Positions 1 through 64,000 of a stretch of DNA of 64,000 nucleotides are shown in pieces. The translations under genes were made by a program, and so were the position numbers. How positions within the stretch are numbered: position 1 is the first letter of the stretch; the number at the start of each line of letters is the position of its first letter. Source of the stretch: Escherichia phage PNJ1902. The stretch is from the sequence record OK254197.1; one strand, given 5' to 3'. A model generated the notes under the pieces. It saw only the letters and a list, made by a program, of their open reading frames with translations. It made no database searches and had not been told where the DNA came from.

Positions 1-1317
1 ATGGAAGTATCAAGACCCTACGTTAATACGGTAGATGTTATTGATTTCGGAATAGATAAACGTTTCTTTCGTCTACCCGTTTCAGGAATATTAGCACAAG
101 AAGGTATTACACCTAATGGTCCTCAAATAGCAATTATTAATGCTCTAGAAGACCCTAGACATCGTTTTGTAACGGCGTGTGTATCACGCCGTGTGGGCAA
201 GTCCTTCATCGCATATACACTGGGGTTCCTAAAATTGCTGGAACCTAATGTGAAGGTGTTAGTAGTTGCCCCTAACTACTCACTGGCTAATATCGGATGG
301 TCTCAGATTCGTGGTCTCATTAAGAAGTATGGCCTACAAACCGAACGTGAGAACGCTAAAGATAAAGAGATTGAGCTGGCAAACGGCTCACTGTTTAAAC
401 TAGCTTCCGCGGCGCAGGCTGACTCAGCAGTCGGACGTTCATATGACTTTATCATCTTTGACGAGGCGGCAATTTCCGATGTAGGTGGTGATGCCTTCAG
501 AGTTCAGCTGCGTCCTACTCTAGATAAGCCTAATTCTAAGGCTCTATTTATCTCTACTCCTCGTGGGGGTAACTGGTTTAAAGAGTTTTATGCCTATGGA
601 TTTGATGATACATTACCTAACTGGGTATCTATTCATGGTACATATCGTGATAACCCACGTGCTGATCTGAATGATATCGAAGAAGCACGTCGTACAGTTA
701 GTAAAAACTACTTCCGTCAGGAATATGAGGCTGACTTCTCTGTATTCGAAGGTCAGATCTTTGATACCTTTAATGCTATTGATCATGTTAAAGACCTTAA
801 AGGTATGCGTCACTTCTTTAAAGATGATGAAGCATTCGAAACGTTGCTTGGCATTGACGTGGGTTATCGTGATCCTACAGCAGTTCTTACTATCAAGTAT
901 CACTATGATACGGATACTTACTATGTTTTAGAAGAGTACCAGCAGGCGGAGAAAACTACAGCTCAGCATGCTGCTTACATTCAGCACTGTATAGATCGTT
1001 ATAAAGTTGATCGTGTTTTTGTTGACTCTGCCGCAGCTCAATTCCGCCAGGATTTAGCTTATGAACATGAAATTGCATCAGCTCCAGCTAAAAAGTCTGT
1101 CCTAGACGGTCTAGCATGTTTACAGGCGTTATTCCAGCAGGGTAAGATTATTGTAGATGCTTCATGCTCTTCATTAATCCATGCATTGCAGAACTATAAG
1201 TGGGATTTCCAAGAAGGCGAAGAAAAATTATCACGTGAAAAACCACGTCATGATGCTAACTCTCACCTCTGTGATGCTCTGCGCTATGGAATTTACTCTA
1301 TTTCCCGTGGTAAATAA
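1..1317 (+). CDS. Terminase large subunit (ATPase/nuclease); ORF begins at window edge, N-terminus may be complete or truncated
   Basis: 438 aa; Walker A-like VSRRVGKS near N-terminus, Walker B-like FIIFDEAA, C-terminal nuclease-like acidic motifs; lies upstream of portal. Confidence 0.88.
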   Translation: MEVSRPYVNTVDVIDFGIDKRFFRLPVSGILAQEGITPNGPQIAIINALEDPRHRFVTACVSRRVGKSFIAYTLGFLKLLEPNVKVLVVAPNYSLANIGWSQIRGLIKKYGLQTERENAKDKEIELANGSLFKLASAAQADSAVGRSYDFIIFDEAAISDVGGDAFRVQLRPTLDKPNSKALFISTPRGGNWFKEFYAYGFDDTLPNWVSIHGTYRDNPRADLNDIEEARRTVSKNYFRQEYEADFSVFEGQIFDTFNAIDHVKDLKGMRHFFKDDEAFETLLGIDVGYRDPTAVLTIKYHYDTDTYYVLEEYQQAEKTTAQHAAYIQHCIDRYKVDRVFVDSAAAQFRQDLAYEHEIASAPAKKSVLDGLACLQALFQQGKIIVDASCSSLIHALQNYKWDFQEGEEKLSREKPRHDANSHLCDALRYGIYSISRGK

Positions 1318-1325
1318 ATAAGTAT

Positions 1326-1360
1326 AGGATGGGATACTACTCAGTTGGTATCCCATTCCT
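1326..1360 (+). terminator. Stable stem-loop just after terminase stop (possible attenuator/terminator or processing site)
   Basis: About 11 bp stem GGATGGGATAC/GTATCCCATTCC with 10 nt loop; weak U-tract after it. Confidence 0.3.
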
Positions 1361-1488
1361 GCATTTTAAAATCCCCTTTACAAATTCGATACGATTATGT
1401 ATACTATATTCATTGATCGGGAGAACTTCTCCCATAATAGAACGTAAACAAGAAAAATTAGTGCTCTACATGGGGTGTAGGAGATTCT

Positions 1489-2181
1489 ATGGGTCGACAA
1501 AAGCTAACAATAAAAGATATAAATACTAGATTAGCTGATCGTGGAATCCGAATTGTCGGTGAATATGTAAACCAACGTACAAAAACATTATTTATGTGCC
1601 AAAGAGCACACGTTTGGGAAGCAACGCCGCATTCTATACTTCATATGGGAAGGAGTTGCCCACATTGCGCTCCTAATAATATATCGCTAGATGAAGTTAA
1701 TAATAGGGTATCCAGTATAGGGTATACACTATTAAATAACTATACTAATGCAAAAACAAAACTGCATCTACGCTGTAACAATGGTCATGAATGCTATATT
1801 ACCTTAGATGGGTTGACGCAGGGTAGAAGATGTCCTTATTGCTCCCTTAAATGGGATAATGGTGGATTTCTCTATATCATGTCCTCCTCTATGGGTACTA
1901 AAGTAGGTATAAGTTTATACCCCGAGAAGCGGTTGAACGAGGTTAAAAGAGAGTCTGGATTTTCAGATTTATACTTGTTTACCACATATCATCTACCTGA
2001 TAGAGAAACTGCTCTAGATTTAGAAAAAGAAGTCCATAGAGAGTACTATAATAAAAACTGTGGGTTTTCAAAATTTACAGGAAGCACAGAATTTTTTAAT
2101 GTTGCTCCAGAGGATATAGTAGTCTTTCTAAGTAACTTTGGATTGGAGGAACATGGCCACCAATGTAAAATTCAAACGTGA
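1489..2181 (+). CDS. Putative endonuclease: two N-terminal zinc-ribbon-like motifs plus C-terminal T5orf172/GIY-YIG-superfamily-like domain
   Basis: 230 aa; repeated H...GRSCPHC / GRRCPYC motifs; GFLYIM..KVGIS..EKRLNE resembles a GIY-YIG core; C-terminal GSTEFF resembles the T5orf172 signature. Confidence 0.5.
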   Translation: MGRQKLTIKDINTRLADRGIRIVGEYVNQRTKTLFMCQRAHVWEATPHSILHMGRSCPHCAPNNISLDEVNNRVSSIGYTLLNNYTNAKTKLHLRCNNGHECYITLDGLTQGRRCPYCSLKWDNGGFLYIMSSSMGTKVGISLYPEKRLNEVKRESGFSDLYLFTTYHLPDRETALDLEKEVHREYYNKNCGFSKFTGSTEFFNVAPEDIVVFLSNFGLEEHGHQCKIQT

Positions 2182-2590
2182 CGCCATATCGATTATGCGT
2201 GACGGCATTAAATCTAGGTATAGGAGGGGTGATTGCTGTGCAATCTGTGGTAGTAATGATGACCTAGAGTTACATCATTATTTTACTATTTCTCAATTAG
2301 TTAAAAAATTCGCTAAAGAAAATCAATTAGATTTCACTGATGAGGAGATTACCCTATCTAATAGGGAAGCATTCTATAAGCAATATGAGCGAGAGCTAAT
2401 TGAAGAAGTAGTAACACTCTGCCAGCATCACCACCAACTATTACATAAGGTTTACACAAAAGAACCTCCTTTATTTTCTGCTAATAAGCAAAAAGTGTGG
2501 GTTCAAAAGCAGAAAGACAAATTACAGAATCCTCAAGAAAAGACACAAGTCAAGACTGAAACAAAATCAGGATTCGCAAGGTTCTTATAA
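2138..2590 (+). CDS. HNH endonuclease
   Basis: CCAIC...ELHH...CQHHHQLLH gives a classic HNH zinc-finger/catalytic motif; overlaps the previous ORF by 44 nt in another frame (alternative ATG at 2153); stop overlaps portal ATG (TAATG). Confidence 0.75.
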   Translation: MDWRNMATNVKFKRDAISIMRDGIKSRYRRGDCCAICGSNDDLELHHYFTISQLVKKFAKENQLDFTDEEITLSNREAFYKQYERELIEEVVTLCQHHHQLLHKVYTKEPPLFSANKQKVWVQKQKDKLQNPQEKTQVKTETKSGFARFL

Positions 2591-3807
2591 TGGGTTTTAA
2601 AAGCTGGATTACTGAAAAGCTAAATCCGGGTCAACGTATTATAAGAGACATGGAACCAGTTAGTCATCGCACTAACCGTAAGCCTTTTACCACTGGACAA
2701 GCCTACAGTAAAATTGAGATTCTCAATAGAACTGCTAATATGGTTATAGATAGTGCGGCGGAGTGTTCTTATACTGTCGGAGATAAATATAATATTGTCA
2801 CGTATGCTAACGGCATCAAGACAAAGACTCTAGACACTCTCTTAAATGTACGACCTAATCCATTCATGGATATAAGCACATTCCGTAGACTTGTAGTCAC
2901 TGACCTACTTTTTGAAGGTTGTGCATACATCTATTGGGATGGCACAGCACTTTATCATGTCCCGGCTGCTCTTATGCAGGTCGAGGCAGATGCCAATAAG
3001 TTTATCAAAAAATTTATATTTAATAATCAGATAAACTATCGCGTAGATGAGATTATCTTTATAAAGGATAACAGTTACGTGTGTGGCACAAACTCTCAAA
3101 TTTCTGGACAATCTCGTGTTGCCACTGTTATTGATTCTCTTGAGAAGCGTTCCAAGATGCTTAACTTTAAAGAGAAGTTCCTAGATAACGGAACCGTGAT
3201 TGGTCTTATTCTTGAGACGGATGAAATCCTGAACAAGAAATTGCGTGAGCGTAAACAAGAAGAATTACAACTAGATTATAATCCTAGTACTGGTCAGTCA
3301 TCTGTCCTGATTCTAGATGGTGGTATGAAAGCTAAACCGTACTCCCAAATATCCTCTTTTAAAGATCTAGACTTTAAGGAAGACATTGAAGGATTTAATA
3401 AATCCATCTGTCTAGCCTTTGGTGTTCCGCAAGTGTTACTTGATGGCGGTAATAATGCGAACATTCGACCAAATATCGAACTGTTCTATTACATGACTAT
3501 CATCCCTATGCTGAACAAGCTGACTAGTTCTCTTACTTTCTTTTTTGGTTATAAGATTACTCCTAATACTAAGGAAGTAGCTGCACTAACACCAGATAAA
3601 GAAGCTGAGGCTAAACATTTAACCTCATTGGTTAATAATGGTATTATGACTGGTAACGAAGCTCGTTTAGAGCTGAACCTTGAACCTTTAGATGATGAGC
3701 AGATGAATAAAATTCGTATTCCTGCCAACGTTGCTGGTTCTGCAACAGGGGTATCTGGTCAAGAAGGTGGCAGACCTCAAGGTTCCACCGAGGGAGATAA
3801 AGAATGA
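2590..3807 (+). CDS. Portal protein (pb7-like)
   Basis: 405 aa ORF between terminase and head genes; size matches my recollection of the T5 portal; overlaps downstream gene start (ATGA). Confidence 0.8.
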   Translation: MGFKSWITEKLNPGQRIIRDMEPVSHRTNRKPFTTGQAYSKIEILNRTANMVIDSAAECSYTVGDKYNIVTYANGIKTKTLDTLLNVRPNPFMDISTFRRLVVTDLLFEGCAYIYWDGTALYHVPAALMQVEADANKFIKKFIFNNQINYRVDEIIFIKDNSYVCGTNSQISGQSRVATVIDSLEKRSKMLNFKEKFLDNGTVIGLILETDEILNKKLRERKQEELQLDYNPSTGQSSVLILDGGMKAKPYSQISSFKDLDFKEDIEGFNKSICLAFGVPQVLLDGGNNANIRPNIELFYYMTIIPMLNKLTSSLTFFFGYKITPNTKEVAALTPDKEAEAKHLTSLVNNGIMTGNEARLELNLEPLDDEQMNKIRIPANVAGSATGVSGQEGGRPQGSTEGDKE

Positions 3808-4289
3808 TTGATTATAATGGTCTAAAGACCATTTTTGGTGAAAAACTACCAGAATCTCATATCTTCTTTGCTACGGTTGCTGCGCATAAATATGTTCCTA
3901 GCTATGCTTTTCTGCGTAGAGAACTAGGACTTTCATCTGCGCATACTAACCGTAAAGTATGGAAGAAATTTGTAGAGGCTTATGGTAAAGCAGTTCCACC
4001 GGCTCCACCATTAACTCTTTCTAAAGATTTAACTGCTAGCATGTCAGTTGAAGAGGGAGCAGCATTAACACTTTCTGTTACTGCAACTGGTGGTACTGGT
4101 CCATATACTTATGCATGGACTAAAGATGGTTCTCCTATTCCTGGTGCTTCAGGAGCTACCTATACTAAGCCTGCAGCAGCTACAGAGGATTCTGGAGCCT
4201 ATAAAGTAACTGTAACAGATAGTAAGCAAGTAAGCAAGGACTCTGCTACATGTGCTGTGACAGTTAATCCTACTGTTCCTGGAGGCTAA
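3804..4289 (+). CDS. Head decoration protein with C-terminal Ig-like domain (pb10-like)
   Basis: 161 aa; C-terminal GGTGPYTYAWTKDGSPIPGASGATYT...DSGAYKVTVTD is an Ig-like (I-set) signature; sits between portal and protease. Confidence 0.7.
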   Translation: MIDYNGLKTIFGEKLPESHIFFATVAAHKYVPSYAFLRRELGLSSAHTNRKVWKKFVEAYGKAVPPAPPLTLSKDLTASMSVEEGAALTLSVTATGGTGPYTYAWTKDGSPIPGASGATYTKPAAATEDSGAYKVTVTDSKQVSKDSATCAVTVNPTVPGG

Positions 4290-4292
4290 TAA

Positions 4293-4925
4293 ATGACACA
4301 AGCTGCTATTGACTATAACAAGTTAAAATCAGCACCCGTTCATTTAGATGCTTATATTAAATCTATTGATAGCGAATCCAAAGAGGGCGTTGTAAAAATC
4401 CGTGGATTCGCTAATACAATTAGTAAAGATCGCGCTGGTGATGTAATTCCTGCTTCTGCGTGGAAAACATCTAATGCACTTACTAACTATATGAAAAACC
4501 CGATTATTCTTTTCGGACACGATCATCGTCGTCCAATCGGTAAGTGTATTGATCTTAACCCTACTGAAATGGGTCTCGAAATCGAATGCGAGATCTATGA
4601 AAGTTCTGACCCGGCTATCTTTTCACTAATTAAAAACGGTGTACTGAAAACTTTTAGTATCGGATTCCGCTGCCTAGATGCAGAGTGGGATGAAGCTACT
4701 GATATATTTATTATTAAAGATTTAGAACTATACGAAGTTTCGGTAGTTTCTGTACCTTGTAATCAGGACTCAACGTTCAATCTCGCTAAGAGCATGAATG
4801 GTCATGATTATACTGAATGGCGTAAATCTTTTACTGCAATAAGTTCTAAAGCTGTCCCAGCTCAAGAACGTAATCTTTCTGAACTAGAAAAACTTGCGAT
4901 AGCTTTAGGCTACGTTAAAGAATAA
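4293..4925 (+). CDS. Prohead maturation protease (pb11-like, HK97-type)
   Basis: 210 aa ORF immediately upstream of major capsid gene; position and size as in T5. Confidence 0.75.
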   Translation: MTQAAIDYNKLKSAPVHLDAYIKSIDSESKEGVVKIRGFANTISKDRAGDVIPASAWKTSNALTNYMKNPIILFGHDHRRPIGKCIDLNPTEMGLEIECEIYESSDPAIFSLIKNGVLKTFSIGFRCLDAEWDEATDIFIIKDLELYEVSVVSVPCNQDSTFNLAKSMNGHDYTEWRKSFTAISSKAVPAQERNLSELEKLAIALGYVKE

Positions 4926-4942
4926 CGGAGAATTATTTAAAA

Positions 4943-6319
4943 ATGACTATTGATATTAATAAGCTGAAAGAAGAACTTGGTCTGGGTGATCTGGCTAAAT
5001 CTCTGGAAGGTCTGACCGCTGCTCAGAAAGCTGCTGAAGCTGAACGTATGCGTAAAGAGCAGGAAGAAAAAGAACTGGCTCGTATGAATGATCTGGTTTC
5101 TAAAGCAGTTGGCGAAGATCGTCAGAAACTGGAACAAGCTCTGGAACTGGTTAAGTCCCTTGATGAAAAATCTAAAAAGAGTGCAGAACTGTTTGCACAG
5201 ACTGTAGAAAAACAGCAGGAAACTATTGTTGGTCTTCAGGACGAAATCAAATCTCTGCTAGCAGCTCGTGAAGGACGTTCCTTCGTTGGTGATAGTGTAG
5301 CTAAAGCACTGTATGGTACTCAAGAAAACTTTGAAGACGAAGTGGAGAAACTGGTTCTTCTGTCCTACGTGATGGAAAAAGGTGTATTTGATACTGAACA
5401 TGGCCAGAGACACCTGAAAGCTGTAAACCAGTCCTCTTCAGTAGAAGTTTCTAGTGAAAGCTATGAAACTATTTTCTCTCAGCGTATTATTCGTGATCTG
5501 CAGAAAGAACTGGTAGTTGGTGCACTGTTTGAAGAATTGCCGATGTCCAGCAAAATTCTTACTATGCTGGTTGAACCAGATGCTGGTAAAGCTACTTGGG
5601 TAGATGCTGCTACTTACGGTACTGATGCTACTACTGGTGATGAAGTTAAAGGCGCTCTTAAAGAGATCAGCTTCAAAACTTACAAACTGGCTGCTAAATC
5701 CTTTATCACTGATGAAACTGAAGAAGATGCAATCTTCTCTCTGCTGCCTCTGCTGCGTAAACGTCTGATTGAAGCACATGCTGTTTCTATCGAAGAAGCG
5801 TTTATGACTGGTGATGGTTCCGGTAAGCCGAAAGGCCTGTTGACTCTTGCTAGCGAAGATGGTGCTAAAGTTACTACTGAAGCTAAAGCTGATGGTTCTG
5901 TTCTGGTAACTGCTAAAACTATCTCTAAACTGCGTCGTAAACTGGGCCGTCATGGTCTGAAACTGAGCAAACTGGTACTGATTGTATCTATGGATGCTTA
6001 TTACGATCTGCTGGAAGATGAAGAATGGCAGGATGTTGCACAGGTTGGTAACGATGCTGTTAAACTGCAAGGTCAGGTTGGTCGTATTTATGGTCTGCCG
6101 GTTGTAGTTTCTGAATACTTCCCGGCTAAAGCAGTAGATAAAGAGTTCGCAGTTATTGTTTATAAAGATAACTTCGTAATGCCGCGTCAGCGTGCTGTTA
6201 CTGTTGAACGTGAGCGCCAAGCTGGTAAACAGCGTGACGCGTACTACGTCACTCAGCGTGTTAACCTGCAACGTTACTTTGCAAATGGCGTTGTATCCGG
6301 TGCTTACGCTGCATCTTAA
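4943..6319 (+). CDS. Major capsid protein precursor (pb8-like, HK97 fold with N-terminal scaffolding domain)
   Basis: 458 aa; N-terminal coiled-coil-like delta domain MTIDINKLKEELGLGDLAKSLEGL... recognised as T5 major head protein; codon usage is host-optimal (CTG/CGT/GGT rich). Confidence 0.95.
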   Translation: MTIDINKLKEELGLGDLAKSLEGLTAAQKAAEAERMRKEQEEKELARMNDLVSKAVGEDRQKLEQALELVKSLDEKSKKSAELFAQTVEKQQETIVGLQDEIKSLLAAREGRSFVGDSVAKALYGTQENFEDEVEKLVLLSYVMEKGVFDTEHGQRHLKAVNQSSSVEVSSESYETIFSQRIIRDLQKELVVGALFEELPMSSKILTMLVEPDAGKATWVDAATYGTDATTGDEVKGALKEISFKTYKLAAKSFITDETEEDAIFSLLPLLRKRLIEAHAVSIEEAFMTGDGSGKPKGLLTLASEDGAKVTTEAKADGSVLVTAKTISKLRRKLGRHGLKLSKLVLIVSMDAYYDLLEDEEWQDVAQVGNDAVKLQGQVGRIYGLPVVVSEYFPAKAVDKEFAVIVYKDNFVMPRQRAVTVERERQAGKQRDAYYVTQRVNLQRYFANGVVSGAYAAS

Positions 6320-6340
6320 TACAGGCTTTTCAGCCGATAA

Positions 6341-6366
6341 GGAGAGCTTCGGCTCTCCTTTTTTAT
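6341..6366 (+). terminator. Rho-independent terminator after capsid gene
   Basis: GGAGAGC-TTCG-GCTCTCC hairpin followed by TTTTTTATT. Confidence 0.75.
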
Positions 6367-6378
6367 TGGGAAAAATAA

Positions 6379-6891
6379 ATGCAAATCATCACAGCCGAAG
6401 ATTATAGATTATACGGTAGTTTAAAACGACCTGAATTAGAGTCTGGTGTAGAAATGATGATTACTGCTGCCAATGCGCTGATTACGAGCCTTCTAGGCAT
6501 GGATGATGCTGATGCGGTAGACCAGTTAATCAATACAAAACCTACACGTAGGAAATATTTTCTGAGCTCACCATCTGCTACCTCCGTAACTAAAGTGACG
6601 ATTAACGATAATGAGATTGACCCAGAGCAGTATAAGTTATACTCTGACGGTATTATCCTTCTCAAATTTAATCCTCCGGAAGGTTATATGGATGTAGCAT
6701 ATACACAAGGTGGATTCAATCCAATACCTGAAGATCTCAAACTTGCAGCGTGTATGCTAGTAGATCATTGGCATAAACAAGATTACCGCCAAGCTAAAAC
6801 AATTGGTGGTGAAACAGTAACCTTCAATAGCACTAAGTCTGGTATCCCAGAGCATATTCGTACTATTATTGAAGTATATAGGAGAGTATAA
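6379..6891 (+). CDS. Putative head completion / head-tail adaptor protein
   Basis: 170 aa ORF directly after capsid terminator; position in morphogenesis operon; stop overlaps next ATG. Confidence 0.5.
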   Translation: MQIITAEDYRLYGSLKRPELESGVEMMITAANALITSLLGMDDADAVDQLINTKPTRRKYFLSSPSATSVTKVTINDNEIDPEQYKLYSDGIILLKFNPPEGYMDVAYTQGGFNPIPEDLKLAACMLVDHWHKQDYRQAKTIGGETVTFNSTKSGIPEHIRTIIEVYRRV

Positions 6892-7658
6892 TGTCTCTTT
6901 CCGATCTAGCTAAACAAATTATTAAAGAGCAGCTAGATACTGCAGGACGATCTGAAAATAATAAGAATACTGTTGTATACTCTGTTGAAACAGGGTTAAA
7001 AGATCCTACCAGAGATGGTACTGTTGCTCAAGTATCTTTTAAGTTTTCAAAACCTGTATCCCAAAATCTTCTTGATGTTAGAACAGCCTCTATACTAAAA
7101 GCTGTATCCTCTAGTCTAGATCTTTCGGGAGATTTAGGTGCTCTAGAAAATCTTATACAGGCAACTGCTGGCAAAAAATCTGCTGTAGGTAAAAAACGTT
7201 CTACAGGCAGAGTAGAGGTAAACTTTGGGGATCCTAGAGACGTAGAGGATGGATACTCAGGTGCAATAACAGGTGCTTCCGGACGCTTCGTGTCTAATAG
7301 CAATATGAAGGTTATACTAGAGATAGTTGCTAAAGAATACTTAATAAAGGATATGAAGAAGACAGGAGCACCACTAAAATTTAGAACAGGTCGCTTTGCA
7401 AACTCTTTAAAAATTAAAGATGTTATGCTCCGTGATTCTGAGGCTAGTAAAGGCTCCCCTGAATTGAACGTAACATATAATTATATGACTCGTCCATATT
7501 CTGTGTTCAACCCTGCAGTATCTACCTACAGGAGACTATCTCTACGACCTTATCCTGGTGCTAGAAACCCCCAAAAACTTATTGGTGAGGCTATAGCAAA
7601 AGCTGCAAGAGACCTGATTCACTCTAGATATAAAATCAAGGTTAATCAAGGAACATAA
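6891..7658 (+). CDS. Putative neck / tail completion structural protein
   Basis: 255 aa ORF, translationally coupled, between head completion and tail terminator candidates. Confidence 0.4.
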   Translation: MSLSDLAKQIIKEQLDTAGRSENNKNTVVYSVETGLKDPTRDGTVAQVSFKFSKPVSQNLLDVRTASILKAVSSSLDLSGDLGALENLIQATAGKKSAVGKKRSTGRVEVNFGDPRDVEDGYSGAITGASGRFVSNSNMKVILEIVAKEYLIKDMKKTGAPLKFRTGRFANSLKIKDVMLRDSEASKGSPELNVTYNYMTRPYSVFNPAVSTYRRLSLRPYPGARNPQKLIGEAIAKAARDLIHSRYKIKVNQGT

Positions 7659-7661
7659 TAA

Positions 7662-8147
7662 ATGGATCATAGAACAAGTATTGCACAAGCTCTGGTTGAC
7701 CGTATATCTAAACAGTTGGATGGCTCTCAACCTGACGAATATTTTAATAACCTATATGGAAACGTTTCTCGTCAAACTTATAAATTTGAGGAAATACGAG
7801 AGTTTCCTTATGTGGCAGTTCATATCGGAACTGAAACTGGGCAGTATCTTCCTTCGGGCCAACAGTGGATGTTTTTAGAACTTCCAATCCTGGTGTATGA
7901 TAAAGAGAAAACAGACATTCAAGAGCAACTTGAAAAACTCGTAGCGGATATAAAAACCGTTATTGACACAGGTGGAAATTTAGAATATACTGTTAGTAAA
8001 CCTAATGGATCGACCTTCCCATGTGAGGCAACTGATATGATCATTACATCAGTTAGTACAGATGAGGGTCTACTGGCCCCATATGGTTTAGCAGAAATAA
8101 ATGTAACAGTGAGGTATCAGCCTCCACGTAGGTCACTTCGCAGATAA
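7662..8147 (+). CDS. Putative tail terminator / tail completion protein (p142-like)
   Basis: 161 aa ORF immediately upstream of tail tube gene. Confidence 0.45.
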   Translation: MDHRTSIAQALVDRISKQLDGSQPDEYFNNLYGNVSRQTYKFEEIREFPYVAVHIGTETGQYLPSGQQWMFLELPILVYDKEKTDIQEQLEKLVADIKTVIDTGGNLEYTVSKPNGSTFPCEATDMIITSVSTDEGLLAPYGLAEINVTVRYQPPRRSLRR

Positions 8148-8173
8148 GTTACAGATTAGGAGAAAATAATTAA

Positions 8174-9568
8174 ATGTCTTTACAACTATTACGTAATACT
8201 CGAATCTTCGTGTCTACGGTTAAGACTGGTCATGATAAGACCAACACGCAAGAGATTCTAGTTCAGGATGATATTTCTTGGGGTCAGGACAGTAACTCAA
8301 CAGATATTACTGTTAATGAAGCTGGTCCGCGTCCAACTCGTGGTTCTAAACGTTTTAATGACTCTTTAAACGCGGCTGAGTGGAGTTTCTCTACTTATAT
8401 CCTGCCATACAAAGATAAAACTACTAATAAACAGATTGTTCCTGACTATATGTTATGGCACGCTCTTTCTAGTGGTAAAGCTCTTAACCTGGAAGGTGAT
8501 ACAGGGGCACATAATAACGAAACCAATTTTATGGTTAACTTTAAAGATAACGCGTACCACGAGCTGGCAATGCTGCATATCTACATCCTGACTGACAAAG
8601 CATGGAGTTATATCGATTCCTGTCAGATTAATCAGGCAGAAGTTAACGTTGATATTGAGGATATTGGTCGTGTAACTTGGTCTGGTAATGGTAACCAGCT
8701 TATTCCTCTGGATGCGCAACCATTTGATCCAGATGAGGTAGGTATTGATGATGAAACTTATATGACTATTCAGAGTTCTTATATCAAGAACAAATTGACT
8801 ATCCTGAAAATTAAGGATATGGATTCTGATAAGGCATATGATATCCCTATTACTGGTGGTACTTTCACCATTAATAATAACATCACGTATCTAACCCCGA
8901 ATATTATGTCCCGTGTAAATATTCCGATCGGTTCATTTACTGGCGCATTTGAACTAACTGGTTCATTAACTGCTTATCTGAATGATAAATCTCTTGGTTC
9001 TATGGAGCTGTACAAAGATCTTATCAAAACCCTGAAGGTAGTTAACCGCTTCGAAATTGCTCTAGTACTTGGTGGTGAATACGATGAAGAACGTCCTGCG
9101 GCTATTCTGGTAGCTAAACAAGCACACGTTAATATTCCTACTATTGAAACTGATGATGTACTTGGTACTTCAGTAGAGTTTAAAGCTATTCCATCTGATC
9201 TGGATGCTGGTGATGAAGGTTACTTAGGCTTCTCTAGTAAATATACCAAAACAACTATTAATAACTTGATTGTTAATGGTGATGGTGCTACTAATGCTGT
9301 AACCGCAATTACTGTTAAATCTGCTGGTGATGCTACTACAGTAAACAACTCGGCTACTCTTCAAATGAGTGTTGAAGTTACTCCTTCTTCCGCAAAGAAT
9401 AAGGAAGTTACTTGGGCTATCACTGCCGGTGATGCAGCTACTATCAGTGCAACCGGACTGTTAACAGCAGATGCTATTAAAACTGGTGCAGTTACTGTAG
9501 AAGCTACTGCTAAAGATGGTTCTGGAGTTAAAGGTACTAAACAGATTACTGTAACAGCAGGTGGCTAA
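8174..9568 (+). CDS. Tail tube protein (pb6-like) with C-terminal Big_2-type Ig-like domain
   Basis: 464 aa; C-terminal ITVKSAGDATTVNNSATLQMSVEVTP...VTVEATAKDGSGVKGTKQITV Ig-like domain; host-optimal codon usage; size equals T5 pb6. Confidence 0.85.
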   Translation: MSLQLLRNTRIFVSTVKTGHDKTNTQEILVQDDISWGQDSNSTDITVNEAGPRPTRGSKRFNDSLNAAEWSFSTYILPYKDKTTNKQIVPDYMLWHALSSGKALNLEGDTGAHNNETNFMVNFKDNAYHELAMLHIYILTDKAWSYIDSCQINQAEVNVDIEDIGRVTWSGNGNQLIPLDAQPFDPDEVGIDDETYMTIQSSYIKNKLTILKIKDMDSDKAYDIPITGGTFTINNNITYLTPNIMSRVNIPIGSFTGAFELTGSLTAYLNDKSLGSMELYKDLIKTLKVVNRFEIALVLGGEYDEERPAAILVAKQAHVNIPTIETDDVLGTSVEFKAIPSDLDAGDEGYLGFSSKYTKTTINNLIVNGDGATNAVTAITVKSAGDATTVNNSATLQMSVEVTPSSAKNKEVTWAITAGDAATISATGLLTADAIKTGAVTVEATAKDGSGVKGTKQITVTAGG

Positions 9569-9572
9569 TTAA

Positions 9573-10472
9573 ATGTACTACTCTCTAATGAGAGAGTCAA
9601 AAGTTATAGTTGAGTATGATGGTAGGGCATTTCATTTTGATGCCCTATCAAACTATGATATACAGACTTCCTACGAGGAATTCAAGACTCTTCGTAGGAC
9701 TGTTCATCGTAGAACTAACTATGCAGACTCTATTATAAATGCTCAAACTCCCTCTTCTATCTCTCTAGCAGTAAATTTCAGCAATACTCTTACGGAGGCT
9801 AACTTCTTTGAATGGTTAGGTTTTGATAGAAAAGGTAATACTTTCTTACTCCCACTATATAGTAATAATATTGAACCTATTATGTTCAATATCTATATAG
9901 TAAACAAAGATAATAACTGTGTATATTTTGAAAACTGCTATGTATCTACAGTAGATTTTTCTTTAGATAAGAATATACCAATTCTTAATGTTGGTATTGA
10001 ATCGGGGAAATTTTCCGAAGTATCTACATATAGAGAAGCAGCTTCTATTATACAGGGTGAAGTAATGTCTTATAGCCCAGTAGTAGCTTCTACTAATGGT
10101 AGCATCTTACCCGGTCTTATCTCTGCCTCTTTATCTTTCCAGCAGCAGTGCTCTTGGAGAGAAGATAAGAGTGTTTTTGATATAAATAAAATTTATAATA
10201 ATAAAAGAGCTTATGTAACCGAAATGAATGCTTCGGCAACCATTTCTCTATACTACTTAAAACGTTTTGCAGGAGATATGGTTTATAATATAGAACCGGA
10301 GATAGATGTACCTTTAACGATAAGAAATAATAATATTTCTATAGATTTTCCTTCAGCACGTATTACAAAACGCCTAGAGTTCTCAGATGTGTATAGAGTT
10401 GAGTGGGATATTATACCTACTACTTCTTCAGACCCAGTGAGAATAGATTTCTTTGGAGAAATTAAAAAATGA
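9573..10472 (+). CDS. Putative tail protein (p140-like, tube-associated/collar)
   Basis: 299 aa ORF after tail tube; AT-rich codon usage; synteny with T5. Confidence 0.45.
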   Translation: MYYSLMRESKVIVEYDGRAFHFDALSNYDIQTSYEEFKTLRRTVHRRTNYADSIINAQTPSSISLAVNFSNTLTEANFFEWLGFDRKGNTFLLPLYSNNIEPIMFNIYIVNKDNNCVYFENCYVSTVDFSLDKNIPILNVGIESGKFSEVSTYREAASIIQGEVMSYSPVVASTNGSILPGLISASLSFQQQCSWREDKSVFDINKIYNNKRAYVTEMNASATISLYYLKRFAGDMVYNIEPEIDVPLTIRNNNISIDFPSARITKRLEFSDVYRVEWDIIPTTSSDPVRIDFFGEIKK

Positions 10473-10873
10473 TTAATTTAAAAGATATTACTCTTGATAC
10501 TCGTACTATTACTCTTTCCTACCCAGGTATGCCGAACTTTAAACTAGAACTTAACTATATGTCTCGTGCTACCTCTAAACGTGTTATTTCTTCTGCTAAA
10601 CGCGATGAATGGGTTAACGGTACTTTGGTTCAGGTACAGGATGATGATAAGTTTATTGAAGCTTTCGTCGATGCTGCGATTAAAGGTTGGACTGGTTTGA
10701 CTGTAGGTGACGTTGAAAAACTGATGCTGATTGAAACAGATGCTGATCCTGAGACTGAAGTTCCTTTTAGTCGCGATAATGCTGTAATGCTTATGCAGAA
10801 CTCTGCTGCGTTTGATTCTTGGATCAACCAGACAGTGTTCCACTTAGACACTTTTCGTAGCCCAAAAGCGTAA
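10469..10873 (+). CDS. Putative tail assembly chaperone
   Basis: 134 aa acidic ORF upstream of tape measure gene; ATGA overlap with previous gene. Confidence 0.35.
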   Translation: MINLKDITLDTRTITLSYPGMPNFKLELNYMSRATSKRVISSAKRDEWVNGTLVQVQDDDKFIEAFVDAAIKGWTGLTVGDVEKLMLIETDADPETEVPFSRDNAVMLMQNSAAFDSWINQTVFHLDTFRSPKA

Positions 10874-10934
10874 AGAACTTCTAGATGCTGTTGCTGATTT
10901 TGCAGATAAATGTATTAAAAGCTCAGCATCTAAA

Positions 10935-11303
10935 ATGACTAAACAACAATATTTAATACTTTGCGAGTCAATGGGTATAGAGCCTGATCCTAAGGCTATG
11001 CCCGTTGAACTCGAAGATTTTCCACCTATTGTATCTATTAGTATGAATATTTATAATAGTCTAATTGACTGTTTCATACCTGGTGACTTTCCTATTTTTA
11101 TAGGCAAGGATAAGGCTGCATTAGGTGTTTTATTTGATATTTATGGGATTACTGATCCTATAGAAAAAGAATTTGTTCTACACATTATCAATATATTTGA
11201 TGCTAAAGCTGTAGATGCTGCACGTAAACGTGCTGAGAAGCATAAACCGCAAAACGGGAGGATTCCTAACGTTAAGCCACATGCTAGATCTCGTGCACGG
11301 TAA
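10935..11303 (+). CDS. Hypothetical protein (possible second tail assembly chaperone)
   Basis: 122 aa ORF between chaperone candidate and tape measure gene. Confidence 0.3.
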   Translation: MTKQQYLILCESMGIEPDPKAMPVELEDFPPIVSISMNIYNSLIDCFIPGDFPIFIGKDKAALGVLFDIYGITDPIEKEFVLHIINIFDAKAVDAARKRAEKHKPQNGRIPNVKPHARSRAR

Positions 11304-11338
11304 AAGTTTCCTCCAATGGGCGTTCCACGATGAGGCTT

Positions 11339-11370
11339 GGCTCTGGGTGATTTGCCCAGAGCCTTTTTTA
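11339..11370 (+). terminator. Rho-independent terminator upstream of tape measure gene
   Basis: GGCTCTGGG-loop-CCCAGAGCC hairpin plus TTTTTTA; followed by the same TTATTGGGAAAATAAA motif seen after the capsid terminator. Confidence 0.7.
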
Positions 11371-11385
11371 TTGGGAAAATAAAAC

Positions 11386-14300
11386 ATGACTGATAAGCTA
11401 ATACGAGAATTACTAATAGACGTTAAACAGAAGGGGGCAACTCGTACTGCAAAGTCTATTGAAAACGTATCTGATGCGTTAGAAAACGCTGCTGCTGCTT
11501 CCGAACTGACAAATGAGCAGTTAGGTAAAATGCCCAAAACCCTTTACTCCATTGAGAGGGCAGCAGATAGAGCAGCAAAAAGTCTTACTAAAATGCAAGC
11601 AAGCCGAGGTATGCTTAGTGTTACTAAATCTATAAATGATATAGGGGCTAAGTTAGATGACCTTGCTATCCAACTTATTGAAGTAACAGATAAACTAGAG
11701 ATGGGATTCGATGGAGTTTCTAGATCTGTTAAAGCAATGGGTAATGATGTTGCAGCTGCAACAGAGAAAGTTCAAGATAGATTATATGATACTAATAGAG
11801 CATTAGGTGGCACATCTAGGGGTTTTAATGATACTGCTGGTGCCGCTGGTAGAGCTTCTAGAGCTATTGGTAATACTTCTGGTTCAGCACGTGGCGCCAC
11901 TCGTGATTTTGCAGCAATGGCTAAGATCGGTGGTGGTTTACCTATACTATATGCAGCTATTGCTTCCAACATCTACGTTTTACAATCTGCATTCGAACAA
12001 CTTAAACTAGGTGATCAGCTAAACAGATTGGAACAGTTTGGTGTTATAGTAGGTACTCAGACAGGTACTCCTGTTCAGTCCCTTGCTAGATCGCTACAAG
12101 AAGCTGCTGGATATGCAATCTCTTTTGAAGAAGCTATGCGTCAAGCATCTACTGCCTCCGCTTATGGATTTGACAATGAACAACTGGAGCAGTTTGGTTT
12201 GATAGCACGTCGTGCGGCTGCTGTTCTTGGTGTTGATATGACTGATGCACTTAACCGTGTAATTAAGGGTATATCTAAACAAGAAATCGAACTTATGGAT
12301 GAACTTGGTATTACTATTCGTCTTAACGATGCTTATGCTGACTATGTTAAACAGCTAAATGCTGCTAACACGGGTATAACTTATAACATTAATAGTCTTA
12401 CTACTTTCCAGAAACAGCAGGCATACGCTAAGGCTGCTATAGCAGAATCTACTAAACAATTCGGGTATCTAGATGAAGTTCTGCGTGCTACTCCGTGGGA
12501 GCAGTTTGCTGCTAACGCAGATGCTGCACTAAGAACAATACAACAAGCTGCTGCTAAGTATTTAGGGCCAGTAGTCGATGCCATCAATACGGTATTCTAT
12601 ATATCTCAGGCTTCTATATCTGCTGAAGCAGCTAGAGCTCAAGAAAAAACTAATAAACAGATAGATCCTACCAACGTTGGTGCTGTTGCTTTAAGTTTAT
12701 CTGCTTCTGAAGAGGGGTATAATAAAGCTCTGGATATGTATAGAGAGTCTCTGGATAAACGTAACAAACTAAAGGCCGAGTTTGATAAACGTATGTCCCA
12801 AGCAGATGCTAGTACTGCAGCCGCTATTAGATTGGTGGGTGAGGGAATGCCTGTTGGGTTAGCTGCTGGAGGATTTGAAGTAGGAGGAGTGCGCATAGGT
12901 TCTTCCGAAGCTAACAAACAATTTGTAGCAGAAACTGCCGCTATGGGACTACAAGTAGCACGCTTAGATAAAGAAGTTGCAGATTCTACTGAAAACCTTA
13001 ATGCTTGGAAATCAGCGTTTCAAACTGCCGGAGCTGCTGTTGCAAAAGCTAATCCAGAGTTCCAGAAACAGATTAATCTACAGAAAGATGCTACGGATCC
13101 TGATGCTGTATATGACTTTAACTCTGCTGCTCTAAAGGGTCTAGTAGAGCAACAAAAAGCATATAATCAAACTAAGAAAACTTCTGGTGATTTAGCTAAT
13201 GACTTTCAAAATATAGCTAGTAGCACAGATACTGCTGCTAAAACTAGTGCAACTTTTGAAGAGGTAATTAGAAATGTAGAATCTCTCTCCGCAGGAACTG
13301 GTAAGAGTGCTGATGAGTACGTTAAAAGTCTCAACTTAGGGTTTAACACTCTATCTGAAATGAAAACTGCATCCCAGGCGCTATCTGAATACGTTAAATT
13401 AACTGGTAATGAAACTAAAAATCAGTTAGCAGTCCAACAGAAGATAGCTGACGTATACAACCAAACTAAAGATAAAGAAAAGGCACAGGAAGCCGGTAGG
13501 CATTTAGAACTCCAACAGTTAGAAGAGCGAGAAGCTGCTTTACGCCGTGTTCTTCAAACAAACCAGGGAAATAAAGCTGTTGAGAAAGAAATTGAAAAAG
13601 TTCAGCTGGAGAAACTTAAACTTACTAACCAGGATATGGAAGCTAAGAAGAAAGTTAAGGACTATACGGATAAAATTCTTGGTGTTGATCGTGAGATAGC
13701 TCTTCTGAATGACCGTACTATGACTACTACTCAGTATCGTTTGGCGCAGTTAAGACTAGAGCTACAGTTAGAGCAGGAAAAAACGGAATTATACTCTAAA
13801 CAAGCGGATGGCCAAGCTAAAGCAGAACAGTCTAGACGTGCTCAAGCGCAAATAAGTAGAGAACTATGGGAAGCGGAGAAACAAGCTACTGCCTCGCATG
13901 TGTCAGCTCTCATGGATGCCTTAGAGGTTAGCCAAACGCAGAGAAATGTCACTGGTCAGTCCCAGATTCTCACTGAAAGGTTATCTATTCTGCAGCAACA
14001 GCTGGAGCTATCTAAAGATAATACTGAAGAAGAAATTAAATATCGTAATGAGATTTATAAAACTTCAGCAGCCTTAGAACAGCTTAAAAAGCAAAGAGAG
14101 GATCAAAAGTACAAATCAGTCGTATCCTCACTAGGGGGTACCTTCACTCCTACCTATGGATTATCTGGTGCTGATAAGGAGTTTGCTGATTTTGAGAATA
14201 GAATGTCTATGTATGATCAGGCTATAGCTAAGATGTCAGAAGTAGATTCTGCTTCTACAGCACTGGCTAACAGCATAGGTAATTTCTCCTTAGCAGTGGT

Positions 14301-15093
14301 GGCTAATGCACAAGATAGCTTGGATAGTATAACAACCATATCTGCAGGTATGCAGATGGTGGGACAGATGATGGCATATTCCGCTAACCAGCAAATAAGT
14401 GCAATAGACCAGGCTATTGCAGCAGAACAGAAGCGTGATGGTAAATCTGAGGAATCTAAAGCTAAAATCAAGAAGTTGGAGGCAGAAAAGACTAAGATAC
14501 AGCAGCGAGAAGCTAAAAAGCAAATAATCATATCTACAGCCGTAGCTATGATGAACGCTGCAGCTACCCGTCCGTTCTTACCATTAGGGTTAACGATGAT
14601 GGCCACTGCGGCTGCTGCAGGTGCACTATCCTTAGCCTCTGCTTCTAGTGCATCCTCTATACCCTCTGTGGATTCTGGAGCAAATACAACTAGTTACTTA
14701 ACCTTAGGAGAGCGCCAAAAGAATATAGATGTGTCTATGTCTGCTAATGCTGGTGAATTATCTTATATTCGTGGCGATAAAGGCATAGGCGGTGCTAACT
14801 CTTTCGTTCCTCGTGCTGAGGGTGGTAATATGTACCCTGGGGTTAGCTATCAAATGGGTGAACATGGTACAGAAGTAGTTACCCCTATGGTTCCTATGAA
14901 AGCTACACCTAATGATGAGCTAAAAACTTCATCTAACTCAACTTCAGGAAGACCTATCATCCTGAATATTAGTGCTATGGATGCTGCAAGTTTTAGAGAG
15001 TTTGCTTCTAGTAATAGTGGTGCTCTAAGAGACGCAGTAGAATTAGCTCTGAATGAGAACGGTGCTAGTCTGAAAACATTGGGAAATTCTTAA
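11386..15093 (+). CDS. Tail tape measure protein (pb2-like)
   Basis: 1235 aa; long alanine/glutamine-rich coiled-coil regions, C-terminal hydrophobic segment; position before distal tail protein. Confidence 0.9.
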   Translation: MTDKLIRELLIDVKQKGATRTAKSIENVSDALENAAAASELTNEQLGKMPKTLYSIERAADRAAKSLTKMQASRGMLSVTKSINDIGAKLDDLAIQLIEVTDKLEMGFDGVSRSVKAMGNDVAAATEKVQDRLYDTNRALGGTSRGFNDTAGAAGRASRAIGNTSGSARGATRDFAAMAKIGGGLPILYAAIASNIYVLQSAFEQLKLGDQLNRLEQFGVIVGTQTGTPVQSLARSLQEAAGYAISFEEAMRQASTASAYGFDNEQLEQFGLIARRAAAVLGVDMTDALNRVIKGISKQEIELMDELGITIRLNDAYADYVKQLNAANTGITYNINSLTTFQKQQAYAKAAIAESTKQFGYLDEVLRATPWEQFAANADAALRTIQQAAAKYLGPVVDAINTVFYISQASISAEAARAQEKTNKQIDPTNVGAVALSLSASEEGYNKALDMYRESLDKRNKLKAEFDKRMSQADASTAAAIRLVGEGMPVGLAAGGFEVGGVRIGSSEANKQFVAETAAMGLQVARLDKEVADSTENLNAWKSAFQTAGAAVAKANPEFQKQINLQKDATDPDAVYDFNSAALKGLVEQQKAYNQTKKTSGDLANDFQNIASSTDTAAKTSATFEEVIRNVESLSAGTGKSADEYVKSLNLGFNTLSEMKTASQALSEYVKLTGNETKNQLAVQQKIADVYNQTKDKEKAQEAGRHLELQQLEEREAALRRVLQTNQGNKAVEKEIEKVQLEKLKLTNQDMEAKKKVKDYTDKILGVDREIALLNDRTMTTTQYRLAQLRLELQLEQEKTELYSKQADGQAKAEQSRRAQAQISRELWEAEKQATASHVSALMDALEVSQTQRNVTGQSQILTERLSILQQQLELSKDNTEEEIKYRNEIYKTSAALEQLKKQREDQKYKSVVSSLGGTFTPTYGLSGADKEFADFENRMSMYDQAIAKMSEVDSASTALANSIGNFSLAVVANAQDSLDSITTISAGMQMVGQMMAYSANQQISAIDQAIAAEQKRDGKSEESKAKIKKLEAEKTKIQQREAKKQIIISTAVAMMNAAATRPFLPLGLTMMATAAAAGALSLASASSASSIPSVDSGANTTSYLTLGERQKNIDVSMSANAGELSYIRGDKGIGGANSFVPRAEGGNMYPGVSYQMGEHGTEVVTPMVPMKATPNDELKTSSNSTSGRPIILNISAMDAASFREFASSNSGALRDAVELALNENGASLKTLGNS

Positions 15094-15098
15094 AACTG

Positions 15099-15128
15099 GA
15101 GGAGGACTTTGAGTCCTCCTTTTCTTTA
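15099..15128 (+). terminator. Rho-independent terminator after tape measure gene
   Basis: GGAGGAC-TTTGA-GTCCTCC hairpin followed by TTTTCTTTAT. Confidence 0.7.
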
Positions 15129-15146
15129 TGGAAAAATAAAAATTTC

Positions 15147-15175
15147 TTGATAAAATTTTCTAATACTATTATAAT
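15147..15175 (+). promoter_or_regulatory. Sigma70-like promoter upstream of distal tail protein gene
   Basis: TTGATA - 17 bp - TATAAT, followed by strong RBS AAAGAGGAGAAA. Confidence 0.5.
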
Positions 15176-15202
15176 ATTGTTATTAAAGAGGAGAAATTAA
15201 CT

Positions 15203-15817
15203 ATGAGATTACCAGACCCATACACGAATCCAGAACTTTCAGGCTTAGGATTCGAAAGTGTTAACCTGATTGATAATGACCCAGTAATTCGTGATGAGTT
15301 ACCAAATGGTAAAGTTAACGAAGTTAAGGTATCTGCTCAATACTGGGGTATAAATATTTCTTATCCAGAATTATTTCCAGATGAATATAGTGTTCTAGAT
15401 GCTTTTATTCTAGAATACAAAAGGACTGGTGGTTATATTGATGTTATACTACCACAATACGAAGCTTTTAGAGTTAGAGGTAATACTAGTCTAGTAAGTA
15501 TACCTGCTGGACAGAAGGGTTCTAATATAACTATGGATACAAAAGGACTTCTTACAGGTACTCCAAAACCTGGTGACCTGTTTAAGCTGTCCAACCACCC
15601 AAAAGTATATAAAATAACATCATTCAGTAAATCAGGCAATACGTGGTCTATGAACTTATACCCTGATTTATTTATAACTACTACTGGAGCAGAGAAGCCA
15701 GTATTTAATGGAATACTATTTAGAACAAAACTTATGAATGGTGATGCTTTTGGATCTACACTAAATAATAATGGAACATACTCCAACATCTCATTAAACT
15801 TACGGGAAAGTCTATGA
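15203..15817 (+). CDS. Distal tail protein (pb9-like)
   Basis: 204 aa, same length as T5 pb9; directly after tape measure; ATGA overlap with next gene. Confidence 0.8.
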   Translation: MRLPDPYTNPELSGLGFESVNLIDNDPVIRDELPNGKVNEVKVSAQYWGINISYPELFPDEYSVLDAFILEYKRTGGYIDVILPQYEAFRVRGNTSLVSIPAGQKGSNITMDTKGLLTGTPKPGDLFKLSNHPKVYKITSFSKSGNTWSMNLYPDLFITTTGAEKPVFNGILFRTKLMNGDAFGSTLNNNGTYSNISLNLRESL

Positions 15818-18663
15818 AAAAAATATTAGATAGTGCTAGAAGCTACTTAAAAACTAACAGCAGAATAAAAACTGCTAGTCTAATTTCTCTAGAGTTGCCT
15901 AGCTCTACTGGTACTAGTACTGCTTTTATTTATTTAACTGATTATTTTAGAGATGTACTATATAATGGTATTTTGTATCAGGCTGGTAAAGTTAAATCTA
16001 TTAGCGCACATAAACAAAACAGAGATTTATCTATTGGCAGTCTATCTTTTACTATTACGGGTACAGCGCAGGATGAAGTACTGAAATTAGTGCAGAATGG
16101 TGTGTCCTTTTTAGATAGAACAGTATCAATCCACCAAGCAATTATTACAGAGGATGGTTCTATTTTACCTGTAGACCCAGACACAAACGGGCCTTTATTA
16201 TACTTTAGAGGTAGAATTACTGGTGGAGGTATTAAGGATAATATTAGTACTTCGGGAGTTGGAACCTCCACAATTACTTGGAATTGTTCTAACCAATTCT
16301 ATGATTTTGATAGGGTTAATGGTAGATTTACTGACGATGCTTCTCACAGAGGGCTTGAAGTTGTGGCAGGACAATTAGTTCCATCTAACGGGGCTAAAAG
16401 ACTTGAATATCAAGAAGATTATGGGTTCTTTCATGCTAATAAAAGTATCTCTATTTTAGCAAAATATCAGGTACAGGAAGAAAGATACAAGCTAAAGTCT
16501 AAGAAAAAGCTATTTGGCTTATCTAGAAGCTATAGTCTTAAAAAGTATTATGAGACTGTTACTAAAGAAGTAGATATAGATTTTAACCTTGCTGCTAAAT
16601 ATATACCAGTAGTTTATGGTGTACAGAAAATACCTGGAATACCTATTTTTGCGGATACGGAATTACATAATCCTAATATAGTTTACGTAGTATATGCTTT
16701 TGCTGAAGGAGAGATAGACGGTTTTCTTGACTTTTCCTTTGGTGATAATCCTATGATTTGTATGGACTCTAATGATAGCTCTGCTAGAACCTGCTTCGGT
16801 GTTAAAAAAGTAGCAGGAGACACCATGCAAAGAATAGCATCAGGAATATCTTCTAGTAGTCCTTCTGTGCATGGCCAGGAATATAAATATAACGATGGTA
16901 ATGGTGATATAAGGATTTGGACTTATCATGGAAAAGCCGATCAAACTGCTTCTGAAGTATTAGTAAATATAGCGAAGGAGCGTGGGTTCTATCTCCAAAG
17001 TATGAACGGTAATGGACCTGAGTACTGGGATGCTAGATATAAACTATTAGATACTGCATACGCGGTAGTACGCTTTACTATTAATGAAAATAGAACTGAG
17101 ATCCCAGAAGTTAGTGCTGAGATTCAGGGTAAGAAGATAAAAATCTATCATTCTGATGGTAGAGTAACTGCTAATAGCACTAGTTTAAATGGTATCTGGC
17201 AAACACTTGATTACTTAACTTCAGATAGATACGGTGCCAACATTACTATTGATCAGTTCCCTCTTCAACAATTGATACAAGAAGCTGCTATCCTAGATAT
17301 TATAGATGAATCTTACCAAGTATCCTGGCAGCCATACTGGAGATATGTTGGGTGGACTGATCCATTAGCAGAAAATAGACAAATAGTACAAATGAATACT
17401 ATTCTAGATACATCTGAATCTGTATTTAAAAACGTGCAAGGTTTACTAGAGTCCTACGGTGGGGCTATTAACAACTTATCTGGTCAATATAGAATTACTG
17501 TAGAAAAATATTCTAATACTCCATTAGAGATTAATTTTCCGGATACTTATGGTGATTTAGAGCTATCAGATACTACTGGTAGAAATAAATTCAACTCAGT
17601 TCAAGCATCTATCGTAGACCCGGCTCTTAGCTGGAAGACTAACTCTATTACCTTTTACAACTCTAAATATAAAGAGCAAGATAAAAATTTAGACAAAAAA
17701 TTACAATTATCTTTTGCAAATATAACTAACTACTATACTGCTAGAAGTTTTGCAGACAGAGAACTTAAGAAATCTAGGTATTCTAGAACCCTCTCATTTT
17801 CTTTACCATATCAATTCATTGGTATTGAACCTAACGATGCTATTGCATTTACATACGACCGTTACGGATGGGATAAGAAGTACTTTTTAGTAGATGAAGT
17901 CGAAAACTCTAGGGAAGGAAAGATAAATGTTACTTTACAGGAGTATGGGGAAGATGTATTTATCAACTCTGATCAAGTAGATAATAGTGGTAATGATATA
18001 CCAGATATTAGTAACAATGTTCTTCCTCCTAGAGATTTTAAATATACCCCTACACCCGGTGGTTTAGTTGGTTCTATAGGAAAAAATGGTGAGTTATCTT
18101 GGCTTCCAAGCTTAACTAATAATGTAGTTTATTACTCTATCGTGCATTCCGGTCATGCTGAGCCTTATATTGTGCAGCAACTAGAAACAAATCCCAATGA
18201 ACGCATGATCCAAGAGATAATTGGAGAGCCTGCAGGTTTAGCAATATTTGAAATAAGGGCTGTGGATATAAATGGTAGGAGAAGTTCTCCAGTAACATTA
18301 TCTATAGAACTTAACTCTGCTAAAAACCTAAGCGTAGTATCTAATTTTAGGGTAACTAATACGGCTTCTGGGGATGTAACTGAGTTTGTAGGCCCAGATG
18401 TAAAACTAGCTTGGGATAGGATACCAGAAGAAGATATAATAGAAAGTATATTCTATACTCTGGAGATCTATGATTCTCAGAATAGAATGCTAAGAAGTGT
18501 ACGTATTGAAAATCAGTATACTTATGACTATTTATTAATGTATAATAAGGCAGATTTTGCTCTTCATAACAGCGATGCTCTAGGAATCAATAGAAAACTA
18601 TATTTTCGTATTAGAGCAGAAGGAGATGATGGAGAACAGTCTGTGGAGTGGGCATCCATTTAA
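15814..18663 (+). CDS. Baseplate hub / tail tip protein (pb3-like)
   Basis: 949 aa, same length as T5 pb3; synteny. Confidence 0.85.
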   Translation: MKKILDSARSYLKTNSRIKTASLISLELPSSTGTSTAFIYLTDYFRDVLYNGILYQAGKVKSISAHKQNRDLSIGSLSFTITGTAQDEVLKLVQNGVSFLDRTVSIHQAIITEDGSILPVDPDTNGPLLYFRGRITGGGIKDNISTSGVGTSTITWNCSNQFYDFDRVNGRFTDDASHRGLEVVAGQLVPSNGAKRLEYQEDYGFFHANKSISILAKYQVQEERYKLKSKKKLFGLSRSYSLKKYYETVTKEVDIDFNLAAKYIPVVYGVQKIPGIPIFADTELHNPNIVYVVYAFAEGEIDGFLDFSFGDNPMICMDSNDSSARTCFGVKKVAGDTMQRIASGISSSSPSVHGQEYKYNDGNGDIRIWTYHGKADQTASEVLVNIAKERGFYLQSMNGNGPEYWDARYKLLDTAYAVVRFTINENRTEIPEVSAEIQGKKIKIYHSDGRVTANSTSLNGIWQTLDYLTSDRYGANITIDQFPLQQLIQEAAILDIIDESYQVSWQPYWRYVGWTDPLAENRQIVQMNTILDTSESVFKNVQGLLESYGGAINNLSGQYRITVEKYSNTPLEINFPDTYGDLELSDTTGRNKFNSVQASIVDPALSWKTNSITFYNSKYKEQDKNLDKKLQLSFANITNYYTARSFADRELKKSRYSRTLSFSLPYQFIGIEPNDAIAFTYDRYGWDKKYFLVDEVENSREGKINVTLQEYGEDVFINSDQVDNSGNDIPDISNNVLPPRDFKYTPTPGGLVGSIGKNGELSWLPSLTNNVVYYSIVHSGHAEPYIVQQLETNPNERMIQEIIGEPAGLAIFEIRAVDINGRRSSPVTLSIELNSAKNLSVVSNFRVTNTASGDVTEFVGPDVKLAWDRIPEEDIIESIFYTLEIYDSQNRMLRSVRIENQYTYDYLLMYNKADFALHNSDALGINRKLYFRIRAEGDDGEQSVEWASI

Positions 18664-20720
18664 TGATTTCGAATAATGCACCAGCCAAAATGGTCTTAAA
18701 TAGTATAATGACTGGATATACAATGGCATATGTCCAGCACTCTATATATACTGACTATGACGTTATTGGTAGATCTTTTTGGTTAAAGACAGGAGAAAGT
18801 ATAGATAGACGTGATTATACTGGTATAGATACTTTCTTCGTAATGATTAATAACCTGACCCCTTCAACCTCTTATGAGATTCAAGGGGCTTTCTACGACT
18901 CTATTATTGATTCTGAACTGCTAGAGGCTAAGATTGGTATCAATCTCTCTAATGAGACTAACTTTAGGACAAAAGAGAAGCCAACAATTGTTGCAGCAAG
19001 ATCCGAGTCAGAACCTGTGGATGTTGGGGTAGGTGCACCGATAGTTGTTGTAGAAACAACTGGTGAAGCAAGCTACTGTACTATTGAGTTAAAAAGTACA
19101 GCTACTGAAGACAGTCCTTGGACTAAGTATTACATTGGTGCTTTAGGTTCTACTATTAAATTTGGTGGAGTTCCTATCGGAGATTATAAGATCAGAATAT
19201 CTGGTCAAGTAACTATGCCTGATGGTGTTACAGTTGATTCTTCTGGGTACTATGAATTCCCTAATATTTTAACAGTAGCTTATAATTTTGTTCCTCCTAC
19301 CGCACCGATTAATATTATTTTTAAAGCTGCACGAATTGCTGATGGTAAAGAACGCTATGATGTTAGAATTGAGTGGGATTGGGAACGCGGTGGTGGTGCT
19401 AATGTTCGTGAGTTCTTAGTTACATATATAAATTCTGAAGAATACGCTAAGACTGGCTGGGCTAAAGCTCAAAAGATAAACGTTGGTGCTGCCAGAGCTG
19501 CAACAATTATATCCTTTCCATGGAAAGTTGAGCATACTTTTAAGGTATCATCAATTGCCTGGGGACCAAATAAGCAGGACATAACAGAATCAGCTCCTGT
19601 AACATTTATATTGAATGAAGATACTCCTCTAGATAACAGCTTTGTCAATGAGACTGGTATTGATGTTAACTATGCCTTTATTAAGGGCAGTATGAAAGAT
19701 GGAGAAATCTGGAGACAGACATTCTTAATCGATGCAGCTACTGGTGCTATTAACATTGGTCTGCTAGATGAAGAAGGAAAAGCACCTATTTCTTTTGATC
19801 CTATAAACCGGGTTGTTAACGTTGATGGTAAAGTAATTACTAGAGATATTAATGCTGCGAACTTTATCATGACTAACTTATCTGGTAAGGATAATCCAGC
19901 AATTTACACTCAGGGTAAATCTTGGGGAGATAATAACTCCGGTATTTGGATGGGCATGGATAATACCTCTGCCAAAGCAAAACTAGACATTGGTAATGCC
20001 ACACAATGGATTCGTTATGATGGTGATACTCTTCGTATCTCTAGTGGAGTTGTTATTGGAACTCCTAATGGTGACGTAGATATTGGTACTGGGATGCAGG
20101 GTAAACAAACAGTATTTGTTTATAAGTTAGCAACATCTCTACCCGCTAAACCACTAGAACAAGATTATCCGCCTCCTGGTTGGTCAAAAACTCCACCTAA
20201 TCGTACAGATATGACACAAAATATCTATGCGACTACGGGTACACTTGATCCAGTTACTAATAAACTTCTTGCAGGTACTAGCTGGTCTGATGTAGTTCAA
20301 TGGAGTGGTACTGAAGGTACTATCGGTGCAGATGGGCAAAGAGGTCCTGGCATGTATTCCTTAGGTATTCCAGGTCTTGGAGGCTGGGATGACGGGCAAG
20401 CTAACGCCTTCTTCCAGAATAACTTTGGTAGTCCACCAGTTAGATATGATGTATTGACTGAGTTTAATAGTAATGCTCCGCAATCCGCATTTACAAGGCA
20501 ATGGAATGGATCTGGTTGGGTTAACCCTGCAATGGTTCTACACGGAAACATGATTGTTAATGGAACGGTGACGGCAGATAAAATTGTAGCAGGAAATGCT
20601 TTCTTATCTCAGATCGGTGTTAACATCATTTATGATAGGAACGCTGCGTTATCAGGAAATCCTGAGGCATACTACAAGATGAAGATAGACCTGAATAGTG
20701 GGTATATCCATATAAGGTAA
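18663..20720 (+). CDS. Tail tip central fibre protein (pb4-like)
   Basis: About 685 aa from ATG at 18663 (TAATG overlap with pb3 stop); alternative GTG start at 18648; synteny with T5 pb4. Confidence 0.8.
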   Translation: MISNNAPAKMVLNSIMTGYTMAYVQHSIYTDYDVIGRSFWLKTGESIDRRDYTGIDTFFVMINNLTPSTSYEIQGAFYDSIIDSELLEAKIGINLSNETNFRTKEKPTIVAARSESEPVDVGVGAPIVVVETTGEASYCTIELKSTATEDSPWTKYYIGALGSTIKFGGVPIGDYKIRISGQVTMPDGVTVDSSGYYEFPNILTVAYNFVPPTAPINIIFKAARIADGKERYDVRIEWDWERGGGANVREFLVTYINSEEYAKTGWAKAQKINVGAARAATIISFPWKVEHTFKVSSIAWGPNKQDITESAPVTFILNEDTPLDNSFVNETGIDVNYAFIKGSMKDGEIWRQTFLIDAATGAINIGLLDEEGKAPISFDPINRVVNVDGKVITRDINAANFIMTNLSGKDNPAIYTQGKSWGDNNSGIWMGMDNTSAKAKLDIGNATQWIRYDGDTLRISSGVVIGTPNGDVDIGTGMQGKQTVFVYKLATSLPAKPLEQDYPPPGWSKTPPNRTDMTQNIYATTGTLDPVTNKLLAGTSWSDVVQWSGTEGTIGADGQRGPGMYSLGIPGLGGWDDGQANAFFQNNFGSPPVRYDVLTEFNSNAPQSAFTRQWNGSGWVNPAMVLHGNMIVNGTVTADKIVAGNAFLSQIGVNIIYDRNAALSGNPEAYYKMKIDLNSGYIHIR

Positions 20721-20726
20721 TAAATA

Positions 20727-21149
20727 ATGAGTACTGAAAATAGAGTTATAGACTTAGTGATAGATGAGAAAGTACCTTATGGTCTAATGATGCAATTCTT
20801 AGATGTTGATGATAGTACTTATCCACCTACAAATACCCCTGTTAATTTAACAGGGTATTCCCTAAGGGGTACTATAAAGGCCGGGCTTGATGAGAACGCG
20901 GAAACTTTGGCATCTTTTACTACTAAAATTATTGATGCTGCTCAAGGTGCTATAGCTATAAGTTTACCTGTAGAGGCGGTAGATAATATTGGCGAAAAAG
21001 CTACCAAAGAGAGAGATAAGTATAACCCTCGCCAACGTTTTGCAGGATACTATGATATAATTATGACACGAGACGTCATAGGATCAGCTATTAGTTCTTT
21101 TCGTATAATGGAGGGTAAAGTATTTATCAGTGATGGGGTAACTAAATAA
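20727..21149 (+). CDS. Collar protein (p132-like)
   Basis: 140 aa ORF between pb4-like and tail fibre genes; size matches T5 p132. Confidence 0.6.
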
Positions 21150-23839
21150 TGGCAGTAACTACTAAAATTATTGTGCAACAAATACTAAATATAGATGATA
21201 CGAAAGCTACTGCTAGTAAATTTCCTAGATACACAGTAACTCTTGGAAATTCTATTAGCTCTATTACTGCTAATGAGTTAGTATCCTCTATAGATGCCGC
21301 TGCTAAGTCTGCCGCGGCTGCAAAAGATTCTGAAATAGCTGCTAAGACTTCAGAGCTTAATGCTAAGAATTCTGAACAGGAAGCTGCGATTTCCGCGGAA
21401 GCTTCTGAAGCATCGGCTACCCAATCAGCTACCTCTGCTACTCAGTCGGCAACGTCAGCCAATAAGTCTGCAGAATCCGCTGCCGCAGCTAAAACATCCG
21501 AGACTAACTCGAAGACTAGTGAAGCTAATGCAAAGACTAGCGAAACTAATGCAAAGACAAGTGAAACTAACGCTAACGCATCAGCTGCTGTTGCAAAAAT
21601 TAGTGAGACTAATGCAAAGACAAGTGAGACTAATGCAGCTCAATCAGCTGTTGCTGCAAAACTTAGCGAGGGTAGTGCAAAGGTCAGTGAGACTAATGCA
21701 GCTCAATCAGCTGCTGATTCTAGCGGTTTTAGGAATGAGGCGGAAATATTCTCTGGGCAAGCTGCTGCATCAGCAGCTGATGCAAAAACCTCTGAAACTA
21801 ATGCAAAAGCCTCTGAGACAAAAGCTAAGGCTAGTGAAACTAATGCTGCAGGGTCTGCAACTTCCGCCAACCAATCTGTAACTACTATTCAAGGACTTAA
21901 ATCAGATGTTGAACAGTTAAAATCTGATACCCAAGCCATTAAAAATAGTGCTGTAACAGAGACAACAGCTTTAAAAGCAGATGTTGAACAGTTAAAATCT
22001 GATACCCAAGCCATTAAAAATAGTGCTGTAACAGAGACAACAGCTTTAAAAGCAGATGTTGAGCAATTAAAAACAGATACACAAGGTATTAAGGATAGCG
22101 CGGTATCTGAGACAACAACTTTAAAAGACCAAGCTGCTGCTTCTGCTACACAAGCGGGTAATAGTGCTGTTGAGGCTGGGCAACAAGCTAGCAATGCTGC
22201 TAGTAGCGCACAAAGCGCATCTACCTACGCTGGACGTGCAGAAGTGGCTGCTGGAAAAGCTGAAGGTATTATTGGTAAATCATTACTAAAAGAAAATAAT
22301 CTTTCGGATCTTTTTAACGTAGAAATCTCCAGAAAAAATATTCGTGTAGACAGGTTAGAGCAGTATCCTAATGAAACTGTGTTATTCTCTCCCGGAAGAG
22401 GAAAATACCTAACAATAAGTGAATCGTCATGGGGTGTTTATTCAACGGAAGAAGGTAATGTTGGATTTATTCCACTTCCTATATCTTCAGGTGGTACTGG
22501 CGCCGTTAATATAACTGCCGCTAAGAAAAATCTGGAGATTGCATCATTCAAAAGTGCAGACGAACAAAGTTTAATGTACTCCCCTGATACTTCCAAATAT
22601 GCAATTTTTATAAAGGATAATGGCGATTGGGGTTGCCTTACAGTGTCTGACGGAGAAAGACATCCTTTAGCTATCAACGCTGGCGGTACAGGTGCAACAA
22701 CGCCAGATGGAGTAAGGCACAATTTAGGGCTTGCGACAAATCATATTCCTGTGTTCTTGGGTGTACATCTTGATGGAAACAACGGTGAAAACTCCGGCAT
22801 TCTTTACCTTAGAAACAAGAACGCAGAAGGTGTGCAACTTTCATACTCAAGGATCTACAATGAAATTCTAGGTGGTACTGCTTATGCAACAATACAGGTA
22901 ACAAGAGAAGGTGGAGACACAAATTATTATCAATTTGACGAAAGCGGAAACGCCATAAATTACAATACAATAGCAATTGGTAGAGGCATTATAAATTCAC
23001 TTGGGACTAATTCGTTAGCTATAGGTGATAGCCGCACTGGATTTAAGCAAGGTGGTAACGGAGTATTGCAGGTTTTTTGTAATGGTACAAATGTTGCATC
23101 ATTTGATCATCAAAACCTTCATCTTAACGGTCTTTTAAACATATGGCCTATTGATAATAATGCAAATGGCATTAGAGTTTCAGGATCTAGAACTGGTGGC
23201 GGCAATGCTCTAATTGGCGGTCAAGTATCTGGAGGTGCTTTTGTTGATTGGAGGGACCGAGCGGCTGGTCTTCTTGTTGAGTTGCCAAGCGATGGTGCAG
23301 CATCAAACGTCTTTAAGGCCGTTCGGTGGGGTTATGATTGGGTTGCTGGTCTTGATGTTGTCAGATTTAACACTGGAGCTTGCGAGGCTCGTTTTAATGT
23401 AAGGGGTGCGATTTACTCATTTAATGAAGCTGGTTACGCCTCATGTGTTCAATGGGTCAGTACGTCAGATATTAGACTGAAAGCAAACTTGAAGGAGATT
23501 AAGAGCGCTAGAGAAAAAGTGAAGTCAATCAAGGGTTACACTTACTTTAAGCGCAGTAATCTTTATGAAGATGAACATTCTGTATATTCGGAGGAGGCTG
23601 GTGTAATCGCTCAAGATGTGCAAACAGTTCTGCCGGAAGCGGTTTACAAGGTTTCAGATTCTGAATATTTAGGTGTTAGCTATGGCGGGGTTACTGCTCT
23701 TTTGGTTAACGCATTCAACGAAATGAGCGATCAAGTTGACAAGCAACAAGAGGAGATCGAAACACTGAAATCTGAAATTGCAGATCTTAAGGCGGCGGTA
23801 GCGGCGTTACTCAACAAACCAACAACGCTGGAAAGTTAA
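21149..23839 (+). CDS. L-shaped (side) tail fibre protein with C-terminal intramolecular chaperone domain
   Basis: 896 aa; N-terminal repeat-rich stalk; C-terminal ...DIRLKANLKEIKSAREKVKSIKGYTY...GVIAQDVQTVLPEAV... resembles the autoproteolytic chaperone of tail fibres and endosialidases. Confidence 0.85.
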   Translation: MAVTTKIIVQQILNIDDTKATASKFPRYTVTLGNSISSITANELVSSIDAAAKSAAAAKDSEIAAKTSELNAKNSEQEAAISAEASEASATQSATSATQSATSANKSAESAAAAKTSETNSKTSEANAKTSETNAKTSETNANASAAVAKISETNAKTSETNAAQSAVAAKLSEGSAKVSETNAAQSAADSSGFRNEAEIFSGQAAASAADAKTSETNAKASETKAKASETNAAGSATSANQSVTTIQGLKSDVEQLKSDTQAIKNSAVTETTALKADVEQLKSDTQAIKNSAVTETTALKADVEQLKTDTQGIKDSAVSETTTLKDQAAASATQAGNSAVEAGQQASNAASSAQSASTYAGRAEVAAGKAEGIIGKSLLKENNLSDLFNVEISRKNIRVDRLEQYPNETVLFSPGRGKYLTISESSWGVYSTEEGNVGFIPLPISSGGTGAVNITAAKKNLEIASFKSADEQSLMYSPDTSKYAIFIKDNGDWGCLTVSDGERHPLAINAGGTGATTPDGVRHNLGLATNHIPVFLGVHLDGNNGENSGILYLRNKNAEGVQLSYSRIYNEILGGTAYATIQVTREGGDTNYYQFDESGNAINYNTIAIGRGIINSLGTNSLAIGDSRTGFKQGGNGVLQVFCNGTNVASFDHQNLHLNGLLNIWPIDNNANGIRVSGSRTGGGNALIGGQVSGGAFVDWRDRAAGLLVELPSDGAASNVFKAVRWGYDWVAGLDVVRFNTGACEARFNVRGAIYSFNEAGYASCVQWVSTSDIRLKANLKEIKSAREKVKSIKGYTYFKRSNLYEDEHSVYSEEAGVIAQDVQTVLPEAVYKVSDSEYLGVSYGGVTALLVNAFNEMSDQVDKQQEEIETLKSEIADLKAAVAALLNKPTTLES
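21490..21860 (+). repeat. Imperfect 21-nt (7-aa, TSETNAK-type) tandem repeats within tail fibre gene
   Basis: Repeated ACTAATGCAAAGAC(A/T)AGTGA(A/G) units encoding ...KTSETNAKTSETNAKTSETNA... Confidence 0.8.
21898..22125 (+). repeat. Three tandem copies of a 75-bp (25-aa) unit within tail fibre gene
   Basis: ATGTTGAACA recurs at 21906 and 21981 (75 bp apart), third diverged copy at about 22056; encodes LKADVEQLKSDTQAIKNSAVTETTA x3. Confidence 0.85.
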
Positions 23840-23854
23840 CAAAAAATAATCACA

Positions 23855-23882
23855 AGGCGCGTCTTCGAGCGTGCTTTTTATT
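23855..23882 (+). terminator. Putative terminator after tail fibre gene
   Basis: GCGCGU/GCGUGC hairpin (includes G-U pairs) followed by TTTTTATT. Confidence 0.45.
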
Positions 23883-24218
23883 GGCTGTCAACCCTAATTT
23901 ACAAAATCTTTACATATGGATCATTGTAAAAACCATGTTAAGGGGTATGCTTACTTCGTAACCCGTTGATTACATTCGCTTAACAAGCCCATATATGGGA
24001 TTTTTCCATATCTGAGATAATTCTTTACCTCTAGTAAAGGTGAGGCTGGTTTTGGGGGTCGCAGCACCATAGCCCAACCCCTCAGTAAACAAACATAAGA
24101 TTTTAGGGTAAAAGTAGCCGTGCTAAAAGTACTACAAAACCCACTCAAGTAGGGGGCAAACTTGAAGCAGAAGTTAAAGAACTAAAAATATTAGCCAATA
24201 AGCTAATATCATAATAAG

Positions 24219-24252
24219 AAACCCCAGTGGACAAAATCCACTGGGGTTTTTC
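24219..24252. terminator. Bidirectional rho-independent terminator between convergent late (+) and early (-) units
   Basis: CCCCAGTGG-ACAAAAT-CCACTGGGG hairpin flanked by A-run upstream and T-run downstream. Confidence 0.6.
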
Positions 24253-24254
24253 TA

Positions 24255-24518
24255 TTATTCGCTTCTACAACCTTCTATAATACCAAGATTATAAATAGTT
24301 AGTAGTAATTTTAACTGCTCATTATCTGTATTAGTACAAAGCTCTACAAAACCTTCAGGATCCCAGAAGGTAACATTACCCTCTTTATCTGTTTTTAGCA
24401 CAAACGTTTCTGGTTCAGTAGTTTTAATCTGGTAAGTTAATGTATTAGTATCAACACCTACCGTATTAGGATCAGTAAAATTATTTGCTTCCTGAACTTC
24501 CAAATCCACCTTCCCCAC
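24255..24518 (-). CDS. Hypothetical protein
   Basis: 87 aa ORF with GTG start preceded by GGGAGA RBS; overlaps dUTPase 3' end. Confidence 0.45.
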   Translation of the reverse strand: MGKVDLEVQEANNFTDPNTVGVDTNTLTYQIKTTEPETFVLKTDKEGNVTFWDPEGFVELCTNTDNEQLKLLLTIYNLGIIEGCRSE

Positions 24519-24927
24519 GATTAGTCTCCCCTAGTTCGTCAACGATTTCAAAATTATGAGTTGAGTAGTGTGGTACTACTACTAGCTGACAAAGTCTTTC
24601 AAAATTTTCCAGAGTTTGAATTTCAGAACCATAGTTATAAAGGTTCATCTTAATAGTTCCACGATAGTCTGAGTCAATCACTCCTGCGGTGTTTGCAATC
24701 ATCAGATGACGCTTACCTAAGGAGCTACGAGGAACTACCAAACCGAACCAACCTCGCGGAATTTCTACCGCGACACCGGTGTCAATCATAAGAGATTTGC
24801 CTGGTGCAATAGCACGTAAATCTGCAGCAGGGTTAGTACCAAAGAACGCTCGCAGATCCATACCTGCGGCATCTTCAGAGCCAATCTTAGGCATACAATC
24901 TGGATGAGTTAATTTAATTTTAATCAT
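24481..24927 (-). CDS. dut: dUTPase
   Basis: 148 aa; dUTPase motifs AGMDLRA, PRSSLG, GVIDSDYRG, RGEGGFGSSG. Confidence 0.9.
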   Translation of the reverse strand: MIKIKLTHPDCMPKIGSEDAAGMDLRAFFGTNPAADLRAIAPGKSLMIDTGVAVEIPRGWFGLVVPRSSLGKRHLMIANTAGVIDSDYRGTIKMNLYNYGSEIQTLENFERLCQLVVVPHYSTHNFEIVDELGETNRGEGGFGSSGSK

Positions 24928-25799
24928 TGTTCTGCAATCTCCAAAATATCTTTTGTAAATTTATCTAATACATCTTGACCTACAGCAGCAATAGCATCCA
25001 CACAGTAGGTAGGTAAATCAACCAGAATTAGGTTTCGATAAAGCAATTCTTCCGAAGCATTTAAATTCTGTATATATTTCTGTTTTCCAGGCAATGGAAG
25101 CTGATCAATAATATCCAGAACGTTACCAAATTCACGAATAATATTATACCCGCGTTTTGCCCCAATACCTTCAACACCTCGGATATTATCCCCTAAATCA
25201 CCCATAATTGCTTTCAGAGAGATAAACTGCTCTACATCGTCAACATTATGATGCTCATACATATCACGAAGATGATATTCACGACGTGTTGTGAAAGAGA
25301 AGCGAGAAACTTTATCAGTTAATAAAGTATCCCAGTCACCATCAGTAGAAATCAGCCAAACGTGGTCATATAGATGCCCAATGAGCTTAACAATATAAGC
25401 TGCCATATCATCTGCTTCTACCCCACGAATAGTGAAAGTTGGGAATGTAGTTTCACATAATTCGAAAGCATCTTTCAAATACTCGAAGAACTGCTCATCT
25501 AACATTTTCTCCTCTTCCGTACGCTGCGAGTATTTCTCATCTCGGTTCCCTTTATACTCGGGGAGATGCTCCAGGCGGAATGCAGACTTCCCTTTATCTC
25601 CTAAAACTATTGTAGTTCTAGCAGAATAAGATTTTGCAAGAGACTGAATAGTGGAAACATAACTTGAGGCAAATGGTTTTTTACTATTGTTATGCTTGAA
25701 GCGAAAGCCTAAGTTAGTTCCATCGACAATCATTAGGTTACGACGGGAAGCCATTTCAGCTTCCTCTTCTTCAATAAATTTTCCCCAGGATTTACTCAT
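24924..25799 (-). CDS. Flap endonuclease / 5'-3' exonuclease (T5 D15-like)
   Basis: 291 aa; acidic metal-binding clusters (IVDGTNL, GVEADDMAAY, STDGDWDTL) and H3TH-like region typical of 5' nucleases. Confidence 0.88.
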   Translation of the reverse strand: MSKSWGKFIEEEEAEMASRRNLMIVDGTNLGFRFKHNNSKKPFASSYVSTIQSLAKSYSARTTIVLGDKGKSAFRLEHLPEYKGNRDEKYSQRTEEEKMLDEQFFEYLKDAFELCETTFPTFTIRGVEADDMAAYIVKLIGHLYDHVWLISTDGDWDTLLTDKVSRFSFTTRREYHLRDMYEHHNVDDVEQFISLKAIMGDLGDNIRGVEGIGAKRGYNIIREFGNVLDIIDQLPLPGKQKYIQNLNASEELLYRNLILVDLPTYCVDAIAAVGQDVLDKFTKDILEIAEQ

Positions 25800-26281
25800 T
25801 ATTTAATTAAGTCCTCAACAGATGCATGATGTAGCCACGGCTCAAATAAACCAATTACGATTTCCATGTCTTTCTTATTTAACACCATATGGGTACGACT
25901 CATTAAGTTGTCAACCATCGGGTCTGAGCTATCCAAAGCTATTAACCACTGTCCTCTGTCTTTTTTGAATATTAATGCAGGCTTGGAGTTCATCTGCTCA
26001 CCTTCACGTGAGCACTGCTGCCACCACTTCTCTAGAGTGGATTCACCAACATTAAATAAATTACTTGATATATTATCATCTTTATACCACTTAACTTCGA
26101 AGCAGTATTTACTAATGTGTCCGCTTTGTGGTGGAAGGTAGATGTCACCCTTCAGTCCATGGCTCTGGCCAAAAGCACCAGAACCAGGAACACGTTCCCA
26201 CTCAAGACCTGTACGCTCGCGTAGAATATCTCTTACCTGATATTCACCACGTTTACCTTTCTCTCTACTATCTACAGCCAT
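25799..26281 (-). CDS. D14-like protein, putative PD-(D/E)xK-type nuclease
   Basis: 160 aa; E..G...E...GSG...KGDI...E.K pattern resembles restriction-endonuclease-like fold; sits in recombination-gene cluster. Confidence 0.45.
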   Translation of the reverse strand: MAVDSREKGKRGEYQVRDILRERTGLEWERVPGSGAFGQSHGLKGDIYLPPQSGHISKYCFEVKWYKDDNISSNLFNVGESTLEKWWQQCSREGEQMNSKPALIFKKDRGQWLIALDSSDPMVDNLMSRTHMVLNKKDMEIVIGLFEPWLHHASVEDLIK

Positions 26282-26284
26282 GTT

Positions 26285-28123
26285 TTATTCTAGGTAGGAA
26301 AATCCTTCTGCATCTTTTTTGACAGTAATCTTATGAGCCAATGGATGCGTATGCCCATGAGAAACAATGATAGAGTTTAGACTTTCTTCCTCATTTAATA
26401 ATTCAACAAGAGTGTCAAGTCCTTTCGTATCAATAAAGCTAATTACTTCATCAAGGAATAGAAGATTAATATTAACTTTACTGATAGATGTTAGTAGCAT
26501 TCGAATAGCTAACAGAGTTGCTAGGTTGATTCTACTTTGCTGACCAGTAGAGCAGTTCTCCATACTGGTACGGTTTCCATCATTGAAGATTACTACTTGT
26601 AATTTCGTTTCATCAAGCTCAAATCCAAGTGCGAACTTACCACCAGTCATAATGGAAAGGTATTTATTGATAAGCTCTTCAAATACTTTCACACTATGCT
26701 CTAGCTTATATCCTACCAGATTCTTTAATGCAGCGATCAGAATATCGAGATCAGCAACAGCTTCTGATACCTCATCCAGTTTGGAAGTAATCTCAGACAT
26801 TTCTGCCTCAGCTTTCTCAATCTGTTCTAGTTTCGCTTTATATTTTGCATTGGCTAATTCGACATTTGCATTATGCTCTTTGGCAATTGCAACCTTAGAA
26901 CGGCCATCAGCTATTTCCTGTTCTAGTTGTCGGATTTGCACCTGTAGGATTTGCACATTGAGTTCTTCAAAAGAAGCATCACTCATTGAATTTTTGAACT
27001 CGTCTCTAGCTACCACTGCTTTATCCAAAGCATCCTTTGCTCTAATATACGCAGTGTATTCAAGTTGTTCTTTCTTCAGCTGTTCTAGCTTAGCTTCAAG
27101 AGATTGCTTCTCTTTGAACAGAGGATCATATTCTGTTCTAGCCATATCCATTGCTTTTTGAGCAGCAGTTGTATCCAGATGAGTACCACAAGTAGGACAT
27201 TCAGTATTTGAAGCCTCTTGCTTGAACTTCTGATAACGTTTCTTGACTTCGCCCGCACGTGAGGTCACAATCGTTAGGTCACGCGTAACACTTGAGATCT
27301 CTTCGTTTTGGTCAGTGGGCGCAGGCAAATTTTTGAAAGGCTCGAAAGATTGTTCGGCAACTTGTACAGCTTTGTCCAAATTACGCAATTTAGTAATATT
27401 AGCCTCTTGAGACTTGGCTAATGCCGCCTTAATTTTCGATTCAGTAAGTTCTTGTGCTAATGGCTCTTCATCAAACTCAGGCACTTCTACAGGTTCCTGC
27501 AAAGTTCCCAGATTATTCTTTCCATTAAGGATTTTCGTAATTACAGCCATTTGGCCCTGCAAATTATTCAAGGTATTTGCTATTTCTTTACGGTCAGCCT
27601 TAATAGTTTCCGACATTTCTTTATACTGTTCTTGATTGAACAAGTTAACAAGAAAAGCCTTACGTGTCGCATCTGTTGCTTTTAGGAAGTCTAGATTTGA
27701 ACCCACTGATTGATAGATTAGTTTAGTGAATGTTTGGAAGTCACCGCCCATAATCTCTTCAATCATCTTGTACGTTTGGGTTGCCGTGTGTCCACTAATA
27801 TCTTCTCCATTCTTAATAAGAGTTACTTTAGCAGTTGACTTAACTACTTTATGCAGTTCGTACTCATCTTCATCTTTCGAGAAGTAAGCGTGCATATCAT
27901 ACTCTTTTTTCGGAGAAGACCAAGAGAACAGAGCATCCTTCTTAATACCACGTGAGTTCTTATTATAGAATAGTTCTTCAATAACAGTGGCGATGGTGGA
28001 TTTCCCTAGCCCGTTGCCACCAATTAGTTGAGTAACTGGATTCTTATCGAAATGAATTACGATGTCCTTACCGTAAGACATAACGTTACTAAATTTTAGT
28101 GTCTTAATTGTAATCTTTGACAT
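26285..28123 (-). CDS. SbcC/Rad50-like recombination ATPase (D13-like)
   Basis: Walker A GGNGLGKST near N-terminus, long coiled-coil middle, CPTCG zinc hook, C-terminal signature region; start moved to internal ATG (MSKITIKTL...). Confidence 0.85.
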   Translation of the reverse strand: MSKITIKTLKFSNVMSYGKDIVIHFDKNPVTQLIGGNGLGKSTIATVIEELFYNKNSRGIKKDALFSWSSPKKEYDMHAYFSKDEDEYELHKVVKSTAKVTLIKNGEDISGHTATQTYKMIEEIMGGDFQTFTKLIYQSVGSNLDFLKATDATRKAFLVNLFNQEQYKEMSETIKADRKEIANTLNNLQGQMAVITKILNGKNNLGTLQEPVEVPEFDEEPLAQELTESKIKAALAKSQEANITKLRNLDKAVQVAEQSFEPFKNLPAPTDQNEEISSVTRDLTIVTSRAGEVKKRYQKFKQEASNTECPTCGTHLDTTAAQKAMDMARTEYDPLFKEKQSLEAKLEQLKKEQLEYTAYIRAKDALDKAVVARDEFKNSMSDASFEELNVQILQVQIRQLEQEIADGRSKVAIAKEHNANVELANAKYKAKLEQIEKAEAEMSEITSKLDEVSEAVADLDILIAALKNLVGYKLEHSVKVFEELINKYLSIMTGGKFALGFELDETKLQVVIFNDGNRTSMENCSTGQQSRINLATLLAIRMLLTSISKVNINLLFLDEVISFIDTKGLDTLVELLNEEESLNSIIVSHGHTHPLAHKITVKKDAEGFSYLE

Positions 28124-29081
28124 ATTTCGCAGCTCTAGCCAAGATTCTATCAATGTCGCCTTGAGATAGCTTCTCGACTTCACGGAAGTAAAGTTCAAGT
28201 TCACCTAACATATCAAGATCAACAAGATTTAACTTAGCGTCTTTAGTAACTCGATGGTTAATCTTCTTATCTAATAAATCAGAGTCTTTGATCGACTTTA
28301 ATTGAACAACGTCACCGGTAACTTCATAGACTACACGATCATAATCACTAGGTTCCATCTCTTCACCAGCCCCGATTGTTTTACGAATCAGTTGTGGTAA
28401 ATCACCGAGTTCAATCCACTCTACTTTTAATGTATCGGTATCAACGATAAAGCAACCATTTGTACCTTTTGTGCGTTCTCTATGGAACGATGTAGTTAAT
28501 GGAGACCCGGGGTAGAGGAGTCTAGTAGATCCGATAGTCTGGCTATTAGTATAAGAATGTAAATCGCCAGCAATTACAGTATCATAACAGTTGTACTTAG
28601 TTAGATCAATTTCTGGTTTTACATGTGGAGGGATTTCACCACGAACATGCGTGAAACATAGTTTTGATTCAGATGGTTTCCACTTAGACTTATGGATCTC
28701 ATCATACGGAACAATATCAAATTCAGGGGAACGATATGGTTTGGTAACTACTTCCCACTTCCCACTCGTTACTTTATTAATAACTCCTGCATAATGATAT
28801 AGGCATGAAATGGTTTTAGTTAACATTTCATGATTTCCAGTAAAGATTTTGCCTGGATGGTCAAGTCTTGACATGAACTGTTCAAGCAGTTCTATTTCTT
28901 CTGACGACGGGTCGGCAACATCAAGTATATCACCACCAGCAATATGAAGATCACAGTTATGATTATGGAATATATCATTTAACCGTTCTCCTAGCATCAG
29001 GAAGCGACGCTTCTGCCATTCCTTTGGAACTTTATCTTGTCCTAGTTTGATATGATGATCAGCACTAAATAATATTCTCAT
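28104..29081 (-). CDS. SbcD/Mre11-like nuclease (D12-like)
   Basis: 325 aa; calcineurin-like phosphoesterase motifs DHH, GDILD, GNHE. Confidence 0.85.
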   Translation of the reverse strand: MRILFSADHHIKLGQDKVPKEWQKRRFLMLGERLNDIFHNHNCDLHIAGGDILDVADPSSEEIELLEQFMSRLDHPGKIFTGNHEMLTKTISCLYHYAGVINKVTSGKWEVVTKPYRSPEFDIVPYDEIHKSKWKPSESKLCFTHVRGEIPPHVKPEIDLTKYNCYDTVIAGDLHSYTNSQTIGSTRLLYPGSPLTTSFHRERTKGTNGCFIVDTDTLKVEWIELGDLPQLIRKTIGAGEEMEPSDYDRVVYEVTGDVVQLKSIKDSDLLDKKINHRVTKDAKLNLVDLDMLGELELYFREVEKLSQGDIDRILARAAKYVKDYN

Positions 29082-29082
29082 T

Positions 29083-29110
29083 GGTTAAAAAGAAAGGGGC
29101 CGAAGCCCCT
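29083..29110 (-). terminator. Stem-loop terminator/attenuator between D11-like and SbcD-like genes
   Basis: AGGGGC-CGAA-GCCCCT tetraloop hairpin followed on the minus strand by TTCTTTTT. Confidence 0.45.
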
Positions 29111-29117
29111 CTATTTA

Positions 29118-29891
29118 TTAGTCGTCCAGATCGCTTGCAGCTTCTGTGTCAATACCTTTCTGGGAACCTGCATTGCTATTACCAGATTTGGCATCATCAT
29201 CTTTATTCTCACGACCCTCCATGAAGGCTAGAATTGCTTCTTTCTGCTCTTCATAGGTAGGAACCGGATAGGTTTGTTCCAGAGAAGGAACTTTTTCGAA
29301 CTTAATGATGTCGCCATCTTCATCACACATAGCTTCACCGATCAGATCTACATCCGCAGCATACTGCTTGGATTCCGCACTGTTAGGATCTTGCAGCTTA
29401 ATCTGGAACTGCATAGCAGCAATCTGCTGTACATCATACTCAGTATCGAAACCTTTACCTTTTTTCTCGATAGAAATATCAATATCAAACGGAGTTGCCA
29501 GACTCAACTGCTTCATGATAGACTGGATGCCTTTCAGAATAGTAGCCTTGACTTCCATTACTTTCAGTTTGTTATCAGAACGGTCGATAACAAAAGCGAT
29601 ATAGTTTTTCTTCGGTTTCAGCGGAACACGATTACCATCTTTATCCAGCTCTTTCTCGAAGAAGCCCATCTCATGAACCGGATCAGCTTTACCACGAACA
29701 AAGCTCTCTTTGTCACGGTTAAAACGGAGACATTCGAAAGGAGCTGCGTTACCATCTTTATTAGTCAGCCAATAGACATAACGTGGAAGAACACCAGAAA
29801 CGATACGGACACGAGTGATACCGTTGTTGAACTTCAGGAATTCGATTTTATCGTTAGAACCGCCAGTAGTTTCGCCCCAAGACTTAGCCAT
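29118..29891 (-). CDS. D11-like protein; possible ssDNA-binding protein (acidic C-terminal tail)
   Basis: 257 aa; RBS AGAGGA; C-terminal ...DTEAASDLDD acidic tail; host-optimal codon usage. Confidence 0.5.
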   Translation of the reverse strand: MAKSWGETTGGSNDKIEFLKFNNGITRVRIVSGVLPRYVYWLTNKDGNAAPFECLRFNRDKESFVRGKADPVHEMGFFEKELDKDGNRVPLKPKKNYIAFVIDRSDNKLKVMEVKATILKGIQSIMKQLSLATPFDIDISIEKKGKGFDTEYDVQQIAAMQFQIKLQDPNSAESKQYAADVDLIGEAMCDEDGDIIKFEKVPSLEQTYPVPTYEEQKEAILAFMEGRENKDDDAKSGNSNAGSQKGIDTEAASDLDD

Positions 29892-30269
29892 ATTTTATTT
29901 CCTCTTTAAAGATTAATTTTGATTTGTTAATTGCGATTAGTGGGTTAGTGTCGATTACTAAACGTGGTATCCATACTGGAACATATTGTATGTCCAAACT
30001 AGGATCGTTTGTAAACTTGTATTCGGCATAATTTCGTAGACTTAAAATTCCTAGATATTCTGCCAGTTGTCTATTAGACAATTTATTTGGATTATCAACT
30101 ATTGTTGATTCATTCAAAATGAATGAGGAACCGACCAATAATTGGTGAGCATCAGGCTCTGTAAGAATTCTTTTGAATAACTTAATAATTAGGTCGGAAT
30201 TTCCTCTAGCTAGTAAGTATAGCTTTTCATAATCGAAGAATTTAATTTTTGTTTTCTCCTCGAATTTAT

Positions 30270-30306
30270 GTATATATTATACTAGATTTCGAGAGAATTT
30301 AGCAAC
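30270..30306 (-). promoter_or_regulatory. Early promoter (minus strand)
   Basis: TTGCTA - 18 bp - TATAAT followed by ATATACATAAATT box typical of this promoter family. Confidence 0.55.
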
Positions 30307-30375
30307 TAAAATTTTTATTTTTCTGCTTCGGACTTTCTTATCAATCCGAAACTTTCTCTCTCAAATTTATGTATA

Positions 30376-30406
30376 TATTATACATCATTTATGAGCTGTT
30401 GCCAAA
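30376..30406 (-). promoter_or_regulatory. Second tandem early promoter (minus strand)
   Basis: TTGGCA - 17 bp - TATAAT plus CATAAATTTGAGAGAG discriminator, nearly identical to the neighbouring promoter. Confidence 0.4.
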
Positions 30407-31741
30407 TGCAATTTTAGCTAATTGAACTGCTTTCTCCGGAGTCATAGTAATAGTTTTCCACCCATTATTACGATATACTGCCATACGTCCAGAAGCCTGT
30501 CTTAGTCCAGTGCCGCCTTTCATAATTAGATCTACAACAATAGGGTCGAGTTTACCCTCGACAATACGTTGAACACGTCCTGCAAGCTGTTCGATGAGAG
30601 ACTCATTATTAATAAGACTTCCCATTATTAAACAAGACAACTCATTAAGAGAAATACCTTCAGAGAAGATACTTTGAGCTGCTGCAAGTACACAGGGTCC
30701 ACCTTTTGCTATATCTTCCTGAATTTTTAATCGGTCATCTAAGTGGGTTGCCCCTATAATTTCATATGTTGTAACACCACGCTGTGTAAGAGCTTCTAGT
30801 ACTGTTTGGATTAACTCTGTTCTATCACTTACAATGAGTACTTTATGCCCCATATTCACGTATAAATGTGCCAGGTTTATAATAGTCTCTCGATATTCAG
30901 GATGATTATACACATCGTTAGCACGTAATGCCCACGGTACGTTTTGGTTTCCTGATAACTCAACAGGCACGGAGTACCTATGGATTGTAGGTGCAACAGT
31001 ATTATTAACCGGCGGACTAAAGATCTTATATCCAAAGAAATCTTTGAACATAACTTGTAGACCATCTTTCCGTTTTAATGTTCCAGATAGTCCAATCTTA
31101 TAGCGAGCGCATGATATTTCTAGGAAGTTAGTGAAAGTTGTAGCCACACAATGGTGAACTTCATCAACTATAACAGTACCGAATACTTTAGAAAGATTAT
31201 TCGCATGTTTATTCACTGTTTGAATATTACTGACCACAATTGGCGGATCAATATTGTACTTCCCAGAACCTATGATGCCTGGTTCAAACCCAAACCATTT
31301 ACGAACTTCTGCTGCCCACATCTCACGAATGGATGTATTCGTACATATTACCAGAGTTTTCTGGCCAAATTTATATGCAAGTGCAAGAGCTAGGATAGTT
31401 TTGCCAAATCCGGGCTTACCATTAATAATACAGGTATCATCACACTCTTCATATATTGGGAGCTGGTCTTCTTCACGCAGTTTGAACTTAGGTTTTGGTA
31501 TATCTACCGGGGCTAATGTGCGTTTATCAACTAATTCGTATTTTACTCCTTTAGCATCTAGTAAATCCAGACGCGTGATAGGAATCCACTTAATCTCTTT
31601 AGCAACAACACCACTATTCTTATACATAATAGGGTATTTACTAGTCATTGTCTCTATGTGATAAGTGGTTTGCTTACTACAATAATCCCAAAGTTCATCA
31701 TCGGGCTTGAAATAGGCTTTATTAGATATAACAACCTTCAT
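30389..31741 (-). CDS. SF2-type DNA helicase (D10-like)
   Basis: 450 aa; Walker A GKPGFGKT, DEVHH box. Confidence 0.8.
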   Translation of the reverse strand: MKVVISNKAYFKPDDELWDYCSKQTTYHIETMTSKYPIMYKNSGVVAKEIKWIPITRLDLLDAKGVKYELVDKRTLAPVDIPKPKFKLREEDQLPIYEECDDTCIINGKPGFGKTILALALAYKFGQKTLVICTNTSIREMWAAEVRKWFGFEPGIIGSGKYNIDPPIVVSNIQTVNKHANNLSKVFGTVIVDEVHHCVATTFTNFLEISCARYKIGLSGTLKRKDGLQVMFKDFFGYKIFSPPVNNTVAPTIHRYSVPVELSGNQNVPWALRANDVYNHPEYRETIINLAHLYVNMGHKVLIVSDRTELIQTVLEALTQRGVTTYEIIGATHLDDRLKIQEDIAKGGPCVLAAAQSIFSEGISLNELSCLIMGSLINNESLIEQLAGRVQRIVEGKLDPIVVDLIMKGGTGLRQASGRMAVYRNNGWKTITMTPEKAVQLAKIAFGNSS

Positions 31742-32235
31742 AATTTTATTCTAAGTCTAGGAATTTCAGGCTCCTCTTGATGGACTTGATAAATAACAGG
31801 GCTATTATTTACCAGAATATAGCTTATATAAGCTGGAACATAGGATAATACAAATGGGTATGGAACTTTAGCTACATAGCATTGGTATTTTCCGTTATAA
31901 ATTCTAGCTGAATGCAAAACTTTAGAGGTGACAACATCATAGAACGTAGTTTTCTTCCAGTTAATAAGATTTCCATCAGAATCTATAAATTGGCTACGCT
32001 TTGACCCAACTAATTGAGACAACATTGATATTCTACCTCTAATAGGATAGAGCTTGTATGGTAATTCTTTCCGTTTCTCAAATAGAATAAGTCTACGTTG
32101 AGAAAACGTGCCAGGCAACTTCCTGTTATCTAGCACATATTTATTATACCTTGTTGTAATTACGGAATAATCACCTTCTTGCTCAATTGATACAAACGCC
32201 CGTAAAGCATATACGGGCAATTTGAAATCAAGCAC
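31738..32235 (-). CDS. Hypothetical protein
   Basis: 165 aa ORF between DNA polymerase and helicase, overlapping both. Confidence 0.5.
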   Translation of the reverse strand: MLDFKLPVYALRAFVSIEQEGDYSVITTRYNKYVLDNRKLPGTFSQRRLILFEKRKELPYKLYPIRGRISMLSQLVGSKRSQFIDSDGNLINWKKTTFYDVVTSKVLHSARIYNGKYQCYVAKVPYPFVLSYVPAYISYILVNNSPVIYQVHQEEPEIPRLRIKL

Positions 32236-34795
32236 CGAGAATCCTTCTCACGTTATCCAAATCTTTACATACAGCAATAAACTTATCATCCTTGTATTTG
32301 CTATGATCTGGATGCTCTTTATCCATTGCAGCTAGTTTCTTATACTCGAACTCTGCATCAAGTAATACACCCTTGACATAACGAGTATATTCATCATCAT
32401 CAATACAAGCGATTGATGGGTGCTGTTTCTTCATCTTACCACAAGAGTAGTCACGAGAACCTCCAGCTTCAGAATCTGAATCAATACCAATCGGACAGCC
32501 AGGAATACTGATACCACGGTCTTTCTGAATATTACGAATCAGGATTTCATTGTATTGATCAATCAAGTCTTCACGAACAATAGCAACCACGGAGTCGTGA
32601 ACCAGCATAACAATCTTCATCTCTTGTTCTAGGCCAAGAGAAATGATCTCATTATCTGCGTCTACAGCACCTAAAAGGAGACTATCAGAAGAAGCAGACT
32701 GAATGATTGCGTTAAATCCAGAACGAATTTCTTCACCCTGAACACCACGGTCTTCGGAATGAATATTATGCAGACGACGCTTACGACCAAAGTGGCTATA
32801 GATAAATCCATGATTCTTGATCTGATCGTGGCACTTATCAATCCAACGCTTAAGCTGTGGGAACTGACCGAAGTAAGTTTCAATGTACTCTTTAGCATCT
32901 GCAACAGTACACTCTACAAACGGTTCGCCTGTCTTAGCAGCCTGCTCCAGAAGAGCTTCGTTAACAGAATGAGCTACTTTAGCTGGGCCAGAACCATATA
33001 GAATACCAAAGGTGATTGCTTTAGCTGCTTGACGCAGAGCTGGGAATAACTTTTTAACATCACGAGGCTCGCATTGGAGTTTAAATACCATGTGTGCGAT
33101 GTTAGAGTGGAAGTCAGGGTATTTATCAGGTTCATTTCTCATGTTGATAAATACTTGTTGCATATTTCTATCACCAGATAGAACAGCAGCATAATAAACT
33201 TCCGCAGTTGTTAAGTCCCATGCGATTACACGATACCCAGGAGGAGCTACTACACAACCCTTGATAATAGATTCATCACGAGGTAACTGTTGCAGGTTCA
33301 GTTTACCAGAAGAACTCAGACGACCAGAAGTAGTCATATGTTCGTGGAAACCAGTACGAATGCAACCATCAGCATCAATACTCAGAAGAATTTTCTCAAC
33401 GTAAGTAGAGATCAGCTTAGTCAGCTTACGAATCTCTAGTAGAGTCTTAGCAATTGGATGCTGCGTAGACAATTCGTTCAGAGCTTCTGCATCTGTAGAG
33501 TCTGCTCCAGTATCCGTCAATTTACCTGTTGGAGTTAAGCCAACATAGTCAAACAGAAGAACACGGAGTTGTTTAACAGAGTTTGGGTTAAACGCTTCGT
33601 TCTGATCCTTCTCTAGCTGAACGACTTCTGGATAAGTATACAGCTTCTCACGAGCTTTATTCAGATTATGGGTTAACTGGTACTGAGCTTCTTTTAAACG
33701 ATCAATAGAAATAGGTACACCACGATCCTCAACACGCTGGAGAAATACGCAACCAGGCATTAGAACATCATAATACAGACTGCAAAGTTTTTCATTCTTC
33801 TCAATTTTTGGTAAGAAGAAGTTGTGCAAACGTATAGTGGCATCGGTATCTTTTGCAGCGTAAGGCCACATAATATCAAACGGAATTAAATCATAGGTGA
33901 AATCTTCTTTCTTGATTTTATGTGTTTTGCAGTAATCATCCTTGAACTTATCTAGTTCAAAGTCATAGTCACCCATATCGGTATACTTCATTGCTAAAGA
34001 TTTCAAGCCATGAGTACCACGACGCTCATCTAGAACATAATGCTGCAACATGGTATCATGGAGCCTACGTTCTTTATGTGCTTTATCAAAAGTAAGTCCC
34101 AGATGGTACTTATAAAAGTGCATATCAAACTTCAAGTTGTGAAAAACAATAATGTGGTTTTCACTATCCAGAATTTTCTGGAGATAATATACTGCAACCT
34201 CTGTGAGACAATCAGAATCGATATATACACCCTGATACTCTTGGTGAGACATAGAAACACCAAGCAGATAACCATCTCGACAGTATAGTGCTGAGGTTTC
34301 GGAGTCGAATGCGACAGGTCCGATAACCATATTATACACCATCTTGATATATTCTTCCGCCTCATCGGGGTCAGTAATAGGACGGTAATCACCAGCTTTT
34401 GCAATCTTCTCACGACCATTGATAATATCGTGGATACTCTCTACTGTTGCATCAAAAACTGGTTTCATTTCAGGCTTAAAGTGTAACTGGGCTGGGCTGA
34501 TACTCGCAATCCAGTTAGCATATCCATTATACTCTACACGTTTACCAGTATAGTCACCGATACCTTTCTTACCTGCAAAATATAGGAAAGGTTCAGCACC
34601 TACTAGTATAACAAAATCATAATCATTCGGATCAAATGGGTTTTCTGGTGTTCCAATAGTAATATGTTTTTTAAGCAAACGACCAGATAACTTCTCGTTA
34701 CACATATGGAATACATCAACTTCCTCGCCATATAGCTGGAAATGTTTATCGTAACGAGTGTTATTTAGAGCTTTATCAACTACTGCGATTTTCAA
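32228..34795 (-). CDS. DNA polymerase (family A, with 3'-5' exonuclease domain); TTG start codon
   Basis: 855 aa (same as T5 polymerase); exo motifs and polymerase motifs (e.g. KAITFGILYG-like); strong RBS AGAGGAGA 6 nt upstream of TTG. Confidence 0.93.
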   Translation of the reverse strand: MKIAVVDKALNNTRYDKHFQLYGEEVDVFHMCNEKLSGRLLKKHITIGTPENPFDPNDYDFVILVGAEPFLYFAGKKGIGDYTGKRVEYNGYANWIASISPAQLHFKPEMKPVFDATVESIHDIINGREKIAKAGDYRPITDPDEAEEYIKMVYNMVIGPVAFDSETSALYCRDGYLLGVSMSHQEYQGVYIDSDCLTEVAVYYLQKILDSENHIIVFHNLKFDMHFYKYHLGLTFDKAHKERRLHDTMLQHYVLDERRGTHGLKSLAMKYTDMGDYDFELDKFKDDYCKTHKIKKEDFTYDLIPFDIMWPYAAKDTDATIRLHNFFLPKIEKNEKLCSLYYDVLMPGCVFLQRVEDRGVPISIDRLKEAQYQLTHNLNKAREKLYTYPEVVQLEKDQNEAFNPNSVKQLRVLLFDYVGLTPTGKLTDTGADSTDAEALNELSTQHPIAKTLLEIRKLTKLISTYVEKILLSIDADGCIRTGFHEHMTTSGRLSSSGKLNLQQLPRDESIIKGCVVAPPGYRVIAWDLTTAEVYYAAVLSGDRNMQQVFINMRNEPDKYPDFHSNIAHMVFKLQCEPRDVKKLFPALRQAAKAITFGILYGSGPAKVAHSVNEALLEQAAKTGEPFVECTVADAKEYIETYFGQFPQLKRWIDKCHDQIKNHGFIYSHFGRKRRLHNIHSEDRGVQGEEIRSGFNAIIQSASSDSLLLGAVDADNEIISLGLEQEMKIVMLVHDSVVAIVREDLIDQYNEILIRNIQKDRGISIPGCPIGIDSDSEAGGSRDYSCGKMKKQHPSIACIDDDEYTRYVKGVLLDAEFEYKKLAAMDKEHPDHSKYKDDKFIAVCKDLDNVRRILGA

Positions 34796-34856
34796 ATTTA
34801 ATCTCCTCTTGGTAAGTAAGTATAACTTCAGTGTTTCTTCTCTAACTTACCAATAT

Positions 34857-34886
34857 ATTATACCAAATCTTTAAGCGATTCAGCAA
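34857..34886 (-). promoter_or_regulatory. Early promoter for DNA polymerase gene
   Basis: TTGCTG - 18 bp - TATAAT overlapping the 3' end of the primase ORF. Confidence 0.5.
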
Positions 34887-35748
34887 CTAAAATTTCAATA
34901 CGTTTTGCTAACATATCAATTTCATCTTTGTTTAAATCACCTGGATCTTTGCCTTCAGGCAGGAGAAAGTTAGCAACTACAGGTGTTAAACGCGTTTTTG
35001 TACGAATTAGCTTGGCCAACGCTTGTGCAGCTTTATTACCAGAAGCATCATTATCTAGTAAGATAACAACAACTTTTACACCAGCAATAATATAAGGACT
35101 GAACTTATCTGCAATGTTATCTGAAGTGAACTGATGTGTACCAAAGCAGCAAGAAGCATAGTCTATACCATTATCCTCTAGGTTCAGCATATCAAAGATA
35201 CCTTCAACTAGAATAAGAACTGGAGTATTATATCGTACAGGGAAAATCGGTGGTGAAACTTGTTTTGGTTTTACTAAGTATTTAGGAGGGGCAGAACTGT
35301 TTATAGAACGACCCAAAAATAGGATATTGCGTCCAACAGCATCTGTGATTGGGAATACAATTCTGCCTTCCCAGTCTGCTTGGTGTTGGAAAGCAAAATA
35401 TTTCTTCAAGGTCTTAGAACTTATACCTCGGAAATCACCTTCGAAAAGGTAAGCAGATTCAGGAATTGCAAGATTTGTAGATCCATTCCTAATCTCTGAA
35501 ATCTTTTTACGTACCTGCGATAGTCTTGGGGACTGTCGGTACTGAGTCTCATTAAAATAATGGTAAATGCTCGGTATACCTTTACCGAAGCCACAACTCA
35601 AGCAGTGCATAATACCTGTTTCAGGATCAATACGCAAACTTGGGTGTTTATCGTCATGATCTGGATTGAGACAACAGATGAGGATGTCCCCACCTGTGTC
35701 TTTATATTCAATGCCTTTCAGATCAAGTAGTTCTGTTATTCTACTCAT
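34858..35748 (-). CDS. DNA primase (DnaG-like, zinc finger + TOPRIM)
   Basis: 296 aa; zinc motif CCLNPDH...HCLSCGFGKG; TOPRIM-like LVEGIFDMLNL and ILLDNDASGNKAA. Confidence 0.8.
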   Translation of the reverse strand: MSRITELLDLKGIEYKDTGGDILICCLNPDHDDKHPSLRIDPETGIMHCLSCGFGKGIPSIYHYFNETQYRQSPRLSQVRKKISEIRNGSTNLAIPESAYLFEGDFRGISSKTLKKYFAFQHQADWEGRIVFPITDAVGRNILFLGRSINSSAPPKYLVKPKQVSPPIFPVRYNTPVLILVEGIFDMLNLEDNGIDYASCCFGTHQFTSDNIADKFSPYIIAGVKVVVILLDNDASGNKAAQALAKLIRTKTRLTPVVANFLLPEGKDPGDLNKDEIDMLAKRIEILVAESLKDLV

Positions 35749-37217
35749 ATATCGCTGGCCTGTTCACCTGTTGAATTTTCAGTTTTGTCTTTCTTAGCAC
35801 GTTTAGGTTGAGCTGGCTTATCCTTCTCAATAGGGATAACGAACTCAGCTTCCATTTGAGATATATCTTCCATTGCTAGGTTGGTAGTGTTATCCATTCG
35901 CAGAGTTTCCCAGTTCATTTTAGGCATAAACTTCACGCTATCAGAAGAACGAGTCTTAACGAAGTCAAACATAATAGCACCTTGACCATTATCAGCTTTT
36001 GCAGCATTAAGATTAGCAGCCATGTCAGCGGAATCAAGAATCCCCTTTGACATACGTGTTCTACCGTCTTGATCGATCTGGTAAGGAGCTACACCAGCCA
36101 CGTTATGTTTCTGGCAGATAGATTTGAAAGACGAGCTAACAACCATCTGTTCTTTCCAGTCATACATATCAATGGTTTTAGAGTCTGGAAGTCGGGTTTG
36201 GTTAATATAGTCCAGTAAAGCTACTGTAACTTTATCTCCATATCTAGCAACTAATTTATTTAGTTCTACGTCAACTGTTGTAATAGACAGCTCAGGGTCA
36301 TAAACAATAATCATAGGAGTATGTAGTTCATATCCCTCTATTAGCTTACTCTCCATATCGTAGAAATCGCTCATCTTAGCCATTGTGTACTGTTTAACGA
36401 AGCTATCGAAAAGCTCTTCACCTCCATTAAACATTCTAGCTCTAGTTCTGGCCAATCTCAACAGAGCTGCACCTTCTAGAGTATTATTACGCATTGCTAA
36501 TGCTGATACACCAGCTAACATGGCTAGATTACGTCTAAATACTTCATGTTCTTTCATCTCAATTGAGAAGTATGGAGCAATATCTCCATTCAAATATTGC
36601 TGAACCTGTATGTTTGAACAGATAATGGATTTACCAGTACCACGCCAACCACCAAGCAGTAACGTTTCTGTGCGAGCTAAACCAATTTGAGCGTCGAACT
36701 CATTACAAATACCAAGAGCGATTAAGTTCAGTTTGGTATCTTCTTCTCTCTGGAAAATACGCATGTTATCTGCGTTGAATACTTTTCCAGTATTCGTTAC
36801 TTTCTCTTCTAATTTTAAGTGAAGGGAGGCAACTCGGTTGAGAATTTCTCCCTGATCCAGCATTGTTAAATCTTGAAGCACGTCTGTTTCTAGAAGCTTC
36901 AGGAATAAATCCTGCGTATATTCGGCTTCTAGGACTTCAAGTGCCTGTTCCATGCTCACTTCTGGAATTTGAGTGTTAGCTAAGACGACTAGAGCTTGAG
37001 AAAGGCGGGCGTTCCTATTAGCTTCAAGCATAAGTGCGTCAATGGACGGCATTGTGTTATATTTTTTATAATAATTCTGGACGGCTTGGTAAATTGAGGA
37101 GAAAGCGTCATTAAAATGATCTTTATGCAGTTTTGAGAATGTTTCCAATGCTATTTGCTTCTGTTCGGAAGCTAGAAGCATCTTCAACACTACAGCTTGC
37201 ACGTTAAACAAGGTCAT
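35745..37217 (-). CDS. DnaB-like replicative helicase
   Basis: Walker A GGWRGTGKS followed by FSIEM; start placed at internal ATG (MTLFNV...) preceded by AAGGAG, because a terminator hairpin overlaps the longer ORF. Confidence 0.75.
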   Translation of the reverse strand: MTLFNVQAVVLKMLLASEQKQIALETFSKLHKDHFNDAFSSIYQAVQNYYKKYNTMPSIDALMLEANRNARLSQALVVLANTQIPEVSMEQALEVLEAEYTQDLFLKLLETDVLQDLTMLDQGEILNRVASLHLKLEEKVTNTGKVFNADNMRIFQREEDTKLNLIALGICNEFDAQIGLARTETLLLGGWRGTGKSIICSNIQVQQYLNGDIAPYFSIEMKEHEVFRRNLAMLAGVSALAMRNNTLEGAALLRLARTRARMFNGGEELFDSFVKQYTMAKMSDFYDMESKLIEGYELHTPMIIVYDPELSITTVDVELNKLVARYGDKVTVALLDYINQTRLPDSKTIDMYDWKEQMVVSSSFKSICQKHNVAGVAPYQIDQDGRTRMSKGILDSADMAANLNAAKADNGQGAIMFDFVKTRSSDSVKFMPKMNWETLRMDNTTNLAMEDISQMEAEFVIPIEKDKPAQPKRAKKDKTENSTGEQASDI

Positions 37218-37243
37218 TCTCCTTTGCACGCTTTCGTGCCTTC

Positions 37244-37281
37244 TAAATGCAAAAAGGGGAAGGAGCATAGCCCCCTCCCCT
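37244..37281 (-). terminator. Rho-independent terminator (minus strand) after DNA-binding protein gene
   Basis: GGGGAGGG/CCTTCCCC hairpin followed by TTTTTGCATTT on minus strand. Confidence 0.5.
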
Positions 37282-37299
37282 TAGGTTTAATTTACCAGA

Positions 37300-38067
37300 T
37301 TATTCAGCAGCCGCAGCTTTTGCATCCAGTTTAGCACGCTTAGCGGCACCATCATAGTCCTTAGCAACCAGACCACGACGAGACAGCATAGATTTAACAC
37401 CGCGCTCAGACTTACCAGTTTTCTCAGCGATCTCAGCAACAGTCATGTTAACCAGATCCAGACCTTCTAACAGATCTTCACGAGTTTTAGCACTTGAAGT
37501 TTCCTGTACCGGCATAGCAGCGATACGACCTTCACGAAGCAGGCTCAGAGCTTTACCACGGATCTGCTTGATATTACGACCGAAGTGAGCAGCGATAGCT
37601 TCAATAGTAGCACCAGCAACAACCTGATTAACAAAATCAGTTTCTTCATCCGGAGTAAAGGAACGAACAGCGGCAGCTTTTTCGGTTGGCTTAACAGAAG
37701 CGGTCATTTCCAGACTCAGGATCTTACCCTGTACCTGTTTAGCACCGAACTGACCACCAGCTACAGCAGCAGCGATTTCAGCATAGGTATACTGACCAGC
37801 ATGAGCGTTCAGGAAATCAACCAGTTCAGCTTCCTGCTCAGGAGTCCACGGGGATTTCTGTACTTCGTTAGCTTTTTGTACTTCAAAACCTTCTTTACGC
37901 AGTTTAGAGCCAACAGAGCGAGCAGTAACATCTTTGCCAGTTTCAGCAGCCAGTTCAGCAGCGATAGCAGCTACTTGTTCTTGAGAGATTACAGCAACAC
38001 CCAGAGCAGTGGCTTTTGCTTTCAGAGACTCAGTTACACCTTCTACGTTCCAGTTCAGTTTAGACAT
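37300..38067 (-). CDS. Putative DNA-binding protein with four tandem HTH-like modules
   Basis: 255 aa; four internal repeats of about 35 aa (e.g. ...IAAELAAETGKDVTARSVGSKLRKEG... / ...IEAIAAHFGRNIKQIRGKALSLLREG...); host-optimal codon usage. Confidence 0.5.
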   Translation of the reverse strand: MSKLNWNVEGVTESLKAKATALGVAVISQEQVAAIAAELAAETGKDVTARSVGSKLRKEGFEVQKANEVQKSPWTPEQEAELVDFLNAHAGQYTYAEIAAAVAGGQFGAKQVQGKILSLEMTASVKPTEKAAAVRSFTPDEETDFVNQVVAGATIEAIAAHFGRNIKQIRGKALSLLREGRIAAMPVQETSSAKTREDLLEGLDLVNMTVAEIAEKTGKSERGVKSMLSRRGLVAKDYDGAAKRAKLDAKAAAAE

Positions 38068-38842
38068 TATTATTTTTCTCCAATAGTTCTTTAATCGACA
38101 GGATTTCTATCCCATTCGTTTCGGCTTTCTTATAAGATGAGGAAGAACGTTTTGATTCATCCTCACAGATTAGGTATTTGACGTCTTTAGTAACGGATTT
38201 CTTAACCGTATACCCTAGACTTTCTAAATAGTTTGTTGCATCCGTTCTATTTGCAAAATCTTGCAAAGATCCGGTAATACATACCGCGATTCCTTTTGGC
38301 TGGGCAACTAATTCATCTGTAATGATGATATTAGCTTTTGCACCTCTGATACCTGTTGAGAATTTCCACGGTAGTTCGATAACATCCTTGCCTTGTGGGG
38401 AATTTAGCCAGGCTTTATAGTTTTCTCCAGCCTTACCGTCAGCCTTCACATCGTGGAAGCTAGTGCAATTTTGGGATAATTTCTTTGCTGCAACCTCTCC
38501 AATTAGAGGGATTCCTAAAGAACCGAGAACTGAACCAAAGTCAATGTCTCCGCGAACTTTAGTATTTAATTCGCTAATTAACTTAGCGGCAACCTTGCTA
38601 CCCACGGCTCTAACCAAATCTTCTTCGGTTAGGTAAAATAGTTCTGAAATCTTCGTCAGCTCCAGCTTCTCAATAGTTTTTGGGCCAAAGCCCTTTAACT
38701 TCATTTTTGAACAGAAGTTCTCAATTAACTTACTTGATTGCGCTGGACAGTTGGACTTATTCCGACAGAATAATTGTCCGTTGACAAGATCTAGCTTAGA
38801 ACCACAAGAGGGACATTGTGTTGGAATTTCGATTTTCATCAA
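38060..38842 (-). CDS. NAD-dependent DNA ligase, C-terminal part (Zn finger, HhH, BRCT)
   Basis: 260 aa; CPSCGSKL...CRNKSNC zinc finger, HhH-like GIPLIGEVAAKKL, BRCT-like C-terminus. Confidence 0.8.
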   Translation of the reverse strand: MMKIEIPTQCPSCGSKLDLVNGQLFCRNKSNCPAQSSKLIENFCSKMKLKGFGPKTIEKLELTKISELFYLTEEDLVRAVGSKVAAKLISELNTKVRGDIDFGSVLGSLGIPLIGEVAAKKLSQNCTSFHDVKADGKAGENYKAWLNSPQGKDVIELPWKFSTGIRGAKANIIITDELVAQPKGIAVCITGSLQDFANRTDATNYLESLGYTVKKSVTKDVKYLICEDESKRSSSSYKKAETNGIEILSIKELLEKNNNV

Positions 38843-38869
38843 ATTTCTTCCTTATCAATTTATATAAAT

Positions 38870-38898
38870 ATTATAGCAAGTATTTAAGCATTTAGCAA
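38870..38898 (-). promoter_or_regulatory. Early promoter within ligase spacer
   Basis: TTGCTA - 17 bp - TATAAT then ATTTATATAAATT, followed by RBS AAGGAA. Confidence 0.6.
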
Positions 38899-38962
38899 CT
38901 ACAATTTTAACTAACTTTGCTTACCCTCGCCATAACTTTCTATCCCTCAACTGAATGATAAT

Positions 38963-38991
38963 AGTATATACCTAAGCGGCGAAAATGTCAA
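38963..38991 (-). promoter_or_regulatory. Second promoter within ligase spacer
   Basis: TTGACA - 17 bp - TATACT. Confidence 0.4.
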
Positions 38992-39041
38992 TAACCACTT
39001 TATAATTCCGATATGGTAGATGGGTAGCAAAGGGTTATGTA

Positions 39042-40013
39042 TTAATCGTATACTCGCTCTACGATGCACGGGATTACACCACCAGCACGAATTACTCGAA
39101 TCTGGCAACCGATCTCTAGATCGAGAGAGTTAATATAATCAACGTTATTAAGAGTCGCTTTAACAATTGTAGCATCATCAATAATTACCGGTTCGAAATA
39201 ACCAACTGGAGTTACTTTACCAGAAGCCCCTACCTGCCATTCAACTTTAGTAAGAGTTGTAATCTCGCCTTCTTCATCCTCTTTAATAGCGAATGCTCCA
39301 CGAGGAAATTTATTAGTCCAGCCTTCACGGAAGAATTTGTTGTTGTCATTAATACGAACAACTTTACCATCCGTCGGAATCCATTTAAAGAAGGAACGCA
39401 CATTAACAACTGTTAAGAAGTCCTCATTCTCTAGCCAGAGCATATCTTTTAAATACGATTCTGTAATACCTACAGATTCAGCAGAACACTGGATACCGTA
39501 TGCAACGAAGATTAGACCACCTTCTCCGATACGTTGTACGAAATCATCACTATCTTTGAGGTTAATAGCACCAGAGGCAAAGTTACGTTTATTTTCTACT
39601 TCTTTTGTAATTAGAACTTCACCAGTGATTTGAGTAGGTACTTTTTGGGAAATCTTTTTAGGGATGTTCAGCAATCTTACGTTGCTTGTGACATCATTCC
39701 CTAGAATGCCATTACCACGAGTTAGTGCTTGAACAAATTCGCCATTAATATATAACAGAGAAATCGCACAACCATCTAACTTATCAGTTTCTACCTGACC
39801 TAATGGATTAAACGGAGGTTTATCTCCACGATTATAATAAACTTTCTGTAAAGAATACATACGATACAGATGTGGAATATCTCCCTTAGGCCCAATCTCT
39901 TCTTCTAACGGAAATCTTTTAATCAGACGATCATATTCTTCGTCAGAGATTAAAGACATGCCTTGATAATATGCTTCTTGACAGCGTTTAATAAATTCTT
40001 TTACATTAGTCAT
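39042..40013 (-). CDS. NAD-dependent DNA ligase, N-terminal part (adenylation + OB domain)
   Basis: 323 aa; KxDG adenylation motif (ETDKLDGCAIS), NAD-ligase-like N-terminus. Confidence 0.8.
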   Translation of the reverse strand: MTNVKEFIKRCQEAYYQGMSLISDEEYDRLIKRFPLEEEIGPKGDIPHLYRMYSLQKVYYNRGDKPPFNPLGQVETDKLDGCAISLLYINGEFVQALTRGNGILGNDVTSNVRLLNIPKKISQKVPTQITGEVLITKEVENKRNFASGAINLKDSDDFVQRIGEGGLIFVAYGIQCSAESVGITESYLKDMLWLENEDFLTVVNVRSFFKWIPTDGKVVRINDNNKFFREGWTNKFPRGAFAIKEDEEGEITTLTKVEWQVGASGKVTPVGYFEPVIIDDATIVKATLNNVDYINSLDLEIGCQIRVIRAGGVIPCIVERVYD

Positions 40014-40044
40014 TTATTTATATCTCTCATCAATTTATATAAAT

Positions 40045-40073
40045 ATTATATAATAAAACTGAGTTGAAAGCAA
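40045..40073 (-). promoter_or_regulatory. Early promoter for ligase N-terminal gene
   Basis: TTGCTT - 17 bp - TATAAT, ATTTATATAAATTGA discriminator. Confidence 0.6.
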
Positions 40074-40084
40074 ATACATTTATA

Positions 40085-40117
40085 AAGAAAAAGCCAAGAA
40101 CTAGGCATTCTTGGCTT
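40085..40117 (-). terminator. Rho-independent terminator (minus strand)
   Basis: AGCCAAGAA-loop-TTCTTGGCT hairpin followed by TTTTTCTTT on minus strand. Confidence 0.55.
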
Positions 40118-40409
40118 TGAGTTCTTCAGCTCGTTTCTGTACTTCATGTAAAACCTCAGATTCACTAAGAATCTGTGTAAACGCATAGAAAAGCTGTGAT
40201 GTTGTTTCTAGGGTGTAAGGAAAAGAGAAGCCAGATTTCGTTGGAAACCATTCATCATTAATATCAAGAAGCCAGTAACGAATACCCATGTATAGATTCC
40301 CACGAAATTCAGATACTGTTAATCTTACTTGTTCTCCCTCCTTCTCCCAGAGTATGATGGACTGGTCATCAACGTGTCCTTCATAGTTTTGATTTACCTG
40401 TTCGCTCAT
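40101..40409 (-). CDS. Hypothetical protein
   Basis: 102 aa ORF, acidic. Confidence 0.5.
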   Translation of the reverse strand: MSEQVNQNYEGHVDDQSIILWEKEGEQVRLTVSEFRGNLYMGIRYWLLDINDEWFPTKSGFSFPYTLETTSQLFYAFTQILSESEVLHEVQKRAEELKAKNA

Positions 40410-40423
40410 TTACATATCCCAAA

Positions 40424-40449
40424 TACACAAAAAGCCCCATATAGGGGCT
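40424..40449 (-). terminator. Rho-independent terminator (minus strand)
   Basis: AGCCCC-TATAT-GGGGCT hairpin followed by TTTTTGTG on minus strand. Confidence 0.5.
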
Positions 40450-40459
40450 AATTGGTTTC

Positions 40460-40756
40460 TTATCGGCCTACTGGAGAAGCACGATCTAACTCTGATTGGA
40501 GGCTAGTCACACGACGGACTTTCTCGACAGGAATAAAACGGAAGCTATCATTAGTACGAGAGAAGACAAGGATCTCATCATCTTTCGCTTTACGAATACG
40601 TTCACGTTTAATACGCTCAGCCAGATATTTATCTTGGGCTGGATCAAATTCCATCGTACCCTGAAGGTACGTGGTTCCTTTCTGACGAAGTTTCTCGTAA
40701 TGAAGATAAAACTCACCAAATTTTTCACATTGTGCGATAATTTCAGCTTTGGTCAT
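40460..40756 (-). CDS. Hypothetical protein
   Basis: 98 aa ORF. Confidence 0.5.
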   Translation of the reverse strand: MTKAEIIAQCEKFGEFYLHYEKLRQKGTTYLQGTMEFDPAQDKYLAERIKRERIRKAKDDEILVFSRTNDSFRFIPVEKVRRVTSLQSELDRASPVGR

Positions 40757-40792
40757 AACTGTGTTCCTTTTGTTGGTGGATTTATCTAAAAA

Positions 40793-41203
40793 TTACTTAG
40801 TGATAGCTCGGATTGCTTCTGCCAGATGAGCGGCTGCTTTACCGGTCAGTTTGTCGATAATTGCATCATCCAGAAAATCTGGTGCTAGGCCAGCATCAGA
40901 GAATGCTGAACGAAGATCGGCATGAGCTTGGGCTTTGGAAGTACGAGAACCACCAGAAGCTTTTTCTCCAGTAGATGCGCTAGATTTAGAAGCAGAGCCA
41001 GCAGCTTTCTTGATATACAAACCTGCTTTAGTCAGCTTCATACGAAAACCGTTCGGAGTTACACCATTTTCCTGGGCAATTTCGCTAACAATTTCCATGC
41101 TAACACCCGGACGTTCATCCTCTGGGAATTGCTCCATACGAGCAACGTATTCGGAAGACATTTTTTCGAACAGTTCATCAGTCCACTGAGTTGGAGTAGT
41201 CAT
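40793..41203 (-). CDS. Hypothetical protein with one HTH-like module and low-complexity Ser/Ala-rich region
   Basis: 136 aa; ...EIVSEIAQENGVTPNGFRMKLTKAGL... resembles the modules in the 37300-38067 protein. Confidence 0.5.
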   Translation of the reverse strand: MTTPTQWTDELFEKMSSEYVARMEQFPEDERPGVSMEIVSEIAQENGVTPNGFRMKLTKAGLYIKKAAGSASKSSASTGEKASGGSRTSKAQAHADLRSAFSDAGLAPDFLDDAIIDKLTGKAAAHLAEAIRAITK

Positions 41204-41260
41204 ATTTTATATTTCCTTAATTAAGAATTAAACAGAATAGTTCTTTCAAACTATGAGAAT

Positions 41261-41289
41261 ATTATATCAAGAATTATAGGATTAAGCAA
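41261..41289 (-). promoter_or_regulatory. Early promoter
   Basis: TTGCTT - 17 bp - TATAAT. Confidence 0.6.
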
Positions 41290-41309
41290 CTGAAATTTTT
41301 CGGTAACTG

Positions 41310-41564
41310 CTACACATCTAGCTCAACAATCTCCCAATCATCCGCTAGAGCTTCTTCTAGAGTAAGGTTTACTTGACGGATAAGTGGGGATTCCATACCG
41401 TTCTCCCACACATGTTCAGTCACTGTACCCTGCTCTACGTTAAATTCTAAAACCACTGTAAAGTGTTTATTATTTTCCCAGCAATCTCGCTGGAGATATT
41501 TTACGTCCCCAGCTTTCAGCAAATCTGTTAGCTTACTCACGGCGTTTTCCTTTTTCTTTATCAA
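41310..41564 (-). CDS. Hypothetical protein
   Basis: 84 aa ORF. Confidence 0.45.
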   Translation of the reverse strand: MIKKKENAVSKLTDLLKAGDVKYLQRDCWENNKHFTVVLEFNVEQGTVTEHVWENGMESPLIRQVNLTLEEALADDWEIVELDV

Positions 41565-42237
41565 ATTTCAAGGCAGCCTTAACAGCTTCATTAATTAATG
41601 AAATTACTTCTTCACGAGTCCACTTGTACCCTAGAGATTTTACGTCAACCCCTAATTTTTCCAGATGTTTAACAGAAGCCAGCTCGTAATTCATATAATG
41701 GACGTTCTGTTGTTTGCCTTCTGATAGAAGCCATACACGATAGCAACCAACAGGATTATCCATTGCTTTTTTGATTTCACCAATACACTGGTATCCAGGA
41801 ACCCAAACAAGCTCACCAACTGCAAATTCTTCTGCTACAGCATCATCAGGAATAATTGGAGGATTCAATGGATCTACAATATCGTTCAAACGAAGTAGAG
41901 CACCATATCGTTCCAGAACAGATTTAACCATTGCTACAGAGCGGTAATTACGATCGGCAATTTCTTCGAAAGAATCACCAGATAAATACTGCTCAATAAC
42001 GTTAGCTAACTCAATGCCTTCAATGAGTGTGCCACGTTTCTTTTTCTTCATTTCGGCAACTTGAATCTGGCGGTCTTGCCATTCTTCAATCATCCTTTCC
42101 ATAGTTGGATTGGATGATACGCCGAGCATTTCACATGCTGCTTTCTTAGTACCACCGTTCTCCAGATGCTCTATAACCTTTTTAAAGACTTCATCCGGGA
42201 TTTCATGGATATGTTTCTTTCTACGAGAACCAGCCAT
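41533..42237 (-). CDS. Putative HTH DNA-binding protein (possible regulator)
   Basis: 234 aa; N-terminal HTH-like GGTKKAACEMLGVSSNPTMERMI; immediately downstream of a PN25-like promoter. Confidence 0.55.
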   Translation of the reverse strand: MAGSRRKKHIHEIPDEVFKKVIEHLENGGTKKAACEMLGVSSNPTMERMIEEWQDRQIQVAEMKKKKRGTLIEGIELANVIEQYLSGDSFEEIADRNYRSVAMVKSVLERYGALLRLNDIVDPLNPPIIPDDAVAEEFAVGELVWVPGYQCIGEIKKAMDNPVGCYRVWLLSEGKQQNVHYMNYELASVKHLEKLGVDVKSLGYKWTREEVISLINEAVKAALKFDKEKGKRRE

Positions 42238-42268
42238 ATTTAAACTCCTCTCTCAAATTTATGAATCT

Positions 42269-42297
42269 ATTATACAGAAAAATTTTCCTGAAAGCAA
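42269..42297 (-). promoter_or_regulatory. Strong early promoter, near-identical to the classical T5 PN25 promoter
   Basis: Minus strand reads AAAATTTATTTGCTTTCAGGAAAATTTTTCTGTATAATAGATTCATAAATTTGAGAGAGGAG: A-rich UP region, TTGCTT, 17 bp, TATAAT. Confidence 0.8.
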
Positions 42298-42305
42298 ATA
42301 AATTT

Positions 42306-42548
42306 TTACGATTCCTTGAGCAAAGAAGCAAGTTCAGCATAGACTTTATCTAACTCAAAGCCGATGCGAAGAGACACGTTTGTTTTCCGTTGTTTAAGTA
42401 ACCACTCGGATATGTTAGGGATGCCAGCTAATCTATGTGGTACCACCCTACATAGCTTCTCCGAAGTGTCGTAAACAGGAACTTTACGCTCTTTTACTGG
42501 GAACTTCCTTGTTTCCCATTTTTTATTCTTCACTGTCATTTCTAGCAC
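42306..42548 (-). CDS. Hypothetical protein
   Basis: 80 aa ORF. Confidence 0.45.
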   Translation of the reverse strand: MLEMTVKNKKWETRKFPVKERKVPVYDTSEKLCRVVPHRLAGIPNISEWLLKQRKTNVSLRIGFELDKVYAELASLLKES

Positions 42549-45312
42549 CTAGCTCTGCCATTGCTTCATCATGCATATGTTTCTCCTCATCAGTCATAAA
42601 CTTATATGGGATTGGCATACACTCGATTTTACAATAGGTTCTGTACCAGTCTACAATATTCTCCGTGTTCATATCCTTACCAATACCCATCATACCAAGA
42701 TACATTCTCGCATATTTTGGGTTAGCACTCTGACCTGTTTTAAGGAAGAAATCTTTCTTCTTACCTTTCAGAGCTTCTATGAATGGTTTGATAGTGACAT
42801 TTGAACACTTCTTAATATCTTCCCAGAACATCTCGTGCATTTTATGGAAGAATGCCGCTCGATCATTCGGTTTATCTTTGATATATTGTTCAACGTGCTC
42901 AACTGTTACATCTTTAATAGACTCAAGATGATAGTAGCGAACAAGAAGTAGTTTAGCCTCATACGCATCTGCATGGCGTGGAGCACAATAATCAGGAGTT
43001 GAATACAAAATGGCTTTGATTCGCTCTTCCGTATACTCTTTTCCTGCACCTTCGATAGTTCCCCAGCTTTCACTGAAAATATCAATAGTTGCACCCTGAT
43101 CAAGCAAGTAATAACGTAAGGTACTAGTATAGTTTCTAGATTCCAGCTCTCTACGACGTGCGTATAATTGCTGTGCTAACTCCAGCCAACCTTCATCAAT
43201 GTTATATTGTTCAGAACCTGCGGAGAATCCACTCGTAGATTTATCAATAAAATAATAAATGTTCTGAGCGCCACGGTCGCGCCTGATTGCTTGGAAACGC
43301 ATGTTTGGCGCTTGGTTACTGGTTCTAGTAATAACGAATACGTTATCAAAGTAGTTGAAGTCAACGCCACTCGTTACGGATGGACTACATAATAAGCAAT
43401 CAATTTGTTGATCAATTAGCTCATTAGTTGTGTAATCCAGAATACGTCGAATATCTACATCAGACGTAGAATTTGAGTGGATTTCCTTAACTAGGGCACC
43501 TGTATTACGACGTAATGCCATACCCTTCTCATTCAGTTCATCCGGCCCACAGTCAGATACTAGGATAGATTTCTCACCCATCTCTAGAGAAGTCTGAAGT
43601 GCAACCCAAATACTGGATTCATCCGGGAACTCATAAGCATGAGCTTTTGACAGCATCTTACGGTGATGGTTGTAAAATGCAACCGGTTTATCAAAATCAA
43701 TTAGAGAACCGTAGGCTTCAATCGTCTCAGCACTAATATCACCATCAGATAAGATTACAGTTTTAGCTGTCATGAGGATGTCACGTAGAACTTGAATACA
43801 TTCGCGACGTTGTTTAACAACGGGGGCGAATAATAGATCATTCATTACAGCGTCACATTCATCAATAAAAATGGTGTCTATTTGACCAATAAAACTCTTG
43901 AACTTATGCAAAGAGTGAATAGTTGTGGACATACGGTCAATAGCGCCACGCTTAAAATTAAGCATATCTACAGACTTATCATATTGTCCTGCACTAAATT
44001 TCTTAGCATTTGAAGATACCAGCGCTCTAGTATTTGTAACTGCTAAAAAGTTGCCAGGAAGAACACCTGCGTCCAGCCATTTAGTTACTGCCGTAGTTTT
44101 ACCAGTACCAAGACTTGCCTTAACAAATGTTATATGGCCTTTTGGGGGCACAATGTTAATCTTCAGGTATGGAACTTCTGGTGGAGAATCCACTTCTAAT
44201 TTCTTGAGTGGAACACCTTTCAGATTTAATGGAATCTCACGTTTAGAATTATTAACAAACGCTTTGAGAGCCTGCTTGCGACCGTTATTAAAGTAATCTT
44301 GAATATTACGACTATTATCTTTAGTTGCAATATATTCAGATAAAGCGGGTTTAATCTCACGTTCTAGCCATGCGAAATCAACACCATCCTCTAATGCTCT
44401 ATGGTATAGTTTGGGGATAATACGCAAGTACACCCCATCCTCAGCTTCTTCCAATTCGCTGATGGTTTCTTCTACTTTATCAGACGCGATCTTTTTGCCT
44501 TTAATTTGGTCAAGTAAGGAATAGAATTCCTCTTTAAACTCTCCTCTAGTTGTTTCATAATCAACCAGATTATTGGGCAAATTTACCTTCGAACCTTTAA
44601 CATACACCAGACGTGGCTTACTCTCCGCTTTAAACGGATCTACAATACCATCGCTAAATAAAGGGTCGGCAAAATAGTGAAGCTGGACAGATGAATAATA
44701 AGCTAAGTCGGCAATGTCAAAACCGAATTTTTGCTTACTACTATCGTTGATGGATGTAAATAAGAACTTTAGCTGACCCTGAGTTACCTTGACGTTAGAT
44801 TCTAGCATTAAGTGCATTCGGATACCTGGTTTTAGGCCAGCCGAAGATGATGCATGAGCAATAAACCCTGCATCAAGAGGAAACATGTCCTCACTAATAC
44901 TATTCAACATCTTAATAATGTGGCGGGCCATGCCTACAAGATTAAACTTGTCGTACCCACCGGTATCTAGGATACCATCCACGTCCATAGCAATAATATT
45001 GCTGGGGTTGGATACATTAAAGTTACCTTTCTTACGCCGCACGTTATTTTTAGGTGCAAGACATCGACCTCGTACCGCAACGATATGAGGATCAGACGTT
45101 AAACGTCTCATAAGTGGTAACATTTCGGCAAGGCTTTGCGGGTCATGCTCTTCTATTACATCAAATTTGAAGGGCATAGAGGCTGGTTTACCTTCTGGAT
45201 GCTCTTTCGAGAATCGCTTGGCAAAGGTATAATCCTCCGCTTTGATTTCTCGCCAAATACCTGTTGCTAAATCACGAGAAAATCCGGCGTGACCTTGAAG
45301 AATAGAAAACAC
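42523..45312 (-). CDS. Large P-loop NTPase, putative replication-associated helicase / origin-binding-type protein; GTG start
   Basis: 929 aa; Walker A ASLGTGKTT and Walker B IFIDECD; RBS AGGAG 7 nt upstream of GTG. Confidence 0.75.
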   Translation of the reverse strand: MFSILQGHAGFSRDLATGIWREIKAEDYTFAKRFSKEHPEGKPASMPFKFDVIEEHDPQSLAEMLPLMRRLTSDPHIVAVRGRCLAPKNNVRRKKGNFNVSNPSNIIAMDVDGILDTGGYDKFNLVGMARHIIKMLNSISEDMFPLDAGFIAHASSSAGLKPGIRMHLMLESNVKVTQGQLKFLFTSINDSSKQKFGFDIADLAYYSSVQLHYFADPLFSDGIVDPFKAESKPRLVYVKGSKVNLPNNLVDYETTRGEFKEEFYSLLDQIKGKKIASDKVEETISELEEAEDGVYLRIIPKLYHRALEDGVDFAWLEREIKPALSEYIATKDNSRNIQDYFNNGRKQALKAFVNNSKREIPLNLKGVPLKKLEVDSPPEVPYLKINIVPPKGHITFVKASLGTGKTTAVTKWLDAGVLPGNFLAVTNTRALVSSNAKKFSAGQYDKSVDMLNFKRGAIDRMSTTIHSLHKFKSFIGQIDTIFIDECDAVMNDLLFAPVVKQRRECIQVLRDILMTAKTVILSDGDISAETIEAYGSLIDFDKPVAFYNHHRKMLSKAHAYEFPDESSIWVALQTSLEMGEKSILVSDCGPDELNEKGMALRRNTGALVKEIHSNSTSDVDIRRILDYTTNELIDQQIDCLLCSPSVTSGVDFNYFDNVFVITRTSNQAPNMRFQAIRRDRGAQNIYYFIDKSTSGFSAGSEQYNIDEGWLELAQQLYARRRELESRNYTSTLRYYLLDQGATIDIFSESWGTIEGAGKEYTEERIKAILYSTPDYCAPRHADAYEAKLLLVRYYHLESIKDVTVEHVEQYIKDKPNDRAAFFHKMHEMFWEDIKKCSNVTIKPFIEALKGKKKDFFLKTGQSANPKYARMYLGMMGIGKDMNTENIVDWYRTYCKIECMPIPYKFMTDEEKHMHDEAMAELGARNDSEE

Positions 45313-45810
45313 AACAATACTCCTGTGTTGGTTAATCGAAAATCTTTTCTTTAGGACTATTCAGAAAGAATAGAACAACTATTACTACTGTTTACGTAAA
45401 CATCAATTATCATCAAGCAATATGAATAAGTTATCATATCTCAGTGCTGTGCTCTCTTCGCTCATATACAGAATAGAACCTAGGTCATTGGCCGCTAAGC
45501 CGATTCTATTTGTCCTCACTATCCTATTGGTAGGTGACTACTGTACGTGCCGCCATTCGCTGCTCTTTTCGTTCGCACCCCCATATAAAGCTCTGCCTAT
45601 ATAACGAGCTAAATATGCACGGTTTGGATTTACCTTTCCGAATTCAGGGTACACAGATCACTTAATTGAAGATTAACTAATGCAATATAAACACTAGTAA
45701 TAGTTAAAACAACCCTTAATGGGGCAGCCTAACTGTTCCGTATCGCGGATTGTAAACAAGAAAAATTAGCAAAATCAATTTTTACTAATGTCTCTCAATT
45801 CAATATAAAT

Positions 45811-45839
45811 ATTATATCAAGATTTTGGGCATCCGGCAA
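45811..45839 (-). promoter_or_regulatory. Early promoter firing into an ORF-free leader of about 480 nt
   Basis: TTGCCG - 17 bp - TATAAT followed by ATTTATATTGAATTGAGAGA. Confidence 0.5.
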
Positions 45840-45933
45840 GTAAAATTTTCCGGATGGTGCTATCAGTGTCTTTGAGCATAGAGAAAACCGAGCCAAAATG
45901 ACTCGGTAATCAGAGTTCAGCTAATAAAAATCA

Positions 45934-46323
45934 TTAGTCATTTAATCCCGGAACATAGATCCCAACACGGCTTAACTGTTCTTTAGCTTCTGCGAGAATA
46001 TCTGGAGTGTACTCCCAAATATCATCTTCCACCTGTAAAAGATGGGGCGAACAACCGTCACCAGGCACACGACATATGGCCAAACCACGTGGATGGAATA
46101 TAGAGAAGTTTAGGGCAACAATTAAACCCATAGCGGACAATTCATTCCAGTCCATCTCCCACTCCCTGGCATATCCAGATAGGAAAACGCCAATGCATGG
46201 ATCATCTATTTGCTGCTCAGGAAAAGTGAAGGAGGCTTGTCTTACCCCCAACCAACGTTGTAGCAGCTTCTCCGCACGTTTCACCAAACTAGGGTCAATC
46301 TGACGCCAATATACTTGTTCCAT
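45934..46323 (-). CDS. Hypothetical protein (tandem paralog 2)
   Basis: 129 aa; shares PCIG..., EL.xMGL(I/V)(V/F)ALN(F/Y) and C-terminal (I/Y)(Y/M)(V/I)PGL motifs with upstream neighbour. Confidence 0.55.
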   Translation of the reverse strand: MEQVYWRQIDPSLVKRAEKLLQRWLGVRQASFTFPEQQIDDPCIGVFLSGYAREWEMDWNELSAMGLIVALNFSIFHPRGLAICRVPGDGCSPHLLQVEDDIWEYTPDILAEAKEQLSRVGIYVPGLND

Positions 46324-46332
46324 TCTGCCTCC

Positions 46333-46761
46333 TTAAGCAGTTAAACCTGGGATCATATACCCGAAACGGCGAAGTTTCTGAATCCCCTCATTTACTTCTT
46401 CCGGTGAGTAAGACCAACCATAACGTTCATTAACCTGAAAACCAGGAGATTCACTAGTTTTATAGTTAACAACGAGGCGATGCTTAACAGGCATAAACAG
46501 CTTATAATTTAACGCAAAAACTAAGCCCATTTCGTCTAACTCTTTCCAGCCGACAATCTCTTCAAGACCCTCCTCTACCTGAACAATTAAACCAATACAG
46601 GGAGCCTCATCAATATCATCTTTAAAAGCAAAGGAGATTTCGTTATTCTCACACCATATTTTCAAGGAATTAATAGCCTCATTATACAGGCTAGAGGGGA
46701 GAGTACGCCAAAAGTTAACTAAAATTGGGTTAACTTCTTTAGAGAAGACATTATTGAACAT
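46333..46761 (-). CDS. Hypothetical protein (tandem paralog 1)
   Basis: 142 aa; paralogous motifs as above. Confidence 0.55.
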   Translation of the reverse strand: MFNNVFSKEVNPILVNFWRTLPSSLYNEAINSLKIWCENNEISFAFKDDIDEAPCIGLIVQVEEGLEEIVGWKELDEMGLVFALNYKLFMPVKHRLVVNYKTSESPGFQVNERYGWSYSPEEVNEGIQKLRRFGYMIPGLTA

Positions 46762-46763
46762 AT

Positions 46764-47270
46764 TTACACCTTAAATTGTTGTAAGGATTTACACATTTCA
46801 AGATCTGGGCTAAATTCTAGCATATAGCTAACAGCTTTTAAATCTTGAAGATTTATCCCAGTCCTACCGTTGACTATAACCGTTGGATACTGATACATCA
46901 TAGCACCCGCATCATCAAGCACACACCAATGTTTGAGCTTATGATTTTCAACAAAGCGAAGAACAGAATTACCCCTAGATAATCCACCCCCAGTAAAATC
47001 CGTTGTACCAAGAAAACGATCGATAAGACCTAATCTGGTCATAATCTGAACGTTCTCCATTTCATTTCTGACAGAAAACCAAGATGATACTCCAACAATC
47101 ATTATCGGAGAAGGACGAATAAAGTCCTGAAAAGCCTTGAGAAGCGGTTTGAAAACCCAATCACTTCCAAAGAAAATCTTTTCATCATCAGGTGCATGAT
47201 GGTGGGAGATGCTCGAATTGAGCACCCCATCAATATCTAGAAAAATAATTGGAGTATTACTTATTTCCAT
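46764..47270 (-). CDS. HAD-superfamily phosphatase-like protein
   Basis: 168 aa; motif I IFLDIDGVLN (DxDGx), later VLDDAG acidic motif. Confidence 0.6.
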   Translation of the reverse strand: MEISNTPIIFLDIDGVLNSSISHHHAPDDEKIFFGSDWVFKPLLKAFQDFIRPSPIMIVGVSSWFSVRNEMENVQIMTRLGLIDRFLGTTDFTGGGLSRGNSVLRFVENHKLKHWCVLDDAGAMMYQYPTVIVNGRTGINLQDLKAVSYMLEFSPDLEMCKSLQQFKV

Positions 47271-47439
47271 TTTTGTTCCTTTCTAAGAACGTATCATACT
47301 CAACCGTATCAACATATATAACACCATAGTCATCGGATTTATAGTCCATTTCCCACAGCTCACAGCGATAGCACCAACTACCATCCGCCCACACAAATAT
47401 ATCATCGGGATGTGTATACACAGGTTTAACTATGGACAT
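47257..47439 (-). CDS. Small hypothetical protein
   Basis: About 60 aa from internal ATG (MSIVKPVY...); overlaps neighbours in operon. Confidence 0.35.
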   Translation of the reverse strand: MSIVKPVYTHPDDIFVWADGSWCYRCELWEMDYKSDDYGVIYVDTVEYDTFLERNKNGNK

Positions 47440-48262
47440 ATCTGTTTCCCTTGCTTCTCGACACATAAGGTCTACCCTCTAAATGAGCTTCTACACGAGC
47501 AATAAAATTAGGGTCACTAAAAGCATCTACCGCACCTTTACTCCAGTAGGGGATACCACGTTCTTCTAGCTGGTACATCTCACTACGAGTCATACCTTGA
47601 TAGCCCGGTTCCGCCGCTAGGGCACTATCATAGTAGTTAACAACCATAAGTTTCGCAGCAGTCAAATTAAGAACAGGAAATAATTCCCAGTAGAAGTTAA
47701 TTACTTGGTTAGAGCAACCAACCACAATGATCATATCTTGACTGGTAATACCATCAAAAACATTATACATTTCTGCGTATGCAGGAGCATGCTCCCCAAA
47801 GAAGATTACATTAGGTTTAACCCATTTATAATCATCTGGGTCAATAGAATTGTATCCTACATCAATAATCCGTTTATTGCTACTATTGTAGCTATCAGCT
47901 ACAACAACCTCTTTTAAATATCCGTGAATGTGCAGAATGTCACTATGTGGAACGCCAGCACGCTCAATAAGGTCATCAACGTTGGTAGTCAAGTTTACTA
48001 CTTGACCTGGATATTGTTTATACCATTCACCAATACGCAAATGCGCAAGATTGGGTTCAACAGTTTTTAGCTCTTCACGACGCTTGTTGTAAAACATATG
48101 GGTTTTATGGTAAAAATTACCACGAAAGGCATGAATATTACATACTTCTTCTAGGTCATAATCATCCCACAGTGCTTTACCACTAGCAGTATCAGTACGA
48201 AAAGCTCGTACACCACTTTCAACACTCAAACCTGCACCGCTAATAATAATTAATCTACGCAT
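47426..48262 (-). CDS. Sir2-family (sirtuin-like) NAD-dependent enzyme, apparently lacking the zinc ribbon
   Basis: 278 aa; GAGLSVESGVRAFR (cf. sirtuin GAGISxxSGIPxFR), NLTTNVDDLIERAG (cf. TQNIDxLHxxAG), catalytic HG in ILHIHGYL, PNVIFFGE, VVGCSNQV; no CxxC pairs. Confidence 0.75.
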   Translation of the reverse strand: MRRLIIISGAGLSVESGVRAFRTDTASGKALWDDYDLEEVCNIHAFRGNFYHKTHMFYNKRREELKTVEPNLAHLRIGEWYKQYPGQVVNLTTNVDDLIERAGVPHSDILHIHGYLKEVVVADSYNSSNKRIIDVGYNSIDPDDYKWVKPNVIFFGEHAPAYAEMYNVFDGITSQDMIIVVGCSNQVINFYWELFPVLNLTAAKLMVVNYYDSALAAEPGYQGMTRSEMYQLEERGIPYWSKGAVDAFSDPNFIARVEAHLEGRPYVSRSKGNRYVHS

Positions 48263-48458
48263 TTTTCACCTGTTCTCTGAAGTTTTGCCCAATACTGTCT
48301 AATAGCTCAGCTAATTCTTTATTGCCTTTCTCCATGAAGGTATTGGCAATAACTTCTAGCATAGTAGCGCAGGATTCAACACCATCCTTATAGCCAGTCT
48401 CCCAGTGCTGCATTAATGCGTTTTCCAAAGCGGAGTTTAAACCCTTATCTGGCAGCAT
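48255..48458 (-). CDS. Small hypothetical protein
   Basis: ORF in Sir2 operon; start uncertain (48476 or 48458). Confidence 0.4.
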   Translation of the reverse strand: MLPDKGLNSALENALMQHWETGYKDGVESCATMLEVIANTFMEKGNKELAELLDSIGQNFREQVKNA

Positions 48459-48648
48459 CAGCTTCGAGAATGCCATAAAGTTTCTCCTCTAGTTCCATAA
48501 CACGATTTTCATAAGAGGCACGCAACTTTTCAATTGCCAGCGCACGCACTGTAACCTCATTAGAATTAATAGCTAACTGGGCCAGGTCTTCTGTTTCCAT
48601 ACGTCCGTTGTAAATTAAGCGATATTTAAGATGTTTTACGTTTTTCAT
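48445..48648 (-). CDS. Small hypothetical protein
   Basis: 67 aa ORF in Sir2 operon. Confidence 0.4.
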   Translation of the reverse strand: MKNVKHLKYRLIYNGRMETEDLAQLAINSNEVTVRALAIEKLRASYENRVMELEEKLYGILEADAAR

Positions 48649-48657
48649 TCTTGTTCC

Positions 48658-48939
48658 TTAGTTCTGTACTGTAAACTCATTCTTATCACAGTGAGCATAA
48701 TAATACCCATACATACGATAAATTTTCACAGCCTTAGTAGACCCCTTCGATTCTTCATAATCAATCCAGAGCCACTTGTCTTTACCTACATAATGTACCC
48801 GAAACTTCTTAACTTTCTTATCATTCCATGTTGCAACAACACGACGATAATCAAATCCTCCCAACCAATCTAGAGCCTTACGTTCTTCGCTAGGCTCTCC
48901 AAAATGGGAGACATCTACTTTAGGAAGCAACTCACTCAT
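48658..48939 (-). CDS. Hypothetical protein (first gene of Sir2 operon)
   Basis: 93 aa; RBS GAGGAG downstream of PN25-like promoter. Confidence 0.5.
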   Translation of the reverse strand: MSELLPKVDVSHFGEPSEERKALDWLGGFDYRRVVATWNDKKVKKFRVHYVGKDKWLWIDYEESKGSTKAVKIYRMYGYYYAHCDKNEFTVQN

Positions 48940-48967
48940 AGCTTTCTCCTCTCAAATTTATAAATCT

Positions 48968-48996
48968 ATTATATATAAATTTTTGGCTGAAAGCAA
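48968..48996 (-). promoter_or_regulatory. Strong early promoter (PN25-like) driving the Sir2/HAD operon
   Basis: TTATTTGCTTTCAGCCAAAAATTTATATAATAGATTTATAAATTTGAGAGGAG on minus strand: TTGCTT - 17 - TATAAT. Confidence 0.7.
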
Positions 48997-49002
48997 ATAA
49001 AA

Positions 49003-49032
49003 TAAAAGCCAGGTCGACTAGCAACCCGGCTG
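49003..49032 (-). terminator. Putative terminator after nrdD (minus strand)
   Basis: GCCGGG-loop-CCTGGC hairpin followed by TTTTATTTT on minus strand. Confidence 0.45.
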
Positions 49033-49038
49033 ATTAGC

Positions 49039-50913
49039 TTATTTAGCTCGAATATCCTGATGTTTCACCCTGCCCATCACCTCGTGCTGTTTGCCGGGGT
49101 TAAATGGACGAGCACCCGGATTTCCAAGATACCCACAAACTCGACGAGTTACTTCAAGAGTTTCGGGGTCATGATTACCACAGATAGGGCACTTAAATCC
49201 ATCTTCGGATGCTATTGTTTCACCTAAGAATCCACATTTACCACAAGAATCCACTGGGGTATTAATACCGAAATAATGAACCTTACTAGCAGCATAATTA
49301 ATAACCCATTCCAGTGCATCTGGGAATCGTTTCATATCCGGTAGTTCTACATAGGAAATGCACCCACCAGAAGCAATAGGAGTAAAGTTAGATTCATAAT
49401 CAAATTTCACATTGGGAGCAACTTTACGTTCTACATCAAGGTGGTGCGAGTTAGTGTAGTATCCTTTGGACAGAATATCTTCATGCTCTGGGAAATATTC
49501 ACGGTCTAGACGACAAAAACGGTCACATAGGGATTCTGATGGTGTAGCATACAGGCTATAACCTAATTTAGTTTCTTCCTTCTTCTGATCGACTCTATCC
49601 CGCATGTATTGCAATACACGCTGAACAAACTTGATGCAGGTCTCGGACATTGTGTCTACCTCTTTGCCAAACATGAACTGTAGCATTTCATGGCAACCAA
49701 TATACCCTAGAGATACAGAAGCACGGTTATAGAAATGATCGAATACATATTCATCAGGCCCCAAGCGTAACCCAAAGGCTCCTGACATATAGAGGATAGG
49801 TGCAGCTTTAGCTTGAATGTATTTTAAGCGATCAACTCTCCATTCCAACGCTTTTAATGCTGTATCCACACGTAGCTCAAGCAAATCAAAGAATAGATCA
49901 ATATTTCCTTCAGCTTCGATAGCAATTCTAGGCAAGTTTACAGAAACAACACCTAAGTTATTACGACCGGCAGTTTCACCATCTTCTGTAGCAGCTAGGA
50001 ATGAACGGCAGCCCATAGAAACTTTGTAGTCTCCAGTAACCTCTACAACCTTGTCATAGCTGATATAATCTGGATACATACGTTCAGCAGTACATTTCAT
50101 AGCTAACTTCTTGATGTCATAATTAACATCTCCTGGTTTCATATTTACTCCATCACGAAGTACAAATACCAGTTTCGGGAAGATAGCTGTACGTTTATTG
50201 ATACCTAAACCATCCATGCGTACTTTCAGTATTGCTTTCTGTACTAGACGTGCTTCCCAAGAAGTTCCTAGACCAAAACCAAAGGTAATAAATGGACTCT
50301 GACCATTAGAGTTGAACATGGTATTGATTTCATATTCTAAACCCTGACAAGCGTCATAGACTTCTTTTTCAGTCATCTCCGTAGCCATTACGGATGCTTT
50401 GGCTTCATCCTTAGTCCAACGTTTTGCAAACGCATGATTTTTATCATAGGATTTACGTACATAAGGGGCTAATACTTCATCAAGGCGATCTACAGAAGTA
50501 CCACCATACTGATGGGAGCTAACCTGAGTGATAATCTGAGCAGTAATAGCCGCCGCAGTAGTGATAGAGTTTGGAGTGCTAATTTCAGCATTACCAACCT
50601 TCATACCATTCTTCAACATATCTTCCAGAGCTACCAGACAACAGTTAGTCATACCTAATGCAGCATAATCAGCATCATGGAAATGAATATCCCCAATCAT
50701 ATGAGCATTTCGAATCTGAATTGGCATTTCTTCTAGAATCAGATACTTACTCAATTCACCTGCAAGCATATCCCTTTGTGTAGGGAAACGTTCTGAGGGT
50801 TTATTAGCATTATTAAACAGCAGCTCTTCATCTGCTGACCCTTCGATAATCTCTTTGCAGTTTCTAATTAACGCCTGCATTTCTTTATACTTTAATTCTT
50901 CATTGCGATTCAT
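49039..50913 (-). CDS. nrdD: Anaerobic ribonucleoside-triphosphate reductase (class III, NrdD)
   Basis: 624 aa; C-terminal zinc ribbon CGKCGF...CPICG and glycyl-radical motif RVCGYLG; RBS AAGGAG. Confidence 0.9.
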   Translation of the reverse strand: MNRNEELKYKEMQALIRNCKEIIEGSADEELLFNNANKPSERFPTQRDMLAGELSKYLILEEMPIQIRNAHMIGDIHFHDADYAALGMTNCCLVALEDMLKNGMKVGNAEISTPNSITTAAAITAQIITQVSSHQYGGTSVDRLDEVLAPYVRKSYDKNHAFAKRWTKDEAKASVMATEMTEKEVYDACQGLEYEINTMFNSNGQSPFITFGFGLGTSWEARLVQKAILKVRMDGLGINKRTAIFPKLVFVLRDGVNMKPGDVNYDIKKLAMKCTAERMYPDYISYDKVVEVTGDYKVSMGCRSFLAATEDGETAGRNNLGVVSVNLPRIAIEAEGNIDLFFDLLELRVDTALKALEWRVDRLKYIQAKAAPILYMSGAFGLRLGPDEYVFDHFYNRASVSLGYIGCHEMLQFMFGKEVDTMSETCIKFVQRVLQYMRDRVDQKKEETKLGYSLYATPSESLCDRFCRLDREYFPEHEDILSKGYYTNSHHLDVERKVAPNVKFDYESNFTPIASGGCISYVELPDMKRFPDALEWVINYAASKVHYFGINTPVDSCGKCGFLGETIASEDGFKCPICGNHDPETLEVTRRVCGYLGNPGARPFNPGKQHEVMGRVKHQDIRAK

Positions 50914-50942
50914 TATACTCTCCTTCTCTAACTAAGACTACT

Positions 50943-50971
50943 ATTATAACTCATTCGAGGGCGGATGTCAA
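50943..50971 (-). promoter_or_regulatory. Consensus sigma70 promoter for nrdD
   Basis: Perfect TTGACA - 17 bp - TATAAT on minus strand about 30 nt upstream of nrdD ATG. Confidence 0.7.
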
Positions 50972-51163
50972 CAATATTTTACTATAAAGTTCTGTAACAT
51001 GATCTGAGTCAAAAAATTTTATTTGCCAATCTCTATTAAAAATTGTATAATCACGCACTCGTGCACGCGATATAAAATGATTATCTAGTATCACACATCT
51101 CACGTTAAAAGCAAGCAAATTTTTTATTTAAATGCAATATCATAGGCTTATTTAAAATTGTAG

Positions 51164-51192
51164 TTGCTTTTTACTGTATATATTGGTATAAT
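51164..51192 (+). promoter_or_regulatory. Early promoter for phoH unit
   Basis: TTGCTT - 17 bp - TATAAT. Confidence 0.6.
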
Positions 51193-51265
51193 ATATTTGT
51201 AAGTTGATAAACAAGATCTTTTTGTTGATCCTCTGTTAGCGAAGTACACTATAGGAGTGTTATTT

Positions 51266-52018
51266 ATGGGAAAAGCACGTCAAAAAAGAGAGAACCGCAA
51301 TGGTTCAAGAAAGCGTGGCAACAAATATGAGAACAACGTAATTCAGGCTGATTTTTCTAATGATTACGCTAATCCAGTTGCTAAATCCCTAGTAGGTAAA
51401 AACCGCGAGCAAAAATCATATATCAATATGATCAAGAACAACACAGTGACTGTGGGTATCGGTGAGCCGGGTACTGGTAAAACCTTTATTCCGTCCGTTC
51501 TTGCAGCTCAGGAACTCGTAGACATTCACTCAGATATTGAGCAAGTGATCCTCGTACGTCCTAATGAACCTCTAGGTAAGTCTCTTGGTATGCTTCCTGG
51601 TGATCTAGCGGAAAAGCTAGAGCCTTGGTTGGAACCAATAGCTGATGGTATGAAATGGGCCATCGGCGATCATGCATATAAGGGATATGTCGAACGTCAG
51701 AAAATTAAATTTTTGGCTATCGAACATGCTCGTGGCAGAACTTTCAACAACTCCTATGTAATTGTCGATGAAGCTCAGAATATTTCCGTTGAGGCAATGA
51801 TTTGTCTCCTAACTCGTGTAGGACAAGACTGCCGTTTAATTATCTGCGGAGATATAGCTCAGAAAGACATTAAAGGTGACTCAGGTCTAGCACTCCTTAT
51901 GGAAGTCTATGAAAAATACGAAAATGCCCCATTCTCAATGATCGAATTGATTGATAACGTTCGTTCTGCTGAGTCTAAAGCATTCTATGACATTTTTAAA
52001 GACATGGGGAAGGTGTAA
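51266..52018 (+). CDS. phoH: PhoH-like ATPase
   Basis: Walker A GEPGTGKT, Walker B VIVDEAQN; ATG at 51266 preceded by AGGAG. Confidence 0.85.
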   Translation: MGKARQKRENRNGSRKRGNKYENNVIQADFSNDYANPVAKSLVGKNREQKSYINMIKNNTVTVGIGEPGTGKTFIPSVLAAQELVDIHSDIEQVILVRPNEPLGKSLGMLPGDLAEKLEPWLEPIADGMKWAIGDHAYKGYVERQKIKFLAIEHARGRTFNNSYVIVDEAQNISVEAMICLLTRVGQDCRLIICGDIAQKDIKGDSGLALLMEVYEKYENAPFSMIELIDNVRSAESKAFYDIFKDMGKV

Positions 52019-52019
52019 T

Positions 52020-52262
52020 ATGGGAAACGTCGTTCATCTGAGCCGTAAAACTAAAATACATCGTACTTCACTGAGTGCTGCTAATATGATTACACGTAAG
52101 GAAGGGGAAGAAAGTCCTAAGACAACCCTAGCGTGGAAAATTGTAACCTCAAATCCAAATAAACCATTCAATTATAACGAGCTGAGCACCTCCATAGATA
52201 TTCTATTAAAAGAGGCAGCTAGAGCTAAAGTAATTGAACAAGCTAAAAAGCTAGACTGGTAA
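52020..52262 (+). CDS. Hypothetical protein
   Basis: 80 aa from ATG overlapping phoH stop region; RBS GGGAAGG. Confidence 0.45.
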   Translation: MGNVVHLSRKTKIHRTSLSAANMITRKEGEESPKTTLAWKIVTSNPNKPFNYNELSTSIDILLKEAARAKVIEQAKKLDW

Positions 52263-52268
52263 TATACA

Positions 52269-52300
52269 GGGCCTGGGTATGAAAATACCCGGGCCTTTTC
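52269..52300 (+). terminator. Rho-independent terminator
   Basis: GGCCTGGGTAT-GAAA-ATACCCGGGCC hairpin followed by TTTTCTAT. Confidence 0.7.
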
Positions 52301-52383
52301 TATCAGAAAATTTTATTTGCCTAATGACCGATAATAAAGTAGAATATTCCTTAAATCCTGATAACTATAAAAAGGAAAGCCAA

Positions 52384-54714
52384 ATGAGCCATCGCATTGA
52401 AAAAGTAATTAAACGTGACGGTACTGTAGAAGACTTTGCTCCCGAAAAAATCAATGGTTGGGCAGAGTATGGTTGCAAAACAGTTGATGTAAGTTGGTCA
52501 GCCATTACTATGGCTGCTCAAAAAACTCTGCCTAAAGGGGTTGTAGATTCCGACACTCTGATGGATGCATTAATTAAAGCTGCTGAAAGTCTTATTAAAG
52601 ATAATCCAGCATATGATGTGCCAGCAAAGGAATTACGTCTTGCGCAAATGCGTAAACGCCTTTATGATTCTTTCGAACCACCTTCTCTACGCTTCTTCCA
52701 TGATCACATGGTTAGCGTAGGTGCATGGGAAGACATGAGTGCATGGATTACCGATGAGCAATTTGAAGCTCTGAATCAAGTTATCGACCATGATCGTGAT
52801 CGTCTTTTTACTAGTGGTGGACTGAAACAGTTCTTTGATAAGTATTCCCGTCGTAACATAGCCACTGGTGAAATTTATGAAACTCCGCAGTTTGCCTACA
52901 TGGGTATGGCAATGGCGATGTTATCTCAACCTAACTGGACAATTCTAGATGCAATCGACCTCTACAACGCAATGTCACTCCACAAAATCAACGTTCCTAC
53001 GCCGCCACTGGTTGGTCTGCGCTCTAGTGACCGTGGATTTGCTAGTTGCTGTCTCGTGGATTCCACTGACACGTTGGATTCAATCGACACCGCCGAGCAC
53101 ATCGTCTTCAAAATGGTCGCAGCCAGAGCGGGAATCGGGTATCATCTTGAAAGCCGATCAATTGCTGATCCGGTGCGAAATGGGGCATTCCCGCATTCCG
53201 GAAAACTGCCATATTATCGACACATTGACCGCTCAGTAAAGGCCAATACTCAGCAAACTCGTGGTGGTTCTGCCACAGTGTCTTATCCGTACTTCGACCC
53301 TGAAATCATTCAATTGATGCAGGTTAAGCAACAACGTGCTACAGATGAGAATAAAATCGATAAGATGGATTATTCTCTGAGCTTTAACAATCTTTTGTTA
53401 AAACGTTATCTTAAAAACGAAGATATTACGCTAATGTCATACTTCTATGCTCCAGAAGTTCATGAAGCGTTTTATAGTGATGACGAGGCTAAATTTGAAG
53501 AAATCTACGTGGCAGCGGAGAAACGTGTGGCATCTCTTACAAAGATCGACCACGAAGGAAAAACAGTTCCTGCAGCTCCTAAAGTCTCTGCAAAAGAAAT
53601 CCTAGATACTTGGCTACGTATCCGAATGGAAACAGGACGTATGTATGCTCACCACATTGGGGAATCTAATCGTCACGGTAACTTCCTTGATCCGATCCGT
53701 ATGACAAACCTTTGTGTTGAAATTACTCAGCCTACACGCCCGTTCCATCACATTACAGAGCTGTACAAGACAAAAGAGCAGCTTGATCAAATGAAGCCGG
53801 AGGATATTGGTGAAGTATCTCTGTGTAACTTAGGTGGTGTTGTACTTGGACGCATGGAATCTCTGGCTGAGTGGGAAAAAACTTGCTACATCCTTCTGAA
53901 ATTCGTTGATACAATTATTGAAATTCAGGATTATCCGTTCCCAACTATGGAATATACGGCTAAGAAACGTCGTAATGTTGGTATTGGCCTGATGAACGCA
54001 GCAGGTGCAATGGCAGCAGAAGGTCTGGCTTACGAAGGTATTGAAGCTCGTAACTGGATTCACCGTGAGGCTGAAAAACTGTCTTACTTCCTGCATAAAG
54101 CCTCTGTACGCCTAGCTAAAGAACAGGGTGCATGTGAGTGGTTTGATCGTACTAAACCATCTAAAGGAATCCTGGTAATCGACACGTACAAGAAAACTGT
54201 TGATGAACTGGTATCCGTAGGTCTAGAAATGGATTGGGAGTCTCTGCGTGCAGATATTCTGAAATATGGTATGCGTAACTCTGTTCTGACTGCTCAGATG
54301 CCAGGAGAAAGTTCTTCTGTTCTGTTAGGTGTTACTAACTCTATCGAACCACCTCGTAAGATTGTATCTATCAAGGGTAGTGCAGTAAATAAAGTAATTG
54401 CAATTGCTCCAGGTGCAACCGATTGGGAAACGTTAATGAGCTATAAACTGGCTTATGATGTAGATCGTATCGAGTGGATCAAGTGGGTAGCAACTATGCA
54501 GAAATTCTTCAGTCAGTCTATCAGTACGAATATGTACTATGACTACACCAAGTTTGAGAATGAAATCATTCCTGGCCCAGTAGTAGTTCGTGATTTCATG
54601 ACTGCTGTTAAGTATGGATGGAAAACTTGGTATTATGCTAACTTCAATACCGCAAATGGTGGAGGTGCTGGAGAAGAAGCAGCCGGTTGTGCATCCGGTG
54701 GTTGTACTATTTAA
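52384..54714 (+). CDS. nrdA: Ribonucleotide reductase large subunit (class Ia, NrdA)
   Basis: ATP-cone VIKRDGTVEDF at N-terminus, active-site region NLCVEI, C-terminal CASGGC; start moved to ATG at 52384 with RBS AAGGAAA. Confidence 0.9.
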   Translation: MSHRIEKVIKRDGTVEDFAPEKINGWAEYGCKTVDVSWSAITMAAQKTLPKGVVDSDTLMDALIKAAESLIKDNPAYDVPAKELRLAQMRKRLYDSFEPPSLRFFHDHMVSVGAWEDMSAWITDEQFEALNQVIDHDRDRLFTSGGLKQFFDKYSRRNIATGEIYETPQFAYMGMAMAMLSQPNWTILDAIDLYNAMSLHKINVPTPPLVGLRSSDRGFASCCLVDSTDTLDSIDTAEHIVFKMVAARAGIGYHLESRSIADPVRNGAFPHSGKLPYYRHIDRSVKANTQQTRGGSATVSYPYFDPEIIQLMQVKQQRATDENKIDKMDYSLSFNNLLLKRYLKNEDITLMSYFYAPEVHEAFYSDDEAKFEEIYVAAEKRVASLTKIDHEGKTVPAAPKVSAKEILDTWLRIRMETGRMYAHHIGESNRHGNFLDPIRMTNLCVEITQPTRPFHHITELYKTKEQLDQMKPEDIGEVSLCNLGGVVLGRMESLAEWEKTCYILLKFVDTIIEIQDYPFPTMEYTAKKRRNVGIGLMNAAGAMAAEGLAYEGIEARNWIHREAEKLSYFLHKASVRLAKEQGACEWFDRTKPSKGILVIDTYKKTVDELVSVGLEMDWESLRADILKYGMRNSVLTAQMPGESSSVLLGVTNSIEPPRKIVSIKGSAVNKVIAIAPGATDWETLMSYKLAYDVDRIEWIKWVATMQKFFSQSISTNMYYDYTKFENEIIPGPVVVRDFMTAVKYGWKTWYYANFNTANGGGAGEEAAGCASGGCTI

Positions 54715-54723
54715 TAAAAACAA

Positions 54724-54747
54724 GGAGATCTTCGGGTCTCCTTTTTC
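54724..54747 (+). terminator. Rho-independent terminator after nrdA
   Basis: GGAGATC-TTCG-GGTCTCC hairpin followed by TTTTTCTTT. Confidence 0.7.
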
Positions 54748-54760
54748 TTTGAAATTTTAC

Positions 54761-54790
54761 TTGCTAATCGCTACCAGATTTGCTATAATA
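54761..54790 (+). promoter_or_regulatory. Early promoter for nrdB-frd-thyA unit
   Basis: TTGCTA - 18 bp - TATAAT. Confidence 0.65.
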
Positions 54791-54820
54791 TTCCTGAAAT
54801 AGTGAGAAAGAGGAAAATCA

Positions 54821-55966
54821 ATGACTACTTTACTAAACCTGAATTGGGATCATACTAACGCTGACCTTTTCCTGGGAGATTCTCTCGGTATCGCAGATTA
54901 TGTACGTGTAGCACACCCAGAACTAGAACGTCTAGCACTTTTGCAACGCTCTCAATTTTGGACTGAAACTGAAATCAGTCTAGAAGCAGATAAGAAACAA
55001 TGGCCTAATCTCCCACGTGAAATTCAGGAAATTACACTCCTGAACTTAGCATGGCAGACTCAAACTGATTCCTTTATCAGTCGTGCTCCTGAAGCAGCTA
55101 TTATGCCGCTTGTAAGTCGTCCAGAATTGGAAGGTATGCTCAAACAGTGGAGCTATTTTGAAGACCTGCATAGTCGTGCTTATAGCAATATTATTCGTAA
55201 TGTGCTAACTGATCCAGCAGAATTTATTGATTCTGTAACCAAAAACCAAGAAGCATTCGCACGCATCGCTGATTCTGTTGAACTATTCGATGAACTGTAC
55301 CAGTTAGGTCAGTATTTCATCGCAGTACGCGATCATCGTGGTGACAATACATATCCAGAAACTGAGTTCCCTGAAGTTAAACGTGAAACTCAGGCTAAAC
55401 TATTAGACGCTTACTTTGCGATCTACGGTCTGGAAGCAATGCAGTTTTACGCATCCTTTGCATGTACCTTTGCATTAGCAGAAAACGATATTCTGCAAGG
55501 TATTGCTAAAAATCTGCAATTAATCGCTAAAGATGAAGCTCTGCACACTCAGATGTCCAAAGCAATCATCCAGATTATGTTTCAACAATTTGACAAAGAT
55601 CTGGTAGAGGAAGCAGTGGCTAAAGCACCAGCACAGCTCCTGAAAACTCTGAAAACTGAAATTGAATGGGGTCATTTCATTTTCAAAGGTCGTAGTCTGA
55701 TTGGCTTGAATGCAGAACTTCTAGAAGAATATCTGTACTTTGTGGGGCGTAATGCATTTATGCACATCGGTGTAGAATGGCCAAGTAACCTGCCGGTAAT
55801 CACCAAGAACCCTATTCCATGGATCATGAACTGGTTGGATACCACTTCTTTACAGCCTGCTCCACAAGAAATCCAGATTGGTGCAGCATATCGTGTAGGT
55901 CAGGTAACTGAGACCTCTACTGATACTCTGAAAGATCTGGGCAATGAATTTGGAGATTTCTTATGA
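54821..55966 (+). CDS. nrdB: Ribonucleotide reductase small subunit (NrdB)
   Basis: 381 aa; di-iron ligand regions (E..H-type, e.g. DEALHTQ) in a ferritin-like helical protein; follows nrdA. Confidence 0.9.
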   Translation: MTTLLNLNWDHTNADLFLGDSLGIADYVRVAHPELERLALLQRSQFWTETEISLEADKKQWPNLPREIQEITLLNLAWQTQTDSFISRAPEAAIMPLVSRPELEGMLKQWSYFEDLHSRAYSNIIRNVLTDPAEFIDSVTKNQEAFARIADSVELFDELYQLGQYFIAVRDHRGDNTYPETEFPEVKRETQAKLLDAYFAIYGLEAMQFYASFACTFALAENDILQGIAKNLQLIAKDEALHTQMSKAIIQIMFQQFDKDLVEEAVAKAPAQLLKTLKTEIEWGHFIFKGRSLIGLNAELLEEYLYFVGRNAFMHIGVEWPSNLPVITKNPIPWIMNWLDTTSLQPAPQEIQIGAAYRVGQVTETSTDTLKDLGNEFGDFL

Positions 55967-56496
55967 TAACGGCATTATATGCAGTTGGGCCGAATGGGGA
56001 GTTCGGCCTCCGAGGTAAACTCCCCTGGGGTTCCTTCAAAGAAGAACTAGATGCTTTCTACTCTCAACTGGACGTGTTGAACCCAGATAACATCATCATT
56101 GGTGCGGGCACTTATTTAGCACTTCCAGAAGTTGTTCGGCAACGTATGATTGGAGAATCTGACCTCTTTATTCGTGCGGATCGTCCTCTGCCTGATGATA
56201 TTAAACATGGTATTTACACTCCAATTTCTAAGATTGGGGATACATTACCTACATTCTTAAAAGATCAACAGACAGTGGTTTTAGGTGGCGCAACATTATT
56301 GTACGAAATGTATATTCATGGACATATTGAAAGTGCTTTTGTATCCACAATCTTTAGTAATCAAAAACTAGAGGCAGATGTACATCTGGATAATACGATT
56401 CTAGATTACAACTATGAATCTACTCGTTTAGTTTACGCAACTGGCGCAAACAGTGATAACAGCCTGCGATTTGTACAGGAATTGGTTACTTATTAA
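55963..56496 (+). CDS. frd: Dihydrofolate reductase
   Basis: 177 aa; N-terminal [25 protein letters not shown]-like; overlaps nrdB stop and thyA start. Confidence 0.8.
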
Positions 56497-57350
56497 TGGA
56501 TCAGTATATCGAAGTTGGAAAACGTATTCTATCAGAGGGTCAGTGGGTAACGAATCCTAGAACAGGGGTTCGTTGCCTAACTATTATTGACGCAGATTTT
56601 ACTTTTAACGTAGGTGCAGGTGAATTCCCCCTTATTACTACCCGTAAGGCGTTTGCAAAACAAGCAATAATGGAAATGATTGGGTATCTACGTGGATATG
56701 ACTCAGCAGCACAATTCCGCGCTATTGGTGTTAACACATGGAATGCTAATGCAAATGAAAACTTAGCTTGGCTAGACAATCCATACCGTAAAGGTGAGGA
56801 TGATATGGGGCGAGTCTATGGTGTTCAAGGACGTCAGTGGACTAATTCCGATGGTCTTATGTTTGACCAACTAGCCAAGATTTATCATAATCTGAAGAAG
56901 GGCATTGATGATCGTGGGGAAATTCTAACATTCTGGAATCCGGGAGAGTTCTCAAAGGGTTGCTTACGTCCATGTATGCACACTCATCAGTTCTCTATTT
57001 TGGGAGATACATTATACCTGAACTCTTTCCAGAGATCTAATGACTTCCTGTTAGGCCAAGTATTTAACATGGTTCAGTGCTATACGCTTCTAGCATTAAT
57101 GGCACAGATTACAGGCCTTAAACCAGGAATTGCACGCCAGAAGATTATCAATCTTCATATCTATGAGGATCAGTATAATGTTTTGATGGAGCATAAGCAA
57201 TTCGATCGTGAACCTTTTGCACATCCTACTCTAGAAATCAATCCAAATATCCGAACTCTGGAGGATGTATTGACCTGGGTAAGTAAGGATGATTTTACTG
57301 TCCGTGGTTACGAACACCACCCTGCTATTGCATATCCATTCACTGTGTAA
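56496..57350 (+). CDS. thyA: Thymidylate synthase
   Basis: 284 aa; catalytic-Cys region [10 protein letters not shown], other ThyA conserved blocks. Confidence 0.9.
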
Positions 57351-57355
57351 TTTAA

Positions 57356-57380
57356 ATAGCCCTTCGGGGCTATTATATTT
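57356..57380 (+). terminator. Putative terminator after thyA
   Basis: ATAGCCC-TTCG-GGGCTAT hairpin followed by T/A-rich tract. Confidence 0.5.
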
Positions 57381-57389
57381 AAATTTCAT

Positions 57390-57419
57390 TTGCTTATTTA
57401 GTGAAATTTAAATATAATA
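57390..57419 (+). promoter_or_regulatory. Early promoter
   Basis: TTGCTT - 18 bp - TATAAT. Confidence 0.6.
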
Positions 57420-57443
57420 TATTTTATAAATTGGAGGCATATA

Positions 57444-57725
57444 ATGATCTCAGCCAAAGAAGCTCAAGAACTTGCAGGATTAACAGAAGTACCTGCATTT
57501 CTAAAGTTTATAGAAGAAAAGATCGTAGAAGCTGCTAAGTCTGGAAATACAGAAGTAATTATTCGAGATAATCCTTACGCTAGGTGGCTATATAATCCTA
57601 GAGAAATGCCAGGAGCAGCTAAATCGGTACTAAAAACCTTATCGGATAAGGGGTATCATATCTCTCAATACTACCGAGAAGCTGCCTTTGTAGACATGGG
57701 TCTTAAAATTAGTTGGGAGGTATAA
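57444..57725 (+). CDS. Hypothetical protein
   Basis: 93 aa; RBS GGAGG; stop overlaps RNase H start (TAATG). Confidence 0.5.
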   Translation: MISAKEAQELAGLTEVPAFLKFIEEKIVEAAKSGNTEVIIRDNPYARWLYNPREMPGAAKSVLKTLSDKGYHISQYYREAAFVDMGLKISWEV

Positions 57726-58201
57726 TGTCGGTTTTCCACATTTACACAGATGGTGCTTGTAAGTCTAACCCAGGTCCAGGTGCTTGGGGTTTTATTGTCT
57801 ATAATGATAACGACGATCGTTTAGGTTCTAAATCTGGTTATAATCCTAAAACTACAAATAATGAGATGGAACTCACAGCTATTGTAGAGGCTTTACGTTG
57901 GTCTGTTAAAAAAGATAATAGACCAATTGCTATCTATACTGACTCTGCTTATTGCAAAAATGGCATGGAAAGTTGGATGTTTTCTTGGCAAAGGAAAGGC
58001 TGGAAGAAAGCAGATGGTGAAGCTCCTCTTAATCTAGAACTTTGGCAGGAAGCATTTAAATTAACACAGCAGTATATCAACTTTCATAATACTAACCCTA
58101 CCTTTATTAAGGTTAAAGGACACTCTGGTATTAGTGGTAATGAAGCTGTAGATGCATTGTGTAATACAGTTATTACTGAAGCTGAAATGGCTGAGATGTA
58201 A
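57725..58201 (+). CDS. rnhA: Ribonuclease H (RNase HI type)
   Basis: DEDD-type acidic residues in YTDGAC, ELTAIVEAL, IYTDSAY, plus GHSGISGNEAVD; ATG at 57725 after GGGAGG. Confidence 0.85.
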   Translation: MSVFHIYTDGACKSNPGPGAWGFIVYNDNDDRLGSKSGYNPKTTNNEMELTAIVEALRWSVKKDNRPIAIYTDSAYCKNGMESWMFSWQRKGWKKADGEAPLNLELWQEAFKLTQQYINFHNTNPTFIKVKGHSGISGNEAVDALCNTVITEAEMAEM

Positions 58202-58221
58202 TAAATAAATTAAAAATTCAC

Positions 58222-58250
58222 TTGCTTAAAGCCCTCTAATTTAGTATAAT
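58222..58250 (+). promoter_or_regulatory. Early promoter flanked by a 9-bp inverted repeat
   Basis: TTGCTT - 17 bp - TATAAT; AAAGCCCTC at 58228-58236 and GAGGGCTTT at 58268-58276. Confidence 0.6.
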
Positions 58251-58277
58251 ATTCGTATTGAAAGTGAGGAGGGCTTT

Positions 58278-58562
58278 ATGCGGATTTATAACTCAAATTC
58301 ATTAGGATTTAAGCCATTGAGAAAACGTGCACAATCACCTCGTCAAATAAGAAAGGCTAATATTGGTGAGCCAGAAACACGTCTTCCACCTCCTCCAGAG
58401 CAACGTTTAGTTTATCTGGACGAAGAGTTAGCTGAACGCGAAAGAAAAGCTCAAGAAGAGATTGAGCGTAAGAAAATGTGTACTGCTCCAGCCTACTCCA
58501 AAGGAGCTTATCAGTATATCTATACAGCCGAGGAGGCTAAAGATGCGGGGCGTAAAAAATGA
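58278..58562 (+). CDS. Hypothetical protein
   Basis: 94 aa; RBS GAGGAGGG. Confidence 0.5.
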   Translation: MRIYNSNSLGFKPLRKRAQSPRQIRKANIGEPETRLPPPPEQRLVYLDEELAERERKAQEEIERKKMCTAPAYSKGAYQYIYTAEEAKDAGRKK

Positions 58563-59008
58563 AGATTACCGAATTTAAAGGTACTTATAGTTTCTTATCT
58601 AACTTTTATTTATCACCAATTACTTTCGAATACCTAAACGAGATATGGCATGCTGATACTGTAGAACATGCTTTTCAGGCTATGAAATCCGACCAAAAAG
58701 ATGATGTAGCTCATGTACTGCGCTCCCTAAATGCAGGAGTTGCCAAACGTAGAGGACGTAAATTAACTCTACGCTCTGACTGGGATAAGGTAAAAGATGA
58801 TGTAATGCTAGAGCTTTTACGGTTAAAGTTTGCAATCCCTGATTTGAGAGACAAACTGTTAGCAACAAAAAATGCAACTTTGATCGAAGGAAATACCTGG
58901 GGAGATACATATTGGGGTGTTTGCCGAGGCATCGGGGATAATACTCTAGGTGTTCTTTTGATGCAGGTAAGGTCTGAAATTAAAAGAAGCTTACAGTTAA
59001 TAAATTAA
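58559..59008 (+). CDS. NADAR (YbiA-like) domain protein
   Basis: 149 aa; FLSNF, EHAFQA, AKRRGRK, WDKVKDDVMLELLRLKF, GNTWGDTYWG, GDNTLGVLLMQVR line up with E. coli YbiA blocks (FSNF, EHYFQA, ARMGR..., NDAYWG, LGYLLMELR) as I recall them. Confidence 0.75.
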   Translation: MKITEFKGTYSFLSNFYLSPITFEYLNEIWHADTVEHAFQAMKSDQKDDVAHVLRSLNAGVAKRRGRKLTLRSDWDKVKDDVMLELLRLKFAIPDLRDKLLATKNATLIEGNTWGDTYWGVCRGIGDNTLGVLLMQVRSEIKRSLQLIN

Positions 59009-59016
59009 AAATTCAT

Positions 59017-59045
59017 TTGCTAAATGCTTCAAATTCTCGTATAAT
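59017..59045 (+). promoter_or_regulatory. Early promoter
   Basis: TTGCTA - 17 bp - TATAAT then ATACTTCATAAATTGA. Confidence 0.65.
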
Positions 59046-59083
59046 ATACTTCATAAATTGATAAACAAAAAGGAAAACAAATA

Positions 59084-59599
59084 ATGGCTAAGCAGAAAAA
59101 CGCAAAAACTCAAGCAGCTCCGGCAGTTAAAACTTTCCCGCAGACCGAGGCTAATCGCAAAGCTCGCCTGGAACGTCACCTGCGTAAGCATCCTACCGAT
59201 ACCCAGGCTGCGCAAGCACTGAATAATCCGGCTCCGATTCGTCAGAAGCCTAAAGCTAAAAATGCCACCCGTAAATCCTACAAAATGGTTATGTATGTAG
59301 AAAATTACGGCCACAAATCTGTCCCAGTTTCCCTGAGCTTTAACGCTGGGGCTGAATTGTTCTCTCGTAATGGTATGTCTATGAAAGACTATGAGAAGGC
59401 AGTTAACCAGAAGCGTAAACCAACAGCAGATGTATTGCGCGATACTCGTGGACAGTTTGGTTCTGTTAAGCCAAATATCTTTGGCGTAGAGTATAGTAAA
59501 GATAATGTTCGTGCTCTGTGTTACGGTGTAGGCATTAAGTTCACGGGTGATTCTGCTTGTAAATCTGCTAAACCAGCTCGTAAGCGTAAAGCGAAGTAA
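59084..59599 (+). CDS. Hypothetical highly basic protein (possible nucleic-acid-binding, highly expressed)
   Basis: 171 aa, Lys/Arg-rich termini; strongly host-optimal codon usage; own promoter and RBS AAAGGAAAA. Confidence 0.55.
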   Translation: MAKQKNAKTQAAPAVKTFPQTEANRKARLERHLRKHPTDTQAAQALNNPAPIRQKPKAKNATRKSYKMVMYVENYGHKSVPVSLSFNAGAELFSRNGMSMKDYEKAVNQKRKPTADVLRDTRGQFGSVKPNIFGVEYSKDNVRALCYGVGIKFTGDSACKSAKPARKRKAK

Positions 59600-59608
59600 T
59601 AGATAAAT

Positions 59609-59630
59609 AGGGGCGAAAGCCCCTACAATC
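59609..59630 (+). terminator. GC-rich tetraloop stem-loop (weak terminator or processing site)
   Basis: AGGGGC-GAAA-GCCCCT; downstream tract not strongly U-rich. Confidence 0.4.
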
Positions 59631-59663
59631 GATTAATTCTCTAACTAATCAAGGATATTTTTT

Positions 59664-59879
59664 ATGTTCTCTAAGAAACCACGTTCTGTTACTGAAATTG
59701 TTGCTTCCTTTACCACTATCACTGATGAGCTTCAAGCTCGTATTGAGGCTGATCAAAAAATCGCAGCTGATATTCAGAAACAGCAGGAAGAACTCGCTTT
59801 AAAGTTGGCTGAAACTAACAAGAGTGAAAAATCTGCCCAAACTATTATGGAAAATATCCTTAAACTGCTGGGCAAGTGA
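59664..59879 (+). CDS. Hypothetical protein
   Basis: 71 aa ORF bracketed by stem-loops. Confidence 0.5.
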   Translation: MFSKKPRSVTEIVASFTTITDELQARIEADQKIAADIQKQQEELALKLAETNKSEKSAQTIMENILKLLGK

Positions 59880-59886
59880 TTTAAAT

Positions 59887-59912
59887 CAGGGGGCAAAAGC
59901 CCCTCTTATTTG
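59887..59912 (+). terminator. Putative terminator
   Basis: AGGGGC-AAAA-GCCCCT followed by CTTATTTGG. Confidence 0.5.
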
Positions 59913-59920
59913 GAGAAACT

Positions 59921-60142
59921 ATGCGTAATTTTGTAGCAAAGAATGATTTTAACCGTGCTAGCACCCATAAGTCAGCTAGGGATTATACACGACTTTCTAG
60001 TCATGAGGTAATGGATTTAGCAGTGGATGAGTTAGACTTAGATGACCCCTATATGGAAGAGAACTGGGATGTCAGTGAGGATATGCTTCCTGGTTTTAAA
60101 GACCCCAAGAAGTGGGAGTCTATTAAAGAGACAGCTCTTTAA
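59921..60142 (+). CDS. Hypothetical protein
   Basis: 73 aa acidic ORF. Confidence 0.5.
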   Translation: MRNFVAKNDFNRASTHKSARDYTRLSSHEVMDLAVDELDLDDPYMEENWDVSEDMLPGFKDPKKWESIKETAL

Positions 60143-60170
60143 TAGTTTTCTACACAATAAAGGATAAGTT

Positions 60171-60872
60171 ATGAAAGTAAAACCATTTGGTATGCTAGAT
60201 ATTGAATCTCTAGGAACTCCAGGAGATTGTGGTACTACTCATATCGCAATGCCTTCTTTCGCTTTTGTGGCTATGCATGGAATTGATAAAGACCCTGATC
60301 TAGTATTTGTTACTTTGGATGTGCAAGATCAACTTAATTCTGGTGCCAAAGTTACAGCATCTACTCTAGCATTCTGGATGGATCAAGCTAAAAATAGTCC
60401 GTCTGCTATCCACATTATGGAAGCTATGAAGGAACGTAATCCAAAACTGATTGCCTTCCAAAATGGTAAACATCATTGCACTAATAAATTAGGCTCAAAC
60501 TATGCTGCCTTCTCTATGGCTCAAAATATTATGGAGTTGGCTCTAGGCGAAAATGCTTTGTATTATGGCAATGGCCCAGAGTTTGATATGACTATCTACT
60601 CTGCAAATACGTTCCATGCTGGAACCAATGAAGAGGTAGTTCCGTGGAAATTCTGGAATTTGGGCAATGTTCGATCTCTTCGTAATCTCTGGATGCAAGC
60701 TGGATACAGTTATAAAGCTCTAGAGACCGAAGGTATTAGCTGGGCAATAGCTAAAATGGAGAAGATGGACACTATTCGTTATGGGATCTATCCGGTTAAG
60801 CACGACCCAGCATTCGATGCCTTAGTTGAGAGCTATTGTGTTGCAGCTATGATCGAAAAAATGAAAATTTGA
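60171..60872 (+). CDS. Putative DEDDh-family 3'-5' exonuclease (DnaQ-like fold)
   Basis: 233 aa; exo I-like MLDIESLG and exo III-like HDPAFDA motifs. Confidence 0.55.
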   Translation: MKVKPFGMLDIESLGTPGDCGTTHIAMPSFAFVAMHGIDKDPDLVFVTLDVQDQLNSGAKVTASTLAFWMDQAKNSPSAIHIMEAMKERNPKLIAFQNGKHHCTNKLGSNYAAFSMAQNIMELALGENALYYGNGPEFDMTIYSANTFHAGTNEEVVPWKFWNLGNVRSLRNLWMQAGYSYKALETEGISWAIAKMEKMDTIRYGIYPVKHDPAFDALVESYCVAAMIEKMKI

Positions 60873-60873
60873 T

Positions 60874-60902
60874 TTGCTTCCGGCTCCAAAATTCTGTATA
60901 AT
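60874..60902 (+). promoter_or_regulatory. Early promoter
   Basis: TTGCTT - 17 bp - TATAAT then ATATTCATAAATTTGAGA. Confidence 0.65.
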
Positions 60903-60942
60903 ATATTCATAAATTTGAGAAAACAATAAAAGGAAAACAAAT

Positions 60943-61125
60943 ATGCCAGTATCTAAAAATGTTCGTAAAAATGGTAAGAAAGCTACTCGTGATCTGGGTA
61001 TCCGTCGTATGGCTGAACGTCAATCAGGTATCCAGAAAATCTTTAATCTACTAAATCGTGCTAATCCTAAAATTGATAACAGTAACGATACTGTTCTGCG
61101 CACTCTGCTGGCAATTGGTCTGTAA
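60943..61125 (+). CDS. Small basic hypothetical protein
   Basis: 60 aa; RBS AAAGGAAAA; own promoter. Confidence 0.45.
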   Translation: MPVSKNVRKNGKKATRDLGIRRMAERQSGIQKIFNLLNRANPKIDNSNDTVLRTLLAIGL

Positions 61126-61178
61126 TAGACCAAATTTAAACAAATTCAAATCTCAAACTTCATATAAGGAAGCAAATA

Positions 61179-61817
61179 ATGACTACTCGTATTTCTAAAA
61201 CTCGTGCTCTGGCAACTATCAAATCTCTGGAAGCTAAAATCCGTAAAGCTACTGAACAGCAGCTTCTGATCGCTGTTGGTGAAGGTAAGGATAAAAACCA
61301 GGTTGTAGTTGGCGCTGCAATCGAAGTAGCCGATCTGTCTACTCGTATTAAGACTGATTTCCAGTCTCTGCTGGATATGATGTCTAAGCGTGATAGTATC
61401 AAATCTGCTCTGATTAAGAGCAATGCAGAAACAATCGTTGAGATTGGTTCTCGTAAGATGACTGTTGCGGAAGCAATTGAAGCTAAGCGTTCTATGGAGC
61501 TTAAAGCTCAGCTGCTGGCTAACATGCGTAAGCAGTTCCATGCCGCTACGGTTAAGTTTAATACGCAGAAAGCACAGTTTGACGCTAAATATGAGCGTTT
61601 GCAGGATAGCATGGCTACCCGCGATAAGAAAACTTCCGAAGATGAAGTTAAAATGCAGCTCAACCTGCTGGAACTCAAGAATACTCCATTCTTGATTGAT
61701 CCGCTGGAACTGGAGAAGCTGATTAAGCAGCATGACGAGGAATACCAGGACTTTGCAACAAATGTTGACTTTGTTCTGTCCGAGTCTAACGCCTCTACCT
61801 TCATTGAAGTAGAGTAA
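61179..61817 (+). CDS. Hypothetical protein (highly expressed early protein)
   Basis: 212 aa; host-optimal codon usage; RBS AAGGAAG. Confidence 0.6.
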   Translation: MTTRISKTRALATIKSLEAKIRKATEQQLLIAVGEGKDKNQVVVGAAIEVADLSTRIKTDFQSLLDMMSKRDSIKSALIKSNAETIVEIGSRKMTVAEAIEAKRSMELKAQLLANMRKQFHAATVKFNTQKAQFDAKYERLQDSMATRDKKTSEDEVKMQLNLLELKNTPFLIDPLELEKLIKQHDEEYQDFATNVDFVLSESNASTFIEVE

Positions 61818-62200
61818 TAATTTAAAAGCTAGTAAATCGGTAGACGAAAGCCTAAGCATCTTACCTCGCAGCAGCGGTTGAAATACGAGGTTAAATAAGA
61901 CCGCTGACCATACTATAAAGTATAATCTATTGGAGATTATGTTTATTACACCAGCCTTTTAAGCTGACACGTAAGAACAAAGCGTCGTTGATATTACCGA
62001 CACAACTTCAAAGATCAACATTTAAGTATGAAAGCTGAAAAGTTTAAAGAACTCAAACTTCTAAACTTCTAAAGCTAAAAGATGCAAAGTATTCGTTGAT
62101 GATTCAAACCCTAGATCAAAGGTACATGGCTCATAAGATATGGCCTGTGGCGCCTCTAGGCTGTTTATCGGTTTACTAGTTTCACAATTTAAAAATGTAT

Positions 62201-62229
62201 TTGCTAATCTACTAAATTATATGTATAAT
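62201..62229 (+). promoter_or_regulatory. Early promoter
   Basis: TTGCTA - 17 bp - TATAAT. Confidence 0.65.
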
Positions 62230-62259
62230 ATATTTTTAAATTGATGAAACGAGGCTATT

Positions 62260-62577
62260 ATGACTTTTCATATTTTGATTGATGATGTGCGTAATCTTCA
62301 CGGAATGGACATTATCATTCGAACCCCAGAAGCCGCTGTAGAGTTTCTGAATAAAACTGATACCACAGGCCATTTTGTTTATATGGATAATGACTTGGCT
62401 GTAGATGGTATGGAAGGTTATCAAATTCTTCGTTTACTCTTAGAATTTGGGCAGAGACCAAAGAAAGTGGTACTAGTAACCTCGAACCCAGTAGCTAAGC
62501 AAAATATGCGTAATGATTTGCTTGACTTAGGGTATAAAGAAAATCCCAATCGTGTTGAATATGATTGGCAGGAGTAA
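62260..62577 (+). CDS. Hypothetical protein
   Basis: 105 aa ORF with RBS; overlaps downstream gene. Confidence 0.5.
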   Translation: MTFHILIDDVRNLHGMDIIIRTPEAAVEFLNKTDTTGHFVYMDNDLAVDGMEGYQILRLLLEFGQRPKKVVLVTSNPVAKQNMRNDLLDLGYKENPNRVEYDWQE

Positions 62578-63032
62578 AAAGAATGAAGGCAGCTTTGCTT
62601 TTAGTAGCTGCCCTTACCTTCAGCTTTAGTAGTCAGGCATCGCACGATGCAAAAGAAATAGATTGCATTGCTAAAAATATCTATTTCGAGAGTCGTGGTG
62701 AGGGCATAAAGGGAATGACGGCGATTGCACATGTTACTAAAAACCGTGTAAACTCCGGTAAATTCCCAGATTCCTACTGTAAAGTAGTATATCAGTCTAA
62801 CCAGTTCTCTTGGGTATCTAAGAGACCAAAAGTTGATAAAACCGATGAGGCTTGGCAAACAGCCAAGAATTTAGCTAGAGTGATATACTACGTTGATTTA
62901 CCACAAGATCCTACACATGGAGCACTATACTTCCATAGTGGTAAAGATAAACCTTATTGGACAAAGAAGTTTAAGAAAACAACTAAGATTAAGGGACATA
63001 CGTTTTATAAACCTGTTGTCACTAAAACTTAA
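62565..63032 (+). CDS. Secreted cell-wall hydrolase-like protein (SleB / Hydrolase_2-like) with signal peptide
   Basis: N-terminal MKAALLLVAALTFSFSSQA signal-like segment; CIAKNIYFESRGEG...VTKNRV and SNQFSWV motifs. Confidence 0.6.
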   Translation: MAGVKRMKAALLLVAALTFSFSSQASHDAKEIDCIAKNIYFESRGEGIKGMTAIAHVTKNRVNSGKFPDSYCKVVYQSNQFSWVSKRPKVDKTDEAWQTAKNLARVIYYVDLPQDPTHGALYFHSGKDKPYWTKKFKKTTKIKGHTFYKPVVTKT

Positions 63033-63040
63033 AAATTTAC

Positions 63041-63069
63041 TTGCTTAAATACTTAAATTTCTGTATAAT
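63041..63069 (+). promoter_or_regulatory. Early promoter
   Basis: TTGCTT - 17 bp - TATAAT. Confidence 0.65.
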
Positions 63070-63100
63070 ACTTCCATAAACTAATGAGAGGAAGCGAAAT

Positions 63101-63271
63101 ATGAAATCAGTTGTAATTATTGGTGTTAACACTCGCGGTATTCGTACTACGAAAACTGTTAAAACATCTAACGTGGCTGAAATTACTACTAACCCTAAAA
63201 AGTTTGATTTCGCCAAAGTCTCGGCAGTTATGACAGAACAATCTTTTAACCAAGCGTTAGGAATGAAATAA
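63101..63271 (+). CDS. Small hypothetical protein (56 aa, below ORF-track threshold)
   Basis: ATG preceded by GAGAGGAAG RBS and a dedicated promoter; MKSVVIIGVNTRGIRTTK...; stop overlaps next ATG (TAATG). Confidence 0.35.
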   Translation: MKSVVIIGVNTRGIRTTKTVKTSNVAEITTNPKKFDFAKVSAVMTEQSFNQALGMK

Positions 63272-63714
63272 TGGAAGAGAATATTTTAGATGTTTTGCGT
63301 AGAGCTTTGCAGGATTCTAAGTTTAATGGTTCTGATAAAGAAGTCGCTAAAAGCTACCAGACCATAATCGGGGATCTTCAGCGTATTGATAAAGATTTCA
63401 TCACTTCTGAACAATTTGTGTCTTATCTCAAAGCTCAACTAAAAAGCATTAACCAGATGAAAGCTAAACTTCATGGTCAAGATCTTGATAGTTATAGCTT
63501 GCAGTCTGCTCAGTATGAGTACATTCTAAATAAATGGTTGCAGGAGTATCTGCCTCCTCAGTTATCTGATACTGAGATTCGTAAATACTTTGCAGAATTA
63601 GTTAAGCTAAACCCTGGAATTACAAAGGGTATGCTGATGAAAGCGATTAAGGAAGAATTTCCTGGGCGTTATGATGGCGGTACTGCTGCTCAGATTGCTG
63701 GCGAATTTAATTAA
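63271..63714 (+). CDS. GatB/YqeY-domain-like protein
   Basis: 147 aa; C-terminal ...PGITKGMLMKAIKEEFPGRYDGGTAAQIAGE resembles the YqeY family. Confidence 0.45.
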   Translation: MEENILDVLRRALQDSKFNGSDKEVAKSYQTIIGDLQRIDKDFITSEQFVSYLKAQLKSINQMKAKLHGQDLDSYSLQSAQYEYILNKWLQEYLPPQLSDTEIRKYFAELVKLNPGITKGMLMKAIKEEFPGRYDGGTAAQIAGEFN

Positions 63715-63722
63715 AAATTTAT

Positions 63723-63751
63723 TTGCTAAATGCCTTTAAATTCTGTATAAT
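63723..63751 (+). promoter_or_regulatory. Early promoter firing into ORF-free region at window end
   Basis: TTGCTA - 17 bp - TATAAT then ATATTCATAAATTAGGG; almost identical to the promoters at 59017 and 60874. Confidence 0.65.
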
Positions 63752-64000
63752 ATATTCATAAATTAGGGAACAGCGAGCCGATTACGCTGAGTGCAGAATC
63801 CCAACCGGAGCGCATTGAATAGAGTCGGTGGGTTAGTTGTAAAACTAGTACACAGGGGGCGGCAATCCCGGTTAGTGGCTAGAACGTGTAAAATGAGGCG
63901 TCTGAAACCTCTCCCCTAAACTCTTCTCTAATTTATAAATAGTGGGGTGTGGAAATCACTTATGTAGTAACACTGCCGTCCTAGTATAATTGGTATTATC

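Follow-up and report, generated by a model that had tools for sequence, protein, structure and literature searches.

A candidate large structured RNA directly 3' of the T5.085-family gene in phages and Bacillota

For about 70 years T5 has served as a model phage, yet it contains a 440-bp gap that is annotated with a promoter only. The same spacer is present in Escherichia phage PNJ1902 (OK254197.1), of which a stretch of 64,000 nucleotides (the window) was analysed here, and it raises the question of what such a region might specify. The first-pass annotation of this DNA had described an ORF-free region without a terminator, lying between an upstream gene and a promoter at 62201, and these features are borne out. 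The upstream gene stops at 61817 and the longest ORF between 61818 and the next gene (62260) is 34 aa. The promoter scan finds a T5-type sequence, TTGCTA-N17-TATAAT, starting at 62201; this promoter is the 3' limit of the element described here and lies outside the RNA. A scan of positions 60800 to 62700 gave no terminator-like site, and hence no sign of the GC-rich hairpin with a U-run behind it that marks an intrinsic terminator or simple 3' stabiliser.

Two pairs of inverted repeats had also been pointed out, and both are present: CCTCG (61864-61868) with CGAGG (61886-61890), and CAGCGGT (61872-61878) with ACCGCTG (61900-61906). They had been called nested, which is incorrect, as the arms interleave in the order A-B-A'-B', the topology of a pseudoknot. 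By themselves the repeats are at chance level (23 inverted pairs in 491 nt). The folding energy of the single sequence is unremarkable (z = -0.46 and -1.37) and was excluded as evidence. We judge the repeats to be real because of their conservation and covariation, not because of their count or energy.

Among 28 unique T5-like sequences, 57 of the 442 spacer sites are variable (13%), whereas the flanking genes differ at 123/212 and 51/105 of their third codon positions (49–58%). Within this set only six of 120 sites vary in the block 61818-61937, and the blocks 61818-61950 and 62018-62180 are near-invariant across Tequintavirus and Epseptimavirus. Comparison of these genomes shows strong purifying selection on the spacer, whose sequence ranks among the most strongly constrained of the region. 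A lack of conservation in related phages, which had been named as an argument against a structured RNA, is not seen in the spacers of T5-like phages.

Homologues directly 3' of the same gene, hereafter the partner gene, were detected with nhmmer in Ro1, Mydo, K54, EspYZU08, Hena1 and My1 (E = 4e-16 to 3e-10). Profile and nhmmer searches place the element in Vequintavirinae, in My1 and in metagenomic lineages, and the metagenomic lineages raise the set of homologues to 11 clusters (92% identity). Covariance folding across homologous phages had been proposed as a check, and homologues at about 50% identity retain all tested helices by compensatory change. Over 17 lineages 94.9% of pairing cells are paired, compared with 63.9% in shuffles and 31–48% in slid controls, a count biased toward the structure by helix arms that were chosen by hand. 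Double changes are found in 26 of 31 pairs, and the covariation score (0.882 versus 0.249) was beaten in 0/500 shuffles. From unfitted alignments RNAalifold retrieves P1, S1, P3b, H6, H6b and H7. As read from the aligned homologues, covariation shows support for all four of the formally counted helices, P1, S1, S2 and H6. The compensatory changes reach across about 316 nt. Among the cells G.U pairs far exceed A.C combinations (90 vs 3), which is why the transcript is assigned to the + strand. The strong conservation of the spacer, the covariation and the want of a conserved ORF together support the earlier proposal of a structured non-coding RNA or 3' UTR element.

The conserved architecture consists of a closing helix P1 (13–21 bp), a CGAAA motif, an H-type pseudoknot, variable hairpins, a zone of YUNAAAG units with 7-nt periodicity, a long 3' hairpin and the sequence GGCUG, which precedes the 3' arm of P1. 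Its parts in the window are listed in Table 1.

Table 1. Positions in the window of the RNA element, its parts, the partner gene and the next promoter.
Feature	Positions	Strand	Basis
Whole structured RNA element, ~357 nt, bounded by closing helix P1	61826..62182	+	nhmmer/profile homology, consensus fold, covariation
P1 5' arm, pairs with 62162-62182; uninterrupted 21-bp long-range helix including G.U pairs	61826..61846	+	Inverted-repeat search, RNAduplex
Junction GAAAG...CAUCUU; conserved CGAAA after P1, AUCUU before pseudoknot	61847..61862	+	Invariant alignment columns
Pseudoknot stem S1, 5' arm ACCUCG, pairs with 61886-61891	61863..61868	+	RNAalifold, 10/10 sequences
Pseudoknot stem S2, 5' arm CAGCGGU, within S1 loop, pairs with 61900-61906	61872..61878	+	Covariation
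Pseudoknot stem S1, 3' arm CGAGGU	61886..61891	+	RNAalifold, covariation
Pseudoknot loop L3, UAAAUAAG	61892..61899	+	'GAGGTTAAA' invariant in near group
Pseudoknot stem S2, 3' arm ACCGCUG	61900..61906	+	Covariation
Hairpins P3a (61910-61914/61919-61923) and P3b (61922-61928/61934-61940)	61910..61940	+	P3b in consensus fold
Hairpin P4, CAGC (61952-61955)/GCUG (61963-61966)	61952..61966	+	Compensatory change in T5-likes
Variable linker, least conserved part of spacer, lineage-specific hairpins	61967..62004	+	25–30% of sites vary; indels here
A-rich repeat zone, ~10 YUNAAAG-like units (UUCAAAG, UUUAAAG, CUAAAAG ...)	62005..62094	+	Motif counts
3' domain, 83-nt hairpin: AAAC/UCC lead-in, H6, H6b, H7, GGC-U, P1 3' arm (62162-62182)	62100..62182	+	
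Helix H6 of 3' domain	62110-62115/62155-62160		
Helix H6b of 3' domain	62121-62123/62152-62154		
Helix H7 of 3' domain	62128-62131/62142-62145		
Invariant loop capping H7, CAUAAGAUAU	62132-62141		
Partner gene, homologous to T5.085; phrog_1491, 212 aa, labelled 'tail fiber protein'	61179..61817	+	ORF, T5.085 identity, phrog_1491 match
T5-type early promoter of next gene (T5.084 homologue, cREC domain)	62201..62229	+	Scan; annotated in T5 and AKFV33

P1 has a predicted energy of -26.4 kcal/mol here (RNAduplex), and independent predictions give it in each of the lineages, with energies of -24 to -36 kcal/mol. It is 19–22 bp long with differing sequence in most lineages, among them the T5-like, Vequintavirinae and L093 lineages, is interrupted in My1, L072 and the Hena1 group by an internal loop that is 2x2 or otherwise small, and is shorter (13–17 bp) in several distant lineages. 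Double changes are present in 11 of its 13 counted pairs. The CGAAA junction motif is found in the distant loci too. In the pseudoknot the four arms interleave as in an H-type fold and both stems have evolutionary support. S1 is paired in 86% of cells over the 17 lineages, with double changes in five of six pairs. S2 is paired in 100% of cells and all six pairs are compensatory, with up to five pair types; within the T5-like phages U.G and G.U substitutions occur in S2 in L002 and L031. The invariant UAAA at the start of L3 suggests that this loop may cross the minor groove of S1, and distant members likewise have A-rich L3 loops. The resemblance of S1 to an SD/anti-SD pair (ACCUC/GGAGGU) is taken as coincidence, since distant members are without it.

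Hairpin P3b covaries (ATAATCT/AGATTAT vs ATCAT/ATGAT vs TTATC/GATAA), and among T5-like phages P4 shows a compensatory change of C-G to A-U (CAGC/GCTG vs CAGA/TCTG). The 3' domain is 81–83 nt long in 15 of the 15 near-group sequences extracted. An internal helix at 62013-62019/62095-62101 was dropped, its support being inconsistent among lineages.

The repeat zone is recognisable in all lineages by its YUNAAAG-like units. In the window the motif A[AG]AG is observed seven times with 1.3 expected (z = 5.5), and 18 of 20 lineages show an enrichment (z = 2.5–8.2) with a spacing of mostly 7, 14 or 21 nt. The predicted unpaired probability of the zone is not above that found elsewhere. A short motif that recurs many times at regular intervals makes the zone a candidate for protein binding.

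The partner gene lies upstream on the same strand, at a distance of at most 27 nt, in 52 of 53 loci that were anchored on the RNA, and among loci anchored on the protein the RNA architecture was found in all those inspected. The pair of gene and RNA occurs in Demerecviridae (three subfamilies), Vequintavirinae, Herelleviridae and Grimontviridae, in phages of Lactococcus, Pseudomonas and Vibrio, and in jumbo phages of Erwinia. A covariance model, R1, covers only the 83-nt 3' domain and was built solely from near-group sequences. In the 64-kb window its sole significant match is the 3' domain (E = 3.7e-20). R1 also matches behind distant partner genes, where position and strand are as expected, in L034 (4e-6), L037 (2e-5), L042 (7e-4) and Ea35-70 (3e-3). 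The partner gene was detected in 177 bacterial species-representative genomes; R1 flags 21 loci downstream of it in bacteria, and the RNA was read in six of the bacterial loci. In many chromosomes of Bacillota, for example in Solibacillus and Tepidibacter, gene, RNA and terminator form stand-alone cassettes amid ordinary cellular genes. The rho-independent terminator follows the RNA, not the gene, in bacterial and several phage homologues, which supports the suggested co-transcription with the upstream gene. The structured RNA proposed in the first-pass annotation is thus supported, but that annotation missed its extent of about 357 nt across the whole spacer, the pseudoknot and the widespread family linked to one gene.

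The product of the partner gene has no sequence match in Pfam, NCBIfam or PDB. It is predicted to be a long bundle of helices capped by a conserved beta-sheet, a predicted fold that offers no RNA-binding precedent. The 'tail fiber' label on phrog_1491 is a widespread mis-annotation, which is corrected here. In most phage loci tRNA arrays flank the module of gene and RNA, and this frequent neighbourhood points toward a role in translation, tRNA or RNA metabolism.

A search of 9 kb with the 4227 models of Rfam 15 gave no match in the element at E <= 1. With the limit raised to E <= 10 for 441 nt, only three chance matches to eukaryotic snoRNA or miRNA families appear, far under the gathering score. 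None is found at the gathering score in the element at 15 loci, or at E <= 0.5 in seven diverse members. ARAGORN, covering tRNA, tmRNA and permuted forms, finds nothing in the window, and Rfam matches to tRNA and YrlA in homologous loci are only on true tRNA genes that flank the element. The RNA thus matches no family of Rfam 15. In the literature compared, apart from a catalogue that lists 10,006 candidate viral RNAs in bulk (PMC10690425), no description of the RNA or of work on T5.085 was found.

The reading that we favour, at about even confidence, is that the + strand of 61826-62182 specifies a large structured non-coding RNA, which forms the 3' portion of the T5.085-family transcript and acts with the protein encoded there. 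The RNA and the protein would form an RNA-protein complex. Its folded core would consist of the pseudoknot, P1 and the 3' hairpin, and the repeat array may be a multi-site platform for an oligomer of the protein, by analogy with the spaced triplets read by TRAP and HutP. In enterobacterial phages the 19–22-bp P1 may double as an RNase III-type processing stalk that frees the RNA from the polycistronic early transcript.

OLE RNA, which is cited in PMC12286853, is a large structured RNA of Bacillota that forms a complex with the dedicated, genomically linked proteins OapA, OapB and OapC. The element resembles it as a large structured RNA with a linked protein gene in Bacillota, with a complex that here is proposed only. 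It differs in that fold and sequence are unrelated, with no Rfam match, in that the partner is predicted to be soluble and helical and belongs to no Pfam family, and in that the module is common in virulent phages. Regularly spaced arrays of short motifs are read by an oligomeric protein at TRAP and HutP sites and in the CsrB and RsmZ sponges, and the HutP site, UAG-N4-UAG, has a 7-nt period. The A[AG]AG units at multiples of 7 nt are similar in this respect, whereas the motif is a different one, the array lies inside a large folded RNA under a long closing helix, and binding is hypothetical here. In the processing stalks of rRNA operons and the RNase III sites of T7 early mRNA, a functional RNA in a polycistronic transcript is enclosed by a long-range helix of about 20 bp. 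P1 in the enterobacterial phages, at 19–22 bp, is comparable in length with the roughly two turns (20 bp or more) of unbroken dsRNA expected of such a stalk, and cleavage here would be hypothetical; because P1 is only 13–17 bp in several distant lineages, processing by RNase III cannot be universal.

On a wider and more tentative reading, to which we give somewhat less than even confidence, the helical protein and the pseudoknotted heptad-repeat RNA of about 350 nt may be an ancient two-part module and a new type of RNA-protein complex. It would serve in translation, tRNA or RNA metabolism, or in phage-host conflict, in Bacillota and in many unrelated families of large virulent phages, among them classical T5. 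Few large structured RNAs are known from bacteria, and unusual biochemistry has repeatedly been found in them. The function is directly testable, given the hypothesis of a dedicated partner, the defined architecture and the tractable hosts (E. coli/T5, Bacillus and Lysinibacillus).

The position of the RNA, invariably 3' of the same gene and ahead of the terminator where there is one, would also be expected of a 3' UTR element that acts only in cis. Such an element, not being a separate molecule, would control the stability or translation of the T5.085-family mRNA, either as a barrier to 3' exonucleases or through autoregulatory binding of the protein. The non-T5 lineages have an additional hairpin between the stop codon and P1, which could shield the end of the mRNA. 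We consider this explanation unlikely, as an RNA of about 300–400 nt that combines invariant loops with a pseudoknot and a closing helix is far more elaborate than the known 3' stabilisers, and the element is more constrained than the coding sequence that it would serve. Moreover, in Vequintavirinae the RNA adjoins a tRNA gene, which RNase P would cut off.

GOLLD (RF01998) and ROOL (RF03087) are large RNAs with many helices and pseudoknots, found in phages or prophages and often beside tRNA genes (PMC5737381, PMC12286853). The element is likewise large, multi-helical and pseudoknotted and occurs in phages with tRNA arrays nearby, and these shared properties could indicate an RNA-only machine, either a ribozyme or a self-assembler like ROOL and GOLLD, that does no more than share a transcript with a strongly expressed gene. 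Tertiary or catalytic roles are hinted at by the invariant loop nucleotides CAYAAGAUAU and GGAGGUUAAA. However, neither RF01998 nor RF03087 matches at any threshold tried and the other Rfam models are unmatched as well; the element has about 300–400 nt, against about 800 and 580, and only the element has a 7-nt repeat zone and a fixed tie to one protein gene. This linkage, which is seen from both sides of the search, is unexplained by co-transcription alone, and an RNA-only machine appears quite unlikely. Together with GOLLD and ROOL the element would be a third, structurally unrelated case of a large non-coding RNA in the tRNA regions of phages.

The favoured complex assigns the repeat zone to the partner protein. 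The YUNAAAG units might instead titrate an RNA-binding factor of the host or a ribonuclease of its defence during infection, as a decoy or sponge of the CsrB/RsmZ kind, and a short motif in many copies in an A-rich region is suited to this. The phage early region is rich in functions of RNA repair and tRNA, including an Rv2179c-like exoribonuclease, a cREC protein and tRNA arrays. We find a sponge distinctly unlikely: phages that infect Gram-negative bacteria share the motif with those of Gram-positive hosts, which speaks against a target specific to one host, the module also stands alone in bacterial chromosomes outside phages, and the linkage to the partner gene is left unexplained.

T5 genomes have site-specific nicks and poorly mapped replication origins (PMC10644984), and a DNA-level element, such as an origin, a nick site or a protein-binding region, might be sought in the spacer, where GGCGCC is found at 62149-62154. 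The paper checked does not give a consensus for the nick sites. GGCGCC is not conserved beyond the T5-like phages, and long-range compensatory changes are not those of a DNA site. The idea of a nick site or origin was dropped because of the G.U asymmetry, which is only sensible for a + strand transcript, and because of the bacterial copies, which are followed by a terminator; we strongly disfavour it as very improbable. Small proteins encoded in the spacer, for example by the 34-aa ORF at 62140-62244, are hardly credible even though several GenBank records annotate short hypothetical proteins there, as the ORFs of different lineages do not agree in position, frame or strand, no ORF in My1 reaches 25 codons, most substitutions within the mini-ORFs are non-synonymous or abolish the stop codon, and base pairs, not codons, govern the substitution pattern.

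The skipping-rope, drum and DUF3800 motifs are structured RNAs with a 'compelling association' with one nearby protein gene (PMC5737381). They differ from the element in size (about 80 nt), in their unrelated structure and in lying on either side or strand of the gene, whereas order and strand are fixed here. Two loci have a skipping-rope RNA upstream of the partner gene. In phage K, a large virulent phage, the non-coding RNAs lnc001 and lnc002 are abundant or stable and lie beside tRNA genes (PMC9241854). Membership of these RNAs in the same family is unsupported: the neighbouring phage K protein gp233 shows no similarity to the partner protein, R1 is blank in both phage K regions, and the family motifs are not seen in the one lncRNA region that was read.

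The stable RNA 'rnaX' of the T5 annotation is a separate locus about 1.5 kb downstream of the element. A second copy of the element in the genome was rejected, as the matches at a second place are to the repeated T5 promoter only; promoter-like repeats are found elsewhere in the window. In falkor the insertion of a homing endonuclease falls precisely where P1 ends on its 3' side, and the element is left intact.

The spacer between the T5.085 and T5.084 homologues of the window phage, a T5-like phage (Tequintavirus), carries a candidate large structured RNA (61826-62182, + strand). Over this region the window is 99.5% identical to Salmonella phage vB_Sen-E22 and relatives and ~96% identical to T5 itself. 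In the T5 reference the equivalent spacer (43063-43504) is annotated only with a promoter, and 60 phage records chosen to span the identity range show either nothing there or a promoter, ribosome-binding site, homing endonuclease (in falkor) or short 'hypothetical proteins'. The first-pass annotation described an ORF-free region of about 380 bp, with no recognisable terminator after the upstream gene and a promoter at 62201. These points hold: the longest ORF is at most 34 aa, the scan gives 0 terminator-like sites, and a T5-type promoter starts at that position. The region around this promoter (62187-62253) belongs to a dispersed ~60-nt repeat, 75-80% identical at ~10 other sites (e.g. 40027-40086, 51150-51215). 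This repeat is shared T5 early-promoter architecture, which explains a second match in some records searched with the spacer. The early region around the spacer is RNA-metabolism-flavoured. From collinearity with T5 40848-41566, the start of rnaX, annotated in T5 as a 719-nt stable RNA preceding tRNA-Arg, is expected at window ~63756-64000; it is a second uncharacterised RNA nearby.

Features of the spacer and its surroundings in the window, with variable sites among T5-like sequences
Feature	Position	Remarks
Rv2179c-like 3'-5' exoribonuclease, cREC protein and SleB-type cell-wall hydrolase	60171-60872, 62260-62577 and 62583-63032, respectively	neighbours
T5.085 homologue, upstream gene	61179-61817	212 aa; variable at codon positions 1/2/3: 34/11/123 of 212 each
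Whole spacer		57/442 variable
Spacer block	61818-61937	6/120 variable
P1, closing helix	61826-61846 with 62162-62182	21 bp
Junction	61847-61862	conserved CGAAA
S1, pseudoknot stem	61863-61868 with 61886-61891	
S2, pseudoknot stem	61872-61878 with 61900-61906	
L3, pseudoknot loop	61892-61899	invariant UAAA at start
P3a and P3b, hairpins	inside 61910-61940	
P4, hairpin	61952-61966	
Variable linker	61967-62004	
A-rich repeat zone	62005-62094	
Spacer block	62058-62177	9/120 variable
H6	62110-62115 with 62155-62160	
H6b	62121-62123 with 62152-62154	
H7	62128-62131 with 62142-62145	cap CAUAAGAUAU
GGC and U, then P1 3' arm	ending 62182	
T5-type promoter	62201-62229	promoter scan
T5.084 homologue, downstream gene	62260-62577	cyclic-phosphate-processing receiver (cREC) domain, PF20274; variable at codon positions 1/2/3: 20/10/51 of 105 each

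The variable-site counts come from 28 aligned, non-identical T5-like sequences, which belong to Tequintavirus and Epseptimavirus and reach down to ~87% overall identity, and they show that the spacer is more constrained than the adjacent proteins. Free variation is confined to 61938-62017, a linker, and to the promoter's spacer. Where substitutions occur, they are compatible with RNA pairing: hairpin P4 changes from CAGC/GCUG to CAGA/UCUG, and in two loci (L002, L031) stem S2 changes from C-G to U.G and from A-U to G.U. Within the same alignment the mini-ORFs of the spacer show non-synonymous changes or have lost a stop codon. A conserved short frame had been named as possible counter-evidence, and no ORF common to the lineages was found among the homologues compared; small ORFs as the conserved product are effectively excluded. 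The conserved 5' block has a single change private to the window: T at 61853, in the junction ahead of the pseudoknot, against C in each of the other 27 T5-like sequences.

The inverted repeats reported earlier are present (61864-61868 with 61886-61890, and 61872-61878 with 61900-61906), but they are interleaved rather than nested. This A-B-A'-B' order is the arrangement of an H-type pseudoknot. The repeats are unremarkable alone, with 23 inverted pairs across the 491-nt region, and the folding energy is ordinary (z = -0.46 for 61818-61950 and z = -1.37 for 62018-62200). Folding and covariance across homologues had been proposed as a check, and both yield conserved helices. RNAduplex predicted P1 separately in each lineage from differing sequences (-24 to -36 kcal/mol); the helix spans 19-22 bp in enterobacterial phages, and several distant lineages have 13-17 bp. 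RNAalifold recovers P1, S1, P3b, H6, H6b and H7 from unfitted MAFFT alignments. The arms of P1 (13 bp), S1, S2 and H6 were compared in 17 lineages, where standard pairs occupy 94.9% of 527 cells compared with 63.9% in shuffles and 31-48% with a slid partner; these arms were picked by eye, which biases the count toward structure, and the slid controls and unfitted alignments serve as guards. Both sides change in 26 of the 31 pairs, and the covariation score is 0.882 vs 0.249, surpassed by 0 of 500 shuffles. In S2 every cell is paired and all pairs are compensatory. In this count G.U fills 90 cells and A.C fills 3, and the transcript is therefore on the + strand, as are the flanking genes. An element acting as DNA is effectively excluded. 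By these comparisons the element is shown to be a structured RNA of the + strand that is strongly selected, which supports the first-pass proposal of a structured non-coding RNA.

Every lineage contains, from the variable hairpins to the 3' domain, an A-rich run of YUNAAAG-like units, for example UUCAAAG, UUAAAG and CUCAAAG, with GUUCAGAG in one lineage. The motif A[AG]AG exceeds compositional expectation in 18 of 20 lineages (z = 2.5-8.2), and its spacings are mainly 7, 14 or 21 nt. Thermodynamic prediction does not mark this zone as especially unpaired.

The architecture is also kept in distant phages. BLAST with the spacer reaches beyond the T5 group to a Klebsiella phage of 144 kb, where the match lies downstream of the T5.085 homologue. 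A profile of the T5-like spacer matches directly after a T5.085-family gene in the Vequintavirinae phages Ro1, Mydo, K54, EspYZU08 and Hena1 and in Pectobacterium phage My1 (E-values 4e-16 to 3e-10). Further lineages came from searching IMG/VR and JGI metagenomes for the invariant pseudoknot motif, giving a near group of 11 clusters at 92% identity with deep branches ~50% identical. Loci retrieved through the protein alone (29-40% amino acid identity to the window's protein) have the same RNA architecture as judged by eye; these include Bacillus phage Thurquoise (Herelleviridae), Lactococcus phage P1048, Pseudomonas phage KIL1, Vibrio phage pVp-1, Salmonella phage SE131 (Grimontviridae) and the jumbo Erwinia phage Ea35-70. 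As an objective homology test, near-group sequences alone were used to build a covariance model for the 3' domain (83 nt). Its sole match in the 64-kb window is 62100-62182 (E = 3.7e-20), and it matches at the expected position and strand in the distant partner-gene loci L034 (4e-6), L037 (2e-5) and L042 (7e-4), as well as in L043 (E = 0.016) and Ea35-70 (E = 0.003). The variable part of the Ea35-70 copy includes a permuted tRNA-like stretch (L234 ~2250-2330), with the T-arm-like GGTTCGATTCC preceding the D-arm-like TAGCTCAGTCGGTTAGAGC; ARAGORN makes no call there.

The RNA is linked to the partner gene without exception. In 52 of 53 loci found by RNA motif alone, a T5.085-family gene lies at most 27 nt upstream on the same strand, and the 53rd is a contig without upstream DNA; conversely, the RNA is present at every inspected locus recovered through the protein. 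The partner family (~205-215 aa) has the invariant motifs TVAEAIE.K and D.VLSESNA and has no sequence match in Pfam, NCBIfam or PDB. Members also occur in 177 bacterial species-representative genomes, most of them from Bacillota. In two of these bacteria, Solibacillus silvestris and Tepidibacter hydrothermalis, a stand-alone gene amid ordinary chromosomal genes is followed by a ~340-430 bp gap, which holds a ~300-nt RNA of the same architecture and then a rho-independent terminator. The 3' domain model flags 21 of the bacterial loci, 210-290 nt past the partner gene. Since the RNA adjoins the gene in both phages and chromosomes, the two form a conserved two-part unit, cellular and viral. The 'tail fiber protein' label of T5.085 (phrog_1491) is unsupported, as this is an early-region gene, phage copies usually adjoin tRNA arrays, and stand-alone copies occur in Bacillota chromosomes.

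Terminators, where they exist, follow the RNA and not the gene, so the RNA lies within the upstream gene's transcription unit, as the first-pass annotation had proposed. The same placement would suit a purely cis-acting 3' UTR, the first rival reading. We suggest that the RNA and the adjacent protein would assemble into a complex, with the pseudoknot, P1 and 3' hairpin as a folded core and the heptad-spaced repeats as a plausible multi-site platform for an oligomer. Further rivals are an RNA-only machine, against which the linkage to the gene speaks, and a decoy for a host factor. The P1 of enterobacterial phages is long enough for a putative RNase III stalk, at which cleavage would release the RNA from the polycistronic early transcript. 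A tRNA-Thr gene starts a few bases past the element in Vequintavirinae, and an RNase P cut there would trim the 3' side. The phage neighbours (tRNA arrays, the exoribonuclease and the cREC protein) give a hint of a role in RNA biology or translation. The comparative evidence for the existence and structure of the RNA is strong; expression, RNA ends, partner binding and function are put forward as inferences.

The element resembles the large 'ornate' RNAs GOLLD, ROOL and OLE of phages and Bacillota, and is tied to a specific neighbouring gene like the skipping-rope and drum motifs, but is a member of none of these families. Its repeat array recalls TRAP/HutP or CsrB sites, and P1 is like the closing stalk of rRNA precursors. 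All Rfam scans of the element and its homologues ended without a family match, and ARAGORN found nothing. The phage K lncRNAs beside tRNAs do not appear to belong to the same family. The literature search found no paper on this RNA or on T5.085; part of the element may be listed anonymously in a bulk catalogue (PMC10690425) that collects 10,006 candidate viral RNAs without names. Lying unannotated in a classical model phage, the element represents a new and widespread class of large structured RNAs, one that is coupled to an uncharacterised protein.

Several loci show further arrangements. Skipping-rope RNA (RF02924, 61-63 bits) is found ~270 nt upstream of the T5.085-family gene at L039 (2145-2232) and L041 (2142-2229), so that two different structured RNAs surround one gene. 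The 3' domain model matches twice in L287, a contig of a MAG that is labelled Parabacteroides, at 3830-3910 and 4192-4274, 360 nt apart and both downstream of one partner gene; the RNA may be tandemly duplicated here. Salmonella phage falkor (L005 1864-2401) has an HNH homing-endonuclease gene inserted exactly after the last P1 3'-arm pair (window 62181/62182), leaving the RNA intact and the downstream promoter split off from it. In the SHSML-45-like loci L017 and L018, past the position that corresponds to window 62262, the T5.084 region has been replaced or interrupted; similarity restarts only ~180 nt into the query, ~690 nt further along the locus. The short records OR848534 and OR847212 ('Listeria phage LM ...') and P0010 ('Enterococcus faecalis', partial) are ~98% identical to T5-like Salmonella/E. 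coli phages and are probably mislabelled or contaminant sequences.

Follow-up and report, generated by a model that had tools for sequence, protein, structure and literature searches.

The window analysed here, 64,000 nucleotides of one strand of the genome of Escherichia phage PNJ1902 (OK254197.1), ends shortly after a strong T5-type early sigma-70 promoter (Table 1). Its A-rich upstream block and ATATTCATAAATT start region are common to the promoters at 59017, 60874, 62201 and 63041, which bears out its earlier description as a near copy of those at 59017 and 60874, and the pattern TTGCT-N16-18-GTATAATA has 10 matches in the window, with 0.01 expected by chance. From the spacing, transcription should start near 63758. 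At the other four plus-strand promoters an ATG lies 31-41 nt past the -10 element, and none is so placed after 63751, downstream of which the sole ORF of at least 20 aa is a 42-aa ORF that opens with GTG. Record PQ488695 labels this ORF 'hypothetical protein'. We do not regard it as a credible gene, for reasons given below, and the view in the initial annotation that a strong promoter is here followed by about 250 nt free of ORFs holds. Within the window, ARAGORN found no tRNA or tmRNA, and Rfam returned nothing at gathering score.

Sequence past the window edge was taken from Salmonella phage SP33 (locus L001; window coordinate = L001 coordinate + 59399), which is 99.3% identical across 63400-64000; the window's best matches are Tequintavirus genomes, at 99-100% identity. 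On this extension the ORF-free stretch runs for ~940 nt, from the stop of a YqeY-like gene in the window (63271-63714; YqeY match 25.4 bits, just below the cut-off of 27) to the next CDS, which starts at L001 5259, ~900 nt downstream of the promoter, and encodes an SPFH/band-7 protein (Band_7 profile, 63.9 bits). The interval between promoter and SPFH/band-7 gene is occupied by a conserved non-coding block, a tRNA-like element that begins at 63975, and a tRNA-Arg(UCU) gene at L001 5150-5224 (ARAGORN, anticodon tct). The initial annotation had recognised no GTTCRA motif, because the T loop of the tRNA-like element, GTTCGAA, sits ~50-60 nt past the window end; the searches it had proposed, ARAGORN and Rfam on an extended sequence, between them recover the tRNA-Arg(UCU) and the tRNA-like element, and the protein-coding gene that it had envisaged as starting just past the edge is absent there, the next CDS being the one ~900 nt away. 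We found neither a terminator nor a second promoter between 63751 and the SPFH/band-7 gene on the extension. The first plus-strand terminator, at L001 6230-6260, follows that gene and corresponds to the annotated bidirectional terminator of T5; no intrinsic terminator was found shortly after the structured region of the non-coding block, nor any on the plus strand before L001 6230, and the stem that we call P1 is AU-rich with no U run after it.

The T5 record (NC_005859) carries misc_RNA rnaX (locus T5s08, 40848-41566) at the homologous interval, described as 'RNAX, stable RNA with unknown functions', where 'stable RNA' is the wording of the GenBank annotation. That record places 'promoter P 16-17', rnaX, directly thereafter tRNA-Arg, a lipoprotein gene and an 'efficient bidirectional terminator' in this order, and it holds seven further stable RNAs in the tRNA region besides rnaX. 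The order YqeY-like gene, RNAX, tRNA-Arg(UCU), SPFH/band-7 gene is found in window and extension as in T5. Save for a few substitutions, T5 matches the window at the promoter, in both arms of P1 and over positions 63935-64000, and the RNAX body (L001 4576-5145) is 93.3% identical over 100% of its 570 nt to NC_005859 rnaX. The window thus holds the first ~240 bases of an RNAX of ~790 bases, whose 3' end lies at the 5' end of tRNA-Arg(UCU), ~550 nt past the window. Position and sequence together make the locus orthologous to T5 rnaX, to which it adds a 5' domain that we call D1. The two share position, promoter P 16-17, the 5' stem arms, the GTGGGGTG motif and the tRNA-like element; in place of the 175-nt D1 of the window, T5 has no more than the 10-bp stem and a loop of 8 nt, and it also carries an extra 82-nt insertion, flanked by a direct repeat, near the 3' end.

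Table 1. Features of the promoter-proximal part of the rnaX locus in the window (window coordinates; those past 64,000 are window-equivalent)
Feature	Position	Strand	Details	Basis
T5-type early sigma-70 promoter	63723-63751	+	-35 TTGCTA 63723-63728; 17-nt spacer; -10 TATAAT 63746-63751	
5' portion of rnaX (RNAX) non-coding transcript	63758-64000	+		SP33 extension, T5 rnaX, body conservation
Accessory 5' domain D1	63760-63934	+	175 nt; closed by stem P1	Presence/absence classes among relatives
Stem P1	63760-63769 with 63925-63934	+	10 bp; AAATTAGGGA with TCTCTAATTT	Recovered by minimum-energy fold
Hairpin P2	63771-63789	+	CAGCG 63771-63775; loop AGCCGATTA 63776-63784; CGCTG 63785-63789	Alignment
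Variable hairpin V1, type A	63791-63815	+		Alignment
42-aa GTG ORF, rejected as gene	63791-63919	+		Unconserved, no Shine-Dalgarno, no family match
Proposed long-range helix	63830-63832 with 63913-63915	+	GGG with CCC; would enclose V2 and P5	Covariation
Hairpin in variable segment V2 (63835-63889)	63834-63847	+	TAGTT-GTAA-AACTA	Sequence reading; recovered by centroid fold
Hairpin P5	63895-63911	+	GAGG, loop CGTCTGAAA, CCTC	Alignment
Linker motif between D1 and leader helix	63942-63949	+	GTGGGGTG	Invariant, 26/26 distinct sequences
Leader strand	63955-63968	+	ATCACTTATGTAGT; partner ACTGGATAACTGAT just 3' of tRNA-like element, 64050-64063, outside window	
tRNA-like element, first 26 of 72 nt	63975-64000	+	Acceptor 5' strand GCCGTCC 63975-63981, then D-arm region	

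The RNAX body is present in 521 phage records, all of them T5-like, and appears to have been lost in phage Ob_P. Only T5 and DT571/2 carry the label rnaX; elsewhere the interval is unannotated or bears 'hypothetical protein' and odd tRNA calls. Within reach of the patterns used, no RNAX was found outside T5-like phages in the GenBank phage collection, IMG/VR, JGI metagenomes or GTDB. When metagenomes were scanned with a 17-mer from hairpin P2, 7 true T5-like sequences and 2 chance matches among 103 stretches passed a filter for RNAX motifs, the remainder holding no further RNAX motifs, and no new diversity was gained; patterns from the 3' core matched only T5-like contigs in IMG/VR and gave 7 chance matches in GTDB genomes. 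Besides tRNA, the only Rfam model that matched the window end, the extension or any of six diverse relatives at permissive E-values was Hrs13, on the minus strand (19 bits, E = 0.05, against a gathering score of 52), and this match we attribute to chance. Literature searches on RNAX, on the stable RNAs of T5 and on T5 transcriptomes turned up no account of this RNA. Since the annotation of rnaX in T5 dates back about two decades, the locus is not new in kind. New are D1 itself, the helix of leader and trailer strands around the tRNA-like element, and the evidence for RNAX as a large, modular, constrained RNA that is absent from Rfam.

At its 5' end, the window-type RNAX is distinguished by how much P1 encloses. 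Its arms hold 155 more bases in the window than in T5, where the same stem carries an 8-nt loop only and the transcript starts with the bare hairpin AAATTAGAGA-gtaattct-TCTCTAATTT, followed by the motif GTGGGGTG. The P1 arms pair in every variant, over 7-12 bp; in one relative (L042) the change to AGATG/CATCT is fully compensated, and in Yersinia phage L164 the stem is longer on both sides. Compared across ~60 loci, the distance from the -10 element to GTGGGGTG falls into discrete classes: 43-44 nt in the T5 type, 190 nt in the window type, 205 nt in the HdH2 type, 222-224 nt in Epseptimavirus, 370 nt in phage S124 (L030), 400-405 nt where there is a second domain, and 494 nt where an HNH homing-endonuclease ORF stands in place of D1.

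Inside D1, conserved and exchanged elements alternate. The stem of P2 is identical in 19/19 D1 sequences, and of its loop the first base alone varies (A to G in two Klebsiella phages). Part of this loop, CCGATT at 63778-63783, may pair with AGTCGG at 63823-63828 to form a pseudoknot, for which 99% of cells are paired and the one variable position changes from G.U to A-U in Klebsiella phages. We also considered a long-range helix of AGAGT with ACTCT; it is broken by 3/3 variants at its one variable position whereas the loop pseudoknot tolerates 2/3, and the pseudoknot was kept as the better, still weak, proposal. The V1 position, occupied by type A in the window, carries unrelated hairpins elsewhere, namely type B in HdH2, L030 and Klebsiella phages and type C in Epseptimavirus. 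Pairing is preserved by the changes seen in type A (L021 and L037), and the stem of type C runs through the series TCCT/AGGA, TCAC/GTGA and TCCCGG/CCGGGA. The loop of the V2 hairpin conforms to GNRA, as GTAA in the window and GGAA in L017. P5 becomes GTGG...CCAC in Klebsiella phage L008, a compensatory change, and its position is taken by a different hairpin, CGGGA-GCTG-TCCCG, in Epseptimavirus and L051. Modest covariation points to a long-range GGG/CCC helix around V2 and P5: the pair 63831:63914 (92:217 in the alignment) is G-C in 10 and A-U in 9 sequences, and is never broken. No other pair covaries in the conserved core of D1, whose variation is too limited to test pairing strongly. The folding energy of D1 is no better than those of shuffled sequences (z = +0.34).

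Beyond the invariant linker motif, the leader strand AUCACUUAUGUAGU is predicted to pair with ACUGGAUAACUGAU on the far side of the tRNA-like element. All 12 pairs of this leader/trailer helix are formed in 100% of cells in an alignment of 26 distinct sequences, 5 of them having changed on both sides (AU/CG, CG/GC, AU/GC, GC/AU and UA/CG), and sliding the partner by 1-3 columns as a control reduces pairing to 25-42%. On this comparative evidence it is the strongest structural signal of RNAX. The element that it brackets scores 35.5 bits against the Rfam tRNA model (gathering score 29) at L001 4576-4647, equivalent to window positions 63975 to 64046; within the window alone it is truncated and was detected by neither ARAGORN nor Rfam. 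ARAGORN does not call the window-type element on the extension either, and in relatives reports it as Ser(act), at position 36, or SeC(tca). Of the parts of a tRNA, the element possesses an acceptor-like stem, a D loop that contains GG and a canonical T arm; its anticodon arm is degenerate, and a full cloverleaf, with an anticodon stem of 5 bp, a loop of 7 nt and a consistent anticodon, was not found. The Rfam alignment flags non-standard pairs, and AAGA, not an encoded CCA, follows. It further differs from a tRNA in being enclosed by a covarying leader/trailer helix and not free-standing. In the acceptor-like stem, 4 pairs have changed on both sides, and pair 5:68, a U.U mismatch in the window type, is A-U in T5 and U-A in L037. 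Some Epseptimaviruses have a plain hairpin in place of the tRNA-like interior and keep a 5-bp stem there, so that helix architecture, more than tRNA identity, is what is conserved. A candidate pairing of GGTGT with ACACT upstream of the tRNA-like element shows no covariation, and L006 and L164 disrupt it.

Minimum-energy folding of the first 312 nt yields P1, the leader/trailer helix, the acceptor stem and the T arm unaided. The folding energy of this segment (z = +1.65 against shuffles), like that of D1, is no better than that of shuffled sequences, neither strand doing better, and stability alone lends no support to a structured RNA. Covariation extends into the downstream body. A 170-nt stretch of the 3' part has an RNAalifold consensus of 39 pairs, closed by GUGG/CCAC. 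Compensatory changes occur in 8/39 pairs, a number that 0/500 shuffles reach and that slid controls (at most 2) do not approach, the structure having been predicted from the same alignment in which covariation was counted. The full-length alignment contains further compensation, hairpin for hairpin, together with the invariant loops AGUCAUGA, AUAACCAC and AGUCACCUUGACUUAAACUGGAA, and RNAX ends in a terminal hairpin just before tRNA-Arg(UCU). Throughout, covariation is drawn from a few recombining lineages, and independent events are fewer than cell counts suggest.

We propose, with a probability of roughly 0.8, that the end of the window covers the first quarter to third, counted from the promoter, of rnaX in a T5-like phage (Tequintavirus), and that this gene specifies a highly structured non-coding RNA of ~790 nt which acts as RNA. 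The initial annotation had left the choice between a different RNA and the long leader of some gene past the edge. The first is favoured because T5 annotates rnaX here, the nearest downstream CDS is ~900 nt away, a tRNA-like element and tRNA-Arg lie between, and the helices covary; the second is true in part, in that RNAX, tRNA-Arg and the SPFH/band-7 gene probably belong to one primary transcript, since no terminator separates them. The strong early promoter reads into an ORF-free block conserved across the family and, according to the model, would generate a single primary transcript of RNAX, tRNA-Arg and the SPFH/band-7 mRNA. Cleavage by RNase P at tRNA-Arg would then fix the 3' end of RNAX, and the T5 annotation ends rnaX exactly there. 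RNAX would subsequently accumulate as a stable RNA in early infection and work as an RNA, whether scaffold, decoy or catalyst, and not as a coding or purely cis-acting leader, with D1 as a dispensable peripheral domain whose inner hairpins are exchanged between lineages. We also considered the upstream YqeY-like protein as a partner of the tRNA-like element; this idea is weakened by Klebsiella phages that keep RNAX without an adjacent YqeY gene, and further by FGS029, in which the YqeY-like gene is deleted.

The uninterrupted path from promoter to SPFH/band-7 gene can also be read differently. The whole ~900-nt stretch might be a long cis-acting 5' leader for tRNA-Arg and the downstream mRNA, with RNAX having no role of its own, and the lack of any terminator or second promoter between 63751 and the SPFH/band-7 gene on the extension would suit such an arrangement, as would the retention of the order promoter, RNAX, tRNA-Arg, SPFH in T5 and its relatives. 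We consider this unlikely, because several phages have unrelated ORFs inserted between the 3' hairpin of RNAX and tRNA-Arg with RNAX intact, and because Klebsiella phages keep RNAX despite other downstream neighbours. In addition, a tRNA stands between RNAX and the CDS, and its processing should part them; about 40 covarying or conserved helices go far beyond the needs of known leaders; and the label chosen by the T5 annotators is that of a stable RNA.

A second alternative takes its cue from the hybrid character of the tRNA-like element, which passes the Rfam tRNA threshold yet has a degenerate anticodon arm and is called inconsistently by ARAGORN (Ser, SeC or nothing). The block could consist of decayed tRNA genes and the scars of homing endonucleases, with the tRNA-like element as a pseudogene and the rest as neutral remnants that persist in a variable tRNA region; homing-endonuclease ORFs do invade the locus, and Ob_P has undergone recombination from T loop to T loop. 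Such an origin of the block seems to us very improbable. Apart from the tRNA-like element and tRNA-Arg, nothing in the block is tRNA-like at E <= 1, motifs unrelated to tRNA are invariant across genera, the block has been retained in ~520 genomes, and compensatory changes preserve the pairing of helices, unlike neutral decay.

The exact coincidence of the D1 presence/absence boundaries with a 10-bp inverted repeat, and a GC content above that of neighbouring genes, raise the question whether D1 is a small MITE-type mobile insertion in an rnaX hairpin and not a functional part of the RNA. Its distribution makes this scarcely credible. D1 occurs at one place per record in 522 phage records, no copy was found in 5,426 E. 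coli genomes, and no paralogue of D1 or of RNAX modules is present in the rest of the window or in the T5 tRNA region, including the other stable RNAs. The inverted repeat exists without the insert, with compensatory variants of its own, and the T5 loop GTAATTCT resembles the two ends of D1 joined, which suggests a deletion in T5 and not an insertion in the window phage. D1 is carried by Tequintavirus and Epseptimavirus as well as by Klebsiella and Yersinia phages and is therefore probably ancestral; T5 lacks it, several phages have a homing-endonuclease ORF instead and one phage has a truncated D1, so that it is not essential. We read D1 as probably an ancestral, dispensable peripheral domain which T5 has lost, and not as a mobile insertion. 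Finally, that the region encodes a small protein can be dismissed: although the 42-aa GTG ORF exists and is annotated in PQ488695, it has no ribosome-binding site and no Pfam match, HdH2-type relatives have lost its start codon with a segment that is replaced in them, Epseptimavirus has a different sequence there, T5 lacks the ORF, and variation follows RNA pairing, not codon structure.

If RNAX is a structured RNA gene, as we propose, it invites comparison with other phage RNAs. The tRNA cluster of T4 encodes 'species 1 and 2', stable phage RNAs of unknown function and ~140 nt, which are transcribed and processed together with the phage tRNAs and are much smaller than RNAX. The T5 record itself has other 'tRNA-like stable RNAs' (RNA1, RNA2 and RNA3), as RNAX has its tRNA-like element; no sequence similarity between that element and the other T5 small RNAs was found beyond the T loop. 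Closer in scale are GOLLD and ROOL, which were recently shown to form RNA-only cages and whose function is still open. Both are large 'ornate' RNAs of phages and prophages, often near tRNA genes, and GOLLD combines a conserved 3' region with a variable 5' region and sometimes has tRNAs inside (PMC12286853). RNAX is likewise phage-encoded, large and multi-helical; its 5' part varies, a tRNA-like element is embedded in the RNA and a tRNA adjoins it. It differs from them in sharing no common motifs and in being found only in virulent T5-like phages of enterobacteria; at E <= 1 the Rfam models of GOLLD and ROOL matched neither the window nor the extension nor any of six diverse relatives, and a search of the whole window at gathering score was equally negative. 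By analogy, RNAX may be said to resemble GOLLD and ROOL in kind, as a member of neither family.

A bolder suggestion, which we put forward as possible but for the present doubtful, is that RNAX represents a new class among the large, ornate RNAs of phages, which would correspond in function to GOLLD and ROOL and serve as an RNA machine, scaffold or decoy associated with tRNA genes, the hairpins of D1 and the tRNA-like branch being its lineage-specific specificity modules. Were this so, such modules could be, for example, decoys for host defences that target tRNAs or docking sites for host factors, and an RNA of this type would sit in a genetically tractable family of E. coli and Salmonella phages.

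For annotation, the consequence is practical: most GenBank records leave RNAX unannotated, or place spurious 'hypothetical proteins' and odd tRNAs inside it, and pipelines should mark the interval as ncRNA and cease to call ORFs there. For the biology of the family, T5 is a classic model phage, and few of its early transcripts are as strongly promoted as RNAX, at 0.7-1.1 kb. Constraint at the level of RNA, combined with a modular build, is shown by its covarying helices, bracketed tRNA-like branch, exchanged hairpins and optional 175-nt 5' domain, and a GOLLD/ROOL-like RNA in an easily manipulated phage of E. coli K-12 would make the question of function testable.

The T5 early-promoter pattern TTGCT-N16-18-GTATAATA occurs 10 times in the window, against 0.01 copies expected by chance, and the plus-strand promoters near the window end have two further features in common, an AAAAAT block upstream and TTCATAAATT as the start sequence. 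The copy at 62201 lies at the end of an ORF-poor gap of ~440 nt (61818-62259), which has no convincing plus-strand ORF and is flanked by a 212-aa ORF (61179-61817) and a gene starting at 62260. T5 has a similar unannotated gap. A 237-aa minus-strand ORF annotated in one GenBank record (61146-61859) looks spurious and overlaps the plus-strand gene there. Closer to the structured RNA gene rnaX, and directly upstream of the YqeY-like gene, the gene at 63101-63271 has a 56-aa product with a full-length match to Pfam DUF7616 at 113 bits; it is a conserved small protein next to the RNA locus.

Among the GenBank records matched, rnaX is marked only in T5 and DT571/2. In automated annotations, its RNA, RNAX, contains CDSs labelled 'hypothetical protein' on either strand, and the tRNA-like element of the molecule is variously named tRNA-OTHER, tRNA-Ser, tRNA-Sec or trna-Undet.

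Coordinates of early-promoter copies in the window and of ORFs and insertions at related rnaX loci (L-numbers)
Feature	Locus	Position	Strand	Basis
T5 early-promoter copies	window	30275, 34856, 42268	minus	pattern match
T5 early-promoter copies	window	51164, 58222, 59017, 60874, 62201, 63041, 63723	plus	pattern match
HNH homing-endonuclease ORF replacing D1	L025/L059	about 2990-3470		
HNH homing-endonuclease ORF replacing D1	L165	1517-1995		
HNH homing-endonuclease ORF replacing D1	L167	1517-1999		
HNH homing-endonuclease ORF replacing D1	L169	1517-1999		
ORF inserted between RNAX 3′ hairpin and tRNA-Arg	L164	about 3040-3570		
ORF inserted between RNAX 3′ hairpin and tRNA-Arg	L168	about 2630-3160		
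ORF inserted between RNAX 3′ hairpin and tRNA-Arg	L006	2526-3035		
ORF inserted between RNAX 3′ hairpin and tRNA-Arg	L030	about 3945-4455		
82-nt RNAX insertion	L003 (T5)	about 4985-5070	minus	

In several T5-like phages the whole 5′ domain, D1, is replaced by an HNH homing-endonuclease ORF directly 3′ of the promoter, and RNAX picks up again at the GTGGGGTG motif. At the other end of the molecule, the exact site between the 3′ hairpin and tRNA-Arg holds unrelated inserted ORFs in four loci; judged from its translation, one looks like a T5orf172/GIY-YIG-type protein, and the other encodes a 170-aa protein. The 3′ hairpin seems to be a boundary for recombination or insertion. In T5 and one metagenomic relative (L092), RNAX has an 82-nt insertion in its 3′ part, with the direct repeat AGTCACCTTGAC(T/A)TAAACTGGAA on both sides.

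Other parts are missing in two phages. In Salmonella phage FGS029 (L009 1440-1500) a natural deletion has fused the 3′ end of the endolysin gene to mid-D1, with loss of the DUF7616 gene, the YqeY-like gene and the rnaX promoter and, within D1, of hairpin P2 and the 5′ strand of the closing stem P1; after promoter loss, RNAX would need read-through transcription in this phage. In Obesumbacterium phage Ob_P (L165 2000-2105) the RNAX body is absent, and a fusion in the T arm links the tRNA-like element's 5′ half with the 3′ end of a seemingly genuine tRNA (...GGCGGTCTACCA), which suggests that T-loop to T-loop recombination deleted RNAX.

The modules of RNAX are mosaic. A metagenome contig (L113) combines D1 of the window type with the long-armed tRNA-like element of the Klebsiella phages, and two otherwise near-identical Klebsiella phages (L008 and L051) differ by a swap of P5 hairpin type. 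Single hairpins seem to be traded by recombination at conserved junctions.
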